This document shows, in pieces, positions 1 through 64,000 of a stretch of DNA of 64,000 nt. The DNA is from an uncultured Candidatus Rokubacteria bacterium. GTDB taxonomy: Bacteria > Methylomirabilota > Methylomirabilia > Rokubacteriales > CSP1-6. Both the position numbers and the translations under genes were made by a program. Numbering within the stretch: position 1 is the stretch's first letter; each line of letters opens with the position of its first letter. A model generated the notes under the pieces. The model was not told the DNA's origin. It was given only the letters and a program-made list of their open reading frames with translations, and did not search any database. The stretch covers positions 1,760,001-1,824,000 of the forward strand of contig CAVYTA010000006.1 of the NCBI GenBank assembly GCA_963771355.1, read 5' to 3'.

Positions 1-298
1 GGTCGACCAGATCGTCGGTCGGGATCGAAGGGGGCGGGCCCGCGGGGACGGAGGATCCGCCGCTCACGGGGGGAAAGAGGCACAGCTCCTCCCCGGACCG
101 GAGCGGGCGCTCGGGTCCGACGTAGTCATTGTCCACCGCGAACAACGTGAAAGGGCGGTACGCCGAGAGCGAGGGGAACCGGCTCGTCACCGCCTCCCAC
201 GCCGTCTCGACCGTACCGCCCTCGGGAAGATCCAGCTCGACGCGGTCACGCCCGGCCGCCTCGCGATACCGGGCGAACAACCGCACCTGCACCTTCAT
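1..298 (-). CDS. moaD: MoaD/ThiS-family sulfur carrier reading through its GG motif (probable MoaD-MoaE fusion), truncated by window edge
   Basis: Manual translation from ATG 298: MKVQVRLFARYREAAG...FAVDNDYV...LFPPVSGG, then no stop (SSVPAGPPPSIPTDDLVD...). Not in ORF track. Confidence 0.85.
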   Translation of the reverse strand, partial: MKVQVRLFARYREAAGRDRVELDLPEGGTVETAWEAVTSRFPSLSAYRPFTLFAVDNDYVGPERPLRSGEELCLFPPVSGGSSVPAGPPPSIPTDDLVD

Positions 299-315
299 GC
301 GCGGCTCCCGCGCGA

Positions 316-642
316 CTAGAACTGGTGAGAGGAGCCGCAGCCGCAGGACGACTTCACGTTGGGGTTGTTGATCGCGAAGCCCGCCCCCATCATGTTGTTG
401 TCCACGTAGTCGATCTCGCTGCCCGCGACATACTGCGCGCTCTTGGCGTCCACGAATACCTTGACGCCCTGCGACTCGACCACGTTGTCGTCTTCCGCCG
501 CCGCATCGTCCCAGCCCAGTTCGTAGGACATCCCCGAGCAGCCGCCGCCGACAATCCGGATGCGCAGCCCCCACTCGGGCTTGCCCTCTTCGAGCCGGAG
601 CTCGGAGATCTTCTTCGCGGCCGTTTCGGTCAATGTGACCAT
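316..642 (-). CDS. A-type Fe-S carrier (IscA/ErpA/HesB family)
   Basis: GGGCSGMSY and NPNVKSSCGCGSS motifs. Confidence 0.95.
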   Translation of the reverse strand: MVTLTETAAKKISELRLEEGKPEWGLRIRIVGGGCSGMSYELGWDDAAAEDDNVVESQGVKVFVDAKSAQYVAGSEIDYVDNNMMGAGFAINNPNVKSSCGCGSSHQF

Positions 643-717
643 GCGATCCTCCTTGGATTTCAGGTTCCGCGGAGCCTTGGCTCCGGCCTCAGTATATCAG
701 ACTCGCGCGGCCGCGGG

Positions 718-1443
718 TCAGAGCACCCCGCGGGCAGGCATCAGGGTCATCTCCTCGAGGGCCGCATTGGCGTCCAGGGTGGCCATGAAGAGGGCGGCGT
801 CGGCGACCTGGGCCGGGGTGATCATGAGCGCTCGGTCGGGGGCGCCCGGGTTGCCGTCCCAGAGCGGCGTGTCGACCGCCCCCGCGGAGAGCACGCCCAC
901 GCGCACTCCCGTGCCACGCAGCTCCTCGGTGAGGACCCGGCCCAGCCCGAGCAGTCCGTACTTGGAGGCGGTATACGCGGCGCTGCCCGGGAGGGTCCGC
1001 CCGGTGACCATGGAGCTGATCAGGATGAGGGTGCCCCGGCCCTGGGCCACCATGGTGGGGAGCACGGCGCGGCAGCAGAGATAGGCGCCCCGCAGGTTCA
1101 CCGCCATCATCTCGTCCCAGTCGGCGGGCCGGCTTTCGCTCACCGGGGCGAACACCGCCACCCCCGCCGCGGCCACGAGCACGTCCACCCGCCCGAGCTC
1201 CGCCCGAGTCCGAGCCACCAGCGCGGCCACCGCGGGCTCCTGGCGGACGTCGGTGGGGACGGCCAGGGCTCGCCCGCCGGCCGCCTCCACCGCCGCCACC
1301 GCGCTGCCGAGCTGCCGCGTCGAGCGGGCGGCCAACGTCACCGCCGCCCCCTCGCGCGCGAAGGTCTCGGCCACCGCCCGGCCGATGCCCCGTCCCGCGC
1401 CGGTGACGAGGGCGACCTGACCGGCCAGGCGCTGGTCACTCAC
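718..1443 (-). CDS. SDR oxidoreductase (candidate sepiapterin/pterin reductase)
   Basis: TGAGRGIG and YTASK motifs; GTG 1443 overlaps folE stop (GTGA); substrate inferred from context only. Confidence 0.85.
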
Positions 1444-2018
1444 AGCATCAGCCCGCCGCGCGACTTGATCAGCTCCATGAACTCGGCCCGCGTCTCCGGC
1501 CGGTCGCGGAAGGCGCCGAGCATGGCCGAGGTCACCGCCTTGGAGTTCTGCTTCTCCACACCCCGCATGAGCATGCAGAGGTGCAGGCCCTCGATCACCA
1601 CCGCCACCCCGCGCGGCTGCAGCACGTCGTTGATGGTGTGCGCGATCTGGGTGGTGAGGCGCTCCTGCACCTGAAGGCGCCGGCTGAACATCTCCACCAG
1701 CCGCGGAATCTTGGACAGCCCCACGATCTTCCGCGACGGCATGTAGGCGATGTGCGCCTTGCCGAAGAATGGGAGCATGTGGTGCTCGCACATCGAGAAG
1801 TAGTCGATGTCCTTCACCACCACCATCTCGTCGTAATCCTCGGTGAAGAGCGCGGAGTTGAGCACCTCCTCCACGTTCTGGTGATAGCCCGAGGTCAGGT
1901 ACTCGTAAGCCTTGGCCACCCGGGCGGGGGTCCTCTCCAGGCCCTCGCGGCTCGGGTCCTCGCCGAGCTCCTTCAGGAAGTCGCGGATCAGGCGCTCCAT
2001 CGCGTTCAGGTCGCTCAC
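1440..2018 (-). CDS. folE: GTP cyclohydrolase I
   Basis: [58 protein letters not shown] before GTG 2018. Confidence 0.97.
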
Positions 2019-2440
2019 CGGGGGCTCCTTGTGGCCTCGCCGCAGTACTCGAACGAGTTGTTGGCGGTCTCGATCACCGCCACGCGCTCCAGGTGGCCGG
2101 GCGGCAGCGCCTCGGCCAGCCAGTCCCAGAACGTGCGGGCCAGGTTCTCGCCGGTGGTGATCACGCCCTCGAGCTCGGGCACCGCGCCGGAGAGATCGTA
2201 GTGGTCCACGCGCTCGAGGAGCACGCGGCGCACGGCGGCATCGAGGGCGCCGAGATCGGCGGCCATCCCCGTGACGGGATCGAGGGCGCCCGCCAGCGTC
2301 ACCTCCACCACGTAGTTGTGCCCGTGCGGGCGGTAGCACTGGCCATACACCCGCTCGTTCTCGGCCGGAGACAAGGCCGCGCTGGCCAGCTGGTGCCCGG
2401 CGCTGAAGTGATAAGCGCGCGTGAGCCGGTAGCCGCTCAT
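2015..2440 (-). CDS. 6-pyruvoyl-tetrahydropterin synthase/QueD family, copy A (Cys present)
   Basis: HFSAGH...[17 protein letters not shown]...TTGENLA...ETANN. Confidence 0.9.
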
Positions 2441-2862
2441 GGCCCGAGGTACTCCACGTGGAAGGTGGGGTCCTCCCAGAGCCGCAGGCGGTAGAGACGA
2501 TCCCCTCCGAGCTTGGGGACGAGCAGGTCCCAGAGCGCGCGGACGAGGTTCTCGGTGGTCGGGATGAGACCCCCGGCGAAGAGCGGGTCCGCATTGAGAT
2601 CGGCATGATCGAAGCGCTGGATCACGGTGTCGCCCACCAGCCGCTTGAGCTCGGCCAGGTCCATCACCATGCCGGTGATGGGATCCACCGACCCCACCAG
2701 GGTCACGTCCAGCACGTAGTTGTGCCCGTGGGTGACCGTGAGCGAGCCGAAGGCGCGCGCGTTCTCTTCCGCGCTCCACCGCGGCTGCCAGTAGCGGTGG
2801 GCGGCGGAGAATGTGAACTTCCGCGTCACGTAGACAGGGCCGGGGGTCATGGACGGGGTCAT
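2437..2862 (-). CDS. 6-pyruvoyl-tetrahydropterin synthase/QueD family, copy B (no Cys before HGH)
   Basis: FSAAHRYW...[18 protein letters not shown]...PTTENL; ATGA overlaps at both ends. Confidence 0.9.
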
Positions 2863-3935
2863 GGGAGCACGCAATATGATCGTACCGTATCGAGGAAGCG
2901 CTGCGCGACCCTCTCCACCGCATAGTCCGCCACCCGATGCCGGGCGGCGGCGCCGAGGGCCCGCGCCCGCTCGGGGCTCCGCAGGAGGCCCGCCAGCGCC
3001 CCCGCCAGGGCCGGGGGGTCCCGCGGCGGGACGAGCACACCCGTTTCTCCCTCCCGCACCACCTCGGGGACGGCGGCGGCGCGGCAGGCCACCACCGGCA
3101 GGCCCGCCGCCATGGCCTCGAGGAAGACGATGCCGAACCCTTCCTGCACCGTGGGGAGACAGAAGCAGTCGGCGTTCACGTACTCCTCCGCCAGCTGCTC
3201 CCAGGTCACGTCGCCCAGGAGGGTCACCGTCCCGTCGAGCGCAAGCTCGGCGTGGAGCCGCGCGAGCGCCTCCCACTCCGGGCCCTTCCCGACCACGCGG
3301 ACGCGCAGCCCGGGGATGGCCGATCGCAATCGTGCCGCGGCCTGCAGGAGATCCGGAAAGCGCTTCCGCGCGTAGGTCCGGCCCACCGCGAGCACGGTCG
3401 GGCCCGCGCGCGGCCGGCGCGGGGCGGCGGCGAGGCGCGCCTGCCACGCCGCGAGATCGATGGACTCGGGCACCACGCCGATGCGGGAGGCCGGCACGCC
3501 GTACACGTCCTGGGCCACCGCGGCGGAGTAGTGGCTCGGCACCAGGACCGCGTCGGCGCGCGCGGTGTTGCGTTGCTCCCAGCGCGCCTGCACGGAGAGG
3601 AGGGCCCGCACGAGGCCGCGCTCGTTGCGGAGCTCGTCCGCGATGATGCCCTTGAGCAGGACCACGAAGGGCTGGCGGCCTCGTCGGCGCGCCCAGAGAA
3701 AGCCGTCGAGATCGTACCCGACGACGAGGTCCGCATCCCGGGGCGGGGCCGCCGCCACCCCCGCGTTGTAGAGCCAGCGGTCGAAGGTGTGGAAGCGGGT
3801 GCGGGTGCGCAGGGGGCGCAGCTCCACCGTGTGCCCCCACGCCTCGAGACCGGCGCGGAAGTTGGCGAGCGAGACGTAGGTGCCGCTCCCCTCGCGCGGA
3901 TTGAGCGGCGTGGAGGTGAGGACCGCGATGCGCAC
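2859..3935 (-). CDS. Glycosyltransferase family 4
   Basis: QEGFGIVFLEAMAAGLPVV (EX7E) motif; start GTG 3935 (VRIAVLTS). Confidence 0.9.
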   Translation of the reverse strand: MRIAVLTSTPLNPREGSGTYVSLANFRAGLEAWGHTVELRPLRTRTRFHTFDRWLYNAGVAAAPPRDADLVVGYDLDGFLWARRRGRQPFVVLLKGIIADELRNERGLVRALLSVQARWEQRNTARADAVLVPSHYSAAVAQDVYGVPASRIGVVPESIDLAAWQARLAAAPRRPRAGPTVLAVGRTYARKRFPDLLQAAARLRSAIPGLRVRVVGKGPEWEALARLHAELALDGTVTLLGDVTWEQLAEEYVNADCFCLPTVQEGFGIVFLEAMAAGLPVVACRAAAVPEVVREGETGVLVPPRDPPALAGALAGLLRSPERARALGAAARHRVADYAVERVAQRFLDTVRSYCVLP

Positions 3936-3964
3936 CGGGGCGGCCCGGGGGCGGGGGCGCCCCG

Positions 3965-4750
3965 CTAGCGGCCCTGGAAGCGGGGGGCGCGCTTCTCGAG
4001 GAACGCGGTGGTGCCTTCCTTGTAGTCCTGGCTGTTGAAGGTCTCGAGCCCGAGCTCGGCGAGGTCGGCGCGATGCTGGTCGGTGATGCCCTCGAAGATC
4101 GCGCGCACCTGGGTCTTGGTGCCGCGGATGGACAGGGGCGCGTTGCTCGCCACCTTGCCGAGGTAGTCGAGCGTGTGCGCCTCGAGCTGGGCGGCGGGCA
4201 CCAGACGCTGGATGAGGCCGATGCGCAGCGCCTCCTCCGCCTCCACCGTGCGCGCGGAGTACAGGATGTCCTTGGCGTAGGCCGGTCCCACGAGGTCCAC
4301 CAGCTGGTGGACGGGATCGAGCCCGTAGATGATGGACAGCCGCGCGGCGGGGATGCCGAACTTCGAGCCCTCGGCGGCGAAGCGGAGGTCGCACGCCATG
4401 GCCAGCGCCATCGCGCCCCCCATGCAGTAGCCGAAGATCATCGCCACCGTGGGCTTGGGGCAGTTGCGGATGGAGCGGTAGGCGATCTCGGTCTGCTGGT
4501 TGTAGTGCAGCGCGGTCTCGGTGTCCTTGCGGTTCTCCTTGAACTCGGAGATGTCGGCGCCGGAGGCGAAGGCGTCTGTCCCCGCGCCCCGAAAGACGAT
4601 CGCCCGCACGGAGTCGTCTTTGGCGAGCACCTGTGTCTCCTGACCGATCGCGGTCCACATCGCCAGGCTGACCGCGTTGCGCATCTTCGGGCGGTTGATG
4701 GTGACGGTGGCGATACCGTCCGCGCGCTCGACCAGGATGTGATCGCTCAT
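3965..4750 (-). CDS. Enoyl-CoA hydratase/crotonase family
   Basis: AFASGADISEF, PKPTVAMIFGYCMGGA, AFLEKRAPRF. Confidence 0.93.
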   Translation of the reverse strand: MSDHILVERADGIATVTINRPKMRNAVSLAMWTAIGQETQVLAKDDSVRAIVFRGAGTDAFASGADISEFKENRKDTETALHYNQQTEIAYRSIRNCPKPTVAMIFGYCMGGAMALAMACDLRFAAEGSKFGIPAARLSIIYGLDPVHQLVDLVGPAYAKDILYSARTVEAEEALRIGLIQRLVPAAQLEAHTLDYLGKVASNAPLSIRGTKTQVRAIFEGITDQHRADLAELGLETFNSQDYKEGTTAFLEKRAPRFQGR

Positions 4751-4853
4751 TCCTCTCCTCCGGTCTGCTTCTCGGCAATGGGCGGCTGGCTACTCTGCCC
4801 TTGGGTCACGCTCCCGGCCAGGAGCGGTCGACGGCGTCGGTGTCGGACCCGAA

Positions 4854-4929
4854 TGGTGGCGGCGGGAGGACTCGAACCTCCGACACGGGGCTTATGAGAC
4901 CCCTGCTCTGCCACCTGAGCTACGCCGCC
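4854..4929 (-). tRNA. tRNA with CAT anticodon (likely elongator Met)
   Basis: GGCGGCG acceptor stem, GCTC/GAGC D arm, GGGGT-CTCATAA-GCCCC anticodon arm, GGAGG-TTCGAGT-CCTCC T arm, encoded CCA; 76 nt. Ile2 not excluded. Confidence 0.93.
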
Positions 4930-4938
4930 AAAATGGCG

Positions 4939-4966
4939 TGGACACGAAAAACCCGTTTGTTATAAT
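4939..4966 (+). promoter_or_regulatory. sigma70-type promoter with extended -10, upstream of the acidic ORF
   Basis: TGGACA-16 nt-TATAAT with TGn before the -10 in a GC-rich background. Confidence 0.65.
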
Positions 4967-5041
4967 CCCGCCGAACGGAGTCCAACAGTAACGACTCTCA
5001 CCTGTCAAGTCAAGCGCGGCAGCCGCCCGGAGGAGCCCTTC

Positions 5042-5308
5042 ATGGCATGTAGCGCTCGGCCATGGACCGACGACGAGCAGACGATCTACCTGCGCCAGAT
5101 CGACGACCCCGACGTCGTCGAAGACGACGATGATGATGATGACGAGGACGACGATCTCGAGGACGACGATGCCCTCGACGACGACGACGAGGAGGACGAC
5201 GACGATCTCGAGGATGACGACGACGATCTCGAGGACGACGACCTCGACGACGACGAGGATGATGACGACGACGACGAGGACGAGGCGGACGACGCTGAGG
5301 ACGAGTAG
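5042..5308 (+). CDS. Extremely acidic low-complexity small protein (88 aa)
   Basis: GGAGGAG RBS, upstream promoter, 60 of 88 residues D/E. Confidence 0.65.
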   Translation: MACSARPWTDDEQTIYLRQIDDPDVVEDDDDDDDEDDDLEDDDALDDDDEEDDDDLEDDDDDLEDDDLDDDEDDDDDDEDEADDAEDE

Positions 5309-5349
5309 CTCACCGGCATCGGCCTAACCCCTTCACCAAGGAGGGCTTC

Positions 5350-6054
5350 ATGGCACTCTTCTCCGAAGCTGGTTGGTTATTCCTCCTACGCTGGATCCAC
5401 TTCCTGTCCGGCATCACCTGGATCGGTCTCCTCTACTATTTCAACTTCGTCCAGACCCCGTTCTTCGCGGAGACCGAGGCGCCGGTGCGGAGCGGCGCCC
5501 AGCAGAAGCTCCTCCCGCGGGCGATGTGGTGGTTCCGCTGGGCCGCGATGATCACCTTCATCTCCGGCTGGCTCTACTTCCTCCACTGGTGGTACGGAAA
5601 GGTCGGCTTCGCGGCGAGCTCGGGGACCTGGGCGATTCTGCTCGGCGCGCTCCTCGGCTCCATCATGTGGGCCAATGTCTGGTTCGTCATTCACCCCAAG
5701 CAGAAGATCGTCATCCAGAACGCGCTCGACACCGCGGCGGGAAAGCCGGCCAATCCCGCCGCCGCTCCCTCGGGCGCCCGCGCCGGTCTCGCCTCCCGCA
5801 CCAACACCATGCTGTCGGTGCCCATGCTCTTCTTCATGGGCGCGGCGAGCCATCTCCAGGGACTGGGCATACCCCGCTCCGGCCTCGTATTCTGGATTGG
5901 CGCCATCGTGATCATGGCCCTGGTGGAGATCAACGCGCTCCAGGCCACCCCCGGCAAGGGCGCGGCCAAGCCGCTCGCCACCGTATCCGGCACCCTCTGG
6001 GCGGGCTTCATCCTCTCGGCGGTCTTCTACATCTGGTTCGAGATCATGCGCTAG
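5350..6054 (+). CDS. PuuD/Urate_ox_N-like integral membrane protein (no fused cytochrome c)
   Basis: LLRWIHFLSGITWIGLLYYFNFVQ, WWFRWAA, MWANVWFVIHPKQK, SRTNTMLSVPMLFFM. Confidence 0.75.
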   Translation: MALFSEAGWLFLLRWIHFLSGITWIGLLYYFNFVQTPFFAETEAPVRSGAQQKLLPRAMWWFRWAAMITFISGWLYFLHWWYGKVGFAASSGTWAILLGALLGSIMWANVWFVIHPKQKIVIQNALDTAAGKPANPAAAPSGARAGLASRTNTMLSVPMLFFMGAASHLQGLGIPRSGLVFWIGAIVIMALVEINALQATPGKGAAKPLATVSGTLWAGFILSAVFYIWFEIMR

Positions 6055-6123
6055 TCGGGCGCTCGCGGCGGCGCGAGTCACCGGCACGCCGGGCGGGGCT
6101 GCGGGCCCCTCCCGGCGTTTCCG

Positions 6124-6546
6124 TCACTGGAGATAGGCGGCGAGGTCGGGCACGCTCGGCGCCAGGTCGGGGCGCGGCGGCATGACCTTGGTAGGACGCT
6201 TGGGCTTGTAGGCGGGCGGGTACTCCCCCCGAACCACCCGTGCCTCGAGCAATGCGGGCGAGGCCCCCTTCACTGCCGGCCCCAAGGGGCCGTCCTTGGT
6301 GGGATCGGGGTTGTGGCAGGCCACGCACTGGCCCAGCCAGACTTGCTTGCCCTTATCCGCTGAGCCCCTGGACGGCGGCACCGCCGCCACCGGTTCGACC
6401 GGCGCCTTCTCGGCGGGCGCCGGCGCCGAGGCGGAGGGGGCCGGTGGGGCGCTCTTCGCTCCGGGCGGCGGCGGCTGGTCGCCGCAAGCGGCGACCACGA
6501 GCATGGCCGCGGCCAGCCCCGCGGCGCGGCGGACGCCCCGCCTCAC
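6124..6546 (-). CDS. Monoheme cytochrome c lipoprotein
   Basis: Lipobox VAAC, Pro/Ala linker, CVACH, distal MPP. Confidence 0.85.
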   Translation of the reverse strand: MRRGVRRAAGLAAAMLVVAACGDQPPPPGAKSAPPAPSASAPAPAEKAPVEPVAAVPPSRGSADKGKQVWLGQCVACHNPDPTKDGPLGPAVKGASPALLEARVVRGEYPPAYKPKRPTKVMPPRPDLAPSVPDLAAYLQ

Positions 6547-7130
6547 TCGGCGAGGTCCGGAAGCAGCGCCGCCCGGGTCTCGTCGGAGAGGCGCGTCCGC
6601 GCCCGGTCCGCGGGGTGATCCAGCACCAGGTGCACCTCGGCCTCGCGAAACGCGCGCGCCGCCTCGGGCGAGAAGCGGAAGCGGACGAAGTGCACCGCGG
6701 CGAGCTTGCCCTTCTCCTCGTCGGAGTGACCGGCCTCGAACTCACCGGGCACCGCGAACTCCCGGCCCACCTGCAGCCACACGCATTGCGCGGTGTCGAT
6801 GCCCATCAGCTCGTCCAGGATGGGCTGGATGCGCGCCATGTCCTCGATCTCGATGAAGAGCGTCGCGGACAGCTCGCGGGGCCCCGGTAAGAGCGCGTTG
6901 TAGACGTCGATCTCCTCCCGCACCTTGGCGTCGTCGGCGATGCGCTCGGCGCGGCACATCTCCTGGATCTGGAACAGCACCGTCTCGCGGTTCTCGAAGA
7001 CGAGCGAGAGGTACCGTCCCACCGAGACGCGCCGCCGGCGCTTGAGCTCGATCACGCTCGCCCGCCGCGCGTCGCGGACCTTCTCGTACTCGAAGAAGTT
7101 GATCACCTCGTCCGGCCGGATCTTGTCCAT
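6543..7130 (-). CDS. DUF3501 family protein
   Basis: FENRETVLFQIQEMCRAERI, YNALLPG..ELSATLFIEI, AVHFVRF; follows rubrerythrin and FeS oxidoreductase. Confidence 0.85.
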   Translation of the reverse strand: MDKIRPDEVINFFEYEKVRDARRASVIELKRRRRVSVGRYLSLVFENRETVLFQIQEMCRAERIADDAKVREEIDVYNALLPGPRELSATLFIEIEDMARIQPILDELMGIDTAQCVWLQVGREFAVPGEFEAGHSDEEKGKLAAVHFVRFRFSPEAARAFREAEVHLVLDHPADRARTRLSDETRAALLPDLAE

Positions 7131-7138
7131 GGCCCCGC

Positions 7139-8422
7139 TCACTCCTCCACCTCGAGGCCGTAGGCCGAGGCGAGGATGCGGATGGGGTGCTCGGCGGTAC
7201 GGCCGGTGCCTTGGTTGATCTGCAACGCGGCCAGCGGGCAGTCGGTAGCCACCCGATCGGGTCGCGCCGCCTCGATGTCCTTGAACAGCGGCTCGGCCAG
7301 CTTCATGGAGAGCTGGAAGTACTCTTTCTTCATGCCCCAGGTCCCGTCCACCGCGGAACAGCGCTCCACCGTCTCCACCTCGGCCCCGGTGAGCCGCAGC
7401 ACGTCGGCGGAGCGCGTGCCCATGTTCTGCGCCTTGAGATGGCAGGGCAGCTGATACGCGATCTTCCTCGGCGGCCGCGGGAAGCGCGTGTCCAGGCGCC
7501 CCTGCGCGTGAAGGCCGGACAGGTACTCGAAGAGGTCGCGGGTGTGGGCGGCCACGAGGTTCGCGTCCTCCGACCCGTCCAGCCACGGATACTCCTGCTT
7601 GAGCATGTAGGAGCAGGTGGGACCCGGCACCACGATCTCGCGCCCTTCCCGCACCGCCTGCGCGAGGCTCTGGGCATTGTCCGCGATGAGGGCCTTGGCC
7701 TCCTTGACCGCGCCCCCGTCGAGGTACGGCATGCCGCAGCAACGCTGCGCGGGCAGGGACACGTCCACGCCGTTCTTCTCCAGCACTGCCACCATCGCCT
7801 TGCCGGTGCCGGGGTCGTTGTATTCCACCGAGCACGTGGCGAAGAGCGCGACCTTCAAATTGGCCGGGGCCGCCAGCGGCGCCGGCACGGTCGGGCGGCG
7901 GCGCTGGTCGAACCACTTCGAGAACGTCTCGCGGTGGAAGCGAGGGAGCTGGCGACCCTTGTGGATGCCGACCACCGACTGCATCACCGCCCGGTTGGGC
8001 GGGAACTCGTTCATCCAGTTCGAGAGCGGGGCGGTCAGGCTGCCCAGCCGCCCCACCAGCTCGGTATTGCCGAGGAAGCGGTCCTGCAGGGTGACGCCCT
8101 GCGCCCGCGCCTCCGCCGAGCGCGCGCGCAGCATGAGGCGGGGGAAATCTACCTGCCACCGGTGCGGCGGAGTGTACGGGCAGTGGTTGTAGCAGAGCTT
8201 GCACTGGTAGCAGAGATCCACCACTTCCTTCACGTCGGCGGCGGAAAGCTTCTCCACGTCCCCGTCCACCGCGTCGACGTCCAGGCGGTCGAACATCACC
8301 TTGAACGACGGGCAGAGCGGCAAGCAGCGCCGGCAGCCGGCGCAGATGTCGTAGACGCGGCGCAGCTCGTGGTCCACCGCGTCCTGCTTCCAGAATTCCG
8401 GCTGCCTGATGTCGAGCGTCAT
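7139..8422 (-). CDS. Rubrerythrin-associated Fe-S oxidoreductase (GlpC/HdrD-like)
   Basis: CAGCRRCLPLC, CYQCKLCYNHC, CCGMP and a second CCG-like domain. Confidence 0.88.
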   Translation of the reverse strand: MTLDIRQPEFWKQDAVDHELRRVYDICAGCRRCLPLCPSFKVMFDRLDVDAVDGDVEKLSAADVKEVVDLCYQCKLCYNHCPYTPPHRWQVDFPRLMLRARSAEARAQGVTLQDRFLGNTELVGRLGSLTAPLSNWMNEFPPNRAVMQSVVGIHKGRQLPRFHRETFSKWFDQRRRPTVPAPLAAPANLKVALFATCSVEYNDPGTGKAMVAVLEKNGVDVSLPAQRCCGMPYLDGGAVKEAKALIADNAQSLAQAVREGREIVVPGPTCSYMLKQEYPWLDGSEDANLVAAHTRDLFEYLSGLHAQGRLDTRFPRPPRKIAYQLPCHLKAQNMGTRSADVLRLTGAEVETVERCSAVDGTWGMKKEYFQLSMKLAEPLFKDIEAARPDRVATDCPLAALQINQGTGRTAEHPIRILASAYGLEVEE

Positions 8423-8453
8423 CCGTTTGGCTCTCAGGTGAAGAAAGGGGCGG

Positions 8454-8489
8454 CGGGCCGGGCGCCCGGGGATCACGGCGCCCGGCCCG
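8454..8489 (-). terminator. GC-rich hairpin just after rubrerythrin (stabiliser or partial terminator)
   Basis: Perfect 13-bp stem CGGGCCGGGCGCC/GGCGCCCGGCCCG, 10-nt loop, weak T tract downstream on - strand. Confidence 0.5.
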
Positions 8490-8495
8490 GCACGA

Positions 8496-8945
8496 TCAGA
8501 TCGCGTCGGCTGGATCTTTCCCGGCCACCTGCGTGAGACCCTTGGCGAAGCGGCCGGCGTGGGACTTCTCCGCCTTGGCCAGCGTCTCGAACCACTCCGC
8601 CAGCTCGGGGTAGCCTTCCTCGCGGGCGGTCTTGGCCATGCCGGGATACATCTGGGTGTACTCGTAGGTCTCGCCCGCCACCGCCGCCTTGAGATTCTTC
8701 TCCGTCTTGCCGATGGGCTCGCCGGTGGCAGGGTCCCCGACTTCCTTGATGAAGTCGAGATGCCCGAACGCATGACCCGTCTCCGCGTCGGCGGTGTCCT
8801 TGAACAGGCCCGCGATGTCCGGGAACCCTTCGATGTCGGCGACGCGGGCGAAGTAGAGGTAGCGCCGATTCGCCTGCGACTCTCCCGCGAAGGCCTCCTT
8901 GAGGTTCTCGTGGCTCTTGCTGCCCTTCAGGCTCTTCCCTGCCAT
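8496..8945 (-). CDS. Short rubrerythrin lacking rubredoxin domain
   Basis: NLKEAFAGESQANRRY, ETGHA, GETYEYTQMYP, EKSHA di-iron motifs. Confidence 0.95.
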   Translation of the reverse strand: MAGKSLKGSKSHENLKEAFAGESQANRRYLYFARVADIEGFPDIAGLFKDTADAETGHAFGHLDFIKEVGDPATGEPIGKTEKNLKAAVAGETYEYTQMYPGMAKTAREEGYPELAEWFETLAKAEKSHAGRFAKGLTQVAGKDPADAI

Positions 8946-8986
8946 GGTGATTCTCCTCTCGCCCCCACGGTCGCCCGGAGGGCCGG

Positions 8987-9529
8987 TCAGGATGAACGAC
9001 GGGATCGCCCGTGCGGGGAGCGATCCGGCCCGCGCCGGGCCGGAGTCGGCCGGCAGGCGGGACAGCGGCCGAAGAACTCGATGCGGTGATGCGTGATGGT
9101 GAGCCCGGTGAGCGCGGCCACCCGGGCGGAGACGGCGCGGGTGGACGGATCGCAGAGGGGTCCGTCCACGTCCACGATGCGACCACAGCCGGTACACGTG
9201 AAGTGATGGTGCCGCTCGAGGTTCCCATCGAAGCGGGCGTGCGGTCCCGGCAGCTCGTGCACCAGCCCCTCCGCCACCAGCAGGCGCAGGTTGCGGTACA
9301 CCGTGCCCAGGCTCACCCGCGGCAGGCGCCGCCGCACCATGCGATGCACCGACTCCGCGGTGGGATGGGCCTCGGTGCCGCGCACCACCTCGAGGACGAT
9401 GCGGCGGGGCCCGGTGAGCCGCAGGCCCCGCGTGCGCAGCGAGCCCGCCGCGCTGGTATCGGGAGCGCGACCGGTGGTCGCCCCCCCGGCGGGGGTGGAC
9501 TTTTTTCTGGGAATCGTTCTCGGAATCAT
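8987..9529 (-). CDS. Fur-family regulator (PerR-like); start uncertain (9529/9547/9583)
   Basis: [32 protein letters not shown]. Confidence 0.85.
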
Positions 9530-9590
9530 TTTCGGTTTAGAGATCATCTTCGCTTTAGAAGTCGGGCTCGTTTTAGGAATCATTCTCAAT
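9509..9590. promoter_or_regulatory. Array of Fur/PerR-box-like motifs
   Basis: AT-rich GGAATCGTTCTC, GGAATCATTTTC, GAGATCATCTTC, GGAATCATTCTCAA; TTTAG recurs at 9536, 9554, 9572. Confidence 0.6.
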
Positions 9591-9692
9591 TTGGCCCCAC
9601 CGTAGCCGGAGGCGCGGACCCTGTCAAGCGCTTCGTGTTGCTCCCCGCGCGCGCCTTCCTGTAGACTGACGACCTCAGGAGGACCTGTTCGA

Positions 9693-12503
9693 ATGCCCCA
9701 ACCCCGGTGGCTCCGGATCGAGGGAGCCCGGCAGAACAATCTCAAGAACGTGTCCCTCGCCATCCCGCACGATGCGGTGACCGTGGTCACCGGCGTGTCG
9801 GGCTCCGGAAAATCCTCGCTCGCCTTCGACACGCTCTTCGCGGAAGGCCAGTGGCGGTACGTCGAGTCCCTGTCCACCTACGCCCGCATGTTCCTCGACC
9901 GGGTGGACCGGCCCGACGTGGACCGGATCGAGAACATCCGGCCCGCCATCGCGCTGGAGCAGAAGAACCCCGTGCGGACGGCCCGCTCCACGGTGGGCAC
10001 GGCCACCGAGCTCTACGACTACCTTCGCCTCCTCTTCGGCCGCATTGGGCGCGTCCACTGCCCGCGCTGCGGAAGCGAGGCGCGGAGCGACGCCGCCGAC
10101 ACGGTGACGGAGGCACTGGTGCGCGAGCACCCCGACGCGCGCGCCCTCGTGTGCTTCCCGCTGCCCGTCCCCGTCGGCGTGGACACGCAGGCGACCTATG
10201 CCGCGCTACTCCGCCGCGGCTTCGCGCGGGTCAAGGTCGCCGGGGAGGTCCGCGAGCTGGCCGACGCCGCCGGCCAGCCCGCCGCCCTGCCCGCGCCCGA
10301 GCCGGGGCAGCCTCTCCTGATCGTGCTGGACCGCGTGACGCTCGGCCGGGAGTCCCGGCGCCGGGTGGCGGAGTCCCTCGATGCCGCGCTGGCCGAAGGC
10401 GAGGGCCGGGCCGAGGTGGACGTGCTCGGCCGGGCGGTGATCTCGGTCAGCCGCGAGTACCGGTGCCCCAGCTGCGAGACTCCACTCACCCGGCCGCAGC
10501 CGCTCCTCTTCTCGTTCAATCACCCGGTGGGGGCCTGCCCCGAGTGCAAGGGCTTCGGCAATATCCTGCGCTACGACGAGCGCCTGGTGGTGCCCGATCC
10601 CACCCGGAGCCTCGCCGACGGGGCGGTGGAGCCCTGGACCCATCCGTCGGGGCGCTGGTACCAGAAGCAGCTCCTCAAGGCGGCCAAGAAGCGCGGGGTG
10701 GACCTGAGCCGGCCGTATGCCGAGCTCCCCAGCGCCGACCGCGAGTGGGTGTACGCGGGCGCCGACGGCTATGGCGGGATCCAGGGATTCTTCGAGGAGG
10801 TGGAGTCGTACCGTTACAAGCTCCACGTGCGCGTGTTTCTCTCGCGCTACCGCACCCAGTCGCGCTGTCCGCGCTGCGAGGGCACGCGGCTCAAGCCGGA
10901 GGCGCTGTCGGTCAAGGTGGGCGGCGCCACCATCGCCGAGCTCTGTGACCGGACCATCGAGGACCTGGCCGCCTTCGTCGAGGACCTCCGCCTCGGCAGC
11001 CTCGAGGCGGCGGTGGCGCGCGACGTCCTCCGCCTTCTCCGCGCCAAGCTGTCCTTCCTGCTGCGCGTGGGCCTGGGCTACATCACGCTCGGGCGCCAGA
11101 CGCGGACGCTCTCCGGGGGCGAGGCCCAGCGCATCAACCTGGCCAATCAGCTCGGCGCCCAGCTGGTGGGAACGCTCTACATCCTGGACGAGCCCTCCAT
11201 CGGGCTCCACGCCCGCGACACCTCGCGTCTGGCCGAGCTCTGCGGCGAGCTGGCCGCCGCCGGCAACACCGTGGTGGTGGTCGAGCACGACCGCTCGTTC
11301 ATCCAGGCGGCCGACTACGTGGTGGAGATGGGCCCCGGCTCGGGCGATCGCGGGGGGACCGTCACCTTCGCGGGGAACCAGGCAGAGTTCGCGCGCGACC
11401 CGCACTCCCTCACCGCCCGCTACCTCAGCGGTCGCGAGGGTATCCCGCTGCCCATCACCCGGCGCGAGGGCCGGCGGGCCCTCGTGGTGCGCGGCGCTCG
11501 GGCCCACAACCTCAAGGACGTCACCCTCCGCATCCCGCTCCACACCCTCACCTGCGTGTCCGGCGTGTCCGGATCCGGCAAGTCCACCCTCGTGCACGAG
11601 ACGCTCTATCGCGCGGTGGCCCGGCACTTCAAGGCGGACTTCAAGACTCCCGGCGAGCACGACGAGGTGCGTGGGCTGGAGTACCTCAAGGGCGTGCGCC
11701 TCATCGATCAGGAGCCCATCGGCCGCACGCCCCGGTCCAACCCGGTCACCTATGTGAAGATCTTCGACGAGATCCGGAAGCTCTTCGCGGCGCTGCCACG
11801 GGCGCGGACGCTGGGCCTCGGCGCGGGTGCCTTCTCCTTCAACGTGCCGGGCGGCCGTTGCGAGGCCTGCGAGGGCGGCGGGTTCCAGAAGCTCGAGATG
11901 TACTTCTTCGAGGACGTCTACGTGTCGTGTCCAGAGTGCGAGGGCCGCCGCTACCGGTCCGAGGTGCTCAAGGTCACCTACAAGGGCAAGGACATCAGCC
12001 AGGTCCTGCAGCTCACCGTGGACGAGTCAGTGGACTTCTTCGGAGCCCATACCGTGCTGGCCCGGCGCCTCAAGCTGCTGCAGGACGTGGGCCTGGGCTA
12101 TCTTCGCCTCGGCCAGCCCGCCACCACCCTCTCCGGCGGCGAGGCGCAGCGGCTGAAGATCGCGGCCGAGCTGGGGACGCGCCAGACCTCGGATCATCTG
12201 TACATCCTCGACGAGCCGACCACCGGCCTGCACCTCGACGACGTCAAGAAGCTGCTCGTGGTGCTCAGCCGCTTGGTCGACTCGGGCAACACCGTGATCG
12301 TAGTCGAGCATCACCTCGACGTCATCAAGTCCGCGGACTGGGTGGTGGATCTCGGGCCCGAGGGCGGCGGGGCCGGCGGCGCTATCATCGCCGAGGGCAC
12401 TCCGGAGCAGCTGGCCCAGGTGGACGGCTCCTACACCGGCAAGTTCCTCCGCGAGCTCCTTCCTCGACCCAACGGCAAGGGCGCCGGCGGGCGGATGGGA
12501 TGA
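9693..12503 (+). CDS. uvrA: Excinuclease ABC subunit A
   Basis: GARQNNLKN, two GVSGSGKS Walker A, two LSGGEAQR signatures, CxxC zinc fingers. Confidence 0.95.
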
Positions 12504-13792
12504 ACCCCTACCACATCCTCGAGGCCATCGGTCTCCTCATCCTCGGCCTGCTCTTCTACTCGTACACCTTCGAGTGGTTCGCCGGCACCCGACCCACCCA
12601 CCGTCTGAGTCGCGCCCTCCTTCACGGCGTGGGCTTCGGCGCGCTCACGGTGGCCATCATGATCGCCCGCATCGAGATCGCGCCCGGCATCTTCATCGAC
12701 GTCCGCGGGGTACCGGTGGCGCTCATCGGCCTCTTCGAGGGCGGGCCGGCGGCCCTGGTGGCCGCCGGCATCGCTTGCGCGTACCGCCTCGCGCTCGGCG
12801 GCGACGGCAAATGGGCGGGAGGCTCGAGCCTCCTCGTCACCGCCGCCGTCGCGGGCCTCGCGCACGTGTGGGTGCGGCGCGACGGCCGGATGCGCCCCCG
12901 CCACGTCATCGGCCTCGCCGCCGCCACCTTCGCGGTCACCGGCCTCGCCTTCGCGATGCTCGGCGCCGGGGGCCTGGCCCTCTTCTCCCGGGTGTGGTCG
13001 GAGTACGCCGTCGCCTTTGGCGTGGGAATCGGGCTGGTGGCGCGGCTCTTCTACGACGTGGCGGAGCAACACCGGCTGGCCGCCGCCCAGGGCCGCTTCC
13101 GCGCCGTGCTCGACGAGGCCACCGACGCCATCCGGATCATCGACTGCGACAACCAGCGCATCGTGGACGTCAACCGTGCCGACTGCGTGCTGTCGGGCTG
13201 CCCTCGCGAGGAGCTGGTGGGACGCGACCGGCATGAGTTCTGGCCCGACGATCCCGAGGCCCGCCGGACCCAGGAGCGGTCCTTTGCCGAGACGTACGCG
13301 ACCGGGTTCTTGACGACGAGGAGCTCGCCCTTCCGCAACCAGGGCGGAACCGTCTTCCCGGTGGACACCACGCGCCGGATTGTCGAGTTCCAGGGGCGGC
13401 GCTACGAGATCATCGTGTGGCGCGATGCCGCCGCGCGCATCGCCGCGGAAACGGCGGACCACGAGACCTCGGCACTGCGGGCGGCCACCCTCCTCGCCCG
13501 GGCCGCCGCCCACGAGATCAACAACCCGCTCGCCGTGGTGCTGGGATATCTGCAGCTCATGGGCGGCCGCGTGGCCCCCGAGACCAAGGAAGCGGGATGG
13601 ATACGCCAGATGACCGACTCCTGCGTCCGCATCCGCGACGCCGTCGGACGGTTCAACAGCATCACCAAGATCGAGGCGACCACGCCCGTCGGCAGCGTTC
13701 CCCCCATGCTCGACACCGCCCGCTCCTCCGCGCCGGCGGCGACCGCTCCCCCGCCGCCCGCGCCTCCGCCGCCCCCTTCGCCCGCTCCGTGA
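12500..13792 (+). CDS. Membrane sensor: 5TM-LytS-like + PAS + HisKA, no HATPase domain
   Basis: IDVRGVPVALIGLFEGG TM region, PAS (VNRADCVLSGCPREELVG), H-box AHEINNPL, then short tail and Pro-rich end. Confidence 0.75.
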   Translation: MNPYHILEAIGLLILGLLFYSYTFEWFAGTRPTHRLSRALLHGVGFGALTVAIMIARIEIAPGIFIDVRGVPVALIGLFEGGPAALVAAGIACAYRLALGGDGKWAGGSSLLVTAAVAGLAHVWVRRDGRMRPRHVIGLAAATFAVTGLAFAMLGAGGLALFSRVWSEYAVAFGVGIGLVARLFYDVAEQHRLAAAQGRFRAVLDEATDAIRIIDCDNQRIVDVNRADCVLSGCPREELVGRDRHEFWPDDPEARRTQERSFAETYATGFLTTRSSPFRNQGGTVFPVDTTRRIVEFQGRRYEIIVWRDAAARIAAETADHETSALRAATLLARAAAHEINNPLAVVLGYLQLMGGRVAPETKEAGWIRQMTDSCVRIRDAVGRFNSITKIEATTPVGSVPPMLDTARSSAPAATAPPPPAPPPPPSPAP

Positions 13793-15024
13793 GGGCCCCG
13801 CTCTACTACGGCTGGGTCGTCGTCGCGGGCGCCTTCCTCGTCCTCTTCCTCGCCTACGGCACGCAGTACGCCTTCGGCGTCTTCTTCGCCGCGCTGCTCG
13901 CCGAGTTCCACTGGTCGCGCGCCAGTCTCTCGGGCGCTTTTTCGCTCTATGCCTTCGTCTACAGCGTGTTCGGACTGGTGGCGGGACGCCTCACCGATCG
14001 CTGGGGACCCCGCGCGGTGATCGGCGGGGGCGGCGTGCTCCTCGGGGCCGGGCTCGCCGGTATGAGTCGCGTGGATGCGCTCTGGCAGCCCTATGTCCTC
14101 TACGGCGGCGTGGCCGCATTGGGCATGTCCACCGCCTTCGTTCCCTGCAACGCCACCGTGGTGCGGTGGTTCGTGCGCCGCCGCGGGCTCGCGGTGGGGC
14201 TGGCCACCGCGGGCGGCAGTCTCGGCACCTTTGTCTTGCCCCCGGTGGCCCACTGGCTGGTGAGCGGGCTCGGCTGGAGAGGCGCCTACCTCGCCTTCGG
14301 GGTGGCGGTCTTCCTCGTGCTCAATGGGGTCGCCTTCCTGATGCGCCGCGATCCGGAATCCCTCGGCCTTTCTCCCGATGGCGCGGCCCGACCTCTCACC
14401 GCCGAGGCGGAAGTCGCCGGCTGGCCGGTGCGGGCGGCGATGCGGACCCGCGCCTTCTGGATGCTCTTCTGCATCTTCGGTCTCACCTGGATGTCCGTCT
14501 TCGTGCCCCTCGTGCACCTCGTGCCCCTGGCGCGCGATCTCGGCGTGGACTCGCTCCGCGCGGCGACCCTGGTCAGCGCGCTGGGCATCGCCGCGGTGGC
14601 GGGGCGGATCGCCATGGGGTGGGTGTCGGACCGCATCGGCCGGCGTCCCGTGCTCGCCGTCGGGCTCGCGCTCCAGTCGGTGTCCTTCGTGGGGCTCGCG
14701 CAGGCGACCGGACTGCCCGCGCTGTACGCGGCCGCGCTGACCTTCGGCTTCTCCTATGGAACGATCTCGACGATCTTCCCCGCCATGGTGGCGGACTTCT
14801 TCGGCCGCGCCAACGCGGGCAGCCTGGTCGGGCTCCTGTTCGGGATCGCCGCGCCCTCGGCGGCCGTCGGCCCGGTGGCGGCGGGCTGGATCTACGATCG
14901 CCACGGCGGCTACGAGCTCGCCTGGTGGCTCAGCGCGGGCATCAACCTGGCGGCGTTGGCCCTGCTCGCGTTCGCGCGCCCGCCCGGGCGGGCGCCGATT
15001 GACCGGTCCGCGCGCGCCCGCTAG
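13789..15024 (+). CDS. MFS transporter (OFA/MCT-like)
   Basis: YYGWVVV start, GRLTDRWGPR and GWVSDRIGRR motifs, multiple TM segments. Confidence 0.9.
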   Translation: MRAPLYYGWVVVAGAFLVLFLAYGTQYAFGVFFAALLAEFHWSRASLSGAFSLYAFVYSVFGLVAGRLTDRWGPRAVIGGGGVLLGAGLAGMSRVDALWQPYVLYGGVAALGMSTAFVPCNATVVRWFVRRRGLAVGLATAGGSLGTFVLPPVAHWLVSGLGWRGAYLAFGVAVFLVLNGVAFLMRRDPESLGLSPDGAARPLTAEAEVAGWPVRAAMRTRAFWMLFCIFGLTWMSVFVPLVHLVPLARDLGVDSLRAATLVSALGIAAVAGRIAMGWVSDRIGRRPVLAVGLALQSVSFVGLAQATGLPALYAAALTFGFSYGTISTIFPAMVADFFGRANAGSLVGLLFGIAAPSAAVGPVAAGWIYDRHGGYELAWWLSAGINLAALALLAFARPPGRAPIDRSARAR

Positions 15025-15089
15025 ACTGGGCCGGCCGCCGGCCGCCACGAACCGAAGCCGGCGCCAACGAACTTCTCCAGGGAGGCGCG

Positions 15090-16304
15090 ATGGCCGGGCT
15101 CAAGGACAAGTACTGCATCGTCGGCGTCGGTGAAACCGAGTACAGCCGCGAATCCCGCCGGAGCACGCGCGCGATGGCGGTGGAAGCGGTCCGGAAGGCC
15201 ATGGACGACGCCGGGCTCGCCTCCGCCCAGGTGGACGGGATGATGTCCTACCAGAGCGGCGACTCCACTCCCGCCCCCTGGGTCTCCGGCGACCTCGGCC
15301 TGCGGCTGAACTTCTACATGGACGTATTCGGCGGCGGCTCGTCCACCGAGGCGCTCGTCGGACTCGCCATCGGCGCCATCGAGGCGGGGATGTGCAACAC
15401 GGTGGCGCTGTTTCGCTCGATGAACGGCTATTCCGACTTCCGCATCGGAGGCACCGGGGCGCGCGCGGCCCAGCCGGTGCGCGGCCTGGACCTGGCGCAG
15501 GTGCCCTTCGGCATGCGGAGCGCGGGCCAGAACTTCGCGCCCACCTTCATGCGGCACATGTACGAGTACGGCACCACCTCGGAGCAGGTGGCGGCCGTGC
15601 GCGTGGCCCACAGCCGGCACGCCTCCCAGAACCCGAAGGCCTTCCTGAAGGACCGGGTGACGGTGGCGGACGTGGTGGGCTCGCGCTGGATCGTGAAGCC
15701 GCTGCACCTCCTCGACTGCTGCCTGGAGACGGACAACGCCACCGCCCTCATCGTCACCTCCACCGAGCGCGCGCGCGACCTCAAGCGGAAGCCCGCCCAC
15801 ATCATGGGCGTCGCCGGCCGCGTCAACAAGCCGCGCCTCGACTTCCACTGGGCGCACGGGCCGATCAGCCGCGTGGCCGGCTACTACGCCAAGGAGGTCG
15901 TGTTCGGCCAGGCCGGCATCGGGCCCGAGGACGTGGACGTCACCGGCTCCTACGACGCCTTCACCTTCACCACCATGCTCCAGCTCGAGGAGTACGGCTT
16001 CTGCAAGAAGGGCGAGGGCGGGGCCTACGTCTCGAGCGGAATCATCGAGCTGGGCGGCAAGCGGCCCAATAACACCTCCGGCGGGCATCTCTGCGAGGGT
16101 TACACCCACGGCATGAGCATGGTCATCGAGAACGTGCGCCAGCTGCGGGGCACCGTGGACGACTATTGCCCGGGAGCCGCCGACGGCAAGCACTCGTATG
16201 ACTACGCGCCGGGCAAGTGCCGGCAGGTCAAGGACGCGCGCATCACCATGAACCTCGGCTGGGCGATGCCCCCGACCGGCTCGGCCCTGATCCTCCACAC
16301 CTGA
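15090..16304 (+). CDS. Thiolase-superfamily protein (SCPx/Ltp2-like)
   Basis: IVGVGETEY, LLDCCLETD, YDAFT, NTSGGHLCEGYTHG. Confidence 0.85.
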   Translation: MAGLKDKYCIVGVGETEYSRESRRSTRAMAVEAVRKAMDDAGLASAQVDGMMSYQSGDSTPAPWVSGDLGLRLNFYMDVFGGGSSTEALVGLAIGAIEAGMCNTVALFRSMNGYSDFRIGGTGARAAQPVRGLDLAQVPFGMRSAGQNFAPTFMRHMYEYGTTSEQVAAVRVAHSRHASQNPKAFLKDRVTVADVVGSRWIVKPLHLLDCCLETDNATALIVTSTERARDLKRKPAHIMGVAGRVNKPRLDFHWAHGPISRVAGYYAKEVVFGQAGIGPEDVDVTGSYDAFTFTTMLQLEEYGFCKKGEGGAYVSSGIIELGGKRPNNTSGGHLCEGYTHGMSMVIENVRQLRGTVDDYCPGAADGKHSYDYAPGKCRQVKDARITMNLGWAMPPTGSALILHT

Positions 16305-16320
16305 GAGCGGAGATCGCCCC

Positions 16321-16827
16321 ATGGCCAACGTGGAATACCGCGGTATGAACCTGGTGATCCCCGAGAACGACTCGGAGTGGCGCGAGCACTTCAAGCTGGC
16401 CCGGCAGCGGCGGAAGCTTGTGCTCCGCAGGTGCACGAAGTGCGGGCTCATGCGCTATCCCCCCAGCCACGGCTGTCCCTGGTGCCCGTCGCTCGAGTGG
16501 AGCTGGCAGGACGTGTCAGGGGGCGGCCACATCTACTCCTACGAGGTGGTGCATCACGCCATCCAGCCCGGCTTCAAGGAGTGGACGCCCTACACGGTGG
16601 CCCTGGTGGAGCTCGACGAGCAGCGGGGCGCGCCCACGGCCGACGAGGCGCTCCGCATCATCGCCAATGTGGTCACGCGGGAGTTCCGGCCCGAGCCCGA
16701 GGCCAATGTCGCCATCGGCAAGCGGGTGCGTGTGGTCTTCCAGGACATCGGGGAGGACTGGGCCCTGCCCCAGGTGAGCCTCACCGACGAGCCGCCGGTG
16801 GGCCGGGTCTGGCGCTTCCCCGGGTAG
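16321..16827 (+). CDS. DUF35 Zn-ribbon/OB-fold protein (ChsH2-like)
   Basis: CTKC...YPP...CPWC plus OB fold; adjacent to thiolase-like gene. Confidence 0.88.
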   Translation: MANVEYRGMNLVIPENDSEWREHFKLARQRRKLVLRRCTKCGLMRYPPSHGCPWCPSLEWSWQDVSGGGHIYSYEVVHHAIQPGFKEWTPYTVALVELDEQRGAPTADEALRIIANVVTREFRPEPEANVAIGKRVRVVFQDIGEDWALPQVSLTDEPPVGRVWRFPG

Positions 16828-16870
16828 CGGACCTGACCACGCCGGCGGGGGCGGACGCTCTGGTGCCGTC

Positions 16871-17395
16871 CTACCCCCGCGTCAGCCGGGCCACGATGGC
16901 CTCGAACGCCTTGTCCGCCAGGTCGCGCACCTCGTCCCGGGTGAGCGGCTGGATGGGGTGCTGCACCATCACCGTCTCGTAGTCGTCCGCGCCCAGCGCC
17001 GACGCCTGCGCCCGTGCCGCCCGCTGGAACTCCGTCGAGATGACGGTGGCGGTGGGGATCCCGTGGTCCTCGAAAAATACGCCGTCGTGCACACTGCACG
17101 TTGTGCAGGACCCTCAGTCGGCGAGGCCCTCGATGAGCACCTCCGTCTCCTCGAGGATCTTCTTGCGCAGGTCCTCCGGCGCCGGGCGCGCGAAGGTGGG
17201 CTTCTTGCGGCGATGGATCGCCTTGGGCCGGTGCCGCTCGCGCAGCAACTCCTCCACGCGGTCCAGCAGGTGGTCGCCCTTGGCCTTGGAGATGTCGAGC
17301 AGGGTGATCACCTTCCCGTCGAGGGAGTCGGGACGCGGGGCGCGGTGCCGGGGCACCGCCACGGAGTCGGTGGGATCCAGGAATTCGTCGCTCAT
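16871..17395 (-). CDS. UGSC-family selenoprotein (in-frame UGA at 17116-17114 read as Sec), 174 aa
   Basis: Two same-frame ORFs join as ...EGLAD-U-GSCTTCSVHDG...GIPTATVIS; GGAGG RBS; hairpin directly 3' of UGA. Confidence 0.88.
17088..17107 (-). promoter_or_regulatory. Putative bacterial SECIS hairpin
   Basis: TGCAC-A-AC-[GTGCA]-GT-GTGCA beginning 7 nt after the UGA. Confidence 0.5.
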
Positions 17396-17403
17396 GTCGC
17401 CTC

Positions 17404-18459
17404 CTAGTCGGCCTCGATCTTGCGATGGACCATCCGCGACATCTTGGGAAACGTCCAGCCCGCCACCACCGCCGAGAAGCGGCCGGCGGTGCCGCCCGCC
17501 ACCACGAACTTGAGGTTGGCCGGCTCACGGAACTTGGCGATCAGCGTCTCCTCGGTGGCGGGGGCGGCGAACTTCGCCAGCACGTGGGCGGGCAGCCCCT
17601 CGCCGCCGTCCATGCCCGGGATGAGCGCGCGCACCGGCTTGCGCAGGCGCTCCCACAGGAAGGCGCGCATGCGGCCCCGGTCCCACCCGTCGGCGGCGAG
17701 CAGGCGCGCGTGCTCGGGCGAGAGCACGATCAGGGTATCGCCGTGGTGAGTGGACTTGTGATGGGAGATCACCGCCAGCGAGTGCGCGAGGGTGACGAGG
17801 AGGTCCTCGCCCGTGCGGCTCAGGTGGTCGTAGACGGTCTGCGGGGCCGCGCCGGCGAAGGCGCTGATCACGCTCTCCCCGGGCGCGAAGCCCGCCTCCA
17901 TCGAGAGCGGCGACCAGGGGCTCTCCTCCTCGTTCTCCGCGATGCAGTAAGTGAAGTAGCCTGGATGCGCGAGGGTGGACATGGTGATGCCGCCGGCGGC
18001 GGCCCCGCCCACGTTGCGTATGATGAGGCGCAGCGCCCGCCCGATGGTGGCGTTGGCGCGATGGCCGGGTCCGAACACCCCCGCTCCCGCGTTGAAGTCG
18101 AGCCGCTTGCGCACCGGGCCGTTCACGATGAAGAGCGGCGCCGCGCTGTTGGTGGTGGCGGCCACGCCGTGGAGGTCGAAGGCGTCGTCGCACATCGCTT
18201 CCACCCCGGCGATCACCACCGGCAGGTATTCGGGCCGGCAGCCCGCCATCACCGCGTTGACCGCGATCTTCTCCACGGTGGCGTGGCCGAAGTTGGGCGG
18301 GACGAGGGCGACCAGGCCATCGGCGGGGCGACCCGCGGCGGCCACCGCCGCCGCCACCCGCTCGCGGGTGGGCGGCACCACCGGCAGCCCGTCGGTCACC
18401 CCCCGCGCGTCGAGCGCCTCGAAGGGGTCATCGGCGGGGTCCACCTCGCGACCGCTCAC
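17404..18459 (-). CDS. Conserved uncharacterised protein (TDGLPVVPPT motif), partner of UGSC protein
   Basis: TDGLPVVPPT, TVEKIAVNAVMAGCRPEY, RANATIGRALRL, ENEEESPW; 8 nt from the UGSC gene. Confidence 0.8.
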   Translation of the reverse strand: MSGREVDPADDPFEALDARGVTDGLPVVPPTRERVAAAVAAAGRPADGLVALVPPNFGHATVEKIAVNAVMAGCRPEYLPVVIAGVEAMCDDAFDLHGVAATTNSAAPLFIVNGPVRKRLDFNAGAGVFGPGHRANATIGRALRLIIRNVGGAAAGGITMSTLAHPGYFTYCIAENEEESPWSPLSMEAGFAPGESVISAFAGAAPQTVYDHLSRTGEDLLVTLAHSLAVISHHKSTHHGDTLIVLSPEHARLLAADGWDRGRMRAFLWERLRKPVRALIPGMDGGEGLPAHVLAKFAAPATEETLIAKFREPANLKFVVAGGTAGRFSAVVAGWTFPKMSRMVHRKIEAD

Positions 18460-19106
18460 GACCGACAGGCGCGAAAATTCGCGTAGTCACCGGCAGCGCG
18501 ACTCTTGGTATCGTCGGCGTCGGTGAGGACGGCGATGCCCGCGAGCTTCGGGGTCTCGGCCTCCTTGAAGCGCGCGCGATACTCCTCGGCCACGTTGACA
18601 CGCTCCTCCACCCACTGACCCTTCGCGCCATTCCCGCTCCGGAGCACGCGCGCCTGCGTGAGCCCCGCGCTCGAGGTCAGCGTCGTTCCCACCGGCACCA
18701 CCGCGCTCCAGATGTACTTGAGCGACTTCAGGGACACGGAGGAGTGGGGCCACACCGCGTACACGGACAGCGCGCTGTCGTTGGTCTTGCTGTTGCGCTC
18801 GTCCGATCCCTTGGGATGCTCCCCCAGCCGCCAGGCCCAGGCGAGGATGGGGTAGGCGGCGTGGTCCCAGGGCTGCTCGCGGGCGGCCTGGATGCCGATG
18901 CCCTCGGAGACCGCCCTCAAGAATCGGCGCCCCCCTTCCTCGCGCACCGTGTAGACGCCGCGCCCGGAGTCCTTCCGCAGCTTCCAGTCGACCGGGAACT
19001 CGCCGACCTTGGAGCGCGAGAAGTCCTCGAGCACGATACAGTCGGCCGCCCGCGCGGAGGGAGCGGCGAGGAGGACGATGAGGCCGACGAGGACGAGGTA
19101 TCGCAT
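18456..19106 (-). CDS. DUF3047-like secreted protein
   Basis: Signal peptide; PILAWAWR, LKYIWS, WVEERVNV, IAVLTDADDT. Confidence 0.78.
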   Translation of the reverse strand: MRYLVLVGLIVLLAAPSARAADCIVLEDFSRSKVGEFPVDWKLRKDSGRGVYTVREEGGRRFLRAVSEGIGIQAAREQPWDHAAYPILAWAWRLGEHPKGSDERNSKTNDSALSVYAVWPHSSVSLKSLKYIWSAVVPVGTTLTSSAGLTQARVLRSGNGAKGQWVEERVNVAEEYRARFKEAETPKLAGIAVLTDADDTKSRAAGDYANFRACRS

Positions 19107-19111
19107 GTCCG

Positions 19112-20521
19112 CTACCGCCCTCGGCGCCACCACTGGTGGACGAGCTGGTCCACCACCTGGACGAGCTGCGCCACCGTGCGGCACTCCTTGACGATGTCGC
19201 ACGAGGGCGAGTAGAGCGGCATCACGCTGTCGCCGATGCCCCAGCCCCACTGTCCCTCGGGGTTGAGCCAGATGATGCCCTTCACGCGCTCGCGGATCTG
19301 GCGGATGGCCCAGGCCTGGGGATCGTTGTAGTTGTTGCGCGCATCCCCGAGGACCAGCACGGTCGTCTTGCGGTCCAGCGTGTCCAGCTCCGTGCGGACG
19401 AAGCGGTTGAAGGCATAGCCGAAGTCGGAGCGGCAGTGATAGTCCACCGGCGAGCCCTTGAGCGCCCACTCGATGGCCCGGTCCACCGGGTAGGTCTTGA
19501 AGGCCTGAGTGACCTCGGCGATCTCCGACACGAACACGTAGGAGCGCATCCGGGAGAAGCAGTCCTGGAGGCTCCACACCAGCTGGAGCATGAAGCGCGA
19601 CGCGTTGCGCACCGAATCGGACACGTCGCAGAGGGTGACGAGCTTGGGCTTCTCCCGGTGCCGGCGCCGGTAGCGTACCTCCATGGGGATGCCGCCATAC
19701 TGCAGGCTCTTCCGGATGGTCCGCCGCGAGTCGAGCCGCCCCTTCTCCTCCTGGCGCTGGCGGAGGGCGAGGGCGTCCTTGATCTTGCGCGCGAGCCGCG
19801 CCACCACCGCCTTCATCTGCGCCACCTCGTCCGGCGACAGCGCGAAGAGGGGCTTGTCGGTGAGGACCTCGCGGGTGAGCTTCTCGCCTTCACGGTAGGC
19901 CCGCCGCTCCAGCTCGCGCTCCACGTGCTGGCGGATCATGCGCCGGAAGGCTTCCAGGCGCAGGTCGAGATAGTTGCGGATGCGGGCGAGCTGGCCGGGA
20001 TCGAGCCCCTGCGCTTCCAGCATCTGCATGATGCGGGAGAGATCGCGCTCGATGGCCTCCCAGTCGAACTTGTCGTAGATGCGCCGGGAGAAGTAGCCGA
20101 TCTGGAGGAAGTACATGAGCCGCTCGAGCCCGGCCCCCTGCCCCTGGCCGCGGATCGCCATCTCCATCTCCGCGCCCTCGCCCTGGAGCATGAGCTCGGT
20201 CATCTCGTCCAGCTCGAGCCCGTCCTGGGCCATGAGCTTGTCGAGCATCTCGCGCATCTTCGGGTCCTCGGGCCCCAGGGCCTTCTTGAGCCCGGCCCCC
20301 AGCGCCTCGAGGTCGAGGAAGTAGAGGTCGAAGATGCGGTCGAAGGTCGGCAGGTCGCGGGCCTCCTTCACCAGGGTCGCGGCCAGCGCGGACTTGAAGG
20401 TCTCCCGCGTCTCGACGCCGATCTCGGTGGAGGCGGAGAGCGCGTCCATGGCCTCGCTGGTGGAGATGCGCAGCTCCGCCCGGCGCAGATCGCTGATGAA
20501 CTCCAGGATGCGTTGGTCCAT
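19112..20521 (-). CDS. VWA-domain protein, CoxE-like
   Basis: MIDAS-like CDVSDSV, LGDARNNY, IWLNPE, WGIGDSVM. Confidence 0.88.
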   Translation of the reverse strand: MDQRILEFISDLRRAELRISTSEAMDALSASTEIGVETRETFKSALAATLVKEARDLPTFDRIFDLYFLDLEALGAGLKKALGPEDPKMREMLDKLMAQDGLELDEMTELMLQGEGAEMEMAIRGQGQGAGLERLMYFLQIGYFSRRIYDKFDWEAIERDLSRIMQMLEAQGLDPGQLARIRNYLDLRLEAFRRMIRQHVERELERRAYREGEKLTREVLTDKPLFALSPDEVAQMKAVVARLARKIKDALALRQRQEEKGRLDSRRTIRKSLQYGGIPMEVRYRRRHREKPKLVTLCDVSDSVRNASRFMLQLVWSLQDCFSRMRSYVFVSEIAEVTQAFKTYPVDRAIEWALKGSPVDYHCRSDFGYAFNRFVRTELDTLDRKTTVLVLGDARNNYNDPQAWAIRQIRERVKGIIWLNPEGQWGWGIGDSVMPLYSPSCDIVKECRTVAQLVQVVDQLVHQWWRRGR

Positions 20522-20574
20522 CTAGTAGCCTATGCGCGATTTATCATGGTTTGGCGGTTTGGCCTCTTCGCCCC

Positions 20575-20726
20575 GGGGGCTCATCGGGGCGGGGTCTCGA
20601 TGGGGAGCACCCGCGCGCGGGGGCTCATCGGGGCGTCGTTTCCACCTTGAACACTCGCGCGTGGGGGCTCATCGGGGCGTGGTCTCGATGGGAACTGTCG
20701 CGCCGCGCGGCGGGGGCTCATCGGGA
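20575..20726. repeat. Degenerate tandem repeat, 4 copies of GGGGGCTCATCGGG(GCG)
   Basis: Cores start at 20575, 20619, 20663, 20712 (period 44, 44, 49). Confidence 0.85.
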
Positions 20727-21272
20727 GAAGGTCACCCAGGAGGACTTGAACACGTCCTCGTTGCCGTCGCGGCTGATGGGGTGGAGCCGGCCGTCCTCCA
20801 GTCGCAGGAGCCCGTGGAAGGACCCGCGGCACACGAAGTGGCTCATGCGGAACTTCCAGCCGAGCGAGCCGAGGGGGACCTCCTCGTCCAGCTCCACCGC
20901 CCGGGTCACGTCGGGGACGTCGCCGACCAGGTGCAGGACCCGCACCGGCCCCTCCGCGCAGCGCAGGCCGAGCACCACTTTGTAGGAGAGGCCCTGGCGG
21001 AACGTCTCCACCGTCATCTCGCCCGGGTGGAGGAGATGCGGCACCGCGTCCGGCATGGTGGCCCGGAAGAAGTCGCGCGGCGTCGGGTGGACGTAGTAGA
21101 AGTGCCAGCGGCCGGCGGCGGAGATCCAGAGCTTGGTGTACTCGCCCAGCGCGCCCGAGACGCAGCGGCCGCCCTCGATGAACACCGGCCCGGACGGCCC
21201 GAGCTCGGGGAGCCGGATGCGGGGCGCCGGAAACCAGAGCTCCCGGAACTCGGAAAGACCCGCCCACTCCAT
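20718..21272 (-). CDS. Hypothetical protein
   Basis: 184-aa ORF 9 nt after the MoxR stop, natural composition, no recognised family. Confidence 0.65.
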   Translation of the reverse strand: MEWAGLSEFRELWFPAPRIRLPELGPSGPVFIEGGRCVSGALGEYTKLWISAAGRWHFYYVHPTPRDFFRATMPDAVPHLLHPGEMTVETFRQGLSYKVVLGLRCAEGPVRVLHLVGDVPDVTRAVELDEEVPLGSLGWKFRMSHFVCRGSFHGLLRLEDGRLHPISRDGNEDVFKSSWVTFSR

Positions 21273-21281
21273 CGTCGCCGC

Positions 21282-22202
21282 CTACTTGACCGGCGCCTCG
21301 GCGAGCACCTTGTCCAGCGCGCCCCGCACCCGCTCGAGGTCCTTCTCGTGCTTGACGAGCATGGTCAGGGTGGACTCCACCAGCTCCCGGTCCAGCGAGT
21401 CCGCGTTCAAGATCACCAGCGAGCGCGCCCAGTCGAGGCTCTCCGACACGGACGGCGCCTTCCGGAGCTCCAGTCCGCGGATCTTGTTCACCACCCCGAC
21501 CACCGCCTGGGCCAGGCGCTCCGGAAGCTCCGGCACCTTGAGCCGGATGATGGCGAGCTCCTCGTCCGGGGGCGGAAAGTCGATGAAGAGATGGAGGCAC
21601 CGGCGCTTGAGGCCGTCCGACAGCTCGCGCGCGTTGTTCGAGGTGAGGACGACCAGCGGGATGTTGGTGGCCTTGATGGTGCCGAGCTCGGGCACGGAGA
21701 CCTGAAAATCCGAGAGGACCTCGAGCAAGAACGCCTCGAATTCCGGCTCGGCCTTGTCGATCTCGTCGACCAGCAGCACCACCGGATCCGTCGACTCGAT
21801 GGCCTGGAGCAGCGGCCGCGGAGACAGGAAGCGGTGGGAGAAGAAGGCGTCGTCCTGGCCGGAGATCTTGGCCACCGCGTCGGGCAGCGAGGGCGCGTCG
21901 GCGATCAGCTCGCCGATGCGATCGCGGAGGAGCTGGGTATACAGGAGCTGCTTGGCGTACTTCCACTCGTAGAGCGCCTTGCCCTCGTCGAGCCCCTCGT
22001 AACACTGGAGACGAATGAGCCGCCGGCCCGCGATGTCGGCCAGCGTCTTGGCCAGCTCCGTCTTCCCGACGCCCGCGGGCCCCTCGACCAGCACCGGCCG
22101 GCCCATCTTCGCCGCGAGGTACACGACGGTGCAGATGCGCCGGTTGGCGATGTAGCGGGCGTTCTTGAAGCTCTGCTGGACGTCCTCCACCGATCGGAAC
22201 AT
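21282..22202 (-). CDS. MoxR-family AAA+ ATPase, CoxD-like
   Basis: EGPAGVGKTELAK, RLQCYEGLD, LLVDEIDKA, LTSNNARELSDGLKRRC; AAGGAG RBS. Confidence 0.92.
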   Translation of the reverse strand: MFRSVEDVQQSFKNARYIANRRICTVVYLAAKMGRPVLVEGPAGVGKTELAKTLADIAGRRLIRLQCYEGLDEGKALYEWKYAKQLLYTQLLRDRIGELIADAPSLPDAVAKISGQDDAFFSHRFLSPRPLLQAIESTDPVVLLVDEIDKAEPEFEAFLLEVLSDFQVSVPELGTIKATNIPLVVLTSNNARELSDGLKRRCLHLFIDFPPPDEELAIIRLKVPELPERLAQAVVGVVNKIRGLELRKAPSVSESLDWARSLVILNADSLDRELVESTLTMLVKHEKDLERVRGALDKVLAEAPVK

Positions 22203-22287
22203 GGCGGCTCCTTGGAATGAATTGGCGTTCATCCTAGCATCACGGCGCGGGTTTGGCGAGCGGCCCGCGCGGTGGGACACTGAAGCC

Positions 22288-23397
22288 GTGACCGACGAGC
22301 GCGCGCGCGGCTATCATCGCCTCCAGCTCGGCCTCTCCGTGCTGGCCTTCGCGCTGGGCGTGGGCTATCTTTCCGTCCTGCTCGTCACCGGCAGCAGCGC
22401 CCGGCTGGCCGCGCGGATCGCGGAGTGGACCGCGCGGCCCTGGCTCGCGCTCGCCGCCATGACACTCGTGGTCGGCGCGGGCTGGCGCCTGCTCACGCTC
22501 CCCCTGGCCTGGCTGGGCGGGTTCTGGTTGCCGCGCCGCTTCGGCCTCCTCCACCAGCCCTTCGCGCGCTGGGCCTGGGACGCGGTGAAGGCGGGCGCGA
22601 TCGGCGGCGTTCTGGCCCTGGCCGGCATCGAGGTGGTCTACGCGCTGCTACGCTGGACCCCGTGGTGGTGGCTGGCCGCCGCGGCGGCATTCCTCGTCGC
22701 CGCCATTCTTCTCACCCTGGTCGCGCCGGTCTGGCTGGTCCCGCTCTTCTATCGACTGGAGCCGCTGGCGGACGGCGAGCTGCGCGAGCGCCTGCTCCGG
22801 CTCGGTCGGCGAACCGGCGTGCCCGTGCTGGGAGTCTGGGTGGGCGATCAATCGCGAAAGAGCCGCACCGCGAATGCCGCGGTGACCGGGCTCGGTCGCA
22901 CCCGCCGCGTCATCCTGTTCGACACGCTCGTGCGCGAGTTCCCCGCGGACGAGATCGAGGCGGTGCTGGCCCACGAGCTGGCCCATCATGCCCACGCCGA
23001 CATCTGGCGCGGGCTCGCCGTTCAGGGCGCGGTCACGCTCGCGACCTTCTGGCTGGCTGATCGGCTGCTCGCGGCCGGTGCGGCGAGCCTCGGCCTCGCG
23101 GGACCGGCAGACCTCGCCGCCCTTCCGCTACTTCTTCTCATCGGGCTGGGCGCCGGCATGGTGGCGCTGCCACTGACCAATGGGTGGTCTCGCCATGTGG
23201 AGCGTCAGGCCGACGACTTTGCGGTACGAGCGCTGGGATCCGCCGGCGCCTTCGTCGCGGCCATGGAGCGCCTGGCGCGGCTCAACCTGGCCGAACGCGA
23301 GCCCCATCGACTCAAGGAGATCCTCCTCTACTCCCACCCGGCCATCGGCCGGCGGGTGGCCCGGGCCCAGGCGCTCGCGGCGGGGTCGCCCGGCTGA
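22288..23397 (+). CDS. M48 (Ste24/HtpX-like) membrane metallopeptidase
   Basis: ANAAVTGLG, AVLAHELAH, ERQADDFA, YSHP. Confidence 0.9.
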   Translation: MTDERARGYHRLQLGLSVLAFALGVGYLSVLLVTGSSARLAARIAEWTARPWLALAAMTLVVGAGWRLLTLPLAWLGGFWLPRRFGLLHQPFARWAWDAVKAGAIGGVLALAGIEVVYALLRWTPWWWLAAAAAFLVAAILLTLVAPVWLVPLFYRLEPLADGELRERLLRLGRRTGVPVLGVWVGDQSRKSRTANAAVTGLGRTRRVILFDTLVREFPADEIEAVLAHELAHHAHADIWRGLAVQGAVTLATFWLADRLLAAGAASLGLAGPADLAALPLLLLIGLGAGMVALPLTNGWSRHVERQADDFAVRALGSAGAFVAAMERLARLNLAEREPHRLKEILLYSHPAIGRRVARAQALAAGSPG

Positions 23398-23529
23398 CAC
23401 TGTACCCTCCAGCTTGTTTCTCAGCCGACGTAGGCGCCCCTGTTCCACTTCTAAACATTCATTGTTTCAATGAGTTGAGGGCCGGGAGCCCTGGCACCCC
23501 AATTGCTGCTCAGTAGGCTCGGAGACCAC

Positions 23530-24843
23530 GTGGCCACCCACGGAACGACAGCACTTGAGATGAGTTCCAAGCCCGCCGGCCCCCAGAGTGCGCTGTTGCG
23601 ACACCTTCGGGTGATCCGCATCGTCTCCGAGGCCGTGAGCCGGTCGCTGGACCTGGAAGAGGTCCTCGATCGCTCGCTCGACGCCCTCACCCAGGTCACC
23701 GGACACGAGATCTCGAGCCTGCACCTGGTTTCCCCGGACGGGGAGCGGCTGCTCCTGCGGGGCGACCGCGGCCTGTCGCCGCGCCTCCGCGAAGTCAACC
23801 TCGTCCTCCCGATGGGCGTGGGGCTGATCGGCAGCGTGGCCCAGTCCGGCCAGCCGCGCCGCGTGGACGACGTCGCCCGGGCCGGCGACCTCCTGCACGC
23901 GGCGCGCGAGGCCGTGATCGCCGACGGCATCCGCGCCTTCGTCTGCGTGCCCATCCGCGCCCGCCAGCGCCTGCTGGGCACGCTCGCGCTGGGGCGGCAG
24001 ACGGGCCATCGCTTCTCCGACGCGGAGGTCTCGCTGCTGGAGTGCGTGTCCGATCAGATCGGGCTGGCCCTTGACAATGCGCGGCTGTACTCCGAGACGC
24101 GGCATCAGCTCCAGGAGCACGAGAAGGTGCGGGCGGCCGCGGTGCGCGCGGAGCGGATGTCCGCCATCGACGGCCTCGCCGCGGGCGTGGCCCACGAGAT
24201 CAACAACCCGCTCACCATCATCCTGGGCCAGATCCACGTGATGCTGCAGGGCGAACCGGAGGAGGAGCTGGAGACCCAGCTCCGCGTGATCGATGGCGCC
24301 GCCAAGCGCGCGGCCAAGATCGTGAAGGACCTGCGCTCCTTCGCCGAGCCCTCGCCCGCCCAGCGCGCCCCCGTCTCGATTCCGGCGCTCATCCGGCAGG
24401 TGCTGGACGCCAACGAGTCGCGCCTCCGCGCCGACCACGTGGAGTGGGAGACCGTGCTCGAGCAGGTGCCCGCCATCTGGGCCGACGGCCCACAGCTCAC
24501 CCAGGTGCTCCAGAGCCTGGTGGACAATGCCCGCTTCGCGATGGCGTCGTCCCACGACGGCGGCCGGCTCACCCTCCGGGTCATGCCGGTGCCCGCCGGC
24601 GTCCGCATCGAGGTCGCCGACGACGGGCCCGGCATCCTGCCGAACCACCTGCCCCGCATCTTCAACCCCTTCTTCACGACCAAGGGGCCGGATCAGGGGC
24701 GCGGGCTCGGGCTCGCCGTCGCGCACGGAGTCATCAAGGAGCATGGCGGCCGGCTCTGGGCCGAGAACGGCTCCTCCGGCGGCGCTCTCCTCGTCGTCGA
24801 GCTGCCGGTGAGCCTCCGCCGCACCGAACGCGCCTCCGCCTGA
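23530..24843 (+). CDS. GAF-domain sensor histidine kinase
   Basis: GAF, AHEINNPL, DDGPGI, PFFTTK, GLGL boxes; start 23530 or 23560. Confidence 0.92.
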   Translation: MATHGTTALEMSSKPAGPQSALLRHLRVIRIVSEAVSRSLDLEEVLDRSLDALTQVTGHEISSLHLVSPDGERLLLRGDRGLSPRLREVNLVLPMGVGLIGSVAQSGQPRRVDDVARAGDLLHAAREAVIADGIRAFVCVPIRARQRLLGTLALGRQTGHRFSDAEVSLLECVSDQIGLALDNARLYSETRHQLQEHEKVRAAAVRAERMSAIDGLAAGVAHEINNPLTIILGQIHVMLQGEPEEELETQLRVIDGAAKRAAKIVKDLRSFAEPSPAQRAPVSIPALIRQVLDANESRLRADHVEWETVLEQVPAIWADGPQLTQVLQSLVDNARFAMASSHDGGRLTLRVMPVPAGVRIEVADDGPGILPNHLPRIFNPFFTTKGPDQGRGLGLAVAHGVIKEHGGRLWAENGSSGGALLVVELPVSLRRTERASA

Positions 24844-24890
24844 TCGGCGCCGCTCCCGGCGCCGGAATCGCTGTGGTAGGCTGAAGCGCC

Positions 24891-25100
24891 ATGCGGCGCT
24901 TTGTTTCTCCCGCGATCCTCTGCTTCGCGCTCACCCTCGTCGCCGCCTGCGCGCCCATGGGCGGCTCCGCCCCCCGGAGCAGCGGCGGCGCCTCGGTGCG
25001 GTGTCTGAACCCGGGCGACTCCGGCGGTACCGGCGCCGCCGGCTCGTCCGAGTCGCCGGATCGGCCCATCTTCTTCCTCTTCTGCGCCCAGTCTCCCTGA
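24891..25100 (+). CDS. Small putative lipoprotein
   Basis: Signal peptide with lipobox VAAC; G/S linker; C-terminal RPIFFLFCAQSP. Confidence 0.6.
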   Translation: MRRFVSPAILCFALTLVAACAPMGGSAPRSSGGASVRCLNPGDSGGTGAAGSSESPDRPIFFLFCAQSP

Positions 25101-25159
25101 GTGCTAGGCTCCGCTCTGTTCACAACTACCAATCTCCCGAACCCACGGGGAGGACTCGC

Positions 25160-26332
25160 ATGAGCACCGCGAAGGACGCCGTCACTCAGGCCGTCGACGG
25201 CATCGCCGACGAGCTCGAAGCCCTGTCCCGCCGTATCCACGATCATCCGGAGCTGGGCTACCAGGAAAAGCAGGCGGCAGGCTGGCTGACCGGGTTCCTC
25301 GCCGCCAAGGGCTTCAAGGTCGAATCGGGGGTGGCGGGCGTGGAGACCGCCTTCCGCGCGACCATCGAGACGGGCGACGGCCCCACCATCGCCATCCTGT
25401 GCGAGTACGACGCGCTGCCGGGCATCGGGCATGCGTGCGGCCACAACGTCATCGCCGCCTCCGGCGCGGGCGCGGGCGCGGCGCTGGCGCTGTCGAAGAG
25501 CCGGCTGCCCAAGGGCCGCGTCCAGGTCATCGGGACGCCGGCGGAGGAGGGCGGCGGCGGGAAGAACCGCCTCATCAAGGGCGGCGTCTTCAAGGACGTC
25601 GACTGCGCCATGATGATCCACGGCTTCGACCGCACCATCCTGCACCAGGATCTCCTCGGCATCGTGCGGGGGACCTTCGAGTTCCACGGCAAGGCCTCCC
25701 ACGCCTCCGCCGATCCCTGGGAGGGAATCAACGCCCTCGATGGCTGTATCGCAATGTTCAACGCAGTGGCCATGCTGCGCCAGCAGGTGCGGCCCGACTG
25801 CCGCATCCACGGGATCATCACCAACGGGGGTGCCGCCGCCAACATCATCCCGGAGTACGCGGCGGCCGTCTTCTACGTGCGCGCCCCGCGCATCGACGTC
25901 ATGTGGGACCTCTACAAGCGCGTGGTGGCCTGCGCGGAGGGCGCGGCCAAGGCGACGGGCGCCGCGGTGAAGGTGACGCAGCAGACCGACAATGTCTACG
26001 AGCCCATGAAGCGGAACCAGACCCTGCTCGACCTCTTCGCCGCGAACATGACCGCGGTCGGCCTCGCCGAGGGCCCCGCGGTGCTCGACCGGCTCGGCTC
26101 CTCCGACGTCGGCAACGTGAGCCAGGTGATCCCCACCATCCAGCCCATGATCGGCATCGCCCCGCTGGGGACGGCCATCCACACGCGCGAATTCGCCGAC
26201 GCGGCGGTGACGCCGCTGGCGCGGGCTGGGCTCCTCGCCGCCGCCAAGACCATGGCCCTCACCACCTTCGATCTCCTCGCCGATCCGGCCCGGGTGCGAG
26301 CGGCGAAGGACGAGTTCGCCCGGAGCCGGTAG
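25160..26332 (+). CDS. M20 amidohydrolase, copy 1
   Basis: HPELGYQE, EYDALPGIGHACGHN, GTPAEE, GSSDVGNVS. Confidence 0.92.
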   Translation: MSTAKDAVTQAVDGIADELEALSRRIHDHPELGYQEKQAAGWLTGFLAAKGFKVESGVAGVETAFRATIETGDGPTIAILCEYDALPGIGHACGHNVIAASGAGAGAALALSKSRLPKGRVQVIGTPAEEGGGGKNRLIKGGVFKDVDCAMMIHGFDRTILHQDLLGIVRGTFEFHGKASHASADPWEGINALDGCIAMFNAVAMLRQQVRPDCRIHGIITNGGAAANIIPEYAAAVFYVRAPRIDVMWDLYKRVVACAEGAAKATGAAVKVTQQTDNVYEPMKRNQTLLDLFAANMTAVGLAEGPAVLDRLGSSDVGNVSQVIPTIQPMIGIAPLGTAIHTREFADAAVTPLARAGLLAAAKTMALTTFDLLADPARVRAAKDEFARSR

Positions 26333-26334
26333 CC

Positions 26335-27537
26335 ATGACCGGCGCGAATCCGACGCTCGACGCCGCGAAGAGCAAGGTTGCGGAGGCGGTGGACCGGCTG
26401 AGCGGCGAGCTGGAGGCGCTGAGCCTCCAGATCCACGGCAATCCGGAGCTCTGCTTCAAGGAGGAGAAGGCCTCCGCGTGGCTCACCGAGTTCCTCGGCA
26501 AGCACGGGGCCCAGGTGGAGCGGGGGATCGGCGGGCTTCCCACCGCGTTCCGGGCCACCATTCCGGGGCAAGGCCCCGGGCCGACGGTGGCCATTCTCGC
26601 CGAGTACGACGCGCTGCCCGGCATCGGGCATGCCTGCGGGCACAACATCATCGCGACCTCCGGCGCGGGAGCGGGCGCCGCGCTCGCCGCCGCGCTCACC
26701 ACTCTGCCCTTCGCGGGGCGCATCCAGGTCATCGGCACTCCCGCCGAGGAGGGCGGCGCGGGCAAGGTGCGCCTCATGGAGGCGGGCGTCTTCAAGGACG
26801 TGGACGCGGCCATGATGATTCACGGGCGCCCGGGCACCCAGGTCTGGCGGCCGAGCCTCGGCATCATCAAGGTGAAGGTGGAGTTCTTCGGCCGCGCCGC
26901 CCATGCCTCGTCCTGGCCGTGGCGGGGCGTCAACGCGCTCAACGCGATGATCCAGCTCTTCGTGTCGCTCGATCAGATGCGCCAGCAGGTGAAGCCGGAC
27001 GCGCGCATCCACGGGGTGATCACCAAGGGCGGCGACCAGGCCAATATCATTCCCGAGCACACCGCGGCGGAGTTCTACCTGCGCGCGCCCACGCGCGACT
27101 ACTGCCACGAGCTGCTCCGGAAGTTCGAGGCGGTGGCGGAAGGCGCGGCGCTGGCCACCGGCTGCACGGCCAAGGTGATGCCGGACGCCACTATCCATGA
27201 CCCGCTCAAGCCGAACTTCACCATGGCCGCGCTGTTCAAGCAGAACCTCGCGCGCATCGACTTCCCCGAGGACCCGGACGACGGTCAGGCCGGCTACGGC
27301 TCCACCGACTGCGGCAACGTGAGCCAGGCCCTCCCCACCATTCACCCGTACATCCGCATCAGCCCCGACGGGATTCCCGGCCATTCGCGGGAGTTTGCCG
27401 AGTGGGCCAAATCTCCGATCGCGCATACCGGCATGGTGGCGGCGGCCAAGACGCTGGCCATGACGGCGCTGGATCTTCTCGCCGCGCCCGACGAATTGCG
27501 AAAGGCGAAGGCGGAATTCGCGTCGACCGCCGGCTAG
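26335..27537 (+). CDS. M20 amidohydrolase, copy 2
   Basis: EYDALPGIGHACGHN, GTPAEE, GSTDCGNVS. Confidence 0.92.
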   Translation: MTGANPTLDAAKSKVAEAVDRLSGELEALSLQIHGNPELCFKEEKASAWLTEFLGKHGAQVERGIGGLPTAFRATIPGQGPGPTVAILAEYDALPGIGHACGHNIIATSGAGAGAALAAALTTLPFAGRIQVIGTPAEEGGAGKVRLMEAGVFKDVDAAMMIHGRPGTQVWRPSLGIIKVKVEFFGRAAHASSWPWRGVNALNAMIQLFVSLDQMRQQVKPDARIHGVITKGGDQANIIPEHTAAEFYLRAPTRDYCHELLRKFEAVAEGAALATGCTAKVMPDATIHDPLKPNFTMAALFKQNLARIDFPEDPDDGQAGYGSTDCGNVSQALPTIHPYIRISPDGIPGHSREFAEWAKSPIAHTGMVAAAKTLAMTALDLLAAPDELRKAKAEFASTAG

Positions 27538-27572
27538 GCGGATGACGCGGCTCGGCGGCGAATAGCCCGCGA

Positions 27573-28169
27573 CTAGGACGCGGCTGCCGGGGAATCCGCC
27601 CGCCGCCCCGCCGCCAGGAGCTTCCGGACCTGGCCGATGTGATCCAGGGTGTGGAGGCGGAAGGCGAAGACCGCATAGGCCTTCCACGCGATCTCCTCCT
27701 CCCAGTGAAGGGGCGCCTCGCCGCCGTCGGCGCCGCGAACATTGACCACCGCCACCACCGGCGCCCGCGCGTCGGTGGGGGCATCACGCGCGCCGTCGAG
27801 CACGTGGAGCGCGGCGGCGTGCTGGGCCTGGAGCGCGCTCCGCAACGCATCCCAGGGGCGCGCGAGCGGATCGCGGGACTGTAGCCCCGCGGGGATGGGC
27901 GGGCCGGCGGGCCGGCGCCCGGCAAGGAGATCCACGAGCTCGCCCACGCTCGGGGCATGGGTGAGGATGAGATGGTCCACCACCTCGTGGATGCTCCACT
28001 CGCCCGGCAGGGGCCGGCGGGCGGCCTCGGCCGCGGACACGGGGGCGAGGAGCGCTTCCATGGTGTCGAAGGCGCCCGCCACGCGCGCGCGGACCTGGGT
28101 CAGCGGCAGCCCGTCGCCCTTGTCGCGCAGATATTCCCGCATCCGGACCTGCTCCATCACGTCGGTCAT
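27573..28169 (-). CDS. DinB-family protein
   Basis: PGEWSIHEVVDHL and HTLDHIGQ motifs; ATGA overlap with TetR gene. Confidence 0.8.
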   Translation of the reverse strand: MTDVMEQVRMREYLRDKGDGLPLTQVRARVAGAFDTMEALLAPVSAAEAARRPLPGEWSIHEVVDHLILTHAPSVGELVDLLAGRRPAGPPIPAGLQSRDPLARPWDALRSALQAQHAAALHVLDGARDAPTDARAPVVAVVNVRGADGGEAPLHWEEEIAWKAYAVFAFRLHTLDHIGQVRKLLAAGRRADSPAAAS

Positions 28170-28774
28170 CGCTTGCCTCCCCGGCGGAGATACGCCCACA
28201 AGACGTCGGTGCAGAGCCGCTCCGCCTCGGCCCGCGGCAGGCCTCGGCGGTCGAAGGTGTGCTGCAGCGAGAGCCCGTCCAGGAGCCCGAGCACCGCCGC
28301 GGCGGCGGAGCCGGGGTCGATCCGGCGGAACGCGCCGCTGGCCACTCCCCCCGCGATCATGCGGGCGATGAGCCGGCGGCTGCGCGCGTACGTCCGCGCG
28401 TTGAGGGTGGCCAGCGCGCGATCGTGCAGGGACTCGCCCCAGAACTCGATGAACACGGTCCAGAACTCCCGGTCGCGCGCGGCCACCGTCAGGCAGGCCC
28501 GCACCAGGGCGCGCAGGCGCCCGCGCGCGTCGCGGGCCCCGCGCGCTTCCGCCGCCACGCGGCGGTCGAGATCGGCGGTGACCCGGAGGGCGGCGGCGGC
28601 GAGGATGGCCCGCTTGTCCGCGAAGTAGTAGTGGAGGATGCCCTGGCTGAGGCCGGCGGCGGCGGCCACGCGCTTCATGGTGAGGCCGGCATAGCCGTCG
28701 CGGGCCAGGCAGCGGATGGTGGCGCGCACGATCTGCTCGCGCCGGAGGGGCGCCACGCCGACCCTGGGGGTCAT
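28166..28774 (-). CDS. TetR-family regulator (BetI-like)
   Basis: RREQIVRAT...VAAAAGLSQGILHYYFADK HTH. Confidence 0.92.
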   Translation of the reverse strand: MTPRVGVAPLRREQIVRATIRCLARDGYAGLTMKRVAAAAGLSQGILHYYFADKRAILAAAALRVTADLDRRVAAEARGARDARGRLRALVRACLTVAARDREFWTVFIEFWGESLHDRALATLNARTYARSRRLIARMIAGGVASGAFRRIDPGSAAAAVLGLLDGLSLQHTFDRRGLPRAEAERLCTDVLWAYLRRGGKR

Positions 28775-28795
28775 ACCCCCAGGGTCTACGCGATG

Positions 28796-28820
28796 TTTAT
28801 TGGTCGGTCAACCAGTTAAA
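28796..28820. promoter_or_regulatory. Imperfect inverted repeat, candidate TetR operator
   Basis: TTTATTGGTCGGTCAACCAGTTAAA about 20 nt upstream of the tetR start. Confidence 0.55.
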
Positions 28821-28849
28821 GTGCACCACTTACAAGTGCTCGGCGAGCG

Positions 28850-29209
28850 TCACCCCTGGTGCCGCGTCACGTGGGCCGACACCGCGCGCCAGCGGCCTCC
28901 CTGGCGCGCCCACACGTCCGTGTAGCGCCCCGCCCCCGGCTTCCCGTCCCCCAGGGTGTAGGCGGTCCGGGCATGAATGATGGCCACGTCGCCCAGGATC
29001 CGGACCTTGACGTCGTGCGCGGTGAGTTCCGAGATCTTGACCGGCACCGCGGTCTGCTTCAGGAAGGCCGCCCGATCGATCAGGGATCCGTCGGGATTCG
29101 AGCAGTAGAACTCGTCGGCGAGCAGCTCCTCGAAGCGCCCCACGTCCGAGTTCTGCACAGACCGGATATAGTCGCGATTGAGCTCGAGCAGGATGTCGAG
29201 ATCGGACAT
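28850..29209 (-). CDS. NTF2-like/DUF4440 protein
   Basis: LLADEF...PDGSLIDRAAFL...RYTDVWARQGGRWRAVSAH. Confidence 0.85.
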   Translation of the reverse strand: MSDLDILLELNRDYIRSVQNSDVGRFEELLADEFYCSNPDGSLIDRAAFLKQTAVPVKISELTAHDVKVRILGDVAIIHARTAYTLGDGKPGAGRYTDVWARQGGRWRAVSAHVTRHQG

Positions 29210-29229
29210 GACGCGCCTCCCCGGCCGGG

Positions 29230-29760
29230 CTAGCCGGCCGCCTTCTTGGCCGCGGCCAGCGCCGCCTCGTAGTTCGGCTCCTGGCTGATGTCCTTCACGT
29301 ACTCCGCATGCGCCACCTTGCCGTCCTTGCCCACCACGAAGACGGCGCGGGCGCTGAGCCCGGCCAGCGGGCCATCCTTCACGAGGGTGCCGTAGGCCGG
29401 TGCGAAGGACCGCTCGCGGAAGTCGGACAAGGTCTTCACCGCGCTGGCCCCGGCGGCGGCGCACCAGCGCTTCTGGGCGAACGGCAAATCCATGCTGATC
29501 GTCCACACCTCCACCCCGCCGGGAAGCTTGCCGGCTTCCATATTGAAGCGACGTGTCTCGGTGTCGCAGGTGGGGGTATCGAGGGACGGCACCGCGCTGA
29601 GGATGAGCACCTTACCCTTGGCGTCCGAGAACTTCACGGAGGCGAGGGAGTTGTCCACCGCGGTGAAGTCGGGCGCGGGCTGTCCGGGCTTGATCTCGGG
29701 TCCCACCAGGGTCACGGGATTTCCGCGAAGTGTCACCGCATTCGGTCTGGCGTCGGGCAT
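29230..29760 (-). CDS. tpx: Thiol peroxidase (atypical 2-Cys peroxiredoxin)
   Basis: PSLDTPTCD, SMDLPFAQKRWC, EPNYEAAL. Confidence 0.95.
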   Translation of the reverse strand: MPDARPNAVTLRGNPVTLVGPEIKPGQPAPDFTAVDNSLASVKFSDAKGKVLILSAVPSLDTPTCDTETRRFNMEAGKLPGGVEVWTISMDLPFAQKRWCAAAGASAVKTLSDFRERSFAPAYGTLVKDGPLAGLSARAVFVVGKDGKVAHAEYVKDISQEPNYEAALAAAKKAAG

Positions 29761-29791
29761 CGGTTGGTCTCCTTCGTGGTGCGTGGGGTGG

Positions 29792-31377
<1,586 letters not shown>

Positions 31378-31432
31378 GGCCGGTATCTTAGCGCAGGCGG
31401 CCGGGCTCGCGGCGTGCATTCCCCGTACCGGC

Positions 31433-31700
31433 TCAGCCGCCATAGCCCCAGTTCCAGCATGGCAGACGCTCCTTCCAGAACCATTCGTCGCAGAGCTGCT
31501 CGTCGCAGCGCTGGCCGCATACCCCCAGCGTGAGGTCGGCGGTGCAGGAGAGCCGGCCCTCGGAGCGGCAGTAGCACGAGCCGAGGAACTCCGACTGCGC
31601 GGCGGGCATCGGGGGCGCGCGATTCGGCAGCAGGCACGGCCGCGAGCATCGCGACGACCAGGAGCCGGAGAATGCGAGCGACGAGGCGTGGGTTGCGCAT
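31433..31700 (-). CDS. Small Cys/Trp-rich peptide, probably secreted (frameshift at C5 run near 31613, or 58-aa ORF from 31609)
   Basis: 31609-31433 reads [58 protein letters not shown]; signal-peptide-like segment from ATG 31700 in adjacent frame. Confidence 0.6.
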
Positions 31701-31735
31701 TGACCCTATTCCAGCACCTCCCTATACTCCGCGCA

Positions 31736-32995
31736 ATGAGTCGTGGCCTCGCGCTCAGCGCCTTTGTGGCCGGCATCCTGCTGGCCGCGCTCCCGGTCGC
31801 CTCGGCGCCCTCCACCGCGGTTCGCGCGGTGGCCGCCGTCGGTGATTCGGCTCCCGGCGGCGGGCGATTCGGCGGCTTCACGGTGGAATCCCTTCCCGTG
31901 CTCGCTCCCACCAATAGCCGGGGGCAGGTCGCCTTCTTCGCCGCCATTCACCGCGGCCCCGGCGGCGAGGGTTTCTTTCTCCGCTCGCGGGACCGGGTCA
32001 CCAGGATCGCGCGAGAAGGCGACACGGTACCGGGCGTGGGTGCGCTCTCGGGCTTCGGTCGGCACCCTATCCCCGCGCTCAACGAATCCGGCGCGGTGGC
32101 CTTTGCCGCCGCCGTCACCGGCGGCAAGACGGTAGAGGGCATCTTCCTCTCCGCCCGGGGCCGCCTCCAGCCGGTGGCGCTCAGCGGCGGGCCGGCTCCG
32201 GGCGTGTCGTCGGGCACGCTCTCCGGCGTCGAATCCCCTGCCCTCAACGATCGCGGCGACGTGGCTTTCCTCGCCACGGTGAGACGTGGCCGCGAGACCC
32301 TGGAAGCCATTTACGTGCGCGAGGCGGGCGGGAGGCTGCGCAAGGTCGTCGCCCAGGGCGACCCCGCGCCCGCCGGCGGCAGCTTCGCGGGCTTCGGGGC
32401 GCCCGTGCTGAACAACAAGGGGGTGGTCGGCTTCGCGGCGGCGGTCGAGGGCAAGGCGGTGCCGGGCGGCATCTTTCTCGTCGAGGGCGGCCAAGTCCGG
32501 ATGCTCGTGGGCGCGGGCGACGACACACCCGTCGGCGGCATCTTCTTCAAGTTCTCGGAGCGGTTCAGCCTCAATGACGCGGGCACGGTAGCCTTCAACG
32601 CCGTGCTCAAGGACGTACCTTTCGCGGGAGGGCTATTCGCCATCCAGGCGGGTCGGGTGCTCAAGGTCGCCGTGGTCGGCGATACCGCGCCCGGCGGCGG
32701 CGCGTTCTCCCACTTCGGGCTCTGGCCCGGCCTCAATGCCCGCGGCAGCCTGGCGTTCGTCGCCTCGGTGGACGGCGGGCCGAGCCCGATGGCCGTGTTC
32801 GTGGGGGATCCGGCGCTGGTGGAGCGCATCGCCGGGATCGGTGACGATTTACCGGGCGGCCGCCTCCAGTCCTTCGGCCTCTATCCGCTCGTCGCCATCA
32901 ACAATGCGGGAGGTGTGACCTTCGCCACCGCCCCCACCGCCACCGGGGAGGGCGTGGAGGGGATATTCCTGACCGGATCCGACGCGCGTCCCTGA
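31736..32995 (+). CDS. Secreted NxxGxVAF tandem-repeat (beta-propeller-like) protein
   Basis: Signal peptide; seven repeats [56 protein letters not shown]. Confidence 0.85.
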
Positions 32996-33007
32996 CGAAC
33001 GCGCGCG

Positions 33008-34060
33008 TCAGTTCATGTCGGAGGGCGGATACTCGACGAAGACGTTGGCGGCGGTTATGAGGAGATGCCGCGTGGGGGTGCGCGGCGGCACCGGCTCACC
33101 GCGCAGCATCCGGAGGGCAAGGGGGAGGACGTCATAGCCGTAGCGGTCGAGATAGAACGCCACCGATCCGATCACGATGCTTCCCCGGTTGGTCGGGTCG
33201 ATTTCCTTCTTGTCGGTGATCCCGCCGTGGATGTTCCGGTCCAAGCCATGGCTCGCGATGGCGGCGTCCGAGGCGCGACCCGCCTGCTCGAGCGCGCTCT
33301 TGGCGGCGAGCGCGGTGGCATCGTCCGTCGCCGCCACCAGCACCTTGGCGCCCGGATGCGCGGCGAGATACTTGCCCAGGAGCGCCCCCACTCGCGCGGG
33401 ATTGCCCTGGGTGTCGAGCGTGGCCGGCTTCACGCCGGGCAGCTTCGCGCGAAGTCCCTCCACCACGCCCTGCACCCGCTCGGGCACGCGATCGGCCTTG
33501 GCGTCGATCGGTCCCACGATGACCGCGACCGTCGGCTGGCCCCGCCAGGAGCGCGCGGCGAACTGGCCGAGCGCCTCCCCCGCGATACGTCCCGCGGCGA
33601 CGTTGTCCGCCGTGTACAGCGGCGCCCCCGGCACGGGGTAGTTGACCGCGAGGATGGGGATACCCGCAGCTTTGAGCCGCGCCGCAATGGCGGCGTTGGC
33701 GTCGGAATCCTGGGAATACAGGATGTAGAGGTTCACCTTCCGCGCGACGGCGTCCTCGGCATTGGCTTGCGCCTTCTTCGCGTCTCGCTGGTTGTCGTAG
33801 AAAACAAGGTCCACCGGCAGCCTCCGGGCCGCGAGAACGAAGCCCGATCGGACCTCCACGCCCGTGAAGCCGGTTCCCTCGAGGGTGACGCCGGGCTCCT
33901 CGGTGAGATTGGCGAAGGCGATCGTGTAGCGCCGATCCTGACCGGTGGCGGCGCGCGCGGAGAGGAACGCGGCACCGGCGACCGGCACGCCGAGGAGGGT
34001 CAGACAGAACCGCCGGCGCTCCTCGCGGAGCGCCGGCGCCGAGTTCTGCGTCACGAGCAC
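33008..34060 (-). CDS. Periplasmic sugar-type (class I) substrate-binding protein
   Basis: Tat-like RRRF signal; DNVAAGRIAGEAL motif; no cognate permease adjacent. Confidence 0.8.
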   Translation of the reverse strand: MLVTQNSAPALREERRRFCLTLLGVPVAGAAFLSARAATGQDRRYTIAFANLTEEPGVTLEGTGFTGVEVRSGFVLAARRLPVDLVFYDNQRDAKKAQANAEDAVARKVNLYILYSQDSDANAAIAARLKAAGIPILAVNYPVPGAPLYTADNVAAGRIAGEALGQFAARSWRGQPTVAVIVGPIDAKADRVPERVQGVVEGLRAKLPGVKPATLDTQGNPARVGALLGKYLAAHPGAKVLVAATDDATALAAKSALEQAGRASDAAIASHGLDRNIHGGITDKKEIDPTNRGSIVIGSVAFYLDRYGYDVLPLALRMLRGEPVPPRTPTRHLLITAANVFVEYPPSDMN

Positions 34061-34069
34061 TCCCCGCGG

Positions 34070-35083
34070 TTAGCGGATGCCCTCGATGGCGACGAAGTTA
34101 CCGGTCATCCCGACGGCCTTGGGCACCGTCATGCTGAAGAAGAACGTGGCCCGGTTCGTCGCCGCCGCCTCGGCGGCAATGAGGTCGGTGCGCACGTTCT
34201 CGATGATGTGGATGCCGTTGTCCGTGAGCAGGATATTGTGAACGATGAAGGCTTCCTTCGGATCCTCGCCGGGGATCACCTCGACGACCCACGTGTCCGC
34301 GCCCACCGCCACGACCTTCTGGGAGACGAGCCACTTGGCCGCCTCCTTGCCGATGCCGGGCGCGGCACCGTTGAAGACGGCGTTCTGCTTCGGGAACTGC
34401 TCGAAGAGGTCGCCCCATCCGGTGTGGATGACGACGATGTCGCCCTCGCGCAGGGTCACGTTGTACATCCGGAGCCCCGCCTGGAGGTCGGCGGGGGTGA
34501 TGAGGGTCCCCCCGTCGAGGCAGGGCTTGCGGCAGGCCGGATTGGTCTTGAGCTTGCCGGCCGCCTGGAAGACCTTCACCATGTCCAGCACCACCCCGCG
34601 GGTCGCGAATGACTTCAGATGCTCGAGACCCAGCTTGGTCATGTTGTTCTGGTTGATGAACTTCCCCATCGCAATCTGATTGAAGTAGCAGTCCTTCCGC
34701 CCGATATGGCCCATCCCGTCCAGGTGGGTTCCCACATGGCTCTGGCTGAGCCAGGTGTCTTCCATGTAGGTGAGCTGGTTCTCGCCGAACGCCCCGCCGG
34801 GGGCCAGGCTGGACGCCGTCAGGATGGTCTTGGTGAAGCGGCTCCCGAAGAGCGGGATTCCGTCCACCAATGGGTAGGACATGACGACGACCTTCCCCTC
34901 CTGGATCTCCGCGGCAGCCGCCTTGGTGACGGCGGGGGTGATGCGGTTGGTCGCGCCGGTCTGGTCATTCGGCCCCCAGGGGGACGGGGGCACCAGGGTC
35001 TTGCAATCGGTCTGCGCGAACGCCAGGGATGCCGAGGTGAGAAGCAGGACGGCGGACGCGCCGAGGACGGATCGAATCCTCAT
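34070..35083 (-). CDS. Cyclase-family (kynurenine formamidase-like) metal hydrolase with signal peptide
   Basis: WGPNDQTGATN, HVGTHLDGMGH, IHTGW, VGADT, GIHIIEN. Confidence 0.88.
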   Translation of the reverse strand: MRIRSVLGASAVLLLTSASLAFAQTDCKTLVPPSPWGPNDQTGATNRITPAVTKAAAAEIQEGKVVVMSYPLVDGIPLFGSRFTKTILTASSLAPGGAFGENQLTYMEDTWLSQSHVGTHLDGMGHIGRKDCYFNQIAMGKFINQNNMTKLGLEHLKSFATRGVVLDMVKVFQAAGKLKTNPACRKPCLDGGTLITPADLQAGLRMYNVTLREGDIVVIHTGWGDLFEQFPKQNAVFNGAAPGIGKEAAKWLVSQKVVAVGADTWVVEVIPGEDPKEAFIVHNILLTDNGIHIIENVRTDLIAAEAAATNRATFFFSMTVPKAVGMTGNFVAIEGIR

Positions 35084-35189
35084 GCCACAAACCCCTTTCG
35101 GCAATGAAAGGAACCGCACGGCACACGTGTGGGCGGTGCCCGACGCCGGGGATTTTGAGCCGACGTCCCGGCGAAGTCAAGGCCCGCGG

Positions 35190-35558
35190 TCAGCCCTGCC
35201 GGAGGTAGGAATCCCCGCCGGTGAACATGTCCTCGCGCGGTGGCGCGAAGACGTCGATGACCTCGGTGTCCTCGGGGAAAAAGGCCTCGTGGGGCGTATT
35301 GCCGGGGATGACCCCGCAATCGCCCGCGCGGCACACGCGCTTGTCACCGTCGAGGTCGAACTCCATCCGGCCCGAGATCATCCAGAAGATCTGCTCGTGC
35401 GGATGCTGGTGGCGCGCGGCATGCGCCCCCGCCTTCATCTGCCAGAAGACGATCATGCCCTTGTCCCCCACCACGATGCGGCGGGTGATCTTGTCGCCGA
35501 TCTTCTCCTCGGGGAGCTCCTTGAGGTTGACGTAGCCGTGCATCACGGGGACGGACAT
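35190..35558 (-). CDS. Cupin domain protein
   Basis: HQHPHEQ, IPGNTPH, DVFAPPREDM. Confidence 0.9.
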   Translation of the reverse strand: MSVPVMHGYVNLKELPEEKIGDKITRRIVVGDKGMIVFWQMKAGAHAARHQHPHEQIFWMISGRMEFDLDGDKRVCRAGDCGVIPGNTPHEAFFPEDTEVIDVFAPPREDMFTGGDSYLRQG

Positions 35559-35710
35559 GGTGGGCCTCCTTTTGGGACCGACTCGCGTCGAGGGTGGCTC
35601 GGGCTGCCCAGACCCTAGCCAGCGGCCCCCGGCAAGTCAAGCGGCGTTGACCCGCTCCGGGGGCGCATGGGATACTTTGCGGCGTCCCTACCAAAGCCTC
35701 GGGAGGCGCC

Positions 35711-35896
35711 ATGCCAAACATCACCGTCCAGTGGTACGCCGGCCGCACCGACCAGCAGAAGCGCGAGATCACCCAGGCCATCACGGAGGCGATGGTGAAC
35801 ATCGGCAAGACCACCGCCGACCAGGTCCACATCGTCTTCCAGGACGTGGAGAAGTCCAACTGGGGATACAACGGCAAGCTCGCGAGCGATAAATAG
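35711..35896 (+). CDS. 4-oxalocrotonate tautomerase family
   Basis: Pro-1 after Met, GRTDQQK, NWGYNG; 61 aa; GGAGG RBS. Confidence 0.92.
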   Translation: MPNITVQWYAGRTDQQKREITQAITEAMVNIGKTTADQVHIVFQDVEKSNWGYNGKLASDK

Positions 35897-35904
35897 GAGC
35901 CACC

Positions 35905-36822
35905 ATGCTCGACCTCAAAGGGATCACACCCGCCACCGTCCTGCCGCTGACGTCCGACGCCCGGATCGACGAGCCCGAGCTGCGCAAGTACATCCGCTGG
36001 ATCGCCGGTCAGGGCATCAAGGCGGTGGCGGTCAACGTGGACACCGGCGAGGGACCGCATCTCTGGCATGACGAGAAGCTGAGCGTCCTCCGCATCTACA
36101 AGGAAGAGCTGGCGGGCCGGGGGATCCCGATCGTGGCCGGGCTCGGCGCCTCCTTCACCGCGCAGGCGGTGAAGTACGCGAAGGAGTACCGCGAGGCCGG
36201 CGCCGACGCCTTCCTGGTCTTCCCCATCACCGCCTATCTCGGCCAGCCCCTCGATCCCGAGGTCCCCTACCGCTATCACCGGGCCATTGCCGACGAGGTC
36301 GGGCTCCCCATGGTCATCTTCACGCTGCAGCCCGCGCTGGGCGGGGTGGCCTTCGACGACGAGACCCTGCTCCGGCTCATCGAGATCCCCCAGGTGGTGG
36401 CCATCAAGGAGGCGCTCTTCGACGCCAAGCGCTTCCGCGAGATCGTGGACGTGGTGCGGCGCGCCCCGCGGCGCATCACCGTGCTCACCGGCAACGACAA
36501 CTTCATCTGGGAGTCCTATCTCCTCGGCGCCGAGGGCGCCCTGCTGGGGGCCTGCGCGGTCACCACCCGGACCCACGTGGAGGTGCACGCGGCGGCCATG
36601 CGCGGCGACTGGGCGGTGGCGCGTGAGAAGGGCGATCGCATCCAGAAGCTGGTGGACGTGGTCTTCGCCGCGCCGGTGCGAGACTATCGCGCGCGCTCCA
36701 AGGAGGTGCTGGTCATGCAGGGCGTGATCCAGCACGCCCACATGCGCGCGCCGCTCTTGCCCATCAGCGCCGACGATCGCGCGCGGCTCAAGCGCGCGCT
36801 CGAGGAGGCCGGGGAGCTTTAG
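35905..36822 (+). CDS. DHDPS/NAL-family aldolase-like protein
   Basis: DTGEG, Schiff-base VVAIKEA, LTGND; usual Tyr of the YNxP motif appears as Phe (IFTLQP). Confidence 0.88.
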   Translation: MLDLKGITPATVLPLTSDARIDEPELRKYIRWIAGQGIKAVAVNVDTGEGPHLWHDEKLSVLRIYKEELAGRGIPIVAGLGASFTAQAVKYAKEYREAGADAFLVFPITAYLGQPLDPEVPYRYHRAIADEVGLPMVIFTLQPALGGVAFDDETLLRLIEIPQVVAIKEALFDAKRFREIVDVVRRAPRRITVLTGNDNFIWESYLLGAEGALLGACAVTTRTHVEVHAAAMRGDWAVAREKGDRIQKLVDVVFAAPVRDYRARSKEVLVMQGVIQHAHMRAPLLPISADDRARLKRALEEAGEL

Positions 36823-36840
36823 CCGGAGCCGCCCCACCAT

Positions 36841-38370
36841 TTGAGCGCGGGCATCGACTACTCGCCCTGGACGGAGCTCCTCGCCGCCATCGTCACCCCC
36901 GACGGCAAGGTGGACTACGAGGTGCTCGCCCCCCGGCGGGATCTTCTCACCCGCTTCGTCGCGGCGCTGGGGGCGGCGAGCCCCGACAGCGCCCCCGAGC
37001 GCTTCCCCACCGACGAGGACGCCCTCGCCTACTGGATCAACGCCTACAACGCCTTCGTGCTGGACGCGGTGATCGAGGAGTATCCGATCCGCTCCGTCTG
37101 GAAGGCCAAGGACGGTCAATTCTTCGAGCGGCCGCGCCACCTGGCGGGCGGACGCGCCGTGAGCCTCAACGACATCGAGCACCGGATCCTGCGCGGGCGC
37201 TTCCGGGAGCCGCGCATCCACTTCGCCATCAACTGCGCCTCCAACGGCTGCCCGCCCATGCGCCCGCACGCCTACGAGCCCGCCGGATTGCGGGAGAACC
37301 TGGATGTCGCCACCCGCCAGTTCCTCGCCAGCGAGTGGAACTGCCGGGTGGACGCCGCGGAAGGCAAGATCTTCGTGTCGCGCATCTTCCGGATGTACGC
37401 GGAGGACTTCGCCGGCGACGCCGACTCCACGGTGGAGTACCGGCGCGGCGTCCTCCGCTTCGTGGCCGAGCACACCGGGCTCGCGCTCTCGGCGCTGGAG
37501 ACCTACGAGCTCGTCTACAACACCTACGACTGGGGCCTCAACGACTCGCACCGCGACCCCCGGCTCCGCCCCATCACCTTCCACGAGAGCGTGGAGGCGT
37601 TCCACGAGGCCGACCCGGGGCTGCGTGAGCTCTTCCTCTACGACGGGAACTTCTGCAACCGGGACTGCTCCTGGTGCACGGTGTTCGGCTCTCCCAAGGG
37701 CTGGCACGTGGACTATAGCGCGCGCCTCCTCGACGCGGTGCTCGCCCACGTGGCGACCGACGGGAACATCAAGTTCTACGGCGGCGAGCCCACCCTGCAC
37801 GCCGAGGGTCTCATCGAGGCCATGCGCTACCTCCGCGCCGGCGGCTTCCGGGGCCTCTTCTCCATCTTCTCCAACGGGGTGAAGGCCCGCACCCTCATCC
37901 GGATGCTCGAGTCGGACCCGCGGACGGAGGCGGTGCTGAACTACTCGATCTACCTCGGGCGCGACGCCCCGCCCCTGCCCGACGGGTCCAAGGCCACTCT
38001 CGAGGAATGGGCGCGCGCCCACCCCATGCGGATGTTCTCCGGCTACAAGGTGCTGTACCGCGTGGGGGCGGGGGTGGACCAGGTCTTCGATCGCGACCGC
38101 GAGAGCGATTACCATGCGCTCTCGGGCTGCGTGCTCTGCTTCCCGGTGCTCAAGTCCACCGGCGAGTTCCACGCCTGTCCCTTCGCGGTCGAGAGCCACG
38201 CTCCCCACTACCGCCTGGGGACGCTGGAGACTCCGCCGGGGGAGGTCTTCGCGAACTACCGGCGGTTCCGGGTCTGGGCCACCTCCGTGCTCGATCCCGC
38301 CGCCCGCGCCCGGGGAATCACGAGCTGCGAGATGTGCCAGCGCCACGTGACGGAGTTGCCGACGTATTGA
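36841..38370 (+). CDS. DUF547-radical SAM fusion protein
   Basis: N-half [38 protein letters not shown]-half [28 protein letters not shown]. Confidence 0.85.
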
Positions 38371-39174
38371 TGCTCAACGGGCCCAAGTTCGTGGAGGTCT
38401 CGGACCTGGTGCGGGTGTTTTCCACCCCCGACGGGCCGGTGCGGGCGCTGGACGGCGTGTCCTTCGACGTCCGCCGGGGCGAGTTCCTCTCCATCGTGGG
38501 CCCGTCGGGCTGCGGCAAGAGCACCCTGGCCATGCTCATCGCGGGGCTCCTGCGCCCGACCTCGGGCGTGATCGTGCTGGACGGCCGCGCGGTGGACCGG
38601 CCCCAGACCGATCTCGGCATCGTGTTCCAGAACGCGGTGCTGCTGGCCTGGCGCAGCGCGCTGGACAATGTCCTCCTCCAGCTCGAGATGCGCGGGCTTG
38701 ATCCGACGGAGATACCGGGACCGGGCGCTCGAGCTACTACGGAGCGTGGGGCTGGAGGGCTTCGCGCGCCGGCTCCCTCACGAGCTGTCGGGCGGCATGC
38801 GCCAGCGCGTGGCCATCTGCCGGGCCCTCATCCACGAGCCCCCGCTGCTGCTCATGGACGAGCCCTTCGGCGCGCTGGATGCGCTCACCCGCGACCAGAT
38901 GACGCTCGACATCCAGGGCATCTGCGCGCGCGGCGGCAAGACGGTGCTCTTCATCACGCACTCCATCACCGAGGCGGTGTTCCTGTCGGATCGCGTGATC
39001 GTCATGACGCCGCGGCCGGGCCGCATCGACAGCGTGGTGGAGGTCGAGCTGCCCCGCCCCCGACGGCTGGCCGTGCGCGAGCACCCGGCGTTCGCGGGGT
39101 ACGCCCGCGCGATCCGCGACCGCTTCATGGCCCAGGGCGTCCTGCGCGACATCGAAGAGGCCCCCACGTCATGA
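38370..39174 (+). CDS. ABC ATPase (NitT/TauT type), frameshift near 38705
   Basis: GPSGCGKST in one frame; LSGGMRQR and MDEPFGALD in the next. Confidence 0.85.
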
Positions 39175-39947
39175 CCTGGCGCGACTGGAGCCCGCCGCTG
39201 GTCACGCTGGTGGCGATGGTGGTGGTCTGGGAGCTCGCAGTGGCTCTCTTCCGTGTGCCCGAGTACATCCTGCCCACGCCGCGCGGGATCGCCGCGGCCA
39301 TGGTCAAGGAATGGCGTTACCTCGCCCTGCACACGTGGATCACCGTCCAGGAAGTGCTGCTGGGATTCGCGATGGCGGTGGCGGTCGGCATCCCCATCGC
39401 CATGGCCATCGTGTACTCCCCGGTGGTCGAGCGTGCGATCTACCCGCTCCTGGTCGGCTCGCAGTCGGTCCCCAAGATCGCCATCGCCCCTCTCCTGATC
39501 TTCTGGGCCGGGCTCGGCCTCTTCCCCAAGGTGCTGGTCGCCTTTCTCATCTCGTTCTTTCCCATCATCATCGACACCGTGGTGGGGCTCCGGTCGGTGG
39601 AGCCCGAGATGCTCCACCTCGCGCGCTCCATGGGGGCCGGGGCGGGGCGCACCTTCCTCAAGATCCGCTTCCCCTCCGCGCTGCCGAACATCTTCGCCGG
39701 GCTCAAGGTGGCGGTGACGCTGGCGGTGGTGGGCGCCATCGTGGGCGAGTTCATCCAGGCCGACCGGGGCCTCGGCTACGCGCTGCTCCAGGCCAATGCG
39801 GTGATGGACACCCGGCTCGGCTTCGCCGCCATCATCGTGCTCTCGGCGGTCGGCATCGCCATGTTCGTGGCCGTGGATCTCATCGAGCGGCGGCTCATCC
39901 CCTGGCACGCGTCTCATCGCTCCGAGCTCGCCGCCGGCACTCTTTAA
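39171..39947 (+). CDS. ABC permease (NitT/TauT type)
   Basis: [24 protein letters not shown]. Confidence 0.92.
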
Positions 39948-39972
39948 CGCAGGAACCCAAGGAGAACCACGT

Positions 39973-40977
39973 ATGTCTCGACGCCCCACGCTCATCGGCG
40001 TCCTCGCCGCCCTCGCCGCCCTCGCCGTGGCCGCCCTGCCCGCGCCGGCCCAGGCCCCCCGCGACAAGGCCACGCTCAAGCTGAACTTCTATGCCTACGG
40101 CGAGCACGCCGCCTTCGCCTACGGACTGGAGAAGGGGATCTACGCGGAGGACGGAATCGAGCTCACCATCGTGGAGGGTGGCGGCTCGGGCAAGGTGGTG
40201 CAGGAGATCGGCATCGGAAGCGAGCGCTTCGGCTACGCGGACGCCACCACCATGGCCAATCTCGTCTCCAAGGGCTTGCCGGTCAAGATGATCGCCAACT
40301 ATGTCCAGACCAGCCCCATGTCCATCATCTTCTTCGCCGAGACCGGCATCAAGTCCCCCAAGGACCTCGAGGGCAAGAAGGTGTCCTTCACCGCCGGCGA
40401 CTCGCTGCACCAGAACTTCCCCGCCCTGATCAAGCTCAACCGGGTGGACAAGTCCAAGGTCCAGGAGGTGCTCCTCGCGCCCGCCGCCAAGCAGACGGCG
40501 GTGATGACGGGCACGGTCGACGCCATGGGTGGCTACTACACCACCCAGGCCGGGGCCATCGAGTCCGAGACCAAGAAGAAGGTGGGCTACATCCGCTACA
40601 CCGACTTCGGCGTGGGCGCGATGACCCAGGGGCTCTTCGTGCACACCAAGTATCTCGGCGAGAAGTCGCTGAATTGCCGCATGGTGCGGGCCACCGGCCG
40701 CGCCTGGCAGGCGGCCATCAAGGACCCCGACGGCGCGGCGGCGGCGCTGCACAAGCTCTTCCCCAAGACCAACAAGGGCCTCACCGACCTGACCAAGAAG
40801 CAGTGGCAGGACTCGGCCGATCTCCTGTATACGAAAGCTTCTCAGGGCAAGACCCCCGGCCTCATGATGAAGGAGGATTGGGACACCCTGCTGGGCCTCG
40901 CCAAGGAGTACGGCGGGCTCGAGCCGGTGAAGGCGCACGTGGACTACTACACGAACGAATTCTTCGACTGCAAGTAA
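39973..40977 (+). CDS. ABC substrate-binding protein (NMT1/THI5/SsuA-like)
   Basis: Signal peptide; LNFYAYGEHAAF, GGGSG, PKDLEGKK, YTNEF. Confidence 0.9.
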   Translation: MSRRPTLIGVLAALAALAVAALPAPAQAPRDKATLKLNFYAYGEHAAFAYGLEKGIYAEDGIELTIVEGGGSGKVVQEIGIGSERFGYADATTMANLVSKGLPVKMIANYVQTSPMSIIFFAETGIKSPKDLEGKKVSFTAGDSLHQNFPALIKLNRVDKSKVQEVLLAPAAKQTAVMTGTVDAMGGYYTTQAGAIESETKKKVGYIRYTDFGVGAMTQGLFVHTKYLGEKSLNCRMVRATGRAWQAAIKDPDGAAAALHKLFPKTNKGLTDLTKKQWQDSADLLYTKASQGKTPGLMMKEDWDTLLGLAKEYGGLEPVKAHVDYYTNEFFDCK

Positions 40978-40985
40978 GGGACCTC

Positions 40986-41975
40986 ATGGCCAAGCTCAGG
41001 ATCGGCTTCATCCCCATCGAGGGGGGACACTACTACCGCGAGGCCCTGGAGGAGGTCGTTCGCGCCGAGGAGCTCGGATTCGACTCGGTGTGGATGGAGG
41101 AGCACCACTCCGTGGTGAACCACTACTGGCCGTCACCCCTGCCGGTGCTGGCGGGCTTCGCCGCCCGCACCAGCAAGATGGTGCTGGGCACCGACATCCT
41201 GGTGGCGCCCTTCTACCATCCCACCCGGCTGGCGGAGGACTGCGCGCTGCTCGACATCATGTCGAACGGGCGCTTCGTCCTCGGCATCGCCATCGGCTAC
41301 AAGCCGGACGAGTTCGCGCTGTATGGCGCCGAGCTGGAAAAGCGCGGCGCCCGCTTCGAGGAGCAGATGGCCATCGTCAAGGGCCTCTGGACCAAGGACC
41401 GGATCACCCACAAGGGCACCTACTATCAGCTCGAGGGCAGCCTCGAGCCGAAACCGATCACGCCGGGCGGGCCGCCGGTGTGGATCGGCGGCTGGGGTGA
41501 CATCACTCTGCGCCGCGCCGCCACCATGGCCGACAACTGGATCCCCGGCCCCACCGGCGAGCTGCCGCGCCTCCTCAAGGGCAAGGCCCAGTTCCTGGCC
41601 AATCGCCAGGCGGCGGGCATCACCGCTTCCCTCGCGGAGTGGCCGCTCACGCGCGACGTCATCATCGCCGACACCGAGAAGCAGGCGCGCGAGCTGGCCG
41701 AGAAGCACATCATGGTGTCGTACCGGAAGGAGTACGCGGGCGGCTGGCGGCACCCCTTCATCGATGCCTCCATCGCCGTCGACCTCGACAAGGTCAAGAA
41801 GGATCGCTTCCTGATCGGCAGTCCCGACCAAGTCATCCGCGACCTCAAGCCCTTCGTGGAGCAGTACGGCATGGACCACCTGATCTGCCGGCTCTTCTTC
41901 CCCGGGATGCCCCACACGCACATCATGCGCGAGCTGGAGCTCCTGGCGAAGGAGGTCATGCCGGCCTTCAAGTGA
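40986..41975 (+). CDS. LLM-class flavin-dependent oxidoreductase
   Basis: AEELGFDSVWMEEHH, HPTRLAED, LDIMSNGR, PPVWIGG. Confidence 0.92.
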   Translation: MAKLRIGFIPIEGGHYYREALEEVVRAEELGFDSVWMEEHHSVVNHYWPSPLPVLAGFAARTSKMVLGTDILVAPFYHPTRLAEDCALLDIMSNGRFVLGIAIGYKPDEFALYGAELEKRGARFEEQMAIVKGLWTKDRITHKGTYYQLEGSLEPKPITPGGPPVWIGGWGDITLRRAATMADNWIPGPTGELPRLLKGKAQFLANRQAAGITASLAEWPLTRDVIIADTEKQARELAEKHIMVSYRKEYAGGWRHPFIDASIAVDLDKVKKDRFLIGSPDQVIRDLKPFVEQYGMDHLICRLFFPGMPHTHIMRELELLAKEVMPAFK

Positions 41976-42673
41976 GCGAGCCCTTCACCGATCCCGCCAC
42001 GGTGGACGGGGAGGCCGTCCCCGCGACGGTGGCCGGCGGCTCCTCCCTCCGCGGTGCGCTCGTGGGGGCGCTCGCGCGCGCGGGCCTCGGGGGCGCGGCG
42101 ATGGCCCTGGCGGCCTGGATCCTCCAGCAATCCGGCTTCGCGCTCGCCACCGGCCACGGATTCCCCGACGCCGCCGCGCGCGTCCTCATGCTCGCGGCGT
42201 ATGGCCTGCTCGGCGCGGCGTGCGGGTTCGTCCATGCGCTGGCGGGCAGCGCGCTGGGCGTGGTCGAGCGCGTCGATCGTGTGCTCCAGACGCGCCTCGA
42301 GCCGCACGTGACGGGGCTCCTCGGCCGCATGTTCCCGGGCACGCCGACCATCACCGTGGACCAGATCGCGACCGCGGTGGATCGGCTCATCGCGCTGGCG
42401 GCGGACCCCTCGCGACCCGGCCTGCCGCGGATGCTGCTCGGCTGGGCGCTCCGGCGGGGAGGCGCGGCGCTGCTTCGCGAGGCGCGGACGCGTGCGGGAT
42501 CGGAAGGGCGGCTGACCCTCGCCGAGGCGTCCGCGCTCCTCCGGGAGCATCTCGTCCGCCTCGCCACCGGCCAGCTCCGCTCGCGGCTGTCCATCGCCCG
42601 CCAGCTCGCCGTCTGGATCTCGGCCCTCGCCGTCCTCGGCCCGGCGGCCTGGCTCGCGCTCCGGAGCCCATGA
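41972..42673 (+). CDS. Hypothetical membrane protein
   Basis: GTGA/ATGA overlaps with both neighbours; about 3 hydrophobic segments. Confidence 0.6.
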   Translation: MSEPFTDPATVDGEAVPATVAGGSSLRGALVGALARAGLGGAAMALAAWILQQSGFALATGHGFPDAAARVLMLAAYGLLGAACGFVHALAGSALGVVERVDRVLQTRLEPHVTGLLGRMFPGTPTITVDQIATAVDRLIALAADPSRPGLPRMLLGWALRRGGAALLREARTRAGSEGRLTLAEASALLREHLVRLATGQLRSRLSIARQLAVWISALAVLGPAAWLALRSP

Positions 42674-44142
42674 GCGGCCTGCCCCTGGCGCTCAAGTCGG
42701 CTTCCTTCCACGTGCGGAGCCTGCGCACGCGGCTGCCGTTCCGCTACGGCATCGTCACCCTCACCCACTTTCCGCTCCTGCACCTCGCCATCGAGGTGGA
42801 GACGGCGGACGGCCGGCGCGGCCGGGGCTTTGCCGCCGACAACCTGCCCCCGAAGTGGTTCGACAAGGACCCCACCAAGTCGTTCCGTGACAACGTGGAG
42901 GACGAGCTGGCGTCCATCCGCGCCGCCGAGACCGCCTATCTCGACGCCGCGCGCGCGCCGCGCCCCATGTTCGACATCTGGGAGGGCGCGTACCGCGCGT
43001 CGCGCGCGCAGTGCCGCGCGCTCGGCCTCAACGGGCTCACCGCGTCCTTCGGGTCCTCTTTCTTCGAGCGGGCCCTCGCGGACGCCGCCGGACGTCTGGC
43101 CGGCCTCGACGTGGGAGGCATGCTCCGCGCGAATACGCTCGGATTGCGGCCGGAGGCGGTGCATCCGGGCCTCACGCTCGACCATCTCCGGGCCTGGGCG
43201 ATGGCGGCGCCGCCGGAGCACCTCGCGGTGCGCCACACCGTCGGACTCCTCGATCCCATCGTCGCCGCCGACGTACCCGCGGACGGCTGGCTGCGGGATG
43301 GCCTGCCCCAGACGCTCGAGGAGTGCATCCAGCAATATGGGCTCACCCACTTCAAGCTGAAGGTGGGCGGCTCGCTCGACGCGGACCTCGACCGCCTGGG
43401 CGTCATCGCGGCCACCCTCGACCGCCTCGTCCCCGGGGCCTATGTCGTGACCCTCGACGGCAACGAGCAGTACAAGTCCATGGCCGACTTCTCGCGCCTG
43501 GTGGACGCCATGGAGAGGGCGCCCGTGCTGGCCCGGCTCGTGGCCGCCATCGCCTTCATCGAGCAGCCGCTCGACCGCCACATCGCCCTCGATCCGGCCG
43601 CCACCGAGGGGCTGGGGGAGCTGGGCCGGCGCCTGCCCATGCTCATCGACGAGAGCGACGCCGAGCTGGACTCCTTCCCCACCGCGGTGAGGCTCGGCTA
43701 CCGGGGCGTGTCCACCAAGAACTGCAAGGGGATCGTGAAGTCCCTGCTCAACCGCTCCCTGGTGGAGCGGGAGAATCGCGGCCGCGCGCCCTCGACACGG
43801 CTGTTCATGAGCGCGGAAGACCTCACCAACGTGCCGGTGGTGCCGCTGCAGCAGGACCTCGCCACCGTGCGCGCGCTCGGTATCGGCCACGTGGAGCGGA
43901 ACGGACATCACTACGTGCGCGGCCTCGCCCACTGCTCGTCCGCCGAGCGCGCGGAAGCCACGCGGCGTCACCCCGACCTCTACGAGGGCGACGCGCGCGA
44001 GGCGCGCCTCCGGATCGAGGACGGGCGGCTCCGCGTGGGCTCCCTCGCCGTGCCCGGTTACGGGGTGGGCTTCGAGCCGGATCTCGACTCGATGACGCCG
44101 CTGGAGCGCTGGAGCCCGGCGCGCGTGGAGGACCGCGCCTGA
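42670..44142 (+). CDS. Enolase-superfamily (mandelate racemase-like) protein
   Basis: RLPFRYG, FKLKVGG, LDGNEQY, IEQP, IDESD metal ligands. Confidence 0.82.
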   Translation: MSGLPLALKSASFHVRSLRTRLPFRYGIVTLTHFPLLHLAIEVETADGRRGRGFAADNLPPKWFDKDPTKSFRDNVEDELASIRAAETAYLDAARAPRPMFDIWEGAYRASRAQCRALGLNGLTASFGSSFFERALADAAGRLAGLDVGGMLRANTLGLRPEAVHPGLTLDHLRAWAMAAPPEHLAVRHTVGLLDPIVAADVPADGWLRDGLPQTLEECIQQYGLTHFKLKVGGSLDADLDRLGVIAATLDRLVPGAYVVTLDGNEQYKSMADFSRLVDAMERAPVLARLVAAIAFIEQPLDRHIALDPAATEGLGELGRRLPMLIDESDAELDSFPTAVRLGYRGVSTKNCKGIVKSLLNRSLVERENRGRAPSTRLFMSAEDLTNVPVVPLQQDLATVRALGIGHVERNGHHYVRGLAHCSSAERAEATRRHPDLYEGDAREARLRIEDGRLRVGSLAVPGYGVGFEPDLDSMTPLERWSPARVEDRA

Positions 44143-45182
44143 TCTTCTATCGCACCAATCGCTCGTTCGCGTGGAACGCGGCGCATCCGCCCAAGCTGCC
44201 GGCGCGCCCGCGCAAGCGGATCGCCCACCCACCGGTGCCGCTGTTCGGCCGGCGCGTGTCGAGCCCGATCGGGATCGCCGCGGGGCCCCTGCCCAACTCC
44301 AAGTGGATCGAGGCCTACGCGCGTCTCGGCTACGGCCTCTTCACCTACAAGACCGTGCGCAGCACCGCGCGGCTCGCCTACCCGGCGCCGAATCTCCTCT
44401 TCTGCCGGCTCGGCGATCCCGCGGTGGCGGAGGCCAAGGCGCCGCGCAAGACCGATCCCGAGACGGTCACCTGGGCCACCTCGTTCGGGCTGCCCTCGGC
44501 CGAGCCGGACGTGTGGCGCGCCGACGTCAAGCGCGCGCGCGCCAAGCTCGCCCCGGATCAGCTCCTCATCGTGAGTGTGGCCGGCACGCCCCAGCCCGGC
44601 GGCGACGCCGAGCAGCTCGCACGGGACTACGCCACCTGCGCGCGCTGGGCGGCGGAGGCGGGCGCGGACGTGGTGGAGGTGCACCTGGCCTGTCCCAACA
44701 CCGCCGCCGAGCAAGCGCACATGGTCTATGAGGACAAGGAGCTGTCGGGCCTCATCATCGAGCGGGTGCGCCGCGCCACCGGCGGCACGCCGCTGGTCGC
44801 GAAGCTGGGCGCGCTGGCCGGCCCACGCGTGCTCCACGAGCTGGCCACGCGCCTGGCGCCCTGGCTCGACGGCTTCGTCCTCGTCAACGGGCTCCAGCGG
44901 AAAGTGATCAGGCCCGAGGGCACGCCCGCCTTTCCGGGCTCGGGCCGGGACCTGGCCGGCGTGGTGGGGGCCGAGGTCTATGACACCTGCCGCATCCAGG
45001 TGGAGGAGCTGCTCGCCTGGCGCAAGGCCGGCGCCTGGGACCGCGTGGTGTTCGCGGTGGGTGGCCTCACCACCGCCGAGCGCGCGCGCGCCGCGCTGGA
45101 CGCGGGCGCCAATGCCGCGCTGGTGGCCACCGCCGCGCTGTCCGACCCGCTCTTCGCCGCGCGCTTTCCCCCGAAGCGGTAA
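44139..45182 (+). CDS. Dihydroorotate-dehydrogenase-like FMN TIM-barrel protein, probable CTG start
   Basis: PIGIAAGP, YKTVRS, HLACPN, AVGG; GGAGGA then CTG 44139 overlapping upstream TGA. Confidence 0.75.
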   Translation: MIFYRTNRSFAWNAAHPPKLPARPRKRIAHPPVPLFGRRVSSPIGIAAGPLPNSKWIEAYARLGYGLFTYKTVRSTARLAYPAPNLLFCRLGDPAVAEAKAPRKTDPETVTWATSFGLPSAEPDVWRADVKRARAKLAPDQLLIVSVAGTPQPGGDAEQLARDYATCARWAAEAGADVVEVHLACPNTAAEQAHMVYEDKELSGLIIERVRRATGGTPLVAKLGALAGPRVLHELATRLAPWLDGFVLVNGLQRKVIRPEGTPAFPGSGRDLAGVVGAEVYDTCRIQVEELLAWRKAGAWDRVVFAVGGLTTAERARAALDAGANAALVATAALSDPLFAARFPPKR

Positions 45183-46623
45183 GCGTCAGCCGCGCGGCGG
45201 CACCACGGACTGGGATGCGGTCGGCCCAGGGCTGGGCCGCCTCGAAGGCCGCCGCCGCGCGCAGCACCGCGGCTTCGCCGCCCCGCTTGCCGACGATCTG
45301 AAGTCCTACCGGCAGACCATCTCCCGTGAAGCCGGCGGGGATGGAAATCGCCGGCAGCCCCAGCACGGAAAACGCGTAGGTCAGGTACGAGCGCTGAAGC
45401 GTCCTGCCCACCGGCTGCCCGTCGATGGCCTGCGCATGCGGCTGCTCGATGGGGAAGGGCGGCGTCGCGGAGGTCGGCGTGATCCAGAGATCGCGCCCGG
45501 CCAGGAACTCGCGCACGCGATTCCAGAGGGCGGAGCGGAGCAGCTCGCCGCGCGCGATGTCGGACGAGGTGAGCGCCAGCCCCTGCTCGGTGTTCTCCAC
45601 GAGACCCGCCTGCAGCACGTCGCGATGCCGGGGCAGCTTCTCGGCATGGCGCGCCACCATGAGCAAGCCGCGCGTGAGCCGCACGATCTCCGGGGCCTCG
45701 CCCATGTCGGGGCAAGCCGCCTCCATCCGCGCCCCTGCCCCGCGGAAGACACCCACCGCCGCCTCGAATACCTCACGCACCTCCCGGTCCACCACGACCA
45801 GCCCGCCGAGGTCCGGCGTCCACGCGATGCGCCAGCCCTTCACGGACGGGGCCCTGAGCGCACGCAGGAACTCGCGCGTGTCCACGGCATACGAGATCGG
45901 CGAGCGCTCGTCGGGGCCCGCCATGACCGACAGCATCAGCGCGGCGTCGGCCACGGTGCGCGCCATGGGGCCTTCCACCGAGTAGGTGTCCCACGCGAGC
46001 ACCGAGGGATGGCGCGGGATGAGCCCGGGGGTGGTGCGAAACCCGACCACGCCGCAGTGGGACGCCGGCCCCCGGAGCGAGCCGCCGAGATCGGTGCCCT
46101 CCGCGATCGGACACATGCCCGTGGCCAGCGCCGCCGCGGAGCCACCGCTCGACCCGCCGGCGGTGCGGGCGAGGTTCCACGGATTGCGCGTGGCCCCGAA
46201 CACCGCGTTCACGGTGTTCGGGCCGAACGCGAACTCCGGCGTATTGGTCTTGCCGAGCACGATGGCCCCCGCCGCCCGCAGCCGCTCCACCACCAGCGCG
46301 TCCGCGTCGGGCACGTGGTCCTTGAACAAGGTGGACCCGTAGGTCGTGAGGATCCCCTTGGTCTGGGTGACGTCCTTGATGCCGACGGGCACGCCGAAGA
46401 GCGGCGGCAGCGGCTTGCCCCGGCGGAGCCCGGCGGTGGCCCGGCGCGCCTCCCGCAGCGCCGCGTCCCGCGCCAGCGTGACGAAGGCGTTCACCTGGGG
46501 ATTCACCGCGTCGATGCGGGCCAGCACCGCCTGCATCACCTCCAGCGGCGAGACGGTGCCGGCGCGGTAGAGGCGGGCCAGCTGTACGGCGGGCGTGAAG
46601 GCGAGATCGCGGGCCGGCGTCAT
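45067..46623 (-). CDS. Amidase signature enzyme (true 3' end possibly 45186)
   Basis: GVPVGIKD, GKTNTPEF, GGSSGGS, GTDLGGSLRGPA; the tail overlapping the convergent gene suggests an indel. Confidence 0.9.
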   Translation of the reverse strand: MTPARDLAFTPAVQLARLYRAGTVSPLEVMQAVLARIDAVNPQVNAFVTLARDAALREARRATAGLRRGKPLPPLFGVPVGIKDVTQTKGILTTYGSTLFKDHVPDADALVVERLRAAGAIVLGKTNTPEFAFGPNTVNAVFGATRNPWNLARTAGGSSGGSAAALATGMCPIAEGTDLGGSLRGPASHCGVVGFRTTPGLIPRHPSVLAWDTYSVEGPMARTVADAALMLSVMAGPDERSPISYAVDTREFLRALRAPSVKGWRIAWTPDLGGLVVVDREVREVFEAAVGVFRGAGARMEAACPDMGEAPEIVRLTRGLLMVARHAEKLPRHRDVLQAGLVENTEQGLALTSSDIARGELLRSALWNRVREFLAGRDLWITPTSATPPFPIEQPHAQAIDGQPVGRTLQRSYLTYAFSVLGLPAISIPAGFTGDGLPVGLQIVGKRGGEAAVLRAAAAFEAAQPWADRIPVRGAAARLTLTASGESARRRAGRTARRWPPARHWRPRPARRARARRW

Positions 46624-47420
46624 TCGAGGATTGTAGGATTTCGCGAGTTCAGCGTCTCGTAGATTTCCAGCGCCAGCCGGCCGAAGGCGGGGTCGGCGCG
46701 CTGGGCCATGGTGCGCGGGCGCGGGAGCGCCACCTCCACCACCCGCGCCACGCGGCCGGGGCGTGGGGTCATCACCACCACGCGGTCGGCGAGGAACACC
46801 GCCTCGGGAATGGAGTGGGTGACGAAGAGGATGGTCTTGCGCTGCTCGCGGGGGCCCGACGCCTCCCCCCACACGCGCAGCAGCTCGAGGTTCATCTCGT
46901 CGCGGGTCATGGCGTCCAGCGCGCCGAAGGGCTCGTCCATGAGGAGGATGGGCGGGTCCAGGATGAGGGCGCGGCAGAGGGAGGCCCGCTGCTGCATGCC
47001 GCCCGAGAGCTCGGCCGGATACTTCTCGGCGAAGTCGGCGAGGCCGGTCGTCCGCAGGAGCTCCAGGGCCCGCGCGCGGTAGTCGTCGCGCCGGCGCCCC
47101 ATGAGATCCACCGGCAGGAGCACGTTGTCCAGGAGCCGGCGCCAGCGGAGCAGCACCGGCGCCTGGAAGACCATGCCGACGGCGGGGAGCGGCGCGACCA
47201 CCTCGCGGCCCTCCACGCGGGCGCGTCCCGCGGTGGGGGGCCGGAGGCCCGCGACGACCCGGAGGAGGGTGGACTTCCCGCAGCCCGACGGGCCGACCAG
47301 CGCCACCAGCTCGCCGCGGCCCACGCCGAACGAGATACCCTGGAGCGCCTCGACGGGGCCGCTCGCCGAGGCGTAGGTCATGCCGACGCCGTCGAGCTCG
47401 ATCAGCACGGCGCGGGACAC
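46620..47420 (-). CDS. ABC ATPase (NitT/TauT type)
   Basis: [26 protein letters not shown]. Confidence 0.93.
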   Translation of the reverse strand: MSRAVLIELDGVGMTYASASGPVEALQGISFGVGRGELVALVGPSGCGKSTLLRVVAGLRPPTAGRARVEGREVVAPLPAVGMVFQAPVLLRWRRLLDNVLLPVDLMGRRRDDYRARALELLRTTGLADFAEKYPAELSGGMQQRASLCRALILDPPILLMDEPFGALDAMTRDEMNLELLRVWGEASGPREQRKTILFVTHSIPEAVFLADRVVVMTPRPGRVARVVEVALPRPRTMAQRADPAFGRLALEIYETLNSRNPTILE

Positions 47421-47443
47421 GCGCCCGCCTGACGCATCCGCGG

Positions 47444-48442
47444 CTAGCGCGTGCTCTTGGGCGGCTCGATCTTGGTCAAGAAGGAGTTGGTGAAGACCTC
47501 GTCGCAGCCCACCTTGCGAGGCATGTCCATGTAGGTGTTGATCAGCTCGACGGTGCGGCACATCTTGGCGCGGTCCATCCAGCCGATCCCGTTCTGAGCG
47601 TAGCGGTCGGTCTTCATGAGCTCGAGCCCCAGCATCATGTTGGGCTCGATGAGGGTGAGGTCGATCTCGGGCACCCGCTTCCGGAAGATCTCCAGCGCGG
47701 CCTTGGGGTTCTCCATCACGTCCCGCCAGCCGCGGTAGGAGGCGTCGAGGAAGTCCTTCAGCACCTTGGGGCGCTCGTTGATTGTCTTCTCGCTGGCCAT
47801 GATGGACATGGAGTAGGTGTCGAAGCCGTACTGGAACCACGGCATGCGGACGAGATTCTCCTTGCCCACCGCCTTCTCCCAGAAGGGCTGCCCGGTGGTG
47901 TAATCGGGCACGGCATCCGCGCGCTTCTCGGACAGCGCCACGAACTTGGCCGCGGGCTCGATGTTGACCCAGGTCACCTTCTTCTCGTCGATGCCGTTGA
48001 TCCGCGCGAAGGCGGGAAAGAGCTGGCGCTGCGAGTCGCCCGGCGGGGCCGCGAGGGTCTTGCCCTCGAGGTCCTTGGGCTTGACGATGCCGGTGTCCTT
48101 GCGGGTCCAGATATTCAGCGGAGTGAGGTCGAAGACCGCGCCCACCACCTTGATCTTGGCGCCCTTGGCCACCAGCGGGATCACCACGCTGGCGTCGGCC
48201 AGGCCCACGTCGGCACGGCCGGTGTCCACCTTGGCGATGGAGTCGCCGGAGCCCTTGGAGTTCTGGAGCTCGACGTCGAGCCCCTTGTCACGGTAGTAGC
48301 CCTTCTCCAGCGCTACCCAGTAGGCGGCGTGGTCGCCGACGGCGAACCAGTTCAGCGCGAACACCACCTTCTGCGGCGCCTGGGCGAAGGCGGGCACGGT
48401 CAGCACGAGGACCAGGAGCGCGGTGAGCACGAGTCGGAGCAT
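47444..48442 (-). CDS. ABC substrate-binding protein (NMT1/THI5-like)
   Basis: Signal peptide MLRLVLTALL..AFAQ; LNWFAVGDHAAY, PKDLEGK, FTNSF; AAGGAG RBS. Confidence 0.9.
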   Translation of the reverse strand: MLRLVLTALLVLVLTVPAFAQAPQKVVFALNWFAVGDHAAYWVALEKGYYRDKGLDVELQNSKGSGDSIAKVDTGRADVGLADASVVIPLVAKGAKIKVVGAVFDLTPLNIWTRKDTGIVKPKDLEGKTLAAPPGDSQRQLFPAFARINGIDEKKVTWVNIEPAAKFVALSEKRADAVPDYTTGQPFWEKAVGKENLVRMPWFQYGFDTYSMSIMASEKTINERPKVLKDFLDASYRGWRDVMENPKAALEIFRKRVPEIDLTLIEPNMMLGLELMKTDRYAQNGIGWMDRAKMCRTVELINTYMDMPRKVGCDEVFTNSFLTKIEPPKSTR

Positions 48443-48465
48443 GGGCTTCTCCTTGCGGTGGCGGT

Positions 48466-49233
48466 TCAGGATGCGTTGCCGGTCTCCGCCCAGGGGGCGA
48501 GCCAGCGCGCGGCGAGGCCGACGGCGCCGTAGACCAGGAGGCCGACGACGGAGATCCAGACGAGAGCGGCGAAGGCCACCGGTGTGTTGAGGTTGGTCTG
48601 GGTGACGACGATCACGCTGCCCAGGCCGGCCTGGGAGGCGACGAACTCGCCCACGATGGCCCCCACCACCGCGGCGGTGGCGGTGATCTTCAGCGCGCTG
48701 AGGATGTACGGAAAGGCGTTCGGGATACGGATCGTGGCGAACACCTTCCACTTGGGCGCCCCGAACACGCGCCCCAGGTCGAGCATGTCCGACTCCACCT
48801 GGGTGAGGCCCACCGCGGTATTGATGACCACCGGGAAGAAGCCGATGAGGGCGCCGATGAGCATGTTGGGGAAGATGCCGTAGCCGAGCCACAGGAGAAA
48901 GAGCGGCGCCACCGCCACCTTCGGCAGCGTGTTGACGAAGACGAGGAAGGGCACCAGCGCGCTGGCCACGGTGGGCGACCACGCGATGGCGGTGCCGAGC
49001 AGCACCCCCACCGCGCCGGCGAGGAGGAAGGCGCCCACGATCTCCACGCTGGTGATCCAGATGTGATGCGCCCACGGGATGCGGAAGTCGACGGCGGCCC
49101 GCAGCACCGCCCACGGCCCCGGGAGGAGATACTCGCGAATCCGGAACACGGACACCGCGAGCTGCCACGCCGCGAGGAGCGAGGCGAAGAGGAGCAGCGA
49201 GGGCAGGTAGCGGCGGAGCGCGGTGGATCGCAT
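48466..49233 (-). CDS. ABC permease (NitT/TauT type)
   Basis: LPKVAVAPLF, FFPVVINT, GAIVGEF. Confidence 0.9.
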   Translation of the reverse strand: MRSTALRRYLPSLLLFASLLAAWQLAVSVFRIREYLLPGPWAVLRAAVDFRIPWAHHIWITSVEIVGAFLLAGAVGVLLGTAIAWSPTVASALVPFLVFVNTLPKVAVAPLFLLWLGYGIFPNMLIGALIGFFPVVINTAVGLTQVESDMLDLGRVFGAPKWKVFATIRIPNAFPYILSALKITATAAVVGAIVGEFVASQAGLGSVIVVTQTNLNTPVAFAALVWISVVGLLVYGAVGLAARWLAPWAETGNAS

Positions 49234-49303
49234 GCGCAGGATGGAGGGATTGTCCGGCCGCCGCGCCGGACCTGTCAATGGTGTTTGTGGTACGCTCCGG
49301 CCG

Positions 49304-50296
49304 ATGCGCTGGCTCATCGTCCTGCCCTTCGAGCGGGCCGAGCACATGGGGATGGACCTGCGCGACGAGCTCCGCGCGCTGGGCCACGAGGTCCGGACCT
49401 TCGCGTACCGCCGCGACAATCCGCTGTACAAGAACCGCGGCACCAAGGCCGCCTATCAGCTCTGGATCCTGCGCCGGCTGGAGCGCGCCTGCCTGGACTG
49501 GCGCCCCGCGGTGGTGCTGGTGGTCAAGGGCGGGCCCATCACGCCGGGGGTGATCCGCCGGGTCAAGGCGCGGGTGGACACGCTGTTCGTGAATCTGTTC
49601 CCCGACAACCCACTGTGGATGATTCCCTTCGAGTCCATCGAGGCCTACGACCTCTTCCTCACCAAGGAGCGGTACGCGCTGCGGGCGCTGGAGAGCGTGG
49701 GGTTGCGCAATCTCTACTATCTCCCGCTCTACTGCGTTCCGGAGATCCACCACCCGGTGACGCCCACGCCGGAGCAGGTGCGCGAGCTCCGGGGCACGGT
49801 GGCCTTCGTGGGCAGCCGGTACCCGTATCGCGAGCGCTTCGTGCGCGAGCTGGCCTCGTATCCCCTGCGTCTGTGGGGGAGCGGATGGGACCGCGCGGAG
49901 TCGTCCGAGGTGCGCAACCTGGTCGCGGGCGGCCCGGTCTGGGGCGAGGCCAAGCTGGCGATCTACTGCGGGGCCACGCTGTCGCTCAACCACCATCACC
50001 CGATGAACGACATCGTGGGCGTGAACACGCGCGCCTTCGAGCTGGCCGCCGCCGGCGCCTGCCAGGTGGCGGATCACAAGGATGAGCTCCCCGCCCTCTT
50101 CGCCCCCGGCCACGAGGTGATCACCTACCGCGATCTCCACGAGCTGCGCCGCCACCTCGACTACTACCTGGCCCATCCCGACGAGGCGCGCGAGATCGGC
50201 CAGAACGCGCTCAAGCGCGCGCTGGGCGAGCATACCCTGCGCCATCGCATCGAGGAGATCGTCCACGAGCTGGACCGGCGGTTTGGCGTCCGCTAG
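49304..50296 (+). CDS. CgeB-like glycosyltransferase (GT-B)
   Basis: VAFVGSRYPYRE, NTRAFELAAAG, EHTLRHR. Confidence 0.85.
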   Translation: MRWLIVLPFERAEHMGMDLRDELRALGHEVRTFAYRRDNPLYKNRGTKAAYQLWILRRLERACLDWRPAVVLVVKGGPITPGVIRRVKARVDTLFVNLFPDNPLWMIPFESIEAYDLFLTKERYALRALESVGLRNLYYLPLYCVPEIHHPVTPTPEQVRELRGTVAFVGSRYPYRERFVRELASYPLRLWGSGWDRAESSEVRNLVAGGPVWGEAKLAIYCGATLSLNHHHPMNDIVGVNTRAFELAAAGACQVADHKDELPALFAPGHEVITYRDLHELRRHLDYYLAHPDEAREIGQNALKRALGEHTLRHRIEEIVHELDRRFGVR

Positions 50297-51530
50297 CCTC
50301 GCCACCGGCCTGCGCTGCATCGACTGCGGCGCCGGGCACCCGCTGGGGTACACGCTGCAGTGCGGGGCCTGCGCGGGGCTGCTGGAGCTGACCTACGACA
50401 CCGCGCGGCTCGTCCACGACGGCCGGGCCGTCCTCGCGGGCCGGGGGCTCTGGCGCTACGCCGCCGTCCTTCCCATCGCCGACCCGGCCCATCGCGTCAG
50501 CCTGGGCGAGGGCGGCAGCCCGCTCCTCGACTGTCCGCGGCTGGCGCGCGAGCTGCGCGTGCGGCGGCTCCTGGTGAAGTACGAGGGCTCCAATCCCACC
50601 GGCACCGTGAAGGACCGCTCGTCCGCCACCGCGGTGGGCGCCGCGCTCCAGTTCAACTTCCGTGCGACCTCGGTGGTCTCGAGCGGCAATGCCGGCTCCT
50701 CGGTGGCCGCCTACTCCGCACGCGCGGGCCTGCGGTCCTTGATCTTCGCCTACGAGAAGGCCTCCGCGCCCAAGCTGCTGCACATGGCGGCCGCCGCCAC
50801 CGACCTCGTGATTTACGCCGGCGTGTACGACGACCTCATCGGCCTCTGGGACCGTTTGGTAGAGGAGCGGCACTTCTTCGACTGCGGGGCCTCGCGCAAT
50901 CCCTACAAGCACGAGGGCAAGAAGACCATCGCCTACGAGATCGCGGAGCAGCTGGACTGGAAACCGCCCGACGTCGTGGTGGCGCCGGTGGCGGTGGGGG
51001 AGACCTTCGTCGCCGCCGCGCGGGGCTTCGCGGAGATGGAGCGCGCGGGCTGGATCCCCCGCCGGCCCCGCATGGTCGCCGCTCAGGCGACGCGCGCCAA
51101 CGCCATCTCGAGCGCGTGGCGCGAGAACCGGCCGCTGGCCCCGCTCAAGATCGGCTACACCGTGGCCGAGGGCCTCGCCGCCGGGAATCCCGGGAAGAAG
51201 GGCGCGTGGGTGCTCCGCATTCTCCGGGAAACCGGTGGGGTGGCGGGCGACGCCGAGGACGACGCCATCCTGGCCGCCCAGGCGCGGCTGGCCCGCGTCG
51301 AAGGCATCTGGGCGGGGCCGACCGGCTCGGCGAGCTTCGCCGTGCTCGAGCGGCTCCTGGGCGAGGGCGCCCTCGACCGGGACGCCACCATCTGCGTGAT
51401 CGTCAGCGAGACCGGGCTCAAGACCGAGGCGGCGCCGCCGAGCCGACGCGCCACCGCTTTCGACGCAGCCTCGCTGCGACGGCTGGTCGAGGAGCGCCTC
51501 GGCGACGCCCACTTCGCGTCGCCACGGTGA
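50283..51530 (+). CDS. Threonine-synthase-like PLP enzyme
   Basis: N-terminal CxxC pairs, SLGEGGSP, NPTGTVKDR, SSGNAG, EGKKTIAYEI. Confidence 0.85.
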   Translation: MASASLATGLRCIDCGAGHPLGYTLQCGACAGLLELTYDTARLVHDGRAVLAGRGLWRYAAVLPIADPAHRVSLGEGGSPLLDCPRLARELRVRRLLVKYEGSNPTGTVKDRSSATAVGAALQFNFRATSVVSSGNAGSSVAAYSARAGLRSLIFAYEKASAPKLLHMAAAATDLVIYAGVYDDLIGLWDRLVEERHFFDCGASRNPYKHEGKKTIAYEIAEQLDWKPPDVVVAPVAVGETFVAAARGFAEMERAGWIPRRPRMVAAQATRANAISSAWRENRPLAPLKIGYTVAEGLAAGNPGKKGAWVLRILRETGGVAGDAEDDAILAAQARLARVEGIWAGPTGSASFAVLERLLGEGALDRDATICVIVSETGLKTEAAPPSRRATAFDAASLRRLVEERLGDAHFASPR

Positions 51531-51700
51531 CGCGGTTGGTCGGCCCAGTCTGGCACATTTGACACCCCGCCCTCCGTGCCGACCGGCGGGGCCCGATCGT
51601 GGAGTGACTCGAGTCCAATAAAACAGCGCGTTGCGAGGCTGGGCGTCCGGCGACCGCGAGGGCCACCTCCGGGCACATCGCTTGCACTTCTCCATCGGTC

Positions 51701-52297
51701 GTGACGCCCACTCGTCTGCTTCTCTCCTTGTCGATGGTGCTGCTCGCGCTCTGGGGCGCCGCGCACGTGGCCGCCGATTCGGTCACCGACCGCCTCCGTC
51801 CAGAGATCGAGCGAGTGCTACAGACCCTCGATGACCCCACGCTCAGGCCCACCGCCAAGGCGTCCGAGCGACGCCAGGCGTTGCGTGAGGTCACCGAGGG
51901 CCTGTTCGACTGGGCGGAGATGGCGCAACGCGCACTGGGCTCGCACTGGGATGCCCGCAACGAGGCGGAGCGCGCAGAGTTCGCGGGGCTGTTCCGCGGG
52001 CTGATCGAGCACGCGTATCTCGCGAAGCTCGAGCGGTACGGCGGCGAGAAGGTCGTCTACGCGGGAGAGTCGGTGGAGGGCGAGCAGGCCACCGTCCGCA
52101 CGCGCGTGCTCACGCGTCAGGGCGAGGAGGTAGCCATCGACTACCGGCTGACCGCCCGGGGCGACCGCTGGCTCATCTACGACGTGGTGGTGGACGGCAT
52201 CAGCATCACCGGCAACTACCGCGCCCAGTTCAACGAAGTCGTGACCAAGTCCTCCTATCAGCAGCTCGTCAAGCGGATCCGCGCTCGCGCGTCCTGA
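51701..52297 (+). CDS. MlaC/Ttg2D-family periplasmic lipid-binding protein
   Basis: FDWAEMAQRALG, WLIYDVVVDGIS, NYRAQF. Confidence 0.9.
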   Translation: MTPTRLLLSLSMVLLALWGAAHVAADSVTDRLRPEIERVLQTLDDPTLRPTAKASERRQALREVTEGLFDWAEMAQRALGSHWDARNEAERAEFAGLFRGLIEHAYLAKLERYGGEKVVYAGESVEGEQATVRTRVLTRQGEEVAIDYRLTARGDRWLIYDVVVDGISITGNYRAQFNEVVTKSSYQQLVKRIRARAS

Positions 52298-52964
52298 GCC
52301 GGCGCAGCTTGAGCCGGCGCGCCGCCAAGGCGGCCATGCGCGGGTCCCGCTCCACGCCGATCCACTGCCGTCCCTGCCCTGCCGCCAGCAGGGCCACCGA
52401 CCCCGCGCCGAGGAAGGGGTCGAGGACGGCGCCGCGCTTGCGGCTCACCGCCAGCAGGCGCCGGATCACCGCCGGCGGCGTGGCGTCCCAGCGGCTGTCC
52501 GGGTGTGACCACGGCAGCGGCAGCATCCAGGCCAGCGTCACCGAGCGCGGCCGGACCGGATGAGCGCCCACCTTGCGGAAGCGGAGCACGTAGTTGATCC
52601 GGTTGTCCCAGCGCTCGCGCGACCGCACCTGGGCCCAGCAGCCCTTGGCCTGGAGGGTCCAGCCCGCCCGCCGCATCGCGCGCGTGACGAGCCCGTCGAG
52701 GCCGGCCCATTCCCGCCCGTCGTGGCGGTCGCCGATGACGAGCCAGCAATCGCCGTCGGGCTGGAGCACGCGGTGCCACTGCCGGCCGAACTCCTTGGCC
52801 AGGGTCCGCGCCCAGCGCTCCGCGGAGGCGAGACCACGGCCCCGCACCCAGTACGGCGGCGAGGTGATGATCACCGCGACCTCCCCGGTGGCGATGGCCC
52901 CGAGCCGGCGGCCGTCGCCCACGATCAGCCGCCCCCGACCGTCCGCGGACGCGTAGGTGGTCAC
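52269..52964 (-). CDS. Small amino (N4/N6) DNA methyltransferase, beta-type motif order
   Basis: TSPPYW before VLDPFLGAGS and IGVE. Confidence 0.8.
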   Translation of the reverse strand: MTTYASADGRGRLIVGDGRRLGAIATGEVAVIITSPPYWVRGRGLASAERWARTLAKEFGRQWHRVLQPDGDCWLVIGDRHDGREWAGLDGLVTRAMRRAGWTLQAKGCWAQVRSRERWDNRINYVLRFRKVGAHPVRPRSVTLAWMLPLPWSHPDSRWDATPPAVIRRLLAVSRKRGAVLDPFLGAGSVALLAAGQGRQWIGVERDPRMAALAARRLKLRRLRTRERGSA

Positions 52965-53734
52965 AGGGGATACGGGATGAACTCTTCCGCGATCTCTACC
53001 TCGCCGTCGAACCGCTGGTGGGCCTCATCGGCGAGGGCAGCAGTGGCCTCGTGATGGGCGGGGTCGATGTGGGTGAGGATGAGGCGGCGCACCCCGGCGC
53101 GCGCCGCGATCTCCCCCGCCTGCCGCGCGGTGGAGTGTACCCCGTGGCGGCGCGCGTCGCCTTCGGCGTACGTCGCCTCGTGAATGAGGGTGTGGGCGCC
53201 CCGGGCGAGCTCCACCACCGCCTCGCAGGGCTCGGTATCCGAGGAATAGACCACCGACGGCGCCCCCGCCGGGTCGACGCGCAGGGCCAGATTCGGCATG
53301 GGGCCATGCGCATTGGGCGAGGCGGTGAGGGTGAAGGGGCCGGAGCGGCCGAGAAGGGCGCGGGGGACCGCCGGCACGGGCTCGAAGACGAGCGGGAACT
53401 GATCGGGCCGGTCGAGGATGCGGAAGACGCGCAGCAGGTCGCGGAGGGGCTCGGCATGCTCCTCTCGGCAGTTGATCGTGAGCGCGGCGGTCCGGCCCAT
53501 GAGCCCGAGCCCGCGGACGAGCGAGGGCAGCCCGTAGGAATGGTCCACGTGGAGGTGGGTCACCAGGACCCGCGTCACGCTCTGGGGGTTCACCGCGGCC
53601 AGCAGCAGCTTCTGGATGGGGCTGCCGCCGCAGTCCACCAGGACCGACTCGTCATCGCCCACGAAGACCAGCGAGGTGTTGTCGCGGCGCAGGGACGGCA
53701 CCGCGCCCGAGGTGCCGAGGAAGGCGAAGTGCAC
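52961..53734 (-). CDS. RNase Z-like metallo-beta-lactamase
   Basis: LGTSGAVP, THLHVDH, YSSDT, LIHEAT, HST, LTH. Confidence 0.85.
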   Translation of the reverse strand: MHFAFLGTSGAVPSLRRDNTSLVFVGDDESVLVDCGGSPIQKLLLAAVNPQSVTRVLVTHLHVDHSYGLPSLVRGLGLMGRTAALTINCREEHAEPLRDLLRVFRILDRPDQFPLVFEPVPAVPRALLGRSGPFTLTASPNAHGPMPNLALRVDPAGAPSVVYSSDTEPCEAVVELARGAHTLIHEATYAEGDARRHGVHSTARQAGEIAARAGVRRLILTHIDPAHHEATAALADEAHQRFDGEVEIAEEFIPYPL

Positions 53735-53746
53735 GCGGCGCGCCGA

Positions 53747-54526
53747 TCAGGCGCGGCTGCGCCGGAGCAGGAGTGGGACGCCGATCACAGCCGCCGCTAC
53801 CCCGAGCAGGCTCACCACCTGGGCCACCCGGATGGGGCCGAACATCAGGGGGTCGGTGCGGAGCCCCTCCGTGATGAAACGTCCGACGGAGTAGAGGCCC
53901 AGATAGGTCAAGAAGAGCGCACCTTTCGCATGCTTGAGGCGGTCACGGAAGACGTAGACCAGGAGGAAGAATACGGCGAGGTCCCAGAGCGACTCATACA
54001 GGAACGCGGGGTGGAAAAAATCATCCTGCGCGTACTGGAGGGGGCGGTGCGACGGGGAGATATAGAGCTTCCAGGGCAGCGAGGTGGGGGTGCCGAAGGC
54101 CTCCTCGTTGAAATAGTTCCCCCATCGGCCGATGGCCTGCCCGAGCACGAGGCTGGGGGCGGCGATGTCCAGATAGTCGCGGACGGGCAGCTTGCGCAGG
54201 TAGGCATAGCCGCCGCCCACCAGAACGCCCCCGATGATGCCGCCGTGGATGGCGAGCCCACCCTCCCAGACCGCGATGATCTTGCTCGGGTCCTGCATGT
54301 AGTAATCGAGGTTGAAGAGCACGTAATAGAGGCGGGCGCCCACCAGGGCCCCCAGGAGCCCCAGCTCGGAGGCCTTGAGGAGGTTCTCGGGATCGAGACC
54401 ACGGCGGCGGGCATCACGATAGGCGAGCCAGAGCCCGACCGCCATGGCGAGGGCCATCAGGATGCCGTACCACCGGATGCTCAGCGGGCCGATCTGGATG
54501 GCGACGGGGCCCGGCGAACGGAACAT
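53747..54526 (-). CDS. lgt: Prolipoprotein diacylglyceryl transferase
   Basis: IRWYG, GARLYYV, WEGGLAIHGG, QAIGRWGNYFN, HPAFLYES. Confidence 0.96.
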   Translation of the reverse strand: MFRSPGPVAIQIGPLSIRWYGILMALAMAVGLWLAYRDARRRGLDPENLLKASELGLLGALVGARLYYVLFNLDYYMQDPSKIIAVWEGGLAIHGGIIGGVLVGGGYAYLRKLPVRDYLDIAAPSLVLGQAIGRWGNYFNEEAFGTPTSLPWKLYISPSHRPLQYAQDDFFHPAFLYESLWDLAVFFLLVYVFRDRLKHAKGALFLTYLGLYSVGRFITEGLRTDPLMFGPIRVAQVVSLLGVAAAVIGVPLLLRRSRA

Positions 54527-54535
54527 ATCGGAACT

Positions 54536-54599
54536 CTTATACGGGGGCGCCTCCCTCGCTGTCAATTGTTTGACACTCTTCGGACCCGTTCTGTATCAT
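54536..54599. promoter_or_regulatory. Back-to-back sigma70 promoters for lgt (-) and tolQ (+)
   Basis: + TTGACA(54570)-18-TATCAT(54594); - TTGACA(54565)-18-TATAAG(54541). Confidence 0.65.
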
Positions 54600-54648
54600 C
54601 GAAATCACGCGGTTCCCGCGCGAAGGTCACCTTGAAAAGGAGCCCCTG

Positions 54649-55389
54649 GTGCCAGGCAACAGCAGTCTGAACGCAAGCGTCGTCGAGCTGGTCCTCAACG
54701 CCGGCCCCGTCGCGAAGTTCATCCTCCTCCTGCTCGCCGTCTTCTCGGTGGTCTGCTGGGCGCTCATCGTGGAGAAATGGTGGGAGTTCCGGAAGGTACA
54801 CCGGGAGTCCATGCGCTTCCTCAAGGTGTTCCGCGAGGGGCGCCGGCTCGCCGCCATCTACGTCGGCGCGCGCCGGCACCGCGAGAGCCCGCTCGCCCAG
54901 CTCTACGTGGCGGGTTGCCAGGAGGCGGCCGGGGGCGTGGTCGGGGGCGAGCTGCTCGAGCATGCCCTCGCGGAGGCGGAGGACGGCCTCCCGCCGAGCC
55001 GGCTGGAGGCGGTGGATCGCGCGATGCGGCGCGCCGCTTCCGTCGAAGTGGCGCGAATGGAGCGGTATCTTCCTTTCCTCGCCACCACCGCCAGCGCGGC
55101 GCCGTTCATCGGCCTCTTCGGCACCGTGTGGGGCGTCATGAGCGCCTTTCACGGAATCGGGCAGCAGGGCTCGGCGAGCCTCGCCGTCGTGGCCCCCGGC
55201 ATCTCCGAGGCCCTCATCGCCACCGCGGCCGGCCTGGGCGCCGCCATTCCCGCGGTCATGGGCTATAACTACTTCGTCAACCGGGTGAAGCACTGGGCGG
55301 CGGAGATGGAGGGCTTCACCCTCGATTTCCTCAACCTCCTCTCGCGCCCCGTGCCCAAGACGGTGGCCTCGGCAAAAGATGGCGTTTAG
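54649..55389 (+). CDS. tolQ: TolQ (MotA/TolQ/ExbB family)
   Basis: APFIGLFGTVWG, VAPGISEALIATAAGL. Confidence 0.92.
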   Translation: MPGNSSLNASVVELVLNAGPVAKFILLLLAVFSVVCWALIVEKWWEFRKVHRESMRFLKVFREGRRLAAIYVGARRHRESPLAQLYVAGCQEAAGGVVGGELLEHALAEAEDGLPPSRLEAVDRAMRRAASVEVARMERYLPFLATTASAAPFIGLFGTVWGVMSAFHGIGQQGSASLAVVAPGISEALIATAAGLGAAIPAVMGYNYFVNRVKHWAAEMEGFTLDFLNLLSRPVPKTVASAKDGV

Positions 55390-55813
55390 ACTCGAGTCCT
55401 CGGGAAGCGGGCGGAGCTCGCGGATCGGCGCCAACCTGTCCGAGATCAACATCATTCCACTCGTGGACGTGATCCTCGTCCTGCTCCTCATCTTCATGCT
55501 CACCGCGCCGCTGATGCATCGTGGGATCGACGTGGCCCTGCCCAAGAGCTCGGCCAAGCCGACCGCGGTGGAGGAACGGCTGGTGCTCACCCTCACCAAG
55601 GAACAGACCATCTATCTCAACGACAAGCCGGTCCCCGTCGCGGGGCTCGAGCCGCGGCTCCGCGAGGCGATCAAGACCCGTACCGACAAGACCATCTACC
55701 TCAAGGCCGATCAGGGGCTCTCGTATGGCTTCGTGGTCGAGACCATGGACCGGATCCGCCGTGCCGGGGTCGAGAAGCTCGGGATGGTCACGGAGCCGGC
55801 GAGGGACCGCTGA
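55379..55813 (+). CDS. tolR: TolR (ExbD family)
   Basis: EINIIPLVDVILVLLLIFM. Confidence 0.92.
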   Translation: MAFRLESSGSGRSSRIGANLSEINIIPLVDVILVLLLIFMLTAPLMHRGIDVALPKSSAKPTAVEERLVLTLTKEQTIYLNDKPVPVAGLEPRLREAIKTRTDKTIYLKADQGLSYGFVVETMDRIRRAGVEKLGMVTEPARDR

Positions 55814-55842
55814 TCGCAACCAGCGTCGCCCAGGAGTTCCCC

Positions 55843-56688
55843 ATGCCGTCGCCGATGCAGGTGCCTCGCGGCCGGCTCGGGCCTGCGCTGCGCCGCCGGC
55901 GCCTCCCGATGGCGGCGCTCACCGTCTCGGCGGTGGTGCATGTGCTGCTCGCCGGCGGGCTCCTGGTCGCGGTCATCTGGGGCGGCTGGAACGCCCGAAA
56001 GGTATACGTGGTGAATCTCGTGCCGAGCATTTCCGCCGTCGGTGCCCCCACCGCGGTGGCGCCGCGACCGGTGGTGCCGCCGTCGCCGCGCGTTCCGGAG
56101 CCGACGCCGCCGCGTGAGACGCGGCCGCCGGAGCCCGCGAAGGCGCCCAGCCTTCCCGAGGGCCCGCCCTCGAGCGCGGCGCTGCCGCCGAGGGCCCCCG
56201 CCCTGCCGCGCCCCGGCGAGAGGGAGCTCCCGACCCTGGCGCCACCCAGTGAGCGCCGCTCGCTGCCGCCCGCCGCCGCCCGGACGACGGAAACGCCCAG
56301 TGAAGCTCGACCCGCTCCGCCGCCTCCCGCCCCGCCTCCAGGGCAGGTGACCGGCTCGCCCACGGGCACGGGCGTTCGCACCCTGGAGGCCTCGGACTTC
56401 CCGCACGCGTGGTACCTGCGGCAGGTGCTGGCCAAGGTCGAGCGGGAGTGGCAGAAGCAGGCCCAGATCGCCGAGCCGGGCCAGAAGCCGCTGGTGATGG
56501 TCGAGATACAGCGCGACGGCTCGATCGGCATGCCGAAGATCGAGAAGAGCTCCGGGAACGCGTTCTACGATCAGGCCGCCCTGCGCGCGATCATGGACGC
56601 GCGACCCTTCGCACCCCTTCCCGCCGAGTGGGTCCGCCCCTCGCTGCGGGTGATGTTCAGCTTCGACTTCAAGCCGGAGCGCGGATGA
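55843..56688 (+). CDS. tolA: TolA/TonB C-terminal domain protein
   Basis: TM anchor SAVVH, Pro-rich linker, SSGNAFYDQAALRAI; position in tol operon. Confidence 0.8.
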   Translation: MPSPMQVPRGRLGPALRRRRLPMAALTVSAVVHVLLAGGLLVAVIWGGWNARKVYVVNLVPSISAVGAPTAVAPRPVVPPSPRVPEPTPPRETRPPEPAKAPSLPEGPPSSAALPPRAPALPRPGERELPTLAPPSERRSLPPAAARTTETPSEARPAPPPPAPPPGQVTGSPTGTGVRTLEASDFPHAWYLRQVLAKVEREWQKQAQIAEPGQKPLVMVEIQRDGSIGMPKIEKSSGNAFYDQAALRAIMDARPFAPLPAEWVRPSLRVMFSFDFKPERG

Positions 56689-58022
56689 GCGCGTCTCGCC
56701 GCCTCGCCGCCGTCGCCGCTCTCCTGCTCGTGGTGGGGGTGAGCCTGGTCGTCTGGCCCCCCGTTCGGCCCGCGCGCTCGCAGGCTCCCGACGTGCTCCT
56801 CAATGTCCTCGGGGGGGGCGCGAAGAAGCTGAACCTCTTCATGCCGGACTTCACCGTGGTGGGCGGCCCCGACCCGGCGGGGCTGTCGCGCTCGCTCGCC
56901 GAAGTGACGGCCGGCGACCTCAAGTTCTCGGCGCTCTTCTCGGTGGTGGGCGGCCAGCCGGCGCTCCCCGCCGCGAACCCGGAGGCGCTCAAGAAGGCCT
57001 GGACGGACGCCGCGGCGGCGGGCGCGCATGCAGCGCTGCACGGCCTCCTCACCCCGCGTGCCGACCGCCTCGAGGGGGAGCTGCGGCTGTACGACCTCAC
57101 CTCGCCCGAGCTGCGCCTCATCGCGACGAAGAAGATCGCGGTGGTACCCGCCGAGGCGCGGCGGCTCGCCCACAAGATGGCCGACGAGGTGGTGCTCCAG
57201 TTCACCGGGGAGCCCGGCGTGGCCGACACCAAGATCGCCTACGTGGCGCCGCGCGACGGCAGCAAGGAGATCGGGGTGATGGACTACGATGGGGCGGGCG
57301 CGGTGCCGCTGACCGCGAACCAGTCCATCAACCTCTCACCGCGCTGGAGCCCGGACGCTCGCTCGCTCGCCTTCACGTCGTACATGCGGGGCTACCCCTA
57401 CCTCTACCGGCTCTTCGCCTTCGAGCGCCGACCGGTGCAGCTCCTGGCCGGCTTCCTCGGCATCAACTCGTCGCCCGCATGGAGCCCGGACGGCAAGCAG
57501 GTGGCGCTGACCTTGTCCAAGGACGGTAATCCCGAGATCTATATCCTGACCCTGGCCACCGGCGCGTTCCGCCGGCTCACCATCCATCCCGGCATCGACA
57601 CCGAGCCCACCTGGTCGCCCACCGGACGGGAGCTCGCCTTCGTATCCGACCGGGCGGGACCGGCGCAGGTCTACGTGATGGACGTGGAAGGCACCAATGT
57701 CCGGCGCCTGACCCAGGCCGGCTTCAACACCCAGCCGAGGTGGTCTCCTAAAGGGGACTCCATCGCCTACACCTCCCGGCAAGGCGCGCATGACATCTGG
57801 ATCGTCGCGCCCGACGGGTCGAACGTGCGGCGTCTCACCACCGGATCCGGTGACAACGAGAGCTCGTCATGGGCCCCGAACGGCCGGCACCTGGCGTTCC
57901 AGTCCACCCGCCAGCGCGGCCCGAGAATTTTCACCATGCTCCCCGACGGCTCCGAGCAGCAGCCGGTGCCCAGCGGGCCCACCGAAGCGGCAAGTCCTGC
58001 ATGGTCGCCGCGCCTTCCGTGA
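56685..58022 (+). CDS. tolB: TolB
   Basis: PD40 repeats (WSPDG), AHKMADEV, MDYDG. Confidence 0.93.
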   Translation: MSASRRLAAVAALLLVVGVSLVVWPPVRPARSQAPDVLLNVLGGGAKKLNLFMPDFTVVGGPDPAGLSRSLAEVTAGDLKFSALFSVVGGQPALPAANPEALKKAWTDAAAAGAHAALHGLLTPRADRLEGELRLYDLTSPELRLIATKKIAVVPAEARRLAHKMADEVVLQFTGEPGVADTKIAYVAPRDGSKEIGVMDYDGAGAVPLTANQSINLSPRWSPDARSLAFTSYMRGYPYLYRLFAFERRPVQLLAGFLGINSSPAWSPDGKQVALTLSKDGNPEIYILTLATGAFRRLTIHPGIDTEPTWSPTGRELAFVSDRAGPAQVYVMDVEGTNVRRLTQAGFNTQPRWSPKGDSIAYTSRQGAHDIWIVAPDGSNVRRLTTGSGDNESSSWAPNGRHLAFQSTRQRGPRIFTMLPDGSEQQPVPSGPTEAASPAWSPRLP

Positions 58023-58080
58023 TAGGATGACCTCGATTTTCACTCGGATCTTTAGCGTTCCAAAAGGAGGTTTTCACACT

Positions 58081-58691
58081 ATGGCTCAACGACGGGGTTC
58101 TTTGCTTGCGGTCATGCCCCTGCTCCTCTTGACACTGTTCCTCGTGGGCTGCCCCAAGCGCCCCGCCACTCCGGTCGCGTCCGCTCCCGCGCCGACTGGA
58201 TCGGCCATGGCTCCCGCGCCCGGACCGGCCCCGGCACCGGCACCGCCCGCAGCGCCGGGCCCGTCGGCGCTGGCCCCCGCCGCGCCCGCGCCCGGAGGAG
58301 CCGCCACCACCTCCCCCCGGGTACGCCGCCGCGGCCGAGTGAGTTCACCGAGAACACCAATCTCAAGGACGTGTTCTTCGACTTCGACCGGTACGACGTA
58401 CGGGCGGGCGACGCGAAGATCCTCGACGGCAACGCGGCGTGGCTGAAGTCCAGCGACAACAACTTGGTCCTCATCGAGGGACACTGCGACGAGCGCGGTA
58501 CCAACGAGTACAACCTCGCGCTGGGCGAGCGCCGCGCCAAGTCCACGATGAACTACCTCGTGGCCCAGGGCATCCAGGCCAACCGCATCACGATCATCTC
58601 GTATGGCAAGGAGCGCCCGGTCTGCAGCGAGAAGAACGAGAGCTGCTGGCAGAAGAATCGTCGGGCACATTTCCTGGTCAAGGCCCGTTAG
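58081..58691 (+). CDS. pal: Peptidoglycan-associated lipoprotein, frameshift in C6 run at about 58313-58318
   Basis: Lipobox LVGC in frame 1; FFDFD, IEGHCDERGTNEYNLALGERRA, NRR in frame 2. Confidence 0.9.
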
Positions 58692-58722
58692 CGGCCTCCA
58701 CGCCGGGAAGGAACGACCCGCA

Positions 58723-59580
58723 TTGAAGGCGCGGCACGCGAAGGGGAGCCCCCGGCTCCCCTTCGGTGTCTTGCTCCTCCTCGCCGCGGTGGCGCCGCTC
58801 GCGGGCGGCTGCGCCGACTCCACCGGCGAGGCCCTGCATCAGGACGTCGCCCAGCTCCGGCAGGACCTCAATGCGCTGACCCTCTCGGTGCACCGCGGCC
58901 GCGGCGACACGGAGGCGGTGCTGAACCAGCTCGACCGGCGCGCGCGAGAGGGGAACGCCGAGTCCAGCCGTCAGATGGGCGCGCTGTCCGCGCGCGTCGA
59001 CACGCTGTCCACCGAGCTGACTCGCGTGTCCGCCCGACTGGACGAGCTGTCGCAGCGCATCGAAACCCTGAGCCGTGAGCTCGCCTCGCGCGCGGCTCCG
59101 GCTCCATCGTCCGGAGGCTCGGCGCCGGGAACGGCGGGGGCGCCGCGGAGCTCGGGAGGGCCGACGCCGCAGCAGGCCTATCAGGCGGCCTATCTCGACT
59201 TCAGCAAGGGAAACTACCCGCTGGCGGTGGCGGGATTCCGCGAGTTCGTCCGGCGCTATCCCGACGCCCCGCTCGCGGACCAGGCCCAGTACTGGGTGGG
59301 GGAATCTCTGTTCAGCCAGGCGCGCGCCAGCCTCGCCGCGGGTCAGTCGGACAAGGCCACGCGCGAGCTGGAGCAGGCGGTGCAGGAGTTCCGGCGCGTG
59401 AGCCTGAACTATCCGCGCGGCGACAAGGTGCCGACGGCCCTGTACAAGGAAGCCCTGGCGCTCCTCGAGCTCAAGCAGCCCCGGCTCGCGCAGACACGAC
59501 TGCAGTACCTGCTCGACAATTTCCCGCAGTCGGAGGAAGCTCCCCTCGCGAAGGAGCGCCTCGCCAATCTTGGTGGCTGA
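58723..59580 (+). CDS. cpoB: CpoB/YbgF tol-pal TPR protein
   Basis: Lipobox, coiled coil, AQYWVGE, KVPTALYK; follows pal; start approximate. Confidence 0.88.
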   Translation: MKARHAKGSPRLPFGVLLLLAAVAPLAGGCADSTGEALHQDVAQLRQDLNALTLSVHRGRGDTEAVLNQLDRRAREGNAESSRQMGALSARVDTLSTELTRVSARLDELSQRIETLSRELASRAAPAPSSGGSAPGTAGAPRSSGGPTPQQAYQAAYLDFSKGNYPLAVAGFREFVRRYPDAPLADQAQYWVGESLFSQARASLAAGQSDKATRELEQAVQEFRRVSLNYPRGDKVPTALYKEALALLELKQPRLAQTRLQYLLDNFPQSEEAPLAKERLANLGG

Positions 59581-59602
59581 CCGGGACGGCTAGCTGGGCG
59601 GG

Positions 59603-60115
59603 CTAGCGCGAGGCGAAGAGCCAGATCACGGTGACGCCGCGCTCGGCGCCGCGATCGGAATCGGAATAGACCATCACGCTGCCGTCGGGATCCCCGGTGG
59701 CGACGTCCTGCACCATCACCGGTCCCCACGCGGGCAGAAGCTCGCCCTCATCCGCCGGCCAGAAGGAGACGGACAGGAGCGTGACCGTCGCGAGGCCGGT
59801 AGCCAGCGCCAGCCGGGGATGTCCCCAGACCGGCTTCCAGAACGGCAGCCACCAGGGTTCTCGTAGCGGCCGCGCCGGCTCGGTCTCGATGCGTGACCGG
59901 ATGACCGTCCAGAACCCGGACCAGTCCGGCAGCCGGGGCTCGGACGCCACTCCACGCACCTGGGAGCGGAGCGCCGTGAGGCGCTCCATCCGGGCCCGGC
60001 AGGACGCGCAGCCGGTCAGGTGCCGGGCCACGGCCCGCATCGCTCGCGCGGGGAGCGCCACGTCCGCGAACGGCTCGATGCGGGATCGATTCCAGAGACA
60101 GCCCAGCGATGGCAT
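59603..60115 (-). CDS. Anti-sigma-factor-like protein (zf-HC2)
   Basis: HLTGCASC motif and one TM helix. Confidence 0.75.
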   Translation of the reverse strand: MPSLGCLWNRSRIEPFADVALPARAMRAVARHLTGCASCRARMERLTALRSQVRGVASEPRLPDWSGFWTVIRSRIETEPARPLREPWWLPFWKPVWGHPRLALATGLATVTLLSVSFWPADEGELLPAWGPVMVQDVATGDPDGSVMVYSDSDRGAERGVTVIWLFASR

Positions 60116-60194
60116 CGTGTGCAGTATACCTTGCTGTCTGGGACGGCCCTGGGCCCTTGAATATTCCCGAGCTCACGCCTAAGGTCTGAGAAAG

Positions 60195-60875
60195 ATGGAG
60201 CTCCCCATCGAAATCGAGGTGCCGGACGGGCCGCGCCTCGAGGCCCGGCTGGCCGAGCCTCCCGCCGCCACCGCCGGCCTGGTCCTCTGCCATCCCCACC
60301 CCCTCTATGGCGGAGACATGGACAATCCCGTCATCGTGCGCGCCGCCGAAGTGACGCAGGGCCTGGGGCTCATGACCCTTCGGTTCAATTTCCGCGGGGT
60401 CGGGGCCTCTGGGGGCACCCATGGCGCCGGCAACGCCGAAGAGGATGACGTCCGGGCGGCGCTCGGGCGGGCCCGGGCGGCCCTCCCGGCGAACGCGCCC
60501 CTCGGCCTGCTGGGATATTCCTTCGGGGCCTGGGTCGCCGCCCGCGTCGCCGCGAAGCCCTCCGCGCATGCGCTGCCGCTGTGCCTGGTGGCACCGCCGC
60601 TCAGCATGGTCGACTGGACCACCGTCCCCACGGGGGCCACGCCGCTGCTCATCGTCGCGGGCACGCGCGACCAGTACTGTCCCCTGCCCGACCTCGAGCG
60701 CTTCACCGCGCGGCTACCCGGGGCCCGCACCGCCATCATCGAAGGCGCCGATCACTTCTTCTTCGGGAAGCTTTTTCCGTTGGGGCTGGAGGTGGAACGC
60801 TGGCTACGGGAATGGGCCGGCGGCGGCTCAGCCGCGCTGTCGGGGGAGCCGGGGGGGCGAAGCGGTGCCGGCTGA
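60195..60875 (+). CDS. Alpha/beta hydrolase
   Basis: CHPHPLYGGDMDN, RFNFRGVG, GYSFG, GADHFF. Confidence 0.9.
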   Translation: MELPIEIEVPDGPRLEARLAEPPAATAGLVLCHPHPLYGGDMDNPVIVRAAEVTQGLGLMTLRFNFRGVGASGGTHGAGNAEEDDVRAALGRARAALPANAPLGLLGYSFGAWVAARVAAKPSAHALPLCLVAPPLSMVDWTTVPTGATPLLIVAGTRDQYCPLPDLERFTARLPGARTAIIEGADHFFFGKLFPLGLEVERWLREWAGGGSAALSGEPGGRSGAG

Positions 60876-61427
60876 GAGGATGATGCGGATACCCTCCTCC
60901 ACGCTGAGCCCGGTGGCGAGGGCGTCCTCCCGCGGCACCACCACCACGTCGCCGAGATAGAGATTGTTGGTGGGCACGAACACCGTCACCATCTGCCGCT
61001 TGCCCTCGGGGAGCTCCACGAGGATCTCGGAGGTCACGAAGCCGAACACGTATTCGCCCTTGCGCGGGTGCTCGGCGAGGACGACTTCCTTGAAGGAGCC
61101 GCGCTTCTCGGGTGAGAAGGACGCCAGCAGCTCCTTGACGGTCGGGTAGATGCTGCGGAAGATCGGCACGTGCGAGAGCCCCCGCTCGATCCGGGCGAGG
61201 ATGCGCCGCCCCACCACGTTGGTGGCGATGGTGCCCATCACCAGGATGAGCGCGATGGCGGTGAGGAAGCCGAGGCCGGGGATCCGACGCCCGAAGATCT
61301 GCTGGTATCCGGGAGAAAAGAAGCTGTCGATCGCGTCCCAGAACACGTACAGGAGCCACGCGGTGGCGATGGCGGGGACGGTGACGAAGAAGCCTGTGAT
61401 GAACCGGACTTTCAACCAGTTCTTCAC
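60828..61427 (-). CDS. DUF502 membrane protein
   Basis: FITGFFVTVP, VPIFRSIY, VFVPTNN, SVEEGIRIILSAG. Confidence 0.85.
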   Translation of the reverse strand: MKNWLKVRFITGFFVTVPAIATAWLLYVFWDAIDSFFSPGYQQIFGRRIPGLGFLTAIALILVMGTIATNVVGRRILARIERGLSHVPIFRSIYPTVKELLASFSPEKRGSFKEVVLAEHPRKGEYVFGFVTSEILVELPEGKRQMVTVFVPTNNLYLGDVVVVPREDALATGLSVEEGIRIILSAGTASPPRLPRQRG

Positions 61428-61447
61428 CGGCCCCTCATAGCGGCCCG

Positions 61448-62203
61448 ATGAAATCACGCGCAACGCGGCAAGTCAAGAAACTGGCGGGAAAGGGGGCTCT
61501 CGTCACCGGCGGCGCCGCGCGCGTGGGACGTGCCATCGCGCTGGCGCTCGCGCGCGAGGGCTCCGATGTGGCGGTGGGCTATCACGCATCATCGGCGGCC
61601 GCGCGCGCCACCGTGGCCGACCTCGAGGCGCTCGGCGTGCGTGCGGTGGCCCTCCGCGCCGATCTCGCGAAGCCCGCCGCCGCGCGCGCGCTGGTGGCCG
61701 CGGCCGCGCGCCGGCTGGGACGGCTCGACGTCCTCGTCAACAATGCCGCCGTCTTCTTCCGCACCCCGCTCGCCGATACGACGCCCGCCCAGTTCGACCG
61801 GCTCATCGCCGTGAACCTGCGCGGGGCCTTCTTCTGCGCTCAGGCGGCGGCGCGCCTCATGCCGGGGGGAGGGCGCATCGTCAATATCGCGGACGTGGGC
61901 GGGGTGCGCGCGTGGCCGGGCTATATCCCCTACGGCATCTCCAAGGCCGGTGTGCTCATGCTCACGCGCGGACTGGCGGTCGCGCTGGCGCCGCGCATCC
62001 AGGTCAACGCGGTGGGGCCGGGCGTGGTGCTCCTGCCCGAACACTTCCCGCGGGAGCGGGCGCGACGGATCCGGGCCCGCATCCCCATGGGTCGCCACGG
62101 CCGCCCCGAGGACGTCGCCGCCGCCGTCTGTTTCTTCGCCACCTGCCCCGACTACATCACCGGCCAGGCGCTGTTCGTGGACGGGGGCGTGCTCGCGGTC
62201 TGA
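61448..62203 (+). CDS. SDR, pteridine-reductase (FolM/PTR1)-like
   Basis: TGGAARVG, GYHAS, NNAAVF, IVNIAD, YGISKAG, LAPRIQVNAVGPG. Confidence 0.78.
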   Translation: MKSRATRQVKKLAGKGALVTGGAARVGRAIALALAREGSDVAVGYHASSAAARATVADLEALGVRAVALRADLAKPAAARALVAAAARRLGRLDVLVNNAAVFFRTPLADTTPAQFDRLIAVNLRGAFFCAQAAARLMPGGGRIVNIADVGGVRAWPGYIPYGISKAGVLMLTRGLAVALAPRIQVNAVGPGVVLLPEHFPRERARRIRARIPMGRHGRPEDVAAAVCFFATCPDYITGQALFVDGGVLAV

Positions 62204-63097
62204 TCAGCCGCGCAGCCGCAGCGCGCCCGCGCAGACGGTGACCTCGAAGGGCGAGGCGCCCCAGGGCTCGCCGTCCAGCTGCAGCGGTACCGGCGCGTCG
62301 CTCGTGACCGCCACCGAGCGCGCGCGTTCCCGCGTGACACGCGGATGGCGGAGGTGGCCGCCCCAGTACAGCGTGGGAAGCCAGCAGGTCAGCTCCACGC
62401 GGCTCAGCACCCCCAGCACCACCAGGTCCAGCATTCCGTCGGTGGCATCGGCGCCCGGCGCCACCCGCATGCCGCCGCCGAAACAGGGCCCGTTGGCGAT
62501 GACCACTCCGGTGACCGACCGCGGGCGCGCGGGGGCCCCGTCCACGGACAGGCTCAGCGTCCAGGGTCGATGCGCGCGAAGGCTGGCCGCCACCGCACGG
62601 AGATAGGGCACGGAGCCCCGCCCCGGCGTGGACGCCGCGCGCGCGGCCACCACCGCGTCGAATCCCGCGCCGGCAACGGTCAGGAAGAAGCGCTGGCGGT
62701 TGTCGCGGCGCACGAGGCCCAGATCGCGCCGAGTCTCGCCCCCGTGCACGAGGCGCGCGGCGGCACGGCCGGGATCGCGGGGCAGCCCCAGCGTTCGCGC
62801 CGCATCACGCCCGCGGCCGGTGAGAAGCGCGCCGACGGCGGCGAGCGGGCGGCCGTCCTCGCCGGTGACTCCATTGATGACTTCGTTGAGGGTCCCGTCT
62901 CCGCCCACGGCGACGATCAGCTCCGCGCCCGCCGCCACCGCGGCCGCCGCCAGAACCCGGCCGTCGCCGGGAGCGCGCGTCTGCACGTGATCGCACGGCA
63001 GGCCGAGACGGCGCAGGCGGTCGCGAAGATCCGGCCAGAGACGCGCGGTACGCCCGCCGCCCGCGACGGGATTGACGACGGCGAGCGCGCGCGTCAG
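62204..63097 (-). CDS. Diacylglycerol/lipid kinase family (YegS-like), probable CTG start
   Basis: VVNPVAGGG lies in frame upstream of the tracked GTG; GGDGTLNEV, GAGFDA, QLDGE. Confidence 0.85.
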   Translation of the reverse strand: MTRALAVVNPVAGGGRTARLWPDLRDRLRRLGLPCDHVQTRAPGDGRVLAAAAVAAGAELIVAVGGDGTLNEVINGVTGEDGRPLAAVGALLTGRGRDAARTLGLPRDPGRAAARLVHGGETRRDLGLVRRDNRQRFFLTVAGAGFDAVVAARAASTPGRGSVPYLRAVAASLRAHRPWTLSLSVDGAPARPRSVTGVVIANGPCFGGGMRVAPGADATDGMLDLVVLGVLSRVELTCWLPTLYWGGHLRHPRVTRERARSVAVTSDAPVPLQLDGEPWGASPFEVTVCAGALRLRG

Positions 63098-63768
63098 TCG
63101 CGGCCGCCGCCCATCGCGCGGAGGAAATCGGTCATGGACGGAAAGCGCATCATCGGGTTCCCGCGCTTCTCGTCGCCGATGGTGGTGTGGGAGCCGCCGT
63201 AGTTGTGTCCCGGCAGGACCACGGTGGCATCCGGGAGCGCGCCGAGCCGCTGGGTGAGCGACCGGTACATTTCCGACGGATCACTGCCGGGCAGATCGGT
63301 CCGGCCGCACGAGCGAATGAACAGCGTGTCACCGGAGACGAGGCGCCCGTCCACGAGGAAGCACTGGGAGCCGGGCGTGTGGCCGGGAGTATGGATGAAG
63401 GTCAGTGGAACATTGCCCACCGCGAGCGTGTCGCCGCCTTCGACCTTCACGAGATCCGAGCCGAAGCCTCGGAGGAACTCGCGCTCCGCCTTGTGCACGT
63501 GCACCTTGGCGGGGTTCTTCTCGAGGAGCTCCGCCACTCCGGGGATATCGTGGCCGAAGAGGTGGCCGCCGACATGATCTTGATGCGTATGGGTGATGAG
63601 CACGTCGCGGATCCGCATGTCGTCGGCGGCCGCCTCCGCGAGGATGGCGTCGATCTCCCAGGCGGGGTCGACCACCACGCACTCCCGCGTCTCGGGATCG
63701 CCGATCAGGTACACGAAGTTCTGCATGGGCCCGAGCTCGAGCTGCTTGATGTAGACGCCGGTGCTCAT
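63094..63768 (-). CDS. MBL-fold hydrolase (glyoxalase II-like)
   Basis: NFVYLIGD, THTHQDH, HTPGHTPGS, GDTLF, PGHNY. Confidence 0.9.
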   Translation of the reverse strand: MSTGVYIKQLELGPMQNFVYLIGDPETRECVVVDPAWEIDAILAEAAADDMRIRDVLITHTHQDHVGGHLFGHDIPGVAELLEKNPAKVHVHKAEREFLRGFGSDLVKVEGGDTLAVGNVPLTFIHTPGHTPGSQCFLVDGRLVSGDTLFIRSCGRTDLPGSDPSEMYRSLTQRLGALPDATVVLPGHNYGGSHTTIGDEKRGNPMMRFPSMTDFLRAMGGGRD

Positions 63769-63777
63769 GGCCCCATG

Positions 63778-64000
63778 CTAGCGCAGTTCCAGCACCGCTT
63801 CGAGGAGGCGGCGCGCGGCCGGGCTCGTCCAGTCGTGCCCGCCGACCAGCCGGGCCAGCAGCCGGCCCTGCCGATCCACCACGTAGGCGGTGGGCGGCCC
63901 CCAGACCCCGTAGAGGCGGCCGGTGACGTCCCCGCTCGCGTCCAGGAGCACGGGCGCCACGTAGCCGCGCTCGCGGGCGACGCGCTTCACCAAAGCCGCA
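63778..64000 (-). CDS. TlpA/redoxin-family protein, C-terminal part only
   Basis: PVLLDASG..YGVWGPPTAYVVDRQG..DW; N-terminus outside window. Confidence 0.75.
   Translation of the reverse strand, partial: AALVKRVARERGYVAPVLLDASGDVTGRLYGVWGPPTAYVVDRQGRLLARLVGGHDWTSPAARRLLEAVLELR

Follow-up and report, generated by a model that had tools for sequence, protein, structure and literature searches.

The UGSC gene and its reading frame

The window, as we call the whole 64,000-nucleotide stretch of DNA that was analysed, belongs to a genome assembly that is 99.8% complete. On its minus strand lies a gene of the UGSC family, preceded directly by a longer, unnamed gene, here called the partner (Table 1). 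An earlier, sequence-only reading had described two ORFs of 93 aa (17395-17114) and 73 aa (17092-16871) that share one frame around a single TGA; a check of the ORFs bore this out and supplied the strand, which that reading had not given. Read-through yields ...GLAD-U-GSCTTC-SVHD..., as claimed. The adjacent partner gene, and the relationship to GrdB and PrdB described below, had been passed over. The stop codon of the partner falls inside the Shine-Dalgarno-like sequence of the UGSC gene, and from this overlap with AGGAGG we infer that the two genes are translationally coupled.

Table 1. Features of the UGSC locus and its immediate surroundings (window positions; offsets with a plus sign count downstream of the TGA)
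Feature	Position	Strand	Remarks
UGSC-family gene, predicted selenoprotein	16871..17395	-	174 aa, UGA as Sec94; ATG at 17395, TAG stop 16873-16871
In-frame TGA (predicted Sec94) in D-U-G-S-C-T-T-C	17114..17116	-	read-through and homologue alignment
Family-conserved SECIS-like hairpin CGUGCA-GUG-UGCACG	17086..17100	-	6 bp, GUN loop at +20..+22; element spans +14..+28
Alternative hairpin of the sequence-only reading, start +7	17088..17107	-	preferred fold of the single sequence; no covariation support
Shine-Dalgarno-like AGGAGG	17400..17405	-	overlaps partner TAG stop, 4 nt ahead of UGSC ATG; seen in the sequence
Unnamed partner gene ('Unknown_1' of Zhang and Gladyshev 2008)	17404..18459	-	351 aa; directly upstream of UGSC; GTG start, TAG stop
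DUF3047 gene	18456..19106	-	stop overlaps partner GTG start; syntenic only in close relatives
VWA (CoxE-like) gene, 184-aa gene, MoxR-type AAA gene	19112..22235	-	upstream; lineage-level neighbours, outside the conserved unit

The assignment to the UGSC family, also proposed earlier, was upheld by two profiles. The read-through protein scored 165.3 bits against NCBIfam NF041046 (cut-off 125), covering model positions 1-147 of 147, while the separate halves scored 54.8 bits (positions 1-68) and 89.4 bits (positions 70-147), each under the cut-off; Pfam PF24696 gave the same pattern of whole against halves, with 174.4 bits for the read-through protein (cut-off 25). Homology, whose failure to continue past the UGA had been named as an argument against a selenoprotein, is thus continuous, with positions 1-68 before the TGA and 70-147 after it. 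Most database relatives of the protein are cut to about 95 aa, the position of the TGA, and the closest matches bear names that indicate Rokubacteria/Methylomirabilota. Contigs from four DNA runs (four studies, one of which may be the source sample) cover positions 17114-17116 and list no other letter there, so the TGA is not a sequencing error.

Among 88 aligned UGSC members, UxxC (Sec or Cys, then Cys) is invariant, and H146 is conserved. The UxxCxxC motif noted earlier is true of the window protein but not family-wide: its third Cys is kept in 65 members and replaced in 23 of the 88, and the codon lies in the RNA stem described below, from which we take the family motif to be UxxC. On sequence evidence, the two short ORFs are confirmed as one mis-called gene of the catalogued UGSC family (the 'UGSC-containing protein' of Zhang and Gladyshev), and this gene almost certainly encodes a selenoprotein. 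It shares with the family the full-length match, U-G-S-C, the in-frame UGA and rare Cys homologues, and nothing distinguishes the window copy from other members.

The family, its Sec codon and its fusion domain are already in print, in passages of PMC1976440, PMC2398784, PMC9312934, PMC13188914 and PMC7539508; PMC13326102 gave no mention of UGSC. The relevant passages of PMC2398784 and PMC13188914 treat UGSC as likely thioredoxin-like and assign it no function, the partner appearing in them solely as a fusion, which agrees with the earlier description of a predicted selenoprotein family with Cys homologues and no established function. In the GOS table of PMC2398784, UGSC is the fifth most frequent selenoprotein family, with 255 sequences.

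Conservation of the UGA and the Sec machinery

The TGA was present in all six UGSC paralogues of the source genome, in 30/30 top-scoring orthologue loci (the window's own included), and in all of the best 150 of 198 UGSC matches, which were spread over 41/41 genomes. The number of UGSC paralogues reached at most 11 per genome in this 198-match, 41-genome set. In a wider sample of the phylum, 149 of the best 150 of 632 UGSC matches carried TGA. The single exception (L239; G106:C64:4946-5350), which bears the UGSC family label in the database (P0004), is a degenerate orthologue with CGA for TGA and an in-frame internal deletion, and on these grounds we rejected it as a Cys form.

Genuine Cys forms were found in a set of 80 loci from many phyla, chosen by the partner gene alone, 62 of which held 64 UGSC copies: 62 of the copies had TGA and two had TGC (L160 and L162). 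Together with at least eight partner-fused proteins among those listed, these two copies place Cys in alignment with the UGA, a comparison that the sequence-only reading had proposed. Of the two Cys carriers, one genome had no selA match and the other had selA; Candidimonas nitroreducens (L162) is a cultured Cys-type carrier.

That reading had further implied that Sec machinery would be found elsewhere in the genome, and had counted its lack in a complete genome against the proposal. All four components were present above their cut-offs: tRNA-Sec (69 bits), selA (555), selB (367) and selD (266). The tRNA-Sec gene lies at C7:111447 and is followed 2-3 kb further downstream by selA and selB; selD is on contig C4. 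The assembled selA (G000:C7:112960-114398; L082:4961-6402) contains a one-base frameshift near C7:113190-113225, after about 85 codons, with the first 66 model positions falling in another frame. Five same-genus genomes were searched, and selA was open in all three in which the region was found. Two genes of the window, encoding an ABC ATPase (38382-39171, plus strand) and a Pal-like lipoprotein (58012-58688, plus strand), show one apparent frame change each, probably assembly indels. Since selA is open in the same-genus genomes and two other apparent one-base shifts occur in the window, the selA frameshift is likelier to be an assembly error than a real break. Of the 151 genomes in the phylum sample, 133 gave a selA match.

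A conserved SECIS-like hairpin

A SECIS-like hairpin is present, as the sequence-only reading had reported, but the conserved element is not the one starting 7 nt downstream of the UGA that it described. Taken by itself, the window sequence prefers the +7 hairpin (-11.9 kcal/mol, with a pair probability of about 0.8), whose energy was no better than that of shuffled sequences (z -0.02 to -0.6); we set folding energy aside as a test, because with z near 0 it is uninformative in DNA of 70% GC. The long +7 stem was rejected as the conserved element: it showed no compensatory changes in 60 distinct homologue sequences, and 500/500 shuffles did as well. A short +7 stem (TGCAC/GTGCA) was also rejected; it is paired in 96% and matched by 3/500 shuffles, and its loop, which has no G here, stands 11 nt from the UGA (-3.5 kcal/mol).

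The covariation score of the +14..+28 hairpin, by contrast, was reached by none of 500 shuffles (60 distinct sequences, whose relatedness can inflate the test). Its five inner pairs were formed in 60/60 of these sequences, with two-sided changes at two pairs, and RNAalifold picks this hairpin. Hairpins differ in both Cys copies, in the H-U-S-T-C paralogue (L020) and in a U-G-A-C copy (the second of L135), and these were left out of the 66-row RNA alignment. Of the 62 TGA copies, 61 have an intact inner stem; in the two Cys copies it is disrupted. The codon for the third Cys lies within the stem, and where it switches to Gly or Trp, the bases paired with it change as well. All 30 of 30 orthologue loci share the same codons at +5..+10, among them AGT, which accounts for 2% of the Ser codons in the genome, whereas most other codons of the gene vary. 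The geometry of the element follows 42 of the 118,255 TGA triplets of the genome (0.036%) and five of the six UGSC paralogues.

The bacterial SECIS model, as given in the legend of Fig. 2A of PMC13188914, asks for a loop of 3-9 nt, a stem of 4-16 bp, G in the first two loop positions and 16-37 nt from UGA to loop. The +14..+28 hairpin agrees with it in loop (3-nt GUG), stem (6 bp), G and spacing (19 nt). Its energy is -7.4 kcal/mol in context and -6.3 isolated, against a model limit of -7.5 in that source and -11.9 for the competing +7 fold, and its pair probability in the window sequence alone is 0.18.

The partner gene

The window partner corresponds to the 'Unknown_1' domain shown fused to UGSC in Fig. 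S1A of PMC2398784, according to the supplement text. It matched nothing in Pfam or NCBIfam, and 129 partner sequences gave only scattered weak matches to 15 NCBIfam families, none of them a pyruvoyl proprotein of the GrdE/PrdA type. A direct comparison with three GrdE-like proproteins scored 0.1%, and the partner is thus unrelated to them, so that substrate activation must differ from that of the Stickland reductases. The polar residues D23, C74 (127/129), N136, R141, C172 (121/129), E175 and H250 are conserved in the 129 sequences. The structural model of the partner has a pLDDT of 94.5. Its best Foldseek match (fumarate hydratase alpha; E 6.9e-4, TM 0.28) and its best VIA match (Z 5.1) were not accepted as fold homology. 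At 50% identity, 7,866 clusters match the partner profile, and an Atlas search with the partner returned unnamed clusters only, plus one UGSC-bearing cluster.

Partner and UGSC genes occur together. In the source genome, a partner adjoins or is fused to each of the six UGSC paralogues, and two of its eight partner copies stand alone (G000:C6:2676276-2677253 and C5:215717-216673); these two are 53-54% identical to the window partner, with no UGSC gene within 4-5 kb. The sixth paralogue (G000:C5:163680-165323) reads H-U-S-T-C-A-P, forms an in-frame fusion with a partner domain and is without the GUN-loop hairpin geometry. Of 64 loci chosen by UGSC alone, 60 had a partner no more than 1.5 kb away, a figure obtained from 70/84 by setting aside 20 loci of genomes picked for a lone partner (10 without a partner nearby). 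Conversely, UGSC adjoined the partner in 62 of the 80 loci chosen by the partner alone, and the genomes of the 18 others all carried UGSC elsewhere. The partner was missing from 2 of 23 orthologue loci. All 20 genomes listed without UGSC were also without the partner, 19 of them having selA, and all five listed with UGSC had the partner; the genomes counted are related, and these counts are not independent.

A scan of 66 long partner matches revealed fusions to UGSC in both orders, to AhpC-TSA/redoxin (5), to FeThRed_B (ferredoxin-thioredoxin reductase beta; 2) and to the thioredoxin-reductase-like Pyr_redox_2 (1); some of these redox-domain fusions have no UGSC in the chain. By motif, 42 of the 80 partner loci encode a redoxin-like N-terminal extension, and two of three extensions tested match AhpC-TSA. 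In most loci with redoxin-fused partners a UGSC gene is still adjacent.

Neighbouring genes and transcripts

In the 23 orthologue loci, the pair lies between a MoxR/VWA block (19 loci) and a convergent pair of thiolase and ChsH2-like genes (21 loci). Of the 80 diverse loci, just 2-3 have these neighbours, and each of those is an orthologue-type locus, which points to inherited gene order. Neighbour mining of the 80 loci yielded genes resembling acyl-CoA dehydrogenase (13) and SDR (12), both named by eye, CoA-transferase III (11) and lactate racemase (4), and no constant third gene beside the pair; as the flanking genes vary, the neighbourhood indicates no substrate. In four Acidobacteriota loci (L105, L132, L149 and L161) a lactate-racemase-like gene (Lar_N/LarA_C) directly follows UGSC. 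In eight alphaproteobacterial loci, from Phenylobacterium, Henriciella and relatives (L104, L110, L111, L118, L124, L127, L139 and L140), the pair lies close downstream of selB; selA was confirmed in four of these, and in two a Pyr_redox_2 gene resembling an Ndh-selD fusion follows. Two paralogue pairs of the source genome (G000:C6:2546377 and C6:2278834) are directly upstream of genes that by eye resemble TRAP transporter components, a possible clue to the substrate.

No sigma-70-like promoter was found for the locus. Contigs of four metatranscriptomes cover parts of the partner and UGSC genes, some without mismatch; such contigs show neither strand nor level.

Fold and relationship to selenoprotein B

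An AlphaFold model of the UGSC protein, with Cys in place of Sec, has a pLDDT of 94 and five beta-alpha units; the halves flanking the TGA fall in a single predicted domain, and residue 94 opens the helix that follows strand 3. The fold search returned generic proteins of flavodoxin/Rossmann-like type (best Z 10.9, with many ties), and no thioredoxin chain was among the top 50 listed, although one could still rank lower. UGSC shares with thioredoxin-fold UxxC selenoproteins (Trx/Prx/Grx-like) a UxxC at the N-terminus of a helix, and is genetically coupled to redoxin domains via the partner, but appears to differ from them in fold: a flavodoxin/Rossmann-like (beta-alpha)5 sandwich is predicted, in which the motif follows the third strand. 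When the PDB was searched by sequence with the UGSC and partner proteins and with both profiles, nothing significant was found.

Profile comparisons suggested another kinship. With E up to 10 allowed, 27 of the 88 UGSC members matched GrdB, 24 GrdF, 12 PrdB and 9 GrdH (best E 1.5e-5, to GrdB), although the window protein itself matched none of the GrdB, GrdF, GrdH and PrdB models even at E 10, and the family cut-off was not reached. HHalign of UGSC against 30 GrdB/PrdB-like proteins from genomes gave 91.9% (E 7e-7, 103 columns) with Sec aligned on Sec, and 74% with the motif masked; the maximum among 30 reversed or shuffled controls, 29 of which keep the motif block, was 1.3%. The two align colinearly from end to end, apart from an insertion in GrdB that is about 50 residues long. 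Queries resembling GrdB and PrdB found no relative in the PDB, so the fold search could not test the link, which accounts for their absence among the fold matches.

On these comparisons, UGSC is a distant homologue of the Sec domain of selenoprotein B (GrdB, GrdF, GrdH, PrdB; TIGR01917, TIGR01918, TIGR04483, PF07355) that stands outside those families. The two have in common a colinear Sec domain, consisting of a strand, U-x-x-C, a helix, an E-x-x-G-I-P-T strand, H-P and a C-terminal helix; selenoprotein B likewise works with a larger partner subunit, as proposed here for UGSC, and the UxxCxxC described for GrdB in a passage of PMC13188914 recurs in the window protein. At 174 aa, however, UGSC is without the N-terminal region of GrdB and without the insertion after the first strand, has no adjacent pyruvoyl proprotein (GrdE/PrdA), and scores far under the selenoprotein-B cut-offs. 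PF07355 had no match in the source genome, in a search that gave no positive-control match either. Our literature search, judged from the UGSC passages of papers naming both, found no earlier link between UGSC and GrdB/PrdB. Many UGSC-bearing genomes also encode short PrdB-like UxxC genes with in-frame TGA (L167-L193), several with a GUG-loop hairpin at about +19 and none with a UGSC partner within 1.5 kb.

A proposed two-subunit reductase and its alternatives

We propose, with a probability of roughly 0.55, that UGSC and its partner form a two-subunit, thioredoxin-fed, Sec-dependent reductase; the proposal draws on sequence kinship, structural models and analogy. The scheme is modelled on the PrdA/PrdB pair of D-proline reductase, in which, according to the relevant part of PMC11229817, the Sec of PrdB attacks the substrate bound on PrdA and cannot be replaced by Cys. 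SelB would bind the +14..+28 hairpin, the competing +7 stem being melted by a ribosome with the UGA in its A site. From the model and the GrdB/PrdB alignment, Sec94 would lie in a flavodoxin-like domain, at the point where the helix following strand 3 begins. The partner would bind a small substrate and Sec94 would attack it there; Cys97 of the UxxC would resolve the adduct to a selenenylsulfide, which could be re-reduced via C74 and C172 of the partner and a thioredoxin-type donor, present as a fused domain in many partners. The number of paralogues per genome suggests many substrates, and the paralogue pairs probably differ in the substrate they use.

The main rival, which we consider unlikely though stronger than the other alternatives, accepts UGSC as a selenoprotein but makes it a general thiol/disulfide redox carrier that shuttles electrons to a partner doing the chemistry alone. 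The invariant UxxC (88/88) fits such a role, as do the redoxin, FTR-beta and TrxR domains fused to partners, some in chains without UGSC, and the literature passages that call UGSC 'likely Trx-like' (PMC2398784) or group it with Trx-like proteins (PMC13188914). The predicted five beta-alpha units with best matches to flavodoxin/Rossmann-like proteins argue against it, as does the sequence kinship with GrdB/PrdB, where Sec is the substrate nucleophile; and a UGSC gene persists beside redoxin-fused partners in most loci. It is improbable that the pair handles selenium or sulfur itself (carrying, detoxifying or recycling Se) rather than catabolizing an organic substrate. The eight alphaproteobacterial loci close to selB, with selA in four and an Ndh-selD-like gene in two, would suit that role, yet 72 of the 80 partner loci are arranged otherwise, selenoprotein genes can be expected beside their decoding genes even where no functional link exists, Cys forms occur (one of them in a genome that gave no selA match), and up to 11 paralogues per genome suggest many substrates.

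Slightly less probable again is a metal or Fe-S site formed by U-x-x-C-x-x-C and His, the pair then being a metallo-enzyme or cluster unit matured by MoxR-VWA chaperones. Three chalcogen residues and the conserved H146 could supply ligands, the best fold matches include chain 8s7v_H, from the activation complex of methyl-coenzyme M reductase (Z 10.1, rmsd 3.4, 132 aligned), and a VWA gene is nearby in 19/23 orthologue loci; but the third Cys is replaced in 23/88 members and its codon lies in an RNA stem, unrelated Rossmann-like proteins score as well as 8s7v (Z 9.5-10.9), and only 2 of the 80 diverse loci, both orthologue-type, have a VWA gene near. That the TGA is a true stop, leaving two small proteins or a pseudogene, is very improbable, even though the assembled selA is frameshifted and the hairpin is unremarkable by folding energy. 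In alignments that span many phyla the TGA keeps its column, and some homologues have Cys there; the second ORF would start at a GTG inside the hairpin without a Shine-Dalgarno-like sequence; the modelled halves form one domain; and selA is open in 3/3 same-genus genomes where it was found, with two other apparent one-base frameshifts in genes of the window.

Taken by itself, the window gene is an ordinary, mis-called case from a catalogued family. The reductase reading offers a concrete candidate enzyme of two genes, given by the GrdB/PrdB kinship and the constant partner, for a family without assigned function since 2007-2008 that is among the most abundant orphan selenoproteins in environmental metagenomes. 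In its broader form, for which we see the odds as about even, UGSC would be the minimal, free-standing version of the GrdB/PrdB selenium domain, making up with a partner of apparently undescribed fold a widespread class of thioredoxin-driven Sec-nucleophile reductases that dispense with the pyruvoyl proprotein and have diversified into paralogous pairs (six here) for different substrates. Candidate key residues are U94 and C97 of UGSC and C74, C172, R141, E175 and H250 of the partner. Natural Cys-type single-chain fusions and the Cys form of Candidimonas nitroreducens would be forms in which the candidate enzyme could be assayed, and the partner, with its 7,866 clusters and no clear solved relative, is a structural target.

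Other observations

Further in-frame TGA codons followed by hairpins occur in the source genome, for example at C5:239367-, C6:246854-, C5:32287+, C6:274454+, C6:327815+, C6:2502154- and C7:248670+. By eye, such candidates resemble peroxiredoxin, BCP, AhpD, redoxin and CoA-transferase types, and if borne out they would give the genome a sizeable selenoproteome. Elsewhere in the window, genes for rubrerythrin, a CCG/4Fe-4S oxidoreductase and DUF3501 stand in a row at 6543-8945 (minus strand) with a Fur/PerR-like ORF ahead of them, identified by eye, and tandem M20 peptidase/amidohydrolase genes lie at 25160-27537 (plus strand).
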